Positions 1-24,000 of a DNA stretch of 24,000 nucleotides are shown here, one piece after another. The DNA comes from Fretibacterium sp. (GTDB lineage Bacteria > Synergistota > Synergistia > Synergistales > Aminobacteriaceae). Where the stretch lies: NCBI GenBank assembly GCA_024695065.1, contig JAILIX010000074.1, positions 24,459 through 48,458 on the forward strand, in the 5' to 3' direction. The position numbers and the translations under genes were made by a program. The notes beneath the pieces are model-generated. The model made no database searches. It was not told the DNA's origin and saw nothing but the letters and a program-made list of their open reading frames with translations. The number at the start of each line of letters is the position of its first letter. Positions within the stretch are counted from its first letter, which is position 1.

Positions 1-32
1 GCGGGGGAAAGGGGAGAAATTTCTCAGTTATC

Positions 33-62
33 AAAAAGCCCCCGTCGCACCGCCGGCGGGGG
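33..62. terminator. Possible intrinsic-terminator hairpin, orientation ambiguous
   Basis: Inverted repeat CCCCCG (39-44) / CGGGGG (57-62). It is preceded by AAAAA (33-37), so the minus strand reads hairpin + CTTTTTG. On the plus strand a T-rich run begins only about 9 nt after the stem. Confidence 0.3.
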
Positions 63-190
63 AGCATTGCTTTTATTTTAACCCAAAGGGGCTGGAATTT
101 GAAACCCCGGCGCTTTTAATGCGGCGCGCTGCCCAGACAGCGTTGTAAAATAAAGAGGACAGGACAGATTAAACGAAGGAGGACTCTTCC

Positions 191-448
191 ATGGAGAAAA
201 CAGAAGGGCCTGTAATCAAACGGGCAGTGCTTCAGCGGGCGCGCTCCGGGGGCGGGAAATGGGTTGTTCGGGTATTGGTGTCCCCGCCGCCCGAGGCAGC
301 TCAGCTTGAGGATTTGGCCCGGGAGGTGCGCAAGGCCCTCGGTACGGGCGCCCGGGTCGGGGATGGGGCCCTGCTCGTTCAGGGAGATATCCCCGACCGC
401 GTGGAGGACTGGCTCAGAAAGCGCGGTGTCCCTAAAATCGTCCGGTAG
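191..448 (+). CDS. yciH: SUI1/eIF1-domain protein (YciH family), short 85-aa form
   Basis: GAAGGAGG lies 8 nt upstream of the ATG. The product aligns by eye with E. coli YciH over the SUI1 core: '...LQRARSGGGKWVVRVL...LEDLAREVRKALGTGARVGDGALLVQGDIPDRVEDWLRKRG' versus 'IQRQTSGRKGKGVCLI...LTKLAAELKKKCGCGGAVKDGVIEIQGDKRDLLKSLLEAKG'. Confidence 0.8.
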   Translation: MEKTEGPVIKRAVLQRARSGGGKWVVRVLVSPPPEAAQLEDLAREVRKALGTGARVGDGALLVQGDIPDRVEDWLRKRGVPKIVR

Positions 449-455
449 ACAAAAA

Positions 456-1556
456 TCAAACGTTGAAGCGTATTTCAATCATGTCGCCGTCGTGCACGAC
501 ATACTCCTTGCCCTCCAGACGGAGAACGCCCTTATCCCGGCAGGCGGGCAGGGAGGCCCCGCTGGCGATGAAGTCGTCATAGGCGACCACCTGAGCCCGA
601 ATGAATCCCCGCGCCAGGTCCGAGTGAATGGTCCCCGCCGCGTCCACGGCCGTCTCGCCGTCGTGGAGCGTCCAGGCCCGAACCTCGTCGGAGCCGCTGG
701 TAAAGAAGGAAATAAGCCCAAGCAGGCTGTAGGCCTCGTGAATCAGACGGTCGCGGCCCGGCTCCGTGATGGAGAGGTCCTTCATGAATTCTTCCTGCTC
801 CGCCGGCTCAAGCTGCGCCAGCTCCATCTCGATGGAGCCGAAAACCCGGACGACCTTCAGTCCCTTCTCCTTCATGGCGGCCTCCAGCGGCGCGGCAACG
901 GGGAGCGCTGGATCTGTCTGCGTCTCGTCCAGGTTCAGAACCACCAGCTCCGGCTTCAGGGTCAGGAAGGCAAAGCCGGAGAGGGCACGCTTCTGCTCCT
1001 CTGTCAGGGAATATTCCCGCAGGGGGCGCTCATCCATCAGATGATCCTGGAGCGCATGGAGGAGGTCCGCCTCCGCGTTCTCCGCGGGGGTGGTCTTCTT
1101 CTTCGCGGCCTTTTCCTCAAGACGGGCCAGACGGTTGCCGATGACGCCCAGGTCCCGGTAAATCAGCTCCGTCTCGACAATCTTCCAGTCGCGCAGCGGG
1201 TCAATGCTCTCCTCCGGGTGGGGGACCGAGGCGTTGTTGAAGGCGCGCACCACGTGCAGCAGCGCGTCTGACTCCGACACGAAGGACAAAAAGGAGTTGC
1301 CCAGCCCAGCGCCCTTGCTGGCGTCGCGGGAGAGTCCGGCGAGGTCCACAAACTCCACCTCAGCGGGCTTCTCGCTCCGGGGGGTGAATATCTCGACCAG
1401 TCTGTCAAAGCGTTTATCCGGCACGCCGACCAGCGCCCGGTTCGGCTCGGTCTTGCCGCCGGCGTAGGGCTTGACCTCCGCTCCTGCCCGCGTGATGACA
1501 TTAAACACCGTGGACTTGCCTGACAGGGGCAGGCCGACGATTCCGCATTTCAGCAA
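456..1556 (-). CDS. ychF: Ribosome-binding ATPase YchF (Obg-like GTPase family)
   Basis: N-terminal P-loop 'GIVGLPLSGKST' and C-terminal TGS-like 'EGKEYVVHDGDMIEIRFNV'. The ORF track extends to a TTG at 1583. I prefer the TTG at 1556, giving MLKCGIVGLP, because GGAGGGG lies 6 nt upstream and YchF proteins normally start just before the P-loop strand. Confidence 0.9.
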   Translation of the reverse strand: MLKCGIVGLPLSGKSTVFNVITRAGAEVKPYAGGKTEPNRALVGVPDKRFDRLVEIFTPRSEKPAEVEFVDLAGLSRDASKGAGLGNSFLSFVSESDALLHVVRAFNNASVPHPEESIDPLRDWKIVETELIYRDLGVIGNRLARLEEKAAKKKTTPAENAEADLLHALQDHLMDERPLREYSLTEEQKRALSGFAFLTLKPELVVLNLDETQTDPALPVAAPLEAAMKEKGLKVVRVFGSIEMELAQLEPAEQEEFMKDLSITEPGRDRLIHEAYSLLGLISFFTSGSDEVRAWTLHDGETAVDAAGTIHSDLARGFIRAQVVAYDDFIASGASLPACRDKGVLRLEGKEYVVHDGDMIEIRFNV

Positions 1557-1666
1557 GGAAATCCCCTCCGTACGATCTCGCAAATTTATCTGACAAGCAG
1601 CAAAGCTGCAACTCTATCGCTGAAAATTGCAGGTGCGCCTTGCATTATTTTACATTTTACCACGGG

Positions 1667-1807
1667 GAGAGCCGCATCCGCGACGCAAACATGGCTAAAG
1701 AGATGATGGCCTTCTCCAGACTCCAGATTATCCTTCAGGCTGGGAACAGCATGCTGGCTCAGACCAACCAGCTTCCGCAGAATACGCTGAGTCTGGTAAC
1801 GTGCTGA
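1667..1807 (+). pseudogene. Orphan flagellin C-terminal (D0 helix) fragment
   Basis: The frame ending at TGA 1805-1807 reads 'ESRIRDANMAKEMMAFSRLQIILQAGNSMLAQTNQLPQNTLSLVTC*'. The Salmonella FliC C-terminus is '[44 protein letters not shown]'. No flagellin N-terminal or central region lies upstream, because the ychF start is about 110 nt away. The internal ATG at 1691 gives only a 38-aa ORF. Confidence 0.75.
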
Positions 1808-2105
1808 GTCTGGTGAGACAGCCCTTCATCGGCGAAAACAGCAGAAGAAGGCCCGGAGTCTGCTGTCAGGGTTCCTCAGACATCCCGGATGAGGCGGTGC
1901 GTGAACAGGAACTGTGTCCGCTCAGGAACAGCCCGGATGTCTTTGAGAAGTTTCTGCTTTCCATGGACCGAACCCTTATCCCGGATTTTAACGGTGTCCG
2001 CAGCCGGAACACTGCGGACTTCCATTGGGAGGGAAAATATCCCGCCGGATGCTTGCCCGCCGGGCCATGGCTGTTGTATCCTATGCTTGAGAGGAGTGTG
2101 AGGCC

Positions 2106-2603
2106 ATGAAACGCAGCGCGGTTTATCCCGGCTCGTTCGACCCCATCACGAATGGACATATCTACATCACCGAGCGGGCCGCCGCCATCTTTGACGAGGT
2201 GAAGGTCAGCGTTCTGGTCAACCTGCAGAAGAAATCCACCTTCAGCGTGGAGGAACGGTGCGCCATGGCAAGGGAGGCCCTGAGCCATCTGCCCAATGTG
2301 ACGGTGGATTATTTTGAGGGGCTGCTGGTCGACTATGTGAGGCAGACACGGTCGCGGGTCATTATCCGCGGACTGCGCGCCATGTCGGACTTTGAGTACG
2401 AGTTCCAGATGGCGCTGATGAACCGCCAGCTTGCTCCGGAGATCGAGACCTTCTTCATTGTGACCGACCCCAAATACTCCTATATCTCCAGCAGCAGCGT
2501 CCGTGAGATTTTCCAGTTTGGGGGAACGGTGCAGGATGTGGTGCCGCCTGTGGTATTCCAGCGTCTGAGGGAGCGCTTTCCCGCCCGCCTGGCGCAGCAA
2601 TGA
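2106..2603 (+). CDS. coaD: Phosphopantetheine adenylyltransferase
   Basis: N-terminus 'AVYPGSFDPITNGH' is the nucleotidyltransferase H/TxGH motif. The 165-aa length is typical and 'ISSSSVREI' lies near the C-terminus. GAGAGGAG RBS is upstream. Confidence 0.95.
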   Translation: MKRSAVYPGSFDPITNGHIYITERAAAIFDEVKVSVLVNLQKKSTFSVEERCAMAREALSHLPNVTVDYFEGLLVDYVRQTRSRVIIRGLRAMSDFEYEFQMALMNRQLAPEIETFFIVTDPKYSYISSSSVREIFQFGGTVQDVVPPVVFQRLRERFPARLAQQ

Positions 2604-3211
2604 CCGCTTTGCCGCAAAACTTCTATCTGGCGGACACCGCAGCCGTTGCCCGCAAACTTCTGGGGCAGGTGCTGGTCCACGAGTCTGCCGGGGGAAGGGC
2701 GGCAGGGATTATTGTGGAAACTGAGGCTTATAAGGGCCGGACGGACGCCGCCTGCCACTCCGCCGGGCTGGACGCGCCCCGGCCGGGCCACCGCACTGAG
2801 GTGATGTTCCGCGCCGGAGGGTGTGCTTACGTCTATCTGATTTATGGAATGTACTGCTGCTTCAACGTGGTGACAAGGCCGGCGGGCGTCGCTGAGGCGG
2901 TGTTGATCCGTGCACTGGAGCCCACAGAGGGACTTGATGTGATGAGGACGCGCCGTCGCGTGGAGGGGGAACGCCAGCTCTGCAGCGGACCGGGGAAGCT
3001 CTGTCAGGCCCTGGGGATTACCCGGGCGGAAAATGGCTTTGACCTGACCTCCGGCCCTCTGCGAATCCTCAGGGGCAAGGCCGTTCCTGACTCCAAAGTG
3101 GCCGTCACGCCGCGCATCAATGTGGACTACGCCGGGGCGGACGCGCTTCTGCCTTACCGGTTTGTGGTGAAGGACAGCCGTTTTCTCAGCAGAGCTTTCA
3201 GTCAGCGTTGA
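2600..3211 (+). CDS. mpg: DNA-3-methyladenine glycosylase (Mpg/AAG family)
   Basis: ATGA start/stop overlap with coaD. Family hallmarks are present: 'FY..DT..VARKLLGQVLV', 'GIIVETEAYKG..DAACHS', 'MF..GG.AYVYLIYGMYCCFNVV'. Confidence 0.9.
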   Translation: MTALPQNFYLADTAAVARKLLGQVLVHESAGGRAAGIIVETEAYKGRTDAACHSAGLDAPRPGHRTEVMFRAGGCAYVYLIYGMYCCFNVVTRPAGVAEAVLIRALEPTEGLDVMRTRRRVEGERQLCSGPGKLCQALGITRAENGFDLTSGPLRILRGKAVPDSKVAVTPRINVDYAGADALLPYRFVVKDSRFLSRAFSQR

Positions 3212-4013
3212 TGGGAGCCGTAGGGGATGTCCGGGGCTTTCCCCTGCCCTCCTGACGGGTGAACAGCGCCGTTGCGTGGCCGGTGGTGCGTTCGGAGGGC
3301 CCCCTGATAAAATCGGCGGAGTTGCTGCGTTCCAAAATCTCAGCGCGGGTAAGCCCCAGACGCTTCATCAGCATCAGGAAGAGCCGCGCCCCCCTCGGAC
3401 AGTCAATGTCCGCATCGTTCAGCGCCGCAAGGCGGAAATTTTGAATCTGTTCAAGGCTCCGGGCGTCCTCGGCATCAGATTGCTCCCGCGGCTTGTAGTG
3501 GGATAAATCCATGCTGAGAAGGACAAGGCTGTCCCCGTCCCGCAGCAGTTCCTCCAGAGCCTGGCACATGCGCAAAACCTGCAGATCCGTTGCGGAGGAC
3601 CTGACGATGATGGACAGGACGGACGTCCCGGGAAAGAATTTTGCGATACGTGGAATATGCTCTGTGATGCAGTGGTCGCGGCGGGCAACCTCGTCCTGGC
3701 GGAAAAGACCAGCAGCCTTCGCGCCCTCAGCGTCCCCGCGAAGAAGGTTTTCCCTGCCCCAGTCCGACGCGCCGGCGACGATGTTCCGCTTCGCCCGGTG
3801 GAAATGGTCCGGCCCAATGACGATAACGCGCCGGGGGCGCGGATTTATGGATTGGATACGGGCATAGAGACGATCAATCAGGGCTCCGGCCACACCGTGA
3901 TGCGGCGTCAGGGCTCCCACCACCCCGCCGCAGCAGGGCAGGGCGAAAAAGAAAAGGGCGGCGGCAAGCGCCGCCGTCCTCATCCTGAACAGACTACTGA
4001 TACAGTTTCTCAT
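3198..4013 (-). CDS. Memo-like protein (AmmeMemoRadiSam protein B family) with hydrophobic signal-like N-terminus
   Basis: Memo-family motif positions are present: 'TPHHGVAG' (PHAGY-like), 'VIVIGPDHF', 'DHCITEHIPRIAKFFP' (EHS..PFL-like), 'LLSMDLSHY' and 'NSADF....TTGHATALF'. The start may instead be the ATG at 3983 (MRTAALAAALFFFALPCCGG). The 3' end overlaps mpg convergently by 14 nt. Confidence 0.7.
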   Translation of the reverse strand: MRNCISSLFRMRTAALAAALFFFALPCCGGVVGALTPHHGVAGALIDRLYARIQSINPRPRRVIVIGPDHFHRAKRNIVAGASDWGRENLLRGDAEGAKAAGLFRQDEVARRDHCITEHIPRIAKFFPGTSVLSIIVRSSATDLQVLRMCQALEELLRDGDSLVLLSMDLSHYKPREQSDAEDARSLEQIQNFRLAALNDADIDCPRGARLFLMLMKRLGLTRAEILERSNSADFIRGPSERTTGHATALFTRQEGRGKPRTSPTAPINAD

Positions 4014-6468
4014 TCCAGGCAGGCAGGAACTCCGTCAGGTCCTCTCCGCCGTAAACCTTTGCCTTCCACTCATCATCGTTCATACGGCGTTCCAGCATGG
4101 GGCCGACGAAGGTGTAGTAGGAGTACATGAAGCCCTCCGTCACGCGGAAGCCGCCGGACTTGTCGTTGACATAGACGTGGATTTTGCGCGGCGCGCCTGT
4201 GGCCATGTAGAGAACGCTTCCCTTCTCAGCATCCGTGGCTACGTCTGCCACCAGCGCCATTTTGAGCATATTCTGCCCCGTTTCGCCCATCACTTCATAG
4301 ATGTCCTCCGGCAGCACGGACGGCAGTTTGAAGTTCAAAACGGTCTGGAAATCATCGTAGGTCATCGTGTCATCCCTGGCCCGGCCGGCGATGCCGGACA
4401 GGGTCTCCATGCTCTCGGCAAACTCCGTCAGTCTGGTGCGGTAGTGCTCCTCAACGTATTCGTTCTCGTCGGGCAGAAGCGGCTTCAGTGTCTTCGCCAG
4501 ATCGCGGGCCACTGACGCCAGGGCGTCGAACAGCTCCGGCACAGGCTCAACATACCCGCGCGGGATGGGAAGTTCAAAGGGGCCTGCCACCAGTGTGCCG
4601 CCGCCCTCGCCCATCTCCGCGCCGCTCTGCTCCGCGTAGAGGATGGTGTCGTGCTTGAGTTCCGTCATGTTTGCCTCGGCTGTCATCAGTTTCTTGTAAC
4701 TCCAGGCCGGCGTGCCTGCGAAGAACTGACTGGAACCCTTTGACGCAAAATACGTTCTCAGGGCCGACAGAATGGATGTGTAGACATTCGCCCCGTCGTC
4801 GGCCCCGGACCAGGAAGGCCACATCCCGATGAGCTTCTTCTGGTTGTCCTCGTAGCTCTTAAAACTGCTGTACTGTTTGACCTCGTCCTGGGCGGGCTTT
4901 GAGCCCAGCACGGCCATCACGTCCAGCGGGTCCGGCAGGGTGCGGTTCTGCGTGGCCGGATGCGTGAGCGTGTGGAAAATGAACGCGTCAAAGGTTACGC
5001 GCCGGGGCAGAAGGGCGAATTTCTTGCCGGCGAGCTTCTGAATGACACTGCCCTTCCCGGCCTTGTCCAGTGCCTCCATCAGGGCCTTCACCCTGTCCGG
5101 CTTGCCAAGATCCGCAAGCTTGAAGGGCCTGAGCGCCTTTGACAGCGCCTCGGGAGAGTTGACGTTGGAACCGCCTACGAGCGTTGTGATGGGGTCGTAG
5201 AGCGCGCGCCAGCGTTTCTGCACCGCCGGAGCGGTGAGGAGCTTGTTGAGGATGAGCGTCGCCGCCGCGCCGGTCTCACTGTCCAGAGGCCAGCCTGTTC
5301 CCAGCAGGTATGTCGCACGGAAGTAGGCCTTCAGGTCGTCGTTCAGCGTGTAGTGTCCCCTGGGCCCGAAGAGACTGAAGTCCTGAGGCAGTTCCGTGAA
5401 GGGGTTGGCCCCCGCGCCTTCGCCGCTCATAACGCCCTGGGCGAAGTCCTGAACGTCCCCGGGAAGCTCCGAGCCGCCGTTCGTGATGAGGTGCAGAGCC
5501 AGAGCCAGGAATCCGGACACCTTTCCTCTGGCCTTTTTTTCCAGTTCCGAGGCGGGCTTGGGCTGTTTCTTCAGTGCGTCTCTCATGGCTGTTACCAGGT
5601 CCGCTGTACGTGAGACCAGAGCCTTCTCCTCGACCTTCTGAAGCGCGCGGTCAAAGTACAGATGAAGGGCGTGAAGCGGCAGGTCCGCCGTGATGAACTT
5701 CGGCGTGTGTATATTCATGTCCCCATAGAGGTCCACCATGTCGTCCTCACGCAGAAATTCCGGGATAATGGGGGAGGGGGCGACATAAAAGCCATTTTTC
5801 AGCAGGAACTTTTTCACATCGCCGTCGACGGAGTCAGGCAGGTTCTCCTCCTCCACCCGGGAGAGCTCCGGCTTCGATGCGGCCAGATCCCGCAGATCCG
5901 CTTCCGGCAGCCACGCACACCGGCGGTCTGATCCTGCGAAGTCCGCATCCACACCCTCCGGCCTCTCGTCAGAAGAGAAATTTGTGCTGAAGACACAGAG
6001 AATCCACGAGGCGCCGTCTGCCTCGGCCCGGCCCTCTGCCATGACAACGGCGCCGCGGGGCAGGGTGAATTTGGAGTAATCCGACACGGGGCACTTTCCC
6101 GGCAGAAGATGGGGAATCAGTCCCTCTGTCAGGACCTGAAATGGCCGGGCCTCCAACGCCTTATACTTCGGCATGGGGGTCAGCAGCGCAAGCTCGACGA
6201 GACCATTGACGCCCTCTCCCTCCAGGGAAAGCCAGCCCTTCCTCTTTGCCGGTGCGCCCTCCACAACGTCGCCATAGGCCAGTGCGGAGCACTCCATCTC
6301 CTCCGGAATCACCACCCAGCCGCCCTCAGGGGCCGCCTTGGTTTTTGAGAAATCCTCAAAAATGGGGGCCAGCCGTCCGGTGACAACGTACTTCTGCGCT
6401 GCCGCCGCCGTTCCGCAAAGAGCGAGGAGAAGCAGCCCCGCTGCCACAATGCCTGACAACCTTTTCAT
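3994..6468 (-). CDS. Large exported protein, DUF3160-like
   Basis: I prefer the ATG at 6468 (MKRLSGIVAAGLLLLALCGTAAAAQ, a signal peptide) with GGAGG 9 nt upstream; the track start at 6513 lacks both. The central region ('KNGFYV', 'PKFITADLPLHALHLYFDRAL', 'FGPRGHYT') matches my memory of DUF3160. The assignment is unverified. Confidence 0.65.
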   Translation of the reverse strand: MKRLSGIVAAGLLLLALCGTAAAAQKYVVTGRLAPIFEDFSKTKAAPEGGWVVIPEEMECSALAYGDVVEGAPAKRKGWLSLEGEGVNGLVELALLTPMPKYKALEARPFQVLTEGLIPHLLPGKCPVSDYSKFTLPRGAVVMAEGRAEADGASWILCVFSTNFSSDERPEGVDADFAGSDRRCAWLPEADLRDLAASKPELSRVEEENLPDSVDGDVKKFLLKNGFYVAPSPIIPEFLREDDMVDLYGDMNIHTPKFITADLPLHALHLYFDRALQKVEEKALVSRTADLVTAMRDALKKQPKPASELEKKARGKVSGFLALALHLITNGGSELPGDVQDFAQGVMSGEGAGANPFTELPQDFSLFGPRGHYTLNDDLKAYFRATYLLGTGWPLDSETGAAATLILNKLLTAPAVQKRWRALYDPITTLVGGSNVNSPEALSKALRPFKLADLGKPDRVKALMEALDKAGKGSVIQKLAGKKFALLPRRVTFDAFIFHTLTHPATQNRTLPDPLDVMAVLGSKPAQDEVKQYSSFKSYEDNQKKLIGMWPSWSGADDGANVYTSILSALRTYFASKGSSQFFAGTPAWSYKKLMTAEANMTELKHDTILYAEQSGAEMGEGGGTLVAGPFELPIPRGYVEPVPELFDALASVARDLAKTLKPLLPDENEYVEEHYRTRLTEFAESMETLSGIAGRARDDTMTYDDFQTVLNFKLPSVLPEDIYEVMGETGQNMLKMALVADVATDAEKGSVLYMATGAPRKIHVYVNDKSGGFRVTEGFMYSYYTFVGPMLERRMNDDEWKAKVYGGEDLTEFLPAWNEKLYQ

Positions 6469-6516
6469 CAGAAAATGCCTCCTTAAATTATGGATAGTTT
6501 CTGGCTTATTCAACGC

Positions 6517-6525
6517 TGATATGAT
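6517..6525 (+). promoter_or_regulatory. Candidate extended -10 element (TGaTATGAT) for the TMEM43-like gene
   Basis: TG-a-TATGAT at 6517-6525 lies in the 110-bp divergent spacer, about 55 nt upstream of the GTG at 6579. No convincing -35 is present. Confidence 0.3.
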
Positions 6526-6578
6526 AACATAAATTGTGTTCGAAGTTCTCAGTAAAAAAATCAGGAGGCGTATTTAAA

Positions 6579-7787
6579 GTGGCGTACACAGAAACAACGA
6601 CGACGGGATGGGGCGAACGTCTTGGCAACTCGATTAAGGGGATTGTCACAGGGCTCGTCCTCATCGTGGTGGGAACAGTGCTGCTGTGGTGGAACGAGGG
6701 CAGGACGTTCAAGACCGCCGGGGCCATCGGCGAGGCGCAGATGCTGGCCGAGGATGTGGCGGATATCAGCAAAGCAGACCCGGCGCTTTCAGGCAAGGTT
6801 ATCCATGCCACAGGCCATGCGGACACGAAGGACGTGCTGCGCGATCCTATTTTTGGCATTGAGACGACGGCTATCCGGCTGGAGCGCGAGGTGGAGTACT
6901 ATCAGTGGGAGGAGGAATCCCAATCTGAGACGCGCAAGAAGCTGGGCGGCGGTGAGGAGACCGTTACGACCTATACCTACAAGCAGGACTGGAACTCCAG
7001 CCCCATCGACTCCGGTTCCTTCCACGATCCGAGATATCGGGGCGTCAACACTGTTTTAGCCAACATTGAGGATGAATCGCAGTGGGCTCCCCATGTCACC
7101 TTTGGGGCTTACACGCTGCCGGACAGCCTGAAGCACAGCATCAGCGGAGCCATGCCCATGACCCTCACGAGCGTGGATGCCGTGGCCGTCACGGGGACCT
7201 TCAACATCACTCCCGACAACGACTCATGGCGCCTCTACTACGGCAACGTCTCTGCGGACAAACTGATTCATGTGTCCGGCAGTACGGTTTACCTGGGCCG
7301 TGAGCCGGGCAGCCCGAAGGTCGGGGATGTGCGCATCACATTCAAGCAGGTCCCGCCGGCGGATGTCTCCATTATCGCCAGAGTCATCCGGGATACCTTT
7401 GAGCCCTACATTGCCACCAATGGCTACACCTTCATCCGTCTGGACATGGGGACGGTGAGCAAGGAACAGATGTTTGCGGACGCGAAGAGCGGCAATAACT
7501 TCATGGCCTGGGTTCTTCGCCTTATTGGTCTCCTTGTTGTCGCCGCAGGCATCGGTGCGGTGCTCTCTCCGCTGTCTGTGCTGGCTGACGTCATCCCGCT
7601 GCTGGGAGACATTGTGGGGGCGGGCGTGAGCCTCGTTGCTTTCCTGCTGGGCCTGGCGTGGTCCTGCATCGTTATCGCCGTGGCATGGGTGCGGTTCCGG
7701 CCCATTGTGGCGGGGTGCCTGCTGGCGGCGGCGGCTGTGCTGATCGGCTTCCTGTTCCTGAAGGGCCGCAGAAAGACGGCGCAGTAG
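6579..7787 (+). CDS. TMEM43/DUF1625-family membrane protein
   Basis: Matches are 'GWGERLGNSIKG', an N-terminal TM followed by 'WWNEGR', 'EREVEYYQWEEE', and a C-terminal cluster of hydrophobic helices. I prefer the GTG at 6579 (M/VAYTETTT), which has AGGAGG 10 nt upstream and is in frame with the track start at 6534. Confidence 0.8.
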   Translation: MAYTETTTTGWGERLGNSIKGIVTGLVLIVVGTVLLWWNEGRTFKTAGAIGEAQMLAEDVADISKADPALSGKVIHATGHADTKDVLRDPIFGIETTAIRLEREVEYYQWEEESQSETRKKLGGGEETVTTYTYKQDWNSSPIDSGSFHDPRYRGVNTVLANIEDESQWAPHVTFGAYTLPDSLKHSISGAMPMTLTSVDAVAVTGTFNITPDNDSWRLYYGNVSADKLIHVSGSTVYLGREPGSPKVGDVRITFKQVPPADVSIIARVIRDTFEPYIATNGYTFIRLDMGTVSKEQMFADAKSGNNFMAWVLRLIGLLVVAAGIGAVLSPLSVLADVIPLLGDIVGAGVSLVAFLLGLAWSCIVIAVAWVRFRPIVAGCLLAAAAVLIGFLFLKGRRKTAQ

Positions 7788-7857
7788 CAGGGAAAATAAA
7801 CAATGGGGCTCAGGAACATGGGCCCCGTTTACTCAACTAAAGGGGGGTAATATCGCA

Positions 7858-8478
7858 ATGAAAAAGCTTTTCACCTATGTGCCCTGTAAGGTCGTTGCAG
7901 CATTGGCCATGCTGCTGGCGGTTATGTCGGCGGGGTGTGCCTCGGCAGATCCCAAGATTTCTTTCACAGTCTACCAGTGCTTGGCCTGCGATAAGCTGTT
8001 CCAGAGCTTCCCCGGTGACCAGCTTGAAAGAAAAGAGTTCAGGAAGGGTGATGAGCAGCTTAAACGCGTGTTCCAGTTCGGCAACAGGGGGAAAAACTTT
8101 CCTCCGTGCAGAAAGTTTAAGTATCATATCTTCGAGAAAAAGGGAACGAACTCCACAGGCCTGAGCACTCTGAGCAAATCCAGCATGGCTGAGAACGTTG
8201 CGGTTGTGCGGGACGGCGGTTCTCTCAGCGGGATTACCCTGACGGAATGGGAGTGTGTGTACTGCAAAAAACATTTCTACTCCCTGAATAACGAGAACCT
8301 CAACATCCGGGACTGGGAACGTCAGAGGAGCTATCTCTTCAACCTGAAGGGGCGTCCCATCCCCGAGTGCTCAGCCAGAGATGTCTGGGGGCATATCTTC
8401 TATCCCAAAAAGACGTCGTCTGTGAAGTCCTACGAACTGGCTGTCATCGTCAACGACCTCTACTGGGTCAAGAACTGA
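7858..8478 (+). CDS. Exported protein, paralogue A, with two CxxC...C-x6-H modules (unknown family)
   Basis: Signal or lipoprotein-like N-terminus 'ALAMLLAVMSAGC'. Modules are 'YQCLACDKLF...PPCRKFKYHIF' and 'WECVYCKKHF...PECSARDVWGHIF'. It is clearly paralogous to the next ORF. Confidence 0.75.
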   Translation: MKKLFTYVPCKVVAALAMLLAVMSAGCASADPKISFTVYQCLACDKLFQSFPGDQLERKEFRKGDEQLKRVFQFGNRGKNFPPCRKFKYHIFEKKGTNSTGLSTLSKSSMAENVAVVRDGGSLSGITLTEWECVYCKKHFYSLNNENLNIRDWERQRSYLFNLKGRPIPECSARDVWGHIFYPKKTSSVKSYELAVIVNDLYWVKN

Positions 8479-8497
8479 GCGGAAAGGGGATAGTGAC

Positions 8498-9115
8498 ATG
8501 AGAAAGTTTTTCACGCTCTTTTCATGCGCTGTGTTGGGGGTTTTGATGGCGGGAGCGGCCGCTTTTGCGGATGCCAAGATCCCCATCGTGCAGTATCAGT
8601 GTCTGGTCTGCGACAAGTATTTCTATGGATTTGACGGCGACCCGCTGGACTCTGAGGAGCTCAACGACCCCGATGTCCAGCTCAAACGGGTCTTTCAGCT
8701 CGAAAACCGCGGCAAGAATCTGGATCCCTGCCGCGGCGATTTCAAGGCTCATGTGTTTGACAGGATTGCTGTTTCGTCCAGGCCTGTGAGCGAAGTTGTC
8801 AGGAATATGTCACGAATCGCCGTGCTCAAGGATGGCCCCAAACTGAGGGGGGTTACCATTTCGGAATGGTCGTGCATGGCCCCGGACTGCCTTAAGTCCA
8901 ATATGTTCACACTGAACGACGATAACCTGATGATCACAGACTGGGAGCAGCAGACCGACAAGATATTCAACCTGAAGGGCGAGAAGATCTCCAAATGCAA
9001 GTCGCGCTATATCCCCGGGCACGCTTTCTGGCGCAATCTGTCGAAAAAGTCTTCCCCTGTGACATCCTACGAGATTGCCCAGCGCATCTATGATATCTAC
9101 TATGTCAAGAGGTAA
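8498..9115 (+). CDS. Exported protein, paralogue B, with two Cx2-4C...C-x7-H modules (unknown family)
   Basis: Signal peptide 'VLGVLMAGAAAFA/DA'. Modules are 'YQCLVCDKYF...DPCRGDFKAHVF' and 'WSCMAPDCLKSNMF...SKCKSRYIPGHAF'. It is collinear with paralogue A along its whole length (e.g. QLKRVFQ, ENRGKN, DWE.Q, FNLKG, SYE). Confidence 0.75.
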   Translation: MRKFFTLFSCAVLGVLMAGAAAFADAKIPIVQYQCLVCDKYFYGFDGDPLDSEELNDPDVQLKRVFQLENRGKNLDPCRGDFKAHVFDRIAVSSRPVSEVVRNMSRIAVLKDGPKLRGVTISEWSCMAPDCLKSNMFTLNDDNLMITDWEQQTDKIFNLKGEKISKCKSRYIPGHAFWRNLSKKSSPVTSYEIAQRIYDIYYVKR

Positions 9116-9127
9116 GGAGGAAACGCG

Positions 9128-9883
9128 ATGAAAAAGATCAGCATTCGCAAAGCCGTCGCTGCCGTCCTGCTGGTGCTTCTGGGCTGCTCCGCGGCGTGGG
9201 CCCGACTGCCCAGAACCTACAGGGAGTTCAAGGCGCGCTACAAGACCGAGGCCAAAACACTGGAGGGGGCGGTGAAGCTGTACTTTGAGGGCGTGTTCGC
9301 CTTCATCAACCCGGATACCCGGGCCGAGGCAGGGAAGATGCTGCGCTACGTCCTGCACTACAGCATGCCTGTCGAAAAGTCCAGGGACCTCGCGACGTTT
9401 GTTGAGCGGATGAAGGACCCGGATTACAACTTCTGTTTCCGAAGCTACGCTGAGGGCGCGGAGCCTGGAAACGACTATAAGATGAATCCTGACAACTTCA
9501 GTGTTCGCTTTGACGGCAAGCCCATTAGAGACCCCGGCGGCTACCTTCGGGTCCCTCTGAGGAGTTCCGGGGCTGACAGCGCGCGCATTATCTGGGTGAA
9601 GAAGTTTGAAGACGGACTGTGGTACGTCATCAACAACGCATCCACCTATGTACAGGTGCGCGAACCGAAGACGGAGATGATACGCCGCAGCCACGCCCAC
9701 GACGCGGACTATGATGAGCCGGAACCGGAACCGGAGCCTGAACCGGAACCAAAGCTGGAACCTGAACCGAAACTGGACCCCGAACAGCCGCAGAACGGCG
9801 GAGAGTCCGGCTCGCAGAGCGGGGTTCCTGCCGCGGAGAAGCCGGTGAATGTCCCGGAGCCGGAACCGGTGCCGTGGGATTAG
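9128..9883 (+). CDS. Putative lipoprotein with C-terminal (EP)n / EPK low-complexity tail
   Basis: TAAGGAGG RBS. Lipobox 'LLVLLG|CSA'. A globular region of about 190 aa is followed by 'DEPEPEPEPEPEPKLEPEPKLDPEQP...VPEPEPVPWD'. Confidence 0.75.
   Translation: MKKISIRKAVAAVLLVLLGCSAAWARLPRTYREFKARYKTEAKTLEGAVKLYFEGVFAFINPDTRAEAGKMLRYVLHYSMPVEKSRDLATFVERMKDPDYNFCFRSYAEGAEPGNDYKMNPDNFSVRFDGKPIRDPGGYLRVPLRSSGADSARIIWVKKFEDGLWYVINNASTYVQVREPKTEMIRRSHAHDADYDEPEPEPEPEPEPKLEPEPKLDPEQPQNGGESGSQSGVPAAEKPVNVPEPEPVPWD
9716..9790 (+). repeat. Tandem GAR-CCN hexanucleotide repeat encoding (EP)6-KL-(EP)2-KL-DPEQP
   Basis: Read directly: gagccg gaaccg gaaccg gagcct gaaccg gaacca aagctg gaacct gaaccg aaactg gacccc gaacagccg. 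Confidence 0.9.
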
Positions 9884-9920
9884 GTTGGGATTAGGTATGG
9901 ATAAGCGGGGAGGAAGGGTC

Positions 9921-10646
9921 ATGAGAAAGTTTTTAGCGCTGCTGTCAGTTGCACTTCTGGCGTTTCCTGCGATGGCCGCGACGCCGAAGGTGTGGTACGA
10001 CACGGATGGGGTGAACGTGTGGCGGGGGGAAAAAAATGGCCGGGAGATGACCGATATTGAGCCGAATAAGGTTTTCGGCTCAGATTACTGCTGGTTCGTG
10101 GCGGACTCAGCGGTGTGGCTCTCCAACCTCGGAGATAATGAGGCCGCGCCCATCTGGATCCCCCTCAAAAAGGGCGAAATCTGCCAGGAAATTGAGATGG
10201 ATCCGGAGCAAACCCTTGTGTTTCTGTGCCTGACCACCAAAAAAACTGAGACGATTGCGATTTTTGACCTTGAAGGCAATCGCCTGGCGGAAACGCCGGG
10301 GGTTATGGGCATGGGCGGCTACACCCTTGAGTGGATAGACCCATACCGCTGTCTGTTCACCTACAGTGTGCCGGGCACGCAGCGGGGCAAAAGGTCCGGG
10401 CTTTGGCGCGGGGCCGCGGTGATGGAGCTGTTCGGCAAGGGCGGTGAGGACTTTGAGATTTTAGTGACGCCTGTGGCGGAGCCTACAGCTACAGAGAATT
10501 ACCGTGCGTTTGGCGTTGCCGGAGATGAGTGTGTCGTCATCAAATACACGGTCAAGTCCCCCAAAGAGTGGGAGCAACTGGATGACGGCGCTGAGGAGGC
10601 GGGACAATCCGAGGAGATCCGCATCCCGGTCCCGGCTGCGGGTTAA
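9921..10646 (+). CDS. Exported hypothetical protein
   Basis: The ATG at 9921 follows GGAGGAAGGG and gives 'MRKFLALLSVALLAFPAMA/ATP', a signal peptide. The track start at 9849 overlaps the preceding gene and encodes an Arg-rich non-signal leader. I recognise no family. Confidence 0.65.
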   Translation: MRKFLALLSVALLAFPAMAATPKVWYDTDGVNVWRGEKNGREMTDIEPNKVFGSDYCWFVADSAVWLSNLGDNEAAPIWIPLKKGEICQEIEMDPEQTLVFLCLTTKKTETIAIFDLEGNRLAETPGVMGMGGYTLEWIDPYRCLFTYSVPGTQRGKRSGLWRGAAVMELFGKGGEDFEILVTPVAEPTATENYRAFGVAGDECVVIKYTVKSPKEWEQLDDGAEEAGQSEEIRIPVPAAG

Positions 10647-10664
10647 GCCTCACGAGGCGTATCC

Positions 10665-11135
10665 ATGAGACGCTTTATAATTGCAGTGATGGCGTTGGCT
10701 TTGAGTATTGGGACCGCATTTGCGGACATTCCGGATCCCTCCATCTTCAGCCGCCGGGACCCTGCGGATTTGCCGGAGGTCAAAGCAACGGCGTCCATGA
10801 AAGTGGAACCGGTGAAGGAGCAGAAGAATATTTTGCGACTCAGGCTGACCATGACAGGGGCGGGGCATTACACCTTCTCCGTCAGAGAGGAAGCCGGAGA
10901 GCACGCTGTATGTTCCGGTCAGGGTGACAGTGAAGAGCCCGGCAAAGAGCTGGAGGCGCTGTTTCCCCACAGAGAGATCAGCGGAGACATGAAGGCCCGG
11001 TATATTGCGGAGGCGACATTTGTTCCTCTGAACAGTCCCGGATCTGTGCAGGTTATCCGGCAGGTCCTTGCTGTGTGTCTCATCAATGGCTCCATTGCCG
11101 TTACTGAGGAACTGGATGCGCCGGAGATTATTTGA
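10665..11135 (+). CDS. Small exported hypothetical protein
   Basis: Signal peptide 'MRRFIIAVMALALSIGTAFA/DIP'. It lies 18 nt after the preceding stop. I recognise no family. Confidence 0.6.
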   Translation: MRRFIIAVMALALSIGTAFADIPDPSIFSRRDPADLPEVKATASMKVEPVKEQKNILRLRLTMTGAGHYTFSVREEAGEHAVCSGQGDSEEPGKELEALFPHREISGDMKARYIAEATFVPLNSPGSVQVIRQVLAVCLINGSIAVTEELDAPEII

Positions 11136-11147
11136 CGGAAAACCCTG

Positions 11148-12155
11148 ATGCTCATTCTGTGTACGCTGCTGCATCTGGCCGTTGACGGCGTATGCGGGGC
11201 GGCTCTGGCGGCCTACGCTGTGGAGGAGCCGGATTATGCCAGTATTGTTTATTACTTTCATCTTTACAGCCTGATCGCTTTCGGGTTTCAGTGGATTGCC
11301 GGCTGGGCTCTGGACAGAAAGATGAGCCGGATTTTGCCCGGGCTCGCTCTCGTTCCCATTTTGCTGGGGCTGGGAGCGCTGCCCGGTTTTGGTATTCTCT
11401 CTCAATCCGTTCTCCTGGGTGCTGGGAACTGCCTCTTTCACGTGGCGGCTGGAATACTGGTTCTGCGGCGTTATCCCGGCTACAGGGAGCCCGGTGTTTT
11501 TGTCTCCGGCGGCGCGATTGGCCTTGGACTGGGGCTCAGCCGGTTTTGCGGAACGGCGGTCTTCCTGTGCATCTGTGCCGCGGCGACGGCGGTTCTGCTT
11601 TTCCGCGGGATAAGCAGCAGCTTAAAGATTGAGGCAGCAGAAATACACGATCATGAAACAGAAACGTTCCGCGCTGCGCCGTGGATTTCGGCGGGGGCGG
11701 CGGTGCTGCTCCTCCTCTGTGTCACCCTGCGGGGCTTCAGCGGGGGCAGCGGCGCTTCATGCCACGTGATGTTTTTCCCCTGTGTGTTTGCCGCCGGCAA
11801 GGCGTTGGGCGGCGTCTGCTGTGACGCGATAGGCTGGCGCAGAACGACAGCGTTTATCTTCATTCTGAGCTTTGCAGCGCTGGAAATGATGTCTCTGTCA
11901 TTGTCTGCGGCATGGACGTGGCTCCCTGCCGCGCTGCTTGCTTTCGCGTCCAACATGACTATGCCTCTGACGCTGCGCCTGCTCCATGGATGTTGTCTGG
12001 CCTGTCCGGGGCTGATGTTCGGACTTGCGGCGGGGTGTCTGCTTCCAGGGACGTTCTGGCGTGAGTCATTTTCGATTTTGCCTCAGGGGATGATTGTGAT
12101 TCAATTCCTGAGCCTGTTCCTGGCCGGATCGGCTGTCCGGCGTACTGAGGCGTAG
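11148..12155 (+). CDS. Cys-rich polytopic membrane protein (unknown family)
   Basis: The product is almost entirely hydrophobic segments, roughly 9-10 helices by eye. It has 15 Cys in 335 aa, including 'GGVCCD' and 'HGCCLAC'. It starts 12 nt after the preceding stop with a weak RBS. Confidence 0.6.
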   Translation: MLILCTLLHLAVDGVCGAALAAYAVEEPDYASIVYYFHLYSLIAFGFQWIAGWALDRKMSRILPGLALVPILLGLGALPGFGILSQSVLLGAGNCLFHVAAGILVLRRYPGYREPGVFVSGGAIGLGLGLSRFCGTAVFLCICAAATAVLLFRGISSSLKIEAAEIHDHETETFRAAPWISAGAAVLLLLCVTLRGFSGGSGASCHVMFFPCVFAAGKALGGVCCDAIGWRRTTAFIFILSFAALEMMSLSLSAAWTWLPAALLAFASNMTMPLTLRLLHGCCLACPGLMFGLAAGCLLPGTFWRESFSILPQGMIVIQFLSLFLAGSAVRRTEA

Positions 12156-12162
12156 AAGCACA

Positions 12163-12510
12163 GTGGAGACGGCGCGTTGGAGTACAGCCCTGCTCACAGC
12201 AGCAATTGAGACGCCCCTGTTTTATCTGTTCGGATGCCGCCAGGTTGGGGACTGTCTCTGGTTCGCCCTGATCAATGTCATGAGCAATCTTCTGCTGAAC
12301 GATACGCTGCGGGTGGCTCCCCTTGAATCTTGCTTCTGGGGAATCCTGCTGTCGGGTGAGTTGGTGGCTGTCGTTCTGGAATTCGCCCTGTGCCGCTGCC
12401 TCCTGTCTTCCGTCCGGTGTTCCGGCGGCGGAAAACTTTTTCTTGTGGTCCTGAGTACCAATCTTGCCAGTTTCCTTTGCGGGGTCATTTGGGGGCTCTT
12501 ATTGACCTGA
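12163..12510 (+). CDS. Small membrane protein (unknown family)
   Basis: GTG start 7 nt after the preceding stop. Three to four hydrophobic segments and 7 Cys in 115 aa. Confidence 0.45.
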   Translation: METARWSTALLTAAIETPLFYLFGCRQVGDCLWFALINVMSNLLLNDTLRVAPLESCFWGILLSGELVAVVLEFALCRCLLSSVRCSGGGKLFLVVLSTNLASFLCGVIWGLLLT

Positions 12511-12539
12511 CGGGGGTTGAACATTTGTGCAAATGGGTG

Positions 12540-12568
12540 TGGATATCTCTGAACTTTAGGTGTATAAT
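12540..12568 (+). promoter_or_regulatory. Candidate sigma70-type promoter for the mgl operon
   Basis: TGGATA (12540-12545), a 17-nt spacer, then a perfect TATAAT (12563-12568), about 125 nt upstream of the mglB start. Confidence 0.4.
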
Positions 12569-12694
12569 CAAAAAGTCTTTTGTGTATATTCAATTTTTGG
12601 GAAGCAAGCTGTCGCTGGAGGCTTATGCTGTTGAGTCCCTGTGCGGCGGTGAGAGCCCCCGAAGGGGGAAAATCATAATGTGGGAGGTTTTATT

Positions 12695-13705
12695 GTGAAG
12701 CGTGTATTTGCATTGGCGGCAGTTCTGGCGGTTGTGTTTGCGGGAGCGGCACTGGCGACGGAGGTCTATGTGGGGTCGTGCATTTACAAGTTTGACGACA
12801 CCTTTATGACCGGTGTCCGCAACGCCATGAAGGCGGAGATGGACGCTCAGGGAGGCACGCTGGAGATCGTGGATTCCCAGAGCCGTCAGCCCCTTCAGAA
12901 CGATCAGGTAGATACCTATATTACGAAGGGCGCGAACGCACTCATCGTCAACCCGGTGGACCGCACGGCATCCCTTCCCCTGATGGAGAAGGCCAAGGCC
13001 GAGGGGATTCCTATCATCTTCATCAACCGTGAGCCCGACCCTGAGGTCATGAAAGCCTACGACAAGGTCTGGTACGACGGCGCGAAGGCTGAGGAGTCCG
13101 GAACTCAGTCCGGTGAGATTATCGCGGACTACTTCAAGGCGAATCCCGGCGCGGACAAGAACAAGGACGGCAAGATTCAGTACATCATGCTCCGCGGCGA
13201 GCAGGGACACCAGGACGCCGTTCTCCGCACGGAGTACTCCGTCAAGGCCCTCAAGGCCGCCGGCTTTGGTCTGGTGGAGCTGGGCAGCGACACCGCCAAC
13301 TGGGACAAGGTGCAGGCCACCGATAAGATGAAGGGCTTCATCTCCGCCGCCGGCATCGAGAACATTGAGGCCGTTCTGGCAAACAATGATGACATGGCTC
13401 TGGGCGCCATCGAGGCCCTGAAGGCTGAGGGCTACAACACGGGCGATCCCGCGAAGTTCATCCCCGTCGTCGGCGTTGACGCCACTGCCCCTGCCCTTGA
13501 AGCCATGAAGGACGGCTCCCTGCTGGGCACCGTGCTGAACGACGCAGACAACCAGGGCCGCGCCGCTGTGCGCGTTGCTGTGGCTGCCGCTGAGGGCAAG
13601 CCCGTCACCAGGGAGACTGTGGGCTATGAGATTACCGACGGCAAGTACGTCTGGGTCCCCTATCAGAAGGTGACGAAGGAGAACTATCAGCAGTTCATGA
13701 AATAG
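12695..13705 (+). CDS. mglB: Galactose/glucose ABC transporter periplasmic binding protein
   Basis: I prefer the GTG at 12695 (MKRVFALAAVLAVVFAGAALA, a signal peptide) with GGGAGG 7 nt upstream. The mature protein is MglB-like: 'IYKFDDTFM..VR', 'ALIVNPVD', 'IPIIFINREP', 'ANNDDMALGAIEALKA'. Confidence 0.9.
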   Translation: MKRVFALAAVLAVVFAGAALATEVYVGSCIYKFDDTFMTGVRNAMKAEMDAQGGTLEIVDSQSRQPLQNDQVDTYITKGANALIVNPVDRTASLPLMEKAKAEGIPIIFINREPDPEVMKAYDKVWYDGAKAEESGTQSGEIIADYFKANPGADKNKDGKIQYIMLRGEQGHQDAVLRTEYSVKALKAAGFGLVELGSDTANWDKVQATDKMKGFISAAGIENIEAVLANNDDMALGAIEALKAEGYNTGDPAKFIPVVGVDATAPALEAMKDGSLLGTVLNDADNQGRAAVRVAVAAAEGKPVTRETVGYEITDGKYVWVPYQKVTKENYQQFMK

Positions 13706-13718
13706 CCTCGCGGACATT

Positions 13719-13749
13719 CCCCCCGGCCTCCGAGGCTGGGGGGCTTTTT
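13719..13749 (+). terminator. Intrinsic terminator/attenuator between mglB and mglA
   Basis: CCCCCCGGCC-tccga-GGCTGGGGGG forms a 10-bp stem with one G-U pair, followed by CTTTTTG. It starts 14 nt after the mglB stop. Confidence 0.8.
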
Positions 13750-13770
13750 GCATTATGAAGGGAGGATAAG

Positions 13771-15306
13771 ATGAGCGAGTACGTCCTTGAAATGCGCAAT
13801 ATCACAAAGACCTTCCCTGGTGTGAAGGCTTTGGACAACGTTCAGCTCAAGGTGCGGCCGGGGACCGTCCATGCCCTGATGGGGGAGAACGGGGCCGGTA
13901 AATCTACGCTGATGAAGTGTCTTTTTGGGATTTACCGCCAGGACAGCGGCGAGGTTTTACTGGACGGCAATCCTGTTAAGATTAACTCCGCGCGCGAGGC
14001 TATGGATAATGGCATAGCCATGATTCACCAGGAACTTCACCCCATACGCTTCCGTTCCGTCATGGAGAACGTCTGGCTGGGGCGTTTTCCCGGCTTGATG
14101 GGCGTCGTGGACCACAAGGCCATGTACGACAAGACGAAGGAGCTCTTTGAAGATCTGGGGCTTTCTGTGGATCCTCTGGCGCTGGCCGGGGAACAGTCCG
14201 CGGCTATCCTTCAGATGATGGAGATTGCCCGCGCCGTCAGCATCAACGCAAAAATAATCATCATGGACGAGCCCACGTCGTCGCTGTCCGACCGCGAGGT
14301 GGACTTCCTCTTCAGGATTATCAGCCGCCTCCGCGAAGAGGGCCGTGCCATCATTTACATTTCGCACAAGATGAAGGAGATTCTGCAGATTGCCGATGAG
14401 GTGTCCATCATGCGCGATGGACAGTACGTCGGCACGTGGCCGGCCCTGGGCCTGACCACAGAGGAGATCATCAGGCAGATGGTGGGCCGGGAAATGACCA
14501 ATCAGTTCCCCCCGCGCACTGGTGCTCCGTCCGATGAAATCGTTCTGAGCGTGCGGAACCTTTCCTCGCCGCTGAAGAAATCCTTCCAGGATGTGTCCTT
14601 TGACCTGCGCAAGGGCGAAATCCTGGGGATTGGCGGACTGGTGGGGGCTCAGAGGACAGAGTTTGTCGAGGCGCTGTTCGGCCTGCGCAGCATTGAGTCC
14701 GGTGCTGTCACCAAGGATGGAAAAGCGTACAGGGCCCGGTCCCCCCGGGATGCCAAGGCCCACGGCTTTGCCCTTCTCACGGAGGAGCGCCGCGCCACAG
14801 GCATTTTCGGCATTCTCCCCATTCTGGAGAACACGGTCATTGCCAACCAGAAGAATTATGCCCGTATGGGCGTGCTGGACGAGCGCAGACGCGTGAGGGA
14901 GGCCGATGCGGGCTGCAAGGGGCTGAACGTCAAGACCCCGTCGCTTAATACCCTCATACAGGACCTTTCCGGCGGCAACCAGCAAAAGGTCCTTATAGCC
15001 CGGTGGCTGCTGACGAACTCTGACATCCTCATCCTCGACGAGCCTACCCGTGGAATTGATGTCGGTGCAAAATATGAAATCTACAACATCATGCTCCAGC
15101 AGGTCAATCAGGGCAAGTCCATCATCATGATTTCCTCGGAAATGCCGGAGCTGATGGGTATGTCCGACCGTATTGTGGTGATGTGTGAGGGCCGCGTGAC
15201 GGGTATCCTGGAGAAAGGGCAGTACAGCCAGGAGGAGATCATGCGCCTGGCTACAATGTTTGCCGGCCCCCGCAAGAATGCGGAAGACCACCCGGCGGCG
15301 GACTGA
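13771..15306 (+). CDS. mglA: Galactose/methyl-galactoside ABC transporter ATP-binding protein (duplicated ABC domains)
   Basis: Walker A 'GENGAGKST', signature-like 'LSGGNQQK', Walker B 'ILILDEPT'. The 511-aa length and position after mglB fit. GGGAGG RBS. Confidence 0.92.
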   Translation: MSEYVLEMRNITKTFPGVKALDNVQLKVRPGTVHALMGENGAGKSTLMKCLFGIYRQDSGEVLLDGNPVKINSAREAMDNGIAMIHQELHPIRFRSVMENVWLGRFPGLMGVVDHKAMYDKTKELFEDLGLSVDPLALAGEQSAAILQMMEIARAVSINAKIIIMDEPTSSLSDREVDFLFRIISRLREEGRAIIYISHKMKEILQIADEVSIMRDGQYVGTWPALGLTTEEIIRQMVGREMTNQFPPRTGAPSDEIVLSVRNLSSPLKKSFQDVSFDLRKGEILGIGGLVGAQRTEFVEALFGLRSIESGAVTKDGKAYRARSPRDAKAHGFALLTEERRATGIFGILPILENTVIANQKNYARMGVLDERRRVREADAGCKGLNVKTPSLNTLIQDLSGGNQQKVLIARWLLTNSDILILDEPTRGIDVGAKYEIYNIMLQQVNQGKSIIMISSEMPELMGMSDRIVVMCEGRVTGILEKGQYSQEEIMRLATMFAGPRKNAEDHPAAD

Positions 15307-15325
15307 ATAAAGGAGGACTCAATCA

Positions 15326-16552
15326 ATGGCGGAGAAACATATTGCGCGTTCCAAGTACGACCGCTTCTTCTTCATTGCGGGCCTGGCTGTTCTGGTGCTG
15401 GGTGTCGTGCTCAAACTGTGTCAGTCAATGCCAGCTTTCCGGCGTATCTACGATCTGCCGGTCTTCCTGATGCTCATCGGCGCCGTGACAGCTCTGAAGG
15501 GCTTCCTTGCCTTCTCAAAACACCATGAGGGCACAGTCGTCCTTTCCCGCAAAACCTTCGGCGCGTTCCTGACCAACAACGCTATTCTGCTGGCTATGCT
15601 GGTTCTGGTTGTCATTATCTGCATCCTTCAGCCCCGATTCATGCAGATCCGCGTGGCGCTGGACATTCTGACGCAGTCCTCGACGCGTCTCATCATCGCA
15701 CTGGGTATCTGCTTCACGCTTCTGATTGCGGGCACGGACCTGTCGGCAGGCCGCATGGTGGGCTTCGCGGCGGTGATCTCCGCCTCCATGATGCAGACTG
15801 CAACCTACTCCAACCGCTTCTTCCCGGACCTGCCCCAGATTGGCGTCTGGATTCCCATCATCGCGGCTATCGCGGCGTGCATGGTCTTTGGCGCGCTCAA
15901 TGGATTCCTCGTCGCCAAGTATGACATGCACCCCTTTATTGCCACACTGGCCGTCCAGGTCATCATCTATGGAACCTGCTCGCTGTACTTTGACATGCCG
16001 CCCAACAACTCCCAGCCCATCGGCGGTGTCCGGCCCGAATTCGCGGCGCTGGGCCAGATGAGAATTTTTGCCGGCAACGGGTTCCAGGGTATCTCAATCC
16101 TCATTCCCATTGCCGTGGTCATCTGCGTTATCATCTGGTTCATCCTGAACAAGACCGTGTTCGGTAAGAACGTCTACGCCATCGGCGGCAACCGGGAGGC
16201 GGCGGTGGTGGCAGGAATCAACGTGTTTGCCTGCATCATGTGCATCTTCATCCTGGCCTCGTGCCTGTACGGCATTGCGGGCGTTCTGGAGGCGGCACGC
16301 ACGGCAGGAGCCACCAACAACTACGGCAACGGCTATGAGCTGGACGCCATCGCGGCGTGCGTGGTGGGCGGCGTCTCACTGAATGGCGGCATCGGCAAGG
16401 TCAGCGGCATCGTCAGCGGTGTGCTCATCTTCACCGTCATCCAGTATGGCCTGCAGTTCATCAACGTGTCTCCCATGTGGCAGCAGGTCATCAAGGGCGT
16501 CATCATTGCCGTGGCGGTCGCCATTGACCTGACAAAGTACCGCAGGAAATAG
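15326..16552 (+). CDS. mglC: Galactoside ABC transporter permease (MglC/RbsC family) with an N-terminal extension
   Basis: AAGGAGG RBS. The core shows 'TDLSAGR', 'HPFIATLA' and 'AIGGNREAA..AGI', typical of the monosaccharide ABC permease family. The product is 408 aa versus 336 aa in E. coli MglC. Confidence 0.88.
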   Translation: MAEKHIARSKYDRFFFIAGLAVLVLGVVLKLCQSMPAFRRIYDLPVFLMLIGAVTALKGFLAFSKHHEGTVVLSRKTFGAFLTNNAILLAMLVLVVIICILQPRFMQIRVALDILTQSSTRLIIALGICFTLLIAGTDLSAGRMVGFAAVISASMMQTATYSNRFFPDLPQIGVWIPIIAAIAACMVFGALNGFLVAKYDMHPFIATLAVQVIIYGTCSLYFDMPPNNSQPIGGVRPEFAALGQMRIFAGNGFQGISILIPIAVVICVIIWFILNKTVFGKNVYAIGGNREAAVVAGINVFACIMCIFILASCLYGIAGVLEAARTAGATNNYGNGYELDAIAACVVGGVSLNGGIGKVSGIVSGVLIFTVIQYGLQFINVSPMWQQVIKGVIIAVAVAIDLTKYRRK

Positions 16553-16555
16553 GCT

Positions 16556-17770
16556 GTGAACACTAAAGAGATGCCAGGCGGGAGACCTCTCCCCGAAGGA
16601 GACATGACCGCCCGGTTTTATGAACTCTACGGTAAAGACACCCAGCCGGAGCTCTTTTTCGCCCCTGGCCGTGTGAACCTCATCGGCGAGCATACGGATC
16701 ATGAGGGGGGCCACGTCTTCCCCTGCGCCATTGACTTTGGGATATGGGCGCTGGCGGCGGTCTGTCCCGGGGAGACGGTCCGGCTGTGTTCCCTGAACTT
16801 CGGGGATCAGGGAGTTGTTGAAGCCCCAGCTCACGGCATTGAGCACGACATCGCGCGAGGCTGGGCCAACTATCCTCTGGGCGTTCTCCGTATCCTTGAG
16901 GACCACGGGTATGCTCTCCCCGCCGGTCTGAATCTGCTCTTTCAGGGCAATCTGCCGGAGGGGGCGGGGCTTTCGTCCTCCGCGGCTATTGAGGTGCTGA
17001 CTGCCTGCATAGTCAACGACCTCTTTGGTTTCGGCCTGGACGGGGTGAAGCGCGCACTTCTCTCCCAGGAGGCGGAGAACAGGTTTATCGGTGTCCAGTG
17101 CGGCATCATGGATCAGTTTGCCGTCAGCATGGGAAAGAAGGACCACGCCATCCTGCTGGACTGTGCGAAGCTGGATTACCGCTATGCCCCCCTGCCTCTG
17201 GGCGGCTGCCGGCTTGTGATTGCCAACTCCAACGTGCCCCACTCGCTGGCCAGCTCAGAGTACAACCTTCGCCGCCAGCAGTGCGAGGCGGCGCTGGCGG
17301 ATATTCAGAAAGTTCGCCCCGCTGAAAACCTCTGCGAGCTCAGCGAGGATGAGTTCAACGCTGTGCAGGAAGCAATAAGGACTCCGGAGGCCCTTCGCCG
17401 GGCGCGCCATGCCGTCACGGAGGATGCGCGGGCCGTTCGTGCTGTGGCCGCGCTGGAGGCGGGGGACCTCGTTACCTTTGGCGAGCTGATGAAGGGCTCT
17501 CACCTTTCTCTGCGGAACGACTACGAGGTGACCATCCCGGAGCTGGACGCGCTGGCGGAACTGGCGTGGGCCCATCCGGGCGTTGTAGGCTCCCGTATGA
17601 CGGGGGGTGGCTTCGGCGGCTGCACGGTGAGCATCGTGGAGCGGGACGCTGTGGAGGACTTTATCCGCGTCGTGGGGGAGGAGTACGCCCGGCGCACAGG
17701 CCGCAGGGCAAGCTTCTACGTCACAGGGACGGCGAATGGGGCCGGGAGAGTATCAGGAGGTCTGAAGTGA
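16556..17770 (+). CDS. galK: Galactokinase
   Basis: Signatures 'APGRVNLIGEHTDHEGG', 'GNLPEGAGLSSSAA' and 'RMTGGGFGGC', collinear with E. coli GalK. The start is uncertain among GTG 16556, ATG 16571 and ATG 16604. Confidence 0.92.
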   Translation: MNTKEMPGGRPLPEGDMTARFYELYGKDTQPELFFAPGRVNLIGEHTDHEGGHVFPCAIDFGIWALAAVCPGETVRLCSLNFGDQGVVEAPAHGIEHDIARGWANYPLGVLRILEDHGYALPAGLNLLFQGNLPEGAGLSSSAAIEVLTACIVNDLFGFGLDGVKRALLSQEAENRFIGVQCGIMDQFAVSMGKKDHAILLDCAKLDYRYAPLPLGGCRLVIANSNVPHSLASSEYNLRRQQCEAALADIQKVRPAENLCELSEDEFNAVQEAIRTPEALRRARHAVTEDARAVRAVAALEAGDLVTFGELMKGSHLSLRNDYEVTIPELDALAELAWAHPGVVGSRMTGGGFGGCTVSIVERDAVEDFIRVVGEEYARRTGRRASFYVTGTANGAGRVSGGLK

Positions 17771-17810
17771 CATCTACCCTGTTCTGAGGGACGTCAGTCG
17801 GTTTAGCAAT

Positions 17811-17838
17811 AAGGCCGGCCCTGCACAGGACCGGCCTT
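17811..17838. terminator. Hairpin shared by the convergent galK and methyltransferase genes
   Basis: AAGGCCGG-c-CCTG-ca-CAGG-a-CCGGCCTT is a near-perfect inverted repeat. It is followed by TCTGATG on the plus strand and ATTGCTAAA on the minus strand, so both U-tracts are weak. Confidence 0.55.
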
Positions 17839-17889
17839 TCTGATGATGTTGTGAGCCTGACAGAATAGGTTCCGCCCCTGTGAAACAGG

Positions 17890-18486
17890 CTATGCCCCGC
17901 AGTCGTAGACGAAAGCCGGCGGGATGTTGATAGGGACGAACTTCGTCCGGATATCTGGGAAGCGGGCGGCGAGCGTGGACTTCATGATGGTGGAGTACTG
18001 GTAAGCCACAAAGCGCCCCCCCGGCTTCAGAGAGTTCTGCACAGCGTCCAGGATATTTTCGGAGACATCGTGGGGCAGCACCGTGAAGGGCAGACTGGAG
18101 ATCACGAAGTCCAGACTCTCGATTCCCTCGGCTTTCATGATAGCGGCAAGTTCCTGTGCATCGCCGTAGAGCCGCAGTCCGGGGTGATTGGGGTGCTCTG
18201 CCCGGATCAGATCCTGAAGTGCCGGGTCCACCTCGAAAACAAGAATTTTCGCCTCAGGGTGAGCGCGTTTGACGATCTCGCGGGTAAAGACCCCCGTGCC
18301 TGCTCCGAGCTCAGCCACGCTGCGGGCGTTGGCCCAGTCCACACGATCCAGCATTGCGCGGGTCAGAAAACGGGAACTGGGAGCGACACTTCCCACCTGG
18401 CGCGGAGCTCCGAAGAAACGCCGCAGGAACACCATGTCCTGTCCAAGGTGGGAACTATGTCCCTTCTTCATCTTTTGTCCTTTCAT
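17890..18486 (-). CDS. Class I SAM-dependent methyltransferase (phospholipid N-methyltransferase-like, COG3963-type)
   Basis: SAM motif I 'VAELGAGTGVFTREI' and the N-terminal 'GSVAPSSRFL' typical of this group as I remember it. The start could be the ATG five codons downstream (MKKGHSS). Confidence 0.75.
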   Translation of the reverse strand: MKGQKMKKGHSSHLGQDMVFLRRFFGAPRQVGSVAPSSRFLTRAMLDRVDWANARSVAELGAGTGVFTREIVKRAHPEAKILVFEVDPALQDLIRAEHPNHPGLRLYGDAQELAAIMKAEGIESLDFVISSLPFTVLPHDVSENILDAVQNSLKPGGRFVAYQYSTIMKSTLAARFPDIRTKFVPINIPPAFVYDCGA

Positions 18487-18569
18487 TCCATGCCTCCGCT
18501 TTTTTTTTCGCAGAAATGTGCGATAATTTCTATAGTATTATAGCGTATTCGCATTGAAGGAGGAATGGG

Positions 18570-19286
18570 ATGTCCATGAGCGGGAAGAAAAAACGTCTGG
18601 TTGTTCTGACTGGAGCAGGAATGAGCGCGGAGAGCGGGTTCAGCACCTTCCGGGATGCGGGGGGGCTCTGGGAGAACTACAATGTGGAGGATGTTGCGAG
18701 TATTGAGGGCTGGTATCGAAATCCAAAACTGATGGTTGATTTTTATAATGGGCTGCGTTCACAGCTTGAGAAAGCGGAGCCCAACGAAGGGCACCGTATT
18801 CTGGCGGCGCTGGAGGAGTTCTTTGACGTGGGCATTGTCACACAGAACGTGGATAACCTTCATGAGCGGTCCGGGAGCACGAATGTTCTGCACCTTCACG
18901 GGGAACTGACGAAGGCCCGGAGTGTGAACGACGAGAATAAAATCTATGATGTCGGCTATCGCCAGATGGAGTATGGCGAGAAGGGGGAGGACGGGGCCCT
19001 GCTGCGTCCCCACATTGTTTGGTTCGGCGAGGCTGTCCCCATGATTTCTGAGGCTGCCCGCTGGGTGAGGGGAGCGGACATCTTTGCAGTTGTGGGCACG
19101 TCCCTGAACGTTTACCCTGCTGCGGGGCTGATTCACGACCTGCGGGGCGGAACCCGCGCCTTCCTGATTGATCCCAAGGAAGTCTCCCTGCCCTCCAGCC
19201 TGCACTTCACGGTCTTCCGTGAGGGGGCCTCGAAGGGGCTGGCTCTTATGCGGGACGCACTGTTGTCCGGCAATTCAAAAAGGTAG
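18570..19286 (+). CDS. cobB: Sir2-family NAD-dependent protein deacylase, short form with no cysteines
   Basis: GAAGGAGG lies 6 nt upstream. Canonical sirtuin motifs are present: 'GAGMSAESGFSTFRD', 'TQNVDNLHERSG', 'HLHG', 'VWFGE', 'VVGTSLNVYPAAG'. The product contains no Cys, so the usual Cys4 Zn module is absent. Confidence 0.88.
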   Translation: MSMSGKKKRLVVLTGAGMSAESGFSTFRDAGGLWENYNVEDVASIEGWYRNPKLMVDFYNGLRSQLEKAEPNEGHRILAALEEFFDVGIVTQNVDNLHERSGSTNVLHLHGELTKARSVNDENKIYDVGYRQMEYGEKGEDGALLRPHIVWFGEAVPMISEAARWVRGADIFAVVGTSLNVYPAAGLIHDLRGGTRAFLIDPKEVSLPSSLHFTVFREGASKGLALMRDALLSGNSKR

Positions 19287-19298
19287 GAGGTTCTGTTA

Positions 19299-20831
19299 AT
19301 GGCCAAGAATGTGGGTGCTAAAATTCCAAGCATCGCTCAGATGCAGAGCACCATTGACAGACTGGAAGAGATGCGGAATACGGTGCTGTTCCCCCGCTGG
19401 AAAATGGTTCCCGCGGTCCAGCAGAATGTGAGGAAGCTGAAGGAGCTGACAGAAAAACACACTCAGCTCATGTCCTCCAAGAACGCGGATGACAGGGTTT
19501 TAGGCAAAAAAATTTGGGTTTCCATGTCAAACTGTTATTGGGACATTCTCTTTGCCATTTTGAATGCCCTGACAGAGCCTCACATGGGGATTCTCCCCAT
19601 GACACTCGCCTTTGAGAAGACAGAACGCCTTTTTATCGACTTCGGAGTTCTTGCCGACGGAACCCTGCCTTTCCACAAAGATTTTGATGCGGACGCGGTT
19701 TTGAATATCCAAAGCAAGGGAGGCGCCTTTCATTACCTTTCCTTTACGGACTTCATCGCGGAGTGCTGGTCCATGATTGTGGGCAGTCCTCCCCCTGAGC
19801 CCATGGCGGGCCCCTCGGCGGATGCCCGTGTTGGTATCCTGCAGGGACAGTTTGATGAAGCGCAAAAGTACCGTGATGCTGTTCTTCGTAGAATTGGGAG
19901 CGAGTTTCTGAGCAACAGTTCTTTGGACATATCCAAGCTGATACAGGACCTGGATGACTGCCTGCTCCCGGCAATGAAGGTCTACACGCGTGTGCCGGAG
20001 TACCGTGAGGCGGAGGAATCCGAGCGGCGTCAGATGAATCAGGAGCGCATCATCTATCAGGAGGCAGAAAAAAATTTGCTCCTGATGCTCTCCTTGGTTC
20101 AGAAACAAGAAGTGAATCCTTTGCCGGCGGCCAAGGCGGATAGTCTTTTGGGGCTTCATGAGAAGACAAAGGTCCTGGCTAAGAAGCTCCTTTACTGCCG
20201 GAACGACGCAAAGAAAATCGCCCGGCGCGCAAATAAGATCACTGAGACCTGCGCTGAGTACTCGCCCCAGATGAAGCGGGCTGAGTTGCGTTCCATGTTG
20301 CTGAAGAAGAAGGAATACTTCACTGTCCCGGCCAAGAGTGCGCGCTGTGATGAGTCGCCTTTCTGCCCCTCCAATGGCCTCCCCATCAACTATCAGGTGG
20401 CCGCTGAGGAAATTGAGGCCATCAGCGCGATGGATATGGATATGTTCGGTGTGCCGCGCATCCGCATGTATGGCATTCCCCGCGTTGTCTTCATGCCCGG
20501 GCAGGGCTTTGGGACCTACGACTGGTCGGATAATACGCTGCTGCTTCCTGCCTTCCCCATTGACGGAGGGGATACCATCCACGAGGAAAAAGCCATCTGC
20601 TATGCCCTGGCGACGTTCCGCTGGGACAGTGACGAGGACCGCAGTCTGAAAAATCCCTATCAACAGATAAAGGAGAACAGGAAAAAATCCCTTGTGGATC
20701 TGTCCGCTTCGTTCTACAGAGATTACTACCTGTGGGCGTCAAAGGAAAAGAAGGGTTACCGCATTTTGTCCCGGGATACGTCTCAGGTCTTCAACCAGAT
20801 TTTGGCGCCTCGTTTGGAAAGCGATGTGTAA
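19299..20831 (+). CDS. Hypothetical 510-aa protein, apparently co-transcribed with the sirtuin
   Basis: GGAGG RBS, 12 nt after the cobB stop. No signal peptide or TM segment. The middle looks helical or coiled-coil-like (about residues 180-330), and the C-terminal region contains 'FMPGQGFGTYDWSDNTLLLPAFP'. I recognise no family. The antisense ORF 19527-20663 looks like a GC-skew artefact. Confidence 0.7.
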   Translation: MAKNVGAKIPSIAQMQSTIDRLEEMRNTVLFPRWKMVPAVQQNVRKLKELTEKHTQLMSSKNADDRVLGKKIWVSMSNCYWDILFAILNALTEPHMGILPMTLAFEKTERLFIDFGVLADGTLPFHKDFDADAVLNIQSKGGAFHYLSFTDFIAECWSMIVGSPPPEPMAGPSADARVGILQGQFDEAQKYRDAVLRRIGSEFLSNSSLDISKLIQDLDDCLLPAMKVYTRVPEYREAEESERRQMNQERIIYQEAEKNLLLMLSLVQKQEVNPLPAAKADSLLGLHEKTKVLAKKLLYCRNDAKKIARRANKITETCAEYSPQMKRAELRSMLLKKKEYFTVPAKSARCDESPFCPSNGLPINYQVAAEEIEAISAMDMDMFGVPRIRMYGIPRVVFMPGQGFGTYDWSDNTLLLPAFPIDGGDTIHEEKAICYALATFRWDSDEDRSLKNPYQQIKENRKKSLVDLSASFYRDYYLWASKEKKGYRILSRDTSQVFNQILAPRLESDV

Positions 20832-20994
20832 CAGTTTTTTGTTGGAAAAGGGGGCGGACAGAATGACGTGATGTAGCTCAGGCTTTTTGCCTGCGCCCGC
20901 CAGGGTGTGCGGCTTTCGCGTTTTTTGTGGCATCCTTCCGTCCCCGGGCGGAGGGGGTGTTAGTTTTCTGTCGTAAAGTATGGAGGTTATTTTT

Positions 20995-22110
20995 ATGGAC
21001 AAGGTCTTGACTTCGCGCAATGGCCCCTGGATTGCCGGTGGAATCATCGGTCTCATTGCCGTTGCGCTGGCTCATTTTGGCAATCCCGGCAACATGGGGT
21101 TCTGCGTTGCCTGTTTCACCCGCGACATCGCGGGGGCTCTGGGGCTTCACCGCGCCGGGGTCGTGCAGTATCTCCGGCCGGAGATTCCCGGCTTTATTCT
21201 GGGCTCCTTCCTCTCCGCGCTTCTGTTTCGTGAATATTCCCCCCGCGGCGGTTCGTCTCCCGCGGTGCGCTTTGGTCTGGGCGTGTTCGCTATGCTGGGC
21301 GCTCTGGTCTTTCTGGGCTGCCCCTGGCGGGCGTACCTGCGTGTTGCGGGCGGCGACTGGAACGCCCTTTATGGTGTCGGCGGCCTGGCTGTGGGCGTCC
21401 TGATTGGGATAGGGTTCCTGTGGCATGGATTCAGCCTGGGGGCGGCCGAGAACAACCCAAAGGCCGCGGGCCTGATTATGCCGCTCATGGCTGTGGCGCT
21501 CCTTGCATTCCTGTTCCTTGCGCCCACGTTTGGTGAGGCTGGCAAGGCCCCCATCTTCTTCTCCACTTCCGGCCCTGGCTCCAAGCACGCGCCTGTTCTC
21601 ATGGCGCTTGGCGCGGGGCTCATCGTGGGATGGTTTGCCCAGCGCAGCCGCTTCTGCACTGTCGGGGCTCTGCGTGACCTGTTTATGATGGGGGACGCCC
21701 ACCTGTTCAAGGGCATCGTGGCCTTCACTGTTGTGGCCTTCGCGGCCAACTACGCTCTGGGGACTTTCCACCCCGGCTTCGTCATCACCCCCGCCGCGGA
21801 GGGGGTCAAGGCTGTCCCTCAGCCTGTGGCTCACATGGACCAGCTCTGGAACTTCCTGGGCATGGTGTTGTCCGGTCTGGCTTTCACCCTGGCGGGCGGC
21901 TGCCCCGGCCGTCAGCTCATCATGGCGGGCGAGGGTGACAGCGATGCAGGCATCTTCGTCCTGGGAATGCTGGTGGGCGCAGCCGTGGCGCATAATTTCT
22001 CCGCTGCCTCCAGCGGGGCGGGCATTGGCCCCATGGGCGCTCACGTGACGGTTATCGGCCTGGTGTTCTGTCTGGCAGTTGGGCTTTTCTTTCAGCCCAG
22101 CCGCAGCTAG
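20995..22110 (+). CDS. yedE: YedE-family membrane protein (putative selenium/sulfur-compound transporter)
   Basis: The ATG at 20995 has GGAGG 8 nt upstream. The N-terminal 'FGNPGNMGFCVACFTRD' and the later 'RSRFCTVGA' are the paired Cys-containing motifs I associate with YedE/YeeE. The product is polytopic and is followed by yedF. Confidence 0.8.
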   Translation: MDKVLTSRNGPWIAGGIIGLIAVALAHFGNPGNMGFCVACFTRDIAGALGLHRAGVVQYLRPEIPGFILGSFLSALLFREYSPRGGSSPAVRFGLGVFAMLGALVFLGCPWRAYLRVAGGDWNALYGVGGLAVGVLIGIGFLWHGFSLGAAENNPKAAGLIMPLMAVALLAFLFLAPTFGEAGKAPIFFSTSGPGSKHAPVLMALGAGLIVGWFAQRSRFCTVGALRDLFMMGDAHLFKGIVAFTVVAFAANYALGTFHPGFVITPAAEGVKAVPQPVAHMDQLWNFLGMVLSGLAFTLAGGCPGRQLIMAGEGDSDAGIFVLGMLVGAAVAHNFSAASSGAGIGPMGAHVTVIGLVFCLAVGLFFQPSRS

Positions 22111-22130
22111 AGTGTTGAGGAGGTCCTGTC

Positions 22131-22349
22131 ATGAGTGATACGATTACGGTCAACGCCTCCGGGCTCTCCTGCCCGCAGCCGGTCATCGAGACGAAAAAGG
22201 CACTTTCCGGTCTGAGCTCCGGACGGGTTGAGGTCCTTGTGGACACGGCCACGTCGCGGAACAACGTCGCGCGCTTTGGCGAGAACAAGGGCTGGCGCGT
22301 CACGACGGAGGAGCGCGAGGGCGGATTCCGGGTCATTCTGGAGAAGTAG
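22131..22349 (+). CDS. yedF: TusA/SirA-fold sulfurtransferase-like protein YedF
   Basis: 72 aa with the 'LSCPQPV' (CPxP) motif near the N-terminus and a GAGGAGG RBS. It lies immediately downstream of yedE. Confidence 0.8.
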   Translation: MSDTITVNASGLSCPQPVIETKKALSGLSSGRVEVLVDTATSRNNVARFGENKGWRVTTEEREGGFRVILEK

Positions 22350-22376
22350 CCGCAAATACACCGCAAAATCACTGAA

Positions 22377-22414
22377 AGACGCCGGCCACAGATGAGGCCG
22401 GCGTCTTCTTTTCA
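22377..22414 (+). terminator. Rho-independent terminator after yedF
   Basis: AAGACGCCGGCC-acagatga-GGCCGGCGTCTT is a perfect 12-bp stem, followed by CTTTTC. Confidence 0.85.
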
Positions 22415-22514
22415 GCGGCTGACCCGTTTCTGCGGCCGGCGCGACGTCCCGGATTTTTTGCGCAATAAGTGATATCATTATAGTAAGTCAATGAAAAAAT
22501 GGAGGGGAAATATC

Positions 22515-23660
22515 ATGTACAGTTTTACTCTGAACGAGACATCGTACCATGGCTCAGGCGCAATAGCGGCAATCCCGGCGGAGATCAGAAACAGGGGACT
22601 GAAGAAGGTTTTTGTCGCCTCCGACCCTGACCTTGTGAAGTTCAAGGTCACGGCAAAGGTCACAGACCTGCTCGACAAGGAGGGCATCGCCTACACCGTC
22701 TTCAGCGAGATTCAGCCCAACCCCACTATTGAGAATGTCAAGGCCGGCGTTGCGGCGTTCAGGGCATCCGGCGCAGACTGCATCGTAGCCATTGGAGGCG
22801 GTTCATCCATGGATACCTCCAAGGCAGTGGGCATTATTATCGCCAATCCTGAGTTCGCCGATGTGCGGAGCCTTGAGGGGGTTGCCCCGACGAAGAATCC
22901 CTGCGTTCCTATCATCGCGGTCCCGACGACAGCCGGAACGGCGGCGGAGGTCACCATTAACTACGTTATTACCGACCTGGAGCGCAAGAGAAAGTTCGTC
23001 TGTGTGGACCGTCATGATATTCCTGTGGTCGCTGTGGTAGACCCTGATATGATGTCAACCATGCCCAGGGGGCTCACTGCCTCGACGGGCATGGACGCGC
23101 TGACCCACGCCGTTGAGGGCTACATCACGAAGGGTGCGTGGGCGCTGTCCGATATGTTCCATATCACGGCCATTAAGATGATCTCCGACTCGCTGCGGGA
23201 TGCCGTGGCCGGGAAGGAAAACGGACGTGCCGGAATGGCTCTTGGGCAGTATGTTGCAGGCATGGGTTTCTCCAATGTCGGCCTCGGCATTGACCACGCG
23301 ATGGCCCACACACTGTCCGCTTACTACGGCACACCCCACGGAGTTGCCTGCGCCATTCTGCTGCCGACGGCGATGGAGTTCAACCGTGATTACTCCGGCG
23401 AGAAGTACCGCGAAATTGCAAGGGTGATGGGTGTTGCCGGCGTGGACTCCATGACTCAGGAGCAGTACAGGGACGCGGCTATCGCGGCGGTGAAGAAACT
23501 GAGCGCCGACGTGGGCATTTCGCCTGACCTGAAGGAGATTGTGAAGGAGGCCGATATTCCCGCTCTGGCCGCCTCAGCGCACGAGGACGCCTGTCTGCCG
23601 GGAAATCCCAGGGATGCTTCCGTGGAAGACATCATTAAACTTTACAAGAGCCTGATTTAA
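22515..23660 (+). CDS. fucO: Iron-containing alcohol dehydrogenase, lactaldehyde reductase (1,2-propanediol oxidoreductase)-like
   Basis: The ATG at 22515 has GGAGGGG 7 nt upstream. The product is collinear and highly similar by eye to E. coli FucO: 'NPEFADVRSLEG', 'PTTAGTAAEVTINYVITD', 'RKFVCVD.HDIP', 'GQYVAGMGFSNVGLG', 'GEKYR.IARVMGV'. Confidence 0.9.
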   Translation: MYSFTLNETSYHGSGAIAAIPAEIRNRGLKKVFVASDPDLVKFKVTAKVTDLLDKEGIAYTVFSEIQPNPTIENVKAGVAAFRASGADCIVAIGGGSSMDTSKAVGIIIANPEFADVRSLEGVAPTKNPCVPIIAVPTTAGTAAEVTINYVITDLERKRKFVCVDRHDIPVVAVVDPDMMSTMPRGLTASTGMDALTHAVEGYITKGAWALSDMFHITAIKMISDSLRDAVAGKENGRAGMALGQYVAGMGFSNVGLGIDHAMAHTLSAYYGTPHGVACAILLPTAMEFNRDYSGEKYREIARVMGVAGVDSMTQEQYRDAAIAAVKKLSADVGISPDLKEIVKEADIPALAASAHEDACLPGNPRDASVEDIIKLYKSLI

Positions 23661-23683
23661 CCTGTTTCTGCATTCAAAACAGC

Positions 23684-23722
23684 AGCCCCTGCGGGATCCT
23701 ATGCCCTGCGGGGGCTTTTCTT
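23684..23722 (+). terminator. Rho-independent terminator after fucO
   Basis: AGCCCCTGCGGG-atcctatg-CCCTGCGGGGGCT forms a 12-bp stem with two G-U pairs, followed by TTTTCTT. Confidence 0.8.
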
Positions 23723-23841
23723 AACAGCCCCATACCAGGAAGGGCTGATTGAACCTGACAGCGAGGACCGCGACAGGACATAAGAACTGATCATGCTGAA
23801 AACATGATACTCAAAACCTGCATGAAGGAAGGGATGTACAA

Positions 23842-24000
23842 ATGATGAAGAAAAAACTGGCGCTGGCAGCCTCCGTTCTGGCTCTGCTGGCGCTGTTCGC
23901 CTCCGCGGCGGGCGCCGGTGTCACAATCAATGGCAAGCCATTGGATGAGGTGGACGACATCATGGCGGAGACGGGGGCCGCAAAGGGCTACCCCCAATAA
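23842..24000 (+). CDS. Small exported peptide ORF (52 aa)
   Basis: It is not in the ORF track because it is under 60 aa. GAAGGAAGGG lies about 8 nt upstream. Translation is 'MMKKKLALAASVLALLALFASAAGA/GVTINGKPLDEVDDIMAETGAAKGYPQ*', with the TAA at 23998-24000. The signal peptide is classic and the mature part is about 27 aa. Confidence 0.45.
   Translation: MMKKKLALAASVLALLALFASAAGAGVTINGKPLDEVDDIMAETGAAKGYPQ

Follow-up and report, generated by a model that had tools for sequence, protein, structure and literature searches.

The window, which is the whole 24,000-nt stretch of rumen Fretibacterium DNA that was analysed, contains eight genes on the forward strand between 6579 and 12510. A same-strand run of eight genes is, by itself, nothing unusual. 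The features are listed below in window coordinates.

3994..6513, - strand: DUF3160 secreted protein (PF11369, E 4e-120), divergent from the TMEM43 gene; context only, outside the cluster
6579..7787, + strand: gene 1, bacterial TMEM43/LUMA (DUF1625) homologue (PF07787, E 3e-74); hydropathy places one hydrophobic segment at the N-terminus and several at the C-terminus
7802..7829, + strand: GC-rich terminator-like hairpin (minimum free energy -23.2 kcal/mol, z -3.6) in the spacer from TMEM43 to gene 2; its U tract is weak
7858..8478, + strand: gene 2 (CxxC-A), secreted protein with two homologous ~85-aa beta/alpha repeats, each with C-x2-C...C...H (AF2 pLDDT 85.5)
8498..9115, + strand: gene 3 (CxxC-B), ancient paralogue of gene 2 (43% identity)
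9128..9883, + strand: gene 4, DUF6935 secreted protein (PF22043, E 4e-35, model positions 2-158 of 158 matched)
9896..9904, + strand: imperfect 9-nt direct repeat, left copy, GTATGGATA, bordering the gene 5-8 block (from junction alignment with the loci L015 and L017)
9921..10646, + strand: gene 5, secreted protein, first of the block missing in RUI518; 49% orthologue in Tb.RUG.11 (L023)
10665..11135, + strand: gene 6, fast-evolving secreted protein with the cleavage pattern A-x-A↓D-[IVL]-P-x-P, the sole invariant residue being the Asp directly after the predicted cleavage
11148..12155, + strand: gene 7, compact 335-aa 12-helix MFS-fold transporter (AF2 pLDDT 89.2, pTM 0.88)
12163..12510, + strand: gene 8, small membrane protein with multiple passes; its homologues sit beside those of gene 7, of which it is the conserved partner
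12538..12546, + strand: same repeat, right copy, GTGTGGATA; it overlaps the -35-like hexamer in the promoter-like site of mglB, 12540-12568

All eight ORFs were found where the original prediction had placed them, and re-measurement of the spacers gave the same 70, 19, 12, 37, 18, 12 and 7 nt, bearing out the operon-like packing. The proposed envelope location also held. Genes 2-6 have N-terminal signal-peptide-like segments, which include the two further secreted proteins, genes 5 and 6, and hydropathy revealed multiple hydrophobic segments in genes 1, 7 and 8, the last being the predicted small membrane protein. Export is taken to be by Sec because the signal peptides, as read from the sequences, have no twin-arginine motif. 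A promoter and terminator scan called neither inside the run from gene 2 to gene 8, which, together with the 7-37 nt spacing, is compatible with co-transcription of genes 2-8 in this genome.

The TMEM43-like identity of gene 1 was confirmed by a match to the full Pfam model. Published work has pointed out that LUMA has homologues in bacteria (PMC3198171). What distinguishes gene 1 from the rest of the family is its link to the downstream genes, which is restricted to the genus Fretibacterium: TMEM43 was found beside genes 2-4 only in the Fretibacterium contigs L015, L017 and L029. The divergent DUF3160/TMEM43 pair also occurs in Fretibacterium Tb.RUG.11 (locus L029). The hairpin that follows TMEM43 was overlooked by the terminator scan because its T run is short. 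It has a counterpart in all three contigs, sequence changes notwithstanding.

The secreted trio of genes 2-4

Genes 2 and 3 had been described as two paralogues with four Cys/His modules, and this description was upheld by their 43% identity and by the two homologous halves of each protein (hhalign probability 95.6%, E 1e-8). The half pattern is C-x2-C...C...H, with one exception, C-x4-C in the second knuckle of gene 3. Among 35 representatives with identity down to 17%, C41, C44, H90, C133, C136, C171 and H179 are invariant and C84 is nearly so. The family is small, with 49 representatives among 1.84 billion proteins, and the gene 2 cleavage pattern A-x-A↓DP is conserved. Searches of gene 2 against Pfam, NCBIfam, PADLOC and PHROG gave no match, and nothing in PDB or BFVD matched the CxxC fold (best TM 0.16-0.21). 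In L004, L007 and L010, where A pairs with A and B with B as orthologues, the B-type orthologues are 57-62% identical to gene 3 and the A-type ones 40-44%; in two more (L001 and L008) the types are barely separable (~40% each).

Metal handling had been proposed from the Cys/His content, and for the CxxC proteins it is plausible, the eight ligand positions being invariant or nearly so; the modules are best read as metal-binding. Like zinc knuckle, zinc ribbon and C2H2-like modules, the AF2 model has C-x2-C in a beta-hairpin, not at a helix N-terminus, with two more invariant ligands (Cys and His). Matches to zf-C2H2_jaz, zf-H2C2_2 and Zn_ribbon_10 over the knuckle are only sub-threshold, yet such zinc-knuckle matches recur across family members. 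Unlike those modules, the CxxC proteins are secreted to the periplasm, use C2-C-H ligands with ~40 residues from the knuckle to the Cys/His pair, form a tandem ~85-aa beta/alpha domain and have no fold match in PDB/BFVD and no Pfam family.

The CxxC pair is also a classical redox motif, and the proteins are exported, so they could instead be periplasmic thiol-disulfide oxidoreductases or disulfide-stabilised proteins in which CxxC is redox-active or forms structural disulfides. We consider this unlikely. The proteins have no thioredoxin, DsbA or Redoxin Pfam match, the predicted beta-hairpin knuckle has no Trx-fold match in PDB, one knuckle of gene 3 is C-x4-C, and each CxxC comes with an invariant His and a third, invariant or nearly invariant Cys, an arrangement like that of C3H metal sites. 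The host is moreover strictly anaerobic, so that disulfides would not be expected to form favourably in its periplasm.

A periplasmic device for binding or scavenging nucleic acids or nucleotides with zinc-finger-like modules is very improbable. One distant CxxC gene (L032) has a secreted inosine-uridine nucleoside hydrolase on one side and a 5'-nucleotidase on the other, and there is the weak sub-threshold likeness to C2H2/JAZ-type knuckles. However, this nucleotide-gene context occurs in a single locus, the remaining CxxC contexts are unrelated, and the Pfam matches are far below threshold and cover the knuckle only.

In the favoured metal-binding reading, the four C3H sites (Cys2-Cys-His) would bind structural Zn2+ in the periplasm, and A and B may form a heteromer that, together with DUF6935, serves as a scaffold or binding complex there.

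Gene 4 had been counted among proteins with no recognisable function; its end-to-end match places it in a recognised family, DUF6935. It carries a SHAHDADYD motif that is conserved and an acidic/proline tail that varies and here is (EP)n. The tail is as originally described, but the assignment as a lipoprotein was not confirmed: the lipobox Cys is not conserved in orthologues, and their common pattern, A-x-A↓[KRE]LPKTY, is of the signal peptidase I type. Gene 4 is the best conserved member of the trio (59-70% identity). Wherever a locus has sufficient flanking sequence, a DUF6935 gene lies 3' of the CxxC genes, and it also lies 3' of the distant single-copy CxxC gene in L031; it is absent beside the distant CxxC genes in L030, L032 and L033. 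This work establishes the link between the DUF6935 and CxxC families; the literature searched contained nothing on DUF6935. The trio of genes 2-4 is the core novelty of the region.

Gene 7 and its partners

The original prediction recognised no transporter motif in the run and described the product of gene 7 as a 15-Cys polytopic membrane protein. The latter is accurate, with 15 Cys and multiple hydrophobic segments, and the former was overturned: gene 7 has an MFS fold with motif A in both halves and is a very divergent transporter of this type. Foldseek against PDB gave 169 matches at E<0.001, of which the best 50 were all MFS transporters (probability 1.0, TM 0.60-0.66). Gene 7 resembles MFS transporters such as 6zgr/6g9x, OxlT (8hpk) and VMAT1/2 in its 12 helices arranged 6+6, in the motif A-like G-x3-D-[RK] of the TM2-3 and TM8-9 loops (here G-x3-D-R-K and G-x3-D-x2-G-x-R-R, in invariant columns) and in conserved polar residues on the helices that line the MFS cavity. 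It differs from them in having only 335 aa and no match at E<=1 to any Pfam profile, MFS profiles included, nor to NCBIfam MFS profiles. Also different are its unusual set of conserved His, Asp, Cys and Met residues, a dedicated membrane partner (gene 8), a secreted partner (gene 6) and a frequent CcdA-thioredoxin neighbour. Conserved His, Asp, Cys, Asn and Met lie on TM1, 4, 7, 8 and 10. The residues common to the gene-8-linked and thioredoxin-linked subsets are H9, D13, C16, N94, H98, C191, R195, C212, K218, N269, M270, M272 and C297.

Homologues of gene 7 form at least 262 clusters at ~50% identity in Selenomonadaceae, Acidaminococcaceae, Synergistaceae and a Deltaproteobacteria-labelled MAG. 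The gene 7-gene 8 pair occurs in Selenomonadaceae and Synergistaceae, and one Acidaminococcaceae locus has gene 7 without gene 8. Gene 8 homologues directly adjoin gene 7 homologues (37 ORFs, 12 of 25 clusters at 65% identity) and share the pattern IETP...N..SN...N...E..V..EF..C...TN..SF. Gene 6 has only five close homologues; divergent relatives lie directly upstream of gene 7 homologues (29 ORFs in ~25 of 83 loci), and L013 carries five tandem copies of a gene-6-like gene. In 21 of the 83 loci a DsbD_TM-Redoxin (CcdA-thioredoxin) fusion, D, is directly downstream of the gene 7 homologue, and the architectures in metagenomes are 7-8, 6-7-8, 6-7-D and 7-D. This link is confined to a single large cluster of sequences and could be a matter of lineage synteny.

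These neighbours liken the gene 7 module to CcdA/DsbD-TM plus TlpA-like thioredoxin systems, which supply periplasmic reductant, but in the window the fusion is absent and no component has a thioredoxin fold. The thiol/redox proposal gains indirect support from the gene 7 module alone; the CxxC proteins lack a thioredoxin fold. Metal binding by gene 7 is plausible, and gene 7, whose cavity helices bear conserved His, Asp, Cys, Asn, Arg and Met, may transport a thiophilic substrate such as a soft metal or a sulfur compound. Gene 7 probably works with the small membrane protein, gene 8, and the fast-evolving periplasmic protein, gene 6. In other genomes, to judge from adjacency, the fusion could supply periplasmic reducing power.

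The gene 5-8 indel and base composition

In RUI518, the closest relative, the order is TMEM43-trio-mglB, and genes 5-8 (9921-12510) are missing between DUF6935 and mglB. This order, without genes 5-8, is the one in L015 and L017, where only one copy of the 9-nt repeat is present and the mglB promoter-like region is conserved. The chance expectation of such a repeat is ~0.17 by our own estimate, so the repeat is weak evidence. Family searches with gene 5 gave no match. In L008 and L020 the gene after the trio shows weak homology to its N-terminal part (~30% identity, E about 1e-9 to 1e-10), which blurs the module boundary at gene 5.

The proposal of a distinct composition stood for the spot values, which are exact (50.8% GC at 7981-8100 and 68.3% at 13201-13260), but not gene by gene. 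Genes 2 and 3 have 52% GC against a window mean of 58.5%; this low GC is located in codon positions 1 and 2, and their GC3 is 0.70-0.71, with other genes in the window at 0.73 +/- 0.05. The dip is due to amino-acid composition, not foreign codon usage.

Acquisition of all or part of the cluster as a recent genomic island is quite unlikely. The low GC of genes 2 and 3, the GC3 of genes 6-8 (0.62-0.66, the low end for the window) and the indel with its imperfect direct repeat at the junctions would fit such an origin. However, GC3 of genes 2-4 (0.70-0.75) does not leave the range seen in other genes, chance alone could produce a repeat this short, and a deletion in RUI518 explains the indel equally well. 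There were no integrase, transposase or phage matches, no viral or plasmid relatives were found, and Rfam gave no matches in the window.

Probable modular inheritance of the region

The original prediction interpreted the eight genes as one operon encoding a single TMEM43-headed envelope complex for metal or thiol/redox chemistry. Consistent with this are the shared strand, the spacers of 7-70 nt, the lack of predicted internal promoters or terminators, the envelope character of every product and the recurrence of the full order in Fretibacterium Tb.RUG.11 (L023/L029), the only such case outside the window, where the right flank is different. Synteny nevertheless largely refutes this interpretation, and we regard it as quite improbable. 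Neither TMEM43 nor genes 6-8 accompany the trio in at least nine other contexts (L001, L004, L007, L008, L010, L019, L022, L024 and L026), where the flanks are different each time; in rumen Synergistaceae the lone trio was met in more than 10 contexts, and in other species it has its own TATAAT-type promoter-like sequence and strong RBS (read directly). RUI518 lacks genes 5-8 although its trio is 93-95% identical, genes 7-8 turn up in other phyla with no trio, and the hairpin after TMEM43 is conserved. Outside the genus Fretibacterium the eight-gene order was not encountered. Part of what would speak against a single system was observed: homologues scatter without eight-gene synteny, TMEM43, DUF6935 and the MFS fold are unrelated families, and there is no real compositional difference at the gene level.

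A TMEM43-headed unit conserved as a whole is thus not supported, as synteny splits TMEM43, the trio and genes 6-8 into separately inherited sets. We favour, with a probability of roughly 0.6, a lineage-specific side-by-side placement of three independently inherited envelope modules. These would be the TMEM43 gene (6579-7787), the trio of two CxxC paralogues and DUF6935 (7858-9883) and genes 6-8 (10665-12510), with gene 5 as a probable accessory secreted protein that is missing from RUI518 together with the third module. Collectively, the eight products are those of real, poorly understood genes and not of a single machine. TMEM43-trio adjacency is kept in three of three Fretibacterium genomes seen, and the modules may be functionally linked within this lineage.

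Eight envelope genes and their flanks

The original prediction described a same-strand cluster of eight exported and membrane proteins headed by a TMEM43/DUF1625 homologue. The window comes from a Fretibacterium sp. MAG (Synergistota). An ORF check recovered all eight genes on the + strand, and they are listed here with their flanks and the sites discussed below.

Upstream flank: DUF3160 gene (Pfam), divergent from TMEM43
6579-7787, + strand: gene 1, TMEM43/DUF1625
7802-7829: hairpin, GC-rich and with a weak U tract, in the TMEM43-gene 2 spacer (-23 kcal/mol, z -3.6)
7858-8478, + strand: gene 2, CxxC-A
8498-9115, + strand: gene 3, CxxC-B
9128-9883, + strand: gene 4, DUF6935
9680-9710: H-D-x-D-x-D core of gene 4 (residues about 186-196), where the DUF6935 domain ends (DUF6935 alignment, A5)
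9921-10646, + strand: gene 5, secreted protein
10665-11135, + strand: gene 6, secreted protein
10725-10727: Asp21 of gene 6, predicted mature N-terminus (alignment of gene-6-like proteins, A6, 14-69% identity to gene 6)
11148-12155, + strand: gene 7, MFS-fold protein
12163-12510, + strand: gene 8, small membrane protein
Downstream flank: mglBAC-like ABC transporter and galK

The spacers measured 70, 19, 12, 37, 18, 12 and 7 nt, as predicted. Hydropathy bore out the envelope assignment, with N-terminal signal-peptide-like hydrophobic segments in the products of genes 2-6 and multi-pass membrane proteins encoded by genes 1, 7 and 8. Among NCBI entries labelled 'hypothetical protein' there are exact matches. 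Scans of all products against Pfam, NCBIfam, PADLOC and PHROG gave matches only to TMEM43, DUF6935 and DUF3160, and PDB sequence searches with the profiles A1, A2, A5 and A6 and the single sequences of genes 4 and 5 returned nothing usable. An Rfam search of the window gave no match, and a promoter/terminator scan stayed at background level. Because the spacing is tight and internal signals are absent, co-transcription of genes 2-8 is possible in this genome, which would be a local arrangement and no evidence for a common machine.

Gene 1 is a member of the TMEM43 family, as originally proposed. It matched PF07787 at full length (model positions 1-250 of 250; 250 bits, cut-off 23.3; E 3e-74), and the hydropathy of its product fits the family layout of one N-terminal TM segment (hydrophobic stretch 15-40), a large extracytoplasmic domain and C-terminal TM segments (hydrophobic cluster 307-397). 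Bacterial TMEM43 homologues have long been on record (PMC3198171). Our literature search on DUF6935, DUF1625 and DUF3160 found no functional data for the bacterial proteins. The hairpin between TMEM43 and gene 2 is kept in four of four Fretibacterium sequences (the window, the RUI518 contigs L015, at about 245-278, and L017, and the Tb.RUG.11 locus L029), and its stem is preserved through sequence changes among them. Its role may be to terminate transcription or to stabilise the mRNA; a consensus terminator scan did not call it. The divergent DUF3160/TMEM43 pair (window 3994-7787) is shared with Tb.RUG.11 (L029 906-4707) at 79% and 75% identity.

A distinct composition had been suggested from spot GC values, and those values proved exact (50.8% and 68.3%). 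Gene-level analysis of GC and GC3 revealed no convincing compositional island. Genes 2 and 3 have 52% GC compared to a window mean of 58.5%; their GC3 of 0.70-0.71 falls inside the spread of the other 14 window genes (0.73 +/- 0.05). Their low GC lies in codon positions 1 and 2 and therefore reflects amino-acid composition. Genes 6-8 have low GC3 values for the window (0.62-0.66), but two unrelated genes in it are equally low. An anti-phage defence system or a phage/mobile element was rejected as an explanation on uniformly negative PADLOC, PHROG, viral-contig and plasmid searches: tblastn of genes 7 and 4 against plasmids gave no match, nor did a scan of viral contigs with the CxxC and DUF6935 profiles. 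No sign of an origin from a phage, a plasmid or a defence system emerged.

Three independently evolved modules

Comparative synteny resolved the region into three modules, each with an evolutionary history of its own: TMEM43, the trio of genes 2-4, and genes 6-8. The conserved unit is the trio CxxC-A, CxxC-B and DUF6935, which was found in five independent contexts (homologous loci L001-3, L004-6, L007, L008 and L010) with different flanks each time, namely PFK/Rnf, histidine phosphatase, pseudouridine synthase, flavoprotein reductase and FTHFS. Homologues of TMEM43 and of genes 6-8 were not found in these five contexts. A GTDB scan with one genome per species returned 15 loci, all from Fretibacterium, Synergistaceae or Synergistales MAGs, and for most of them the rumen (goat, sheep or reindeer) is named as source. 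When all window proteins were compared with those loci by tblastn, the trio was present everywhere, and a weak gene-5-like gene followed it only in L008 and L020. Across genera, the trio order was intact in every locus of L001-L028 with enough flank, between unrelated flanks. A TATAAT-type promoter-like sequence of its own and a strong RBS accompany the trio in other species. The idea that these species share an operator ahead of it was considered and rejected, as just generic promoter-like and RBS elements were found.

Among the tblastn loci, the gene 2-8 order was complete in Fretibacterium Tb.RUG.11 alone, with a different right flank. In RUI518 the order is TMEM43, trio, about 150 nt and mglB; the block 9921-12510 is missing, and the DUF6935 stop is joined directly to the mglB promoter region. 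The RUI518 trio is 93-95% identical on L015, and a second, more divergent version lies on L017. Within Fretibacterium the presence of genes 5-8 is polymorphic (window 9884-9920 and 12511-12679; L015 2297-2446; L017). The window junctions of this block carry an imperfect 9-nt direct repeat, GTATGGATA / GTGTGGATA, for which a chance origin is possible at such length, and which shares bases with the -35-like hexamer in the promoter-like site of mglB. Both RUI518 contigs (L015, 2669 bp; L017, 2652 bp) are TMEM43-trio-mglB with identical break points, and the identity of CxxC-A to the window is 93% on one and 68% on the other. Co-binning of two strains or species, or an assembly bubble, would seem to explain the pair.

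The proposal of one conserved eight-gene unit did not survive this comparison, as the order exists only in the window and Tb.RUG.11 and is broken in RUI518 and all other Synergistaceae. The eight-gene 'system' is no real unit. That hypothetical envelope genes are tightly packed on the same strand does not show that they form one system, and here the 'eight-gene cluster' was dissolved by comparative synteny inside a single genus.

The CxxC proteins and DUF6935

Genes 2 and 3 are indeed paralogues (43% identity), and the two halves within each protein are homologous, with their Cys/His positions aligned (hhalign probability 95.6%, E 1e-8). A search of 5.8 billion proteins placed gene 2 homologues in 35 clusters, every named one from Synergistaceae. 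The CxxC profile retrieved 49 proteins at E<=1e-3 from 1.84 billion representatives (50% identity), including a divergent 210-225 aa subfamily whose named members are from a Synergistaceae MAG and one Desulfovibrio. Over 35 representatives, down to 17% identity, C41, C44, D54, H90, C133, C136, C171 and H179 are invariant and C84 is nearly so. The family is defined by two C3H ligand sets and is linked to DUF6935. The proteins have neither a twin-arginine motif nor a thioredoxin fold, and we infer that structural Zn is bound by the C3H sets once Sec has exported the proteins.

The AF2 model of the CxxC protein (pLDDT 85.5) places each CxxC within a beta-hairpin, and Foldseek found nothing significant for it in the PDB or BFVD, where the USP 'fingers' scored best (TM 0.16). 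Several known classes were weighed and rejected for genes 2 and 3. In a thioredoxin-fold oxidoreductase the CxxC would sit at a helix N-terminus; here it lies between strands E33-41 and E47-50, and matches to Trx-family Pfam profiles and to the Trx fold are absent. As a classical C2H2 finger the best Pfam match reaches 14.4 bits against a cut-off of 22.6 and covers the knuckle only, and the ligands are C, C, C and H, with a Cys/His about 40 residues downstream of the knuckle. Pfam scans of distant members likewise gave sub-threshold matches only, among which zinc-knuckle ones recur; the likeness to zinc knuckles is local. A c-type cytochrome is excluded by the motifs CLACD and CVYCK, in which no His follows the second Cys to make CxxCH. 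Gene 2 was also rejected as a lipoprotein, given that the Cys is not kept in orthologues and the conserved A-x-A/DP (slash, cleavage) fits signal peptidase I.

Gene 4 had been said to lack a recognisable function; it matches DUF6935 (PF22043; 121.7 bits, cut-off 27; E 4e-35), and its orthologues carry precomputed DUF6935 calls. At the lipobox reported for gene 4, the window reads LLGC; in orthologues the Cys stands in a context other than a lipobox (LLIC, SLLC, SLFC or LLFC) or, in L001 and the distant CxxC locus L031, is absent. Common to gene 4 and its orthologues is A-x-A/[KRE]LP (A-x-A/[KRE]LPKTY in orthologues), a signal peptidase I pattern. Within the trio, DUF6935 is the best conserved, with an invariant H-D-x-D-x-D core (SHAHDADYD) followed by a variable acidic tail. 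This tail ranges from none in L008 to (EP)n in the window, and the motif occurs twice in L031. L031 has a single CxxC gene, and DUF6935 comes after it here too; the CxxC-DUF6935 adjacency provides the first genomic partner for DUF6935. A and B may act as a heteromer together with DUF6935 in the periplasm.

Other distant CxxC genes lie in varied surroundings. The sole named member outside Synergistaceae (Desulfovibrio sp. OttesenSCG-928-O18; L030 1115-8631) is within a run of at least nine same-strand genes, mostly with signal-peptide-like N-termini, in which the only Pfam domain match was a sub-threshold SH3_3 (24.1 bits, cut-off 27). Those of L032 (3251-7356) and L033 (3658-5678) are downstream of a LemA gene; L033 has two CxxC paralogues in tandem after LemA, and the single CxxC gene of L032 is between a secreted inosine-uridine nucleoside hydrolase and a 5'-nucleotidase. 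Of the metal/redox envelope complex originally proposed, the envelope location holds and metal binding by the CxxC modules is plausible; a single TMEM43-headed complex is unsupported by synteny.

Gene 7, its neighbours and a joint reading of the region

No transporter had been recognised among the seven ORFs that follow TMEM43, and the predicted structure of gene 7 changes this picture. The AF2 model from 34 homologues (pLDDT 89, pTM 0.88) has 6+6 helices, giving 12 TM segments, and Foldseek returned 169 PDB matches at E<0.001, of which the best 50 are all MFS (probability 1.0, TM 0.60-0.66). MFS motif A (G-x3-D-[RK]-x-G-R-[RK], in the TM2-3 and TM8-9 loops) is present in two copies, G52-WAL-D56-R-K, without the second Gly, and G222-VCC-D226-AI-G229-W-R-R; G52, D56, G222 and D226 are invariant in the family alignment. 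Pfam and NCBIfam profiles, including MFS, gave no family at E<=1, and the gene 7 profile matched no PDB sequence. Modelling shows gene 7 as a predicted divergent MFS transporter by fold that fails all sequence profiles.

Homologues of gene 7 form at least 262 clusters at ~50% identity and occur in Selenomonadaceae, Acidaminococcaceae, Synergistaceae and one Deltaproteobacteria-labelled MAG. Gene 7 has 15 Cys, as noted originally, and the conserved positions are H9, D13, C16, N94, H98, C191, R195, C212, K218, C225, N269, M270, M272, H280, C282 and C297. This set is common to the gene-8-linked and thioredoxin-linked subsets, and many of its residues are on TM1, 4, 7 and 10, the cavity-lining helices in MFS structures. 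We infer that the protein moves a thiophilic substrate. This compact MFS family, common in rumen/gut Negativicutes and Synergistota, is missed by current profile libraries and is therefore presumably labelled 'hypothetical' wherever present.

The neighbourhood of gene 7 was compared over 83 loci (80 from a metagenome scan plus L012-L014). In one selenomonad locus and in a further synergist locus, the gene 7 homologue is followed by a gene 8 homologue (E about 1e-27), with gene-6-like secreted proteins upstream. Over the whole set, gene 8 relatives adjoin gene 7 homologues (37 ORFs; 12 of 25 clusters at 65% identity), and 29 ORFs in about 25 of the 83 loci encode gene-6-like proteins. Directly downstream of gene 7 homologues, 21 of 83 loci have a CcdA (DsbD_TM)-thioredoxin/redoxin fusion, D (e.g. 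L014 7040-8290; L054 5589-6911). The architectures are 7-8, 6-7-8, 6-7-D and 7-D, and rarely 6-7-8-D. The fusion is mostly seen where the gene 8 homologue is absent, both occurring together in only three loci. The link between gene 7 and the fusion may be lineage synteny within one large cluster; elsewhere than in the window, the gene 7 homologue is probably aided by periplasmic reductant from CcdA-thioredoxin. Gene 8 itself was rejected as a CcdA-like dithiol shuttle, as it has only one conserved Cys. A CUT2-type ABC importer follows the gene 7/8 pair in the window (mglB-like, 12680-16552) and in the Synergistaceae locus L013 (Bmp-type, 7351-12153), and a similar ABC ATPase is downstream in nine loci; this is probably lineage synteny.

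In the gene 6 family, the sole invariant residue is the Asp right after the predicted cleavage, A-x-A/D-[IVL]-P-x-P, often followed by RPRP stretches. A conserved Cys/His ligand was sought in gene-6-like proteins and fails even among close homologues, and Pfam scans of these proteins and of one gene 8 homologue gave sub-threshold matches only. L013 has five tandem, highly divergent gene-6-like paralogues directly upstream of its gene 7/8 pair (3376-6004), one with an SDDKP-rich repeat insert, which suggests rapid diversification of the periplasmic partner.

Collectively, the original observation was partly confirmed and its interpretation partly supported, and what the region contains is a new family of secreted proteins with putative metal sites, narrow in its distribution, together with an MFS subfamily that lacks annotation and has partners. 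That two undescribed envelope systems are hidden in the cluster is a tentative joint reading, to which we give roughly a one-in-five chance. The first would be a periplasmic complex restricted to gut Synergistaceae, made of two paralogous tandem C3H zinc-knuckle proteins and their DUF6935 partner. The second would be a transport system, widespread among gut anaerobes, whose core is a minimal MFS protein lined by Cys, His and Met; a small membrane subunit and/or CcdA-thioredoxin would work with it, as would a periplasmic partner in which only the processed N-terminal Asp is invariant. The lead offered by the first is a very small secreted tandem Cys3-His family with no PDB fold match, always next to DUF6935 in rumen Synergistaceae; if true, the complex would stand for a new metal-binding fold that is secreted and serves a dedicated function, e.g. 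ligand or nucleic-acid capture. For the second, the conserved ligand-like residues and CcdA-thioredoxin neighbours suggest a testable substrate class, and the system, if real, would be an MFS-based transporter of a new type, for soft metals or thiol compounds.

Follow-up and report, generated by a model that had tools for sequence, protein, structure and literature searches.

Within the window, that is the whole stretch of 24,000 nucleotides of DNA from a rumen Fretibacterium sp. that we analysed, two adjacent open reading frames, A and B, lie on the same strand with a gap of 19 nt between them, and both are preceded by good purine-rich ribosome-binding sites (Table 1). The original prediction had described them as ORFs of 206 and 205 aa at these positions that are paralogous from end to end, and this proved correct: BLASTP aligned the two translations over their entire length, with 43% identity across 212 columns and an E-value of 3e-55. 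When A, B and the DUF6935 gene downstream of them were compared with their orthologues in other Fretibacterium MAGs, dN/dS values ranged from 0.09 to 0.46, and we therefore conclude that A and B are real genes that evolve under purifying selection. Protein A is identical to an annotated hypothetical protein of a Fretibacterium sp. MAG, and the same holds for B. A long antisense ORF (8810..10003, minus strand) was treated as spurious, a product of GC-rich DNA. The rest of the window consists of ordinary chromosomal housekeeping genes, and no RNA families or tRNAs were found in it. The search for a riboswitch or RNA leader upstream of A gave no Rfam match, and a promoter and terminator scan returned matches at the level of shuffled sequence.

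Table 1. Positions in the window of the A/B gene pair, its predicted parts and the neighbouring genes on either side.
Feature	Position	Strand	Description
TMEM43-like membrane protein	6534..7787	+	directly upstream of A; Pfam PF07787, E 2.7e-74
ORF A	7858..8478	+	206 aa; predicted signal peptide and two Cys3-His modules
Predicted Sec signal peptide of A	7858..7947	+	aa 1-30; MKK..., hydrophobic core, ASA/DP
Module A1	7948..8208	+	aa 31-117
Predicted ligand codons of A1	7978-7980, 7987-7989, 8107-8109, 8125-8127	+	C41, C44, C84, H90
Module A2	8209..8475	+	aa 118-206
Predicted ligand codons of A2	8254-8256, 8263-8265, 8368-8370, 8392-8394	+	C133, C136, C171, H179
ORF B	8498..9115	+	205 aa; paralogue of A; predicted signal peptide and two modules
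Predicted signal peptide of B			aa 1-24; AFA/DA
Predicted ligands of B			C35, C38, C78, H85 (module 1); C126, C131, C167, H175 (module 2)
DUF6935 protein	9128..9883	+	251 aa; predicted secreted; directly downstream of B
Three genes	9921..12155	+	secreted ~241 aa; secreted 156 aa; multi-pass membrane 335 aa

Each of the two proteins is itself an internal duplication, as had been proposed, and the four module strings quoted in support of that proposal match the translations of A and B exactly. In pairwise comparison, the C-terminal module of A aligned with the N-terminal module of B with an E-value of 1.5e-8. At the level of the family, profile-profile alignment of the N-terminal against the C-terminal modules of 41 members gave a probability of 99.3% and an E-value of 1.3e-20 over 71 aligned columns, with the cysteines and the histidine in register between the two profiles. 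Both the paralogy of A and B and the duplication within each of them thus lie far beyond chance. The spacing of the candidate ligands is C-x2-C-x39-C-x5-H in A1, C-x2-C-x34-C-x7-H in A2, C-x2-C-x39-C-x6-H in B1 and C-x4-C-x35-C-x7-H in B2. In mature B, all cysteines and all histidines occupy predicted ligand positions.

Conservation across the family singles out the same residues. In the alignment of close relatives, C41, C44, C84, H90, C133, C171 and H179 (numbering of A) are invariant and C136 is nearly so. In a broad alignment of 41 sequences, which reaches down to ~18% identity to A, the sole invariant columns are C41, C44, H90, C133, C136, C171 and H179, with C84 conserved in at least 90% of the sequences. 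The claim that three cysteines and one histidine per module would be conserved among homologues is thus borne out: no columns other than these are invariant in the broad alignment, and the full CCCH+CCCH set was present in 141 of 180 distinct sequences and fragments, nearly all of the remainder being truncated by contig ends or frameshifts. The single clearly degenerate full-length member, P0084, lacks all four ligands of module 2. Joint loss of four residues is the behaviour expected of a single four-ligand site, and the pattern suggests that the three cysteines and the histidine of each module act together. In 22 of the 41 mature proteins, the six ligand cysteines are the only cysteines present.

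The N-termini of A and B show the features of Sec (type I) signal peptides, and export of both proteins is predicted, which agrees with the N-terminal export signals noted originally. In 39 of 41 members, a positively charged N-terminus is followed by an uncharged hydrophobic stretch of at least 10 residues and an AxA site. The residues at -3/-1 are A/A in A, B and most close relatives and are followed by a nearly invariant Asp; in the close-family alignment, A28, A30 and D31 are invariant or nearly so. Cleavage at the predicted site would leave mature A/B proteins of about 176-181 aa. The N-termini read MKKLF... and MRKFF...; we found no twin-arginine motif (S/T-R-R-x-F-L-K) in those of the family, and a Tat signal was rejected. 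A lipoprotein is unlikely, as the Cys in the 'SAGC' of A is absent from most orthologues (which read, for example, 'TAASANADP') and the conserved feature is AxA followed by D. A median pI of 8.9 marks the mature family proteins as basic.

A word-indexed search returned 35 close homologues, all of them from Synergistaceae or from metagenomes, and repeating this kind of search with the broad alignment brought in no further members. When 1.84 billion cluster representatives were searched exhaustively with an HMM, only 51 matched at E <= 0.001; they comprise near-relatives 196-206 aa long and a distant subfamily whose members have ~210-225 aa. All near and distant relatives consist of a signal peptide and two modules, and none is fused to another domain. 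Among the named hosts, the Synergistaceae are of rumen, gut and oral origin and include a cultured species, Fretibacterium fastidiosum (WP_015556231.1); Desulfovibrio is represented as well, with D. piger (WP_337375057.1) as one example. Only strict anaerobes are known as hosts. In a neighbour-joining tree, A and B orthologues formed sister clades with the single-copy forms outside, and it follows from this topology that the A/B pair is the product of one tandem duplication in a rumen Synergistaceae lineage. One locus (L055) carries two family genes that come from different branches of the distant subfamily.

An AlphaFold2 model of A built with the family alignment was confident (pLDDT 88.3, pTM 0.74). 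In this model each module runs through a long strand, the CxxC turn, a short strand, helices and another short strand, followed by a loop that carries the third Cys and ends at the His, and then by a long strand, a helix and a final strand. Secondary structure assigned with DSSP places C41-x2-C44 between strands 33-41 and 47-50 and H90 just before strand 92-101; in the second module, C133-x2-C136 lies between strands 122-133 and 139-143. Taking the evidence together, we consider it on balance probable that A and B are Sec-exported periplasmic proteins with two structural Cys3His metal sites each, probably occupied by Zn2+, that work with the DUF6935 protein. Each protein is a tandem of two homologous alpha/beta modules of ~85-90 aa. 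Per module, an N-terminal beta-hairpin would bear the CxxC knuckle at its turn (Cx4C in B2), the third Cys and the His would sit in the loop before the long fourth strand, and the four residues would form one Cys3His site. Each site would most likely hold one structural metal ion, probably Zn2+, giving two ions per protein. Disulfides are a poor option in the periplasm of strict anaerobes, which is reducing, and the site would serve there as a covalent-like staple. Zinc may be scarce in sulfide-rich habitats, which counts against this reading.

Alternatively, the cysteines could form disulfides or a CxxC redox pair that binds no metal, with the conserved His serving some other role. The predicted location outside the cytoplasm, where many bacteria use disulfides as their usual cross-link, speaks for this, and so does the even total of six cysteines per mature protein; formally, these could pair into three disulfides, one of which would link the two modules, and this counts against the structural metal sites. 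Three cysteines per module is, however, an odd number, and many strict anaerobes such as these hosts lack DsbA/DsbB. We prefer a metal site over disulfides because the three cysteines of each module come with a His that is conserved in register in both modules, because P0084 lost all four residues of one module together, because the family is restricted to strict anaerobes and because the model puts CxxC at a hairpin turn. The last point bears on a redox pair in particular, since in thioredoxin-type sites the motif lies at a helix N-terminus, not at the turn of a beta-hairpin as predicted here. Taken together, these observations make a purely disulfide or redox role of the cysteines quite improbable.

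Comparison with known families yielded resemblance at the knuckle and no wider match, in keeping with the initial failure to recognise the family. Scans of A, B and their neighbours against Pfam, NCBIfam and PADLOC gave for A and B only sub-threshold knuckle matches and no family, and the PADLOC search for anti-phage defence proteins found no match for A, B, the DUF6935 protein or five neighbouring proteins. A profile search of PDB sequences with the A/B family found nothing, and Foldseek with the model of A gave no match at E <= 0.001 in PDB or BFVD. The module thus maps to no known domain in Pfam, NCBIfam, the PDB sequences or the Foldseek comparison with PDB and BFVD. Across 41 members, recurrent sub-threshold Pfam matches covered only the hairpin half of C2H2 and zinc-ribbon models. 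These weak zinc-finger and zinc-ribbon HMM matches and the predicted position of CxxC at a hairpin turn give the motif the character of a knuckle.

The original description of the modules as zinc-ribbon-like holds for one half of the site. Zinc ribbons belong to the zinc-ribbon/zinc-knuckle fold group that was reportedly classified by Krishna, Majumdar and Grishin in 2003. As in a zinc ribbon, the model places a CxxC knuckle, formed by the first ligand pair and of the classic kind, at the turn of an N-terminal beta-hairpin, and four Cys/His ligands would tie beta elements together in a small domain. The weak Foldseek matches of the model were to proteins that bear zinc ribbons (USP fingers, LysW and RNHCP). 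None was significant, the best having an E-value of 0.03 and a TM-score of 0.14, and the USP-finger matches (TM-score 0.14) were rejected as fold matches. Unlike a zinc ribbon, the module has no second knuckle: in A and B, the second ligand pair has the form C-x5-7-H and sits in the loop before strand 4. The module of ~85-90 aa, with its helices and five strands, is also much larger than a zinc ribbon, and it is exported. The spacing between Cys and His of the second pair varies from 5 to 14 residues, with up to x14 in distant members, and this spread and the want of a canonical second knuckle count against the reading of the residues as structural metal sites.

With C2H2 zinc fingers, the family shares the hairpin pattern [FYW]-x-C-x2-C-x3-[FY], and its commonest sub-threshold matches were to zf-H2C2_2, zf-C2H2_6 and zf-C2H2_jaz. 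In contrast to those fingers, A and B have no following helix that bears two His 3-5 residues apart, and their other ligands lie 34-39 residues downstream. A C2H2 assignment was rejected, as the best Pfam score was 14.4 bits against a cut-off of 22.6 and only the hairpin half fits.

The family profile search also touched two multi-repeat surface proteins, P0074 and P0079, that bear the RYYR-CCHC domain (Pfam PF23674). This domain is also present in the solved IgA protease of Thomasclavelia ramosa (PDB 9qa6, CTD2/CTD4), in which CTD2/CTD4 have an uncharacterised fold and Cys/His sites that are predicted to bind zinc and are considered purely structural by the authors (PMC12415215). Like the A/B modules, RYYR-CCHC is a beta-rich domain outside the cytoplasm of anaerobic gut bacteria with predicted structural zinc sites, and its hairpin 'YYKCxxCxKxF' resembles the 'VYKCLVCDKxF' of the A/B family. 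Its ligand order is CxxC...H...C, whereas that of A/B is CxxC...C...H, and its repeats of ~51 aa form long arrays on Firmicute-type surface proteins, unlike A and B. When 19 repeats of P0074/P0079 were aligned with the modules by hhalign, the N-module scored a probability of 3.2% and the C-module one of 0.1%, and neither A nor B matched PF23674 at E <= 1. On these sequence comparisons, the two families are not homologous beyond the knuckle. The RYYR-CCHC sites are nevertheless a useful precedent, by analogy and not by homology, for zinc-stapled extracellular domains in gut anaerobes. Literature searches on a periplasmic zinc ribbon, on RYYR-CCHC and on the protein accessions gave nothing relevant. 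The A/B family is undescribed and is best seen as one of zinc-stapled small domains in an unusual compartment.

Iron would be another candidate occupant. Each module could hold a rubredoxin-like Fe(Cys)3His centre or an Fe-S cluster ligated by three Cys and one His, which would make A and B periplasmic electron carriers. Such 3Cys+1His ligation of Fe-S clusters has precedent in mitoNEET and in the distal cluster of [NiFe] hydrogenase, a few family members gave rubredoxin and desulfoferrodoxin HMM matches at the level of the knuckle, and some of the hosts are sulfate reducers, whose periplasm is rich in redox chemistry. Fe-S proteins are, however, normally exported folded via Tat, and a cluster is disfavoured because the signal is of the Sec type, without a twin-arginine motif. 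No redox partner is conserved in the neighbourhood, and the signatures of two familiar centres are both absent. A c-type cytochrome was rejected for want of CxxCH, the residue after the second Cys being D, K, D and L in the four modules. CDGSH/mitoNEET was rejected as well, as the signature C-x-C-x2-[ST]-x3-P-x-C-D-G-[SAT]-H is replaced by a spacing of C-x2-C-x34-39-C-x5-7-H and no Pfam match was found. We regard iron centres in these modules as very improbable.

The gene directly downstream of B encodes a DUF6935 protein: its product matched Pfam PF22043 with an E-value of 3.6e-35 and 121.7 bits against a cut-off of 27, and the match covers profile positions 2-158 of 158. At nearly every locus of the family, DUF6935 comes directly after the Cys3-His gene or genes. 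The order A-type gene, B-type gene, DUF6935 is kept in ~17 Synergistaceae loci with short gaps and differing flanks. In F. fastidiosum, in D. piger and in a locus of the distant subfamily (L026), a single family gene is followed by DUF6935. Ancestrally, the unit consisted of a single Cys3-His gene and DUF6935. Seen from the side of DUF6935, a family member lies directly upstream of 40 of 69 DUF6935 genes from metagenomes for which at least 750 nt of upstream sequence was required. The partnership between Cys3-His and DUF6935 genes is frequent and not obligatory, because three loci (L020, L022 and L025) have a family member without DUF6935 nearby and ~40% of DUF6935 genes have no Cys3-His partner. 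The remaining DUF6935 genes of this set lie behind genes that encode envelope proteins, such as TMEM43-like, TPM-like and LRR proteins. The conserved DUF6935 partner gene and the wider family are additions to what had been noted for this DNA.

DUF6935 is a partner of the A/B family and not a relative of it. Its domain has no conserved Cys and ends in a conserved HDADYD motif, and the tail of DUF6935 proteins is often acidic and ends in an aromatic residue; in the protein encoded next to B, the tail is acidic and Pro/Glu-rich. NosD-like beta-helix repeats are fused to the domain in some proteins, as are ankyrin repeats. A structural model of the DUF6935 protein (pLDDT 85) matched no PDB fold significantly, the best hit being a cystatin-like protein at E 0.45, and the DUF6935 profile found no relative among PDB sequences. 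A literature search on DUF6935 found no papers, and the family is uncharacterised.

Further genes around the pair are conserved over a shorter range. The TMEM43-like gene upstream of A recurs at that position in three loci (L008, L010 and L024), and in a further one (L035) a TMEM43-like gene immediately precedes DUF6935, without an intervening Cys3-His gene. The gene upstream of A possibly belongs to the same operon as A, in Fretibacterium only. The three genes downstream of DUF6935, for which we found no Pfam family, are conserved only in L016; they are a Fretibacterium-specific extension that lies outside the conserved core. Both the TMEM43-like gene and these three downstream genes are conserved only within Fretibacterium.

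The partnership with DUF6935 also bears on whether the Cys3His sites might be functional, as those of a periplasmic Zn, Cu, Ni or Fe chaperone, buffer or sensor that would exchange metal with DUF6935. The ligands are invariant, each protein has two sites, some lineages have two such proteins in one operon, and a protein exported via Sec must acquire its metal in the periplasm. On the DUF6935 side, the HDADYD motif could by its sequence bind metal, and the fusion of some members to NosD-like beta-helix domains points in the same direction. Metal-trafficking sites are, however, usually exposed and flexible, whereas the high-confidence model has the sites of A bridging core secondary-structure elements, as is typical of structural sites. 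Moreover, no metal transporter, regulator or riboswitch is conserved near the A/B-family loci, and the flanking genes vary between them. A metal-handling function appears unlikely on this evidence. In a more far-reaching version, the Cys3His centres would do the metal or redox work of a so far unknown periplasmic system with two or three components, the Cys3-His protein or proteins and DUF6935. Such a system, specific to sulfidogenic and fermentative gut anaerobes, with a fold that has no solved relative and maybe a role in sensing or trafficking metal or sulfide at the cell envelope, is in our view distinctly unlikely.

Under the reading that we favour, of structural and probably zinc-bearing sites, A, B and the secreted DUF6935 protein would work together, most likely by forming a complex in the periplasm, in an envelope-associated role. 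The system started as a cassette of one Cys3-His gene and DUF6935, of which the first gene was tandem-duplicated once. That both copies have been kept in a fixed order suggests that they form a heteromeric A-B(-DUF6935) assembly or that A and B have divided their tasks.

If the metal sites are confirmed, A and B would represent an exported, metal-stapled domain family without a relative in Pfam, NCBIfam or PDB, and would show clearly how strict anaerobes can use Cys/His-metal cross-links in place of disulfides outside the cytoplasm. The family offers a clean and testable case; it brings no mechanistic surprise and has no bearing on a long-standing open question. For DUF6935, a widespread domain, it provides the first conserved partner and hence an experimental handle. 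The family spans rumen, gut and oral anaerobes, among them the sulfate reducer D. piger of the human gut and F. fastidiosum, which is associated with periodontitis.

Directly upstream of A, the first of the two paralogous exported Cys3-His genes, lies a gene for a bacterial TMEM43-like membrane protein, and the divergent arrangement of this gene with the one for a large secreted DUF3160 protein is also kept in the related locus L024. In locus L035, a TMEM43-like gene is positioned directly upstream of DUF6935 without an intervening Cys3-His gene, and this adjacency therefore raises the possibility that DUF6935 is linked to TMEM43-like proteins as well. The cassette of Cys3-His and DUF6935 genes is embedded in a longer array on the Desulfovibrio piger-type contigs, where the gene order is ankyrin, 162 aa, LemA, DUF2207, Cys3-His, DUF6935, 405 aa secreted, IU_nuc_hydro, a second DUF6935 and ankyrin. 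Locus L029 carries a LemA gene and a gene resembling, by eye, that of a TPM-domain protein, followed by DUF6935. The uncharacterised envelope proteins that recur in L029 and around the Desulfovibrio cassette may be parts of a larger system.

Features at and around the cassette, in the window and in related loci (L-numbers)
Locus	Positions	Strand	Feature	Remark
Window	3994-6513	-	DUF3160 protein, large, secreted, 839 aa	divergent from TMEM43-like gene
Window	6534-7787		bacterial TMEM43-like membrane protein gene	directly upstream of A in Fretibacterium
Window	8810-10003	-	antisense ORF, 397 aa	overlies B, DUF6935 and next gene
Window	about 9698-9883		DUF6935 tail	within gene 9128-9883
Window	9715-9785		tandem repeat coding for the tail	imperfect, CCGGAA-type, giving PEPEPEPEP
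Window	9921-12155		three same-strand genes	secreted, about 241 aa; secreted, 156 aa; multi-pass membrane, 335 aa
L020	1138-1734		third-lineage family gene	
L022	6001-6630		third-lineage family gene	between vWA/TROVE-like gene and CodY + HslU genes
L027/L028	1-10900		Desulfovibrio piger-type contigs	cassette within longer gene array
L030	2928-4689		two short FibroRuminTarg-family peptides	F. fastidiosum FP929056.1; adjoin radical SAM enzyme
L035	1214-2512		TMEM43-like gene	
L093	3938-5842		DUF6935 as N-terminal domain of large protein	with NosD-like right-handed beta-helix domains
L108	2525-7093		DUF6935 as N-terminal domain of large protein	with NosD-like right-handed beta-helix domains and many ankyrin repeats

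The DUF6935 domain, which also occurs fused to other domains in large proteins of L093 and L108, is closed by an HDADYD motif that hardly varies. Many homologues continue beyond the motif with an acidic Pro/Glu-rich tail whose end is an aromatic residue (...PWD, ...EWD, ...STW, ...VWSK). None of the three products encoded downstream of DUF6935 in the window has a Pfam family, and all three genes are conserved only in one other Fretibacterium MAG (L016). In L006 and L013, a protein encoded after DUF6935 is weakly related (28% identity) to the N-terminal part of the 241-aa protein. At 0.50-0.55, the G+C content across A and B (window 8000-9200) is lower than that of the flanks, 0.57-0.62. Where it faces the PEPEP repeat, the 397-aa antisense ORF contains many runs of Arg, Leu and Phe; it is almost certainly spurious and was rejected as a real gene. 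In F. fastidiosum, the FibroRuminTarg peptide genes lie a few kb upstream of the cassette and, together with the radical SAM gene, look like a RiPP-type locus without relation to the Cys3-His finding.

Among divergent family members, a third lineage with about 41-44% identity to A is represented by stand-alone genes in L020 and L022, with no B-type or DUF6935 gene beside them. In P0084, a metagenome protein of 224 aa, module 1 is intact and module 2 retains none of the four ligand residues, carrying N, T, M and N instead, which makes it a natural 'ligand-less' variant that is handy for probing the role of the predicted site.
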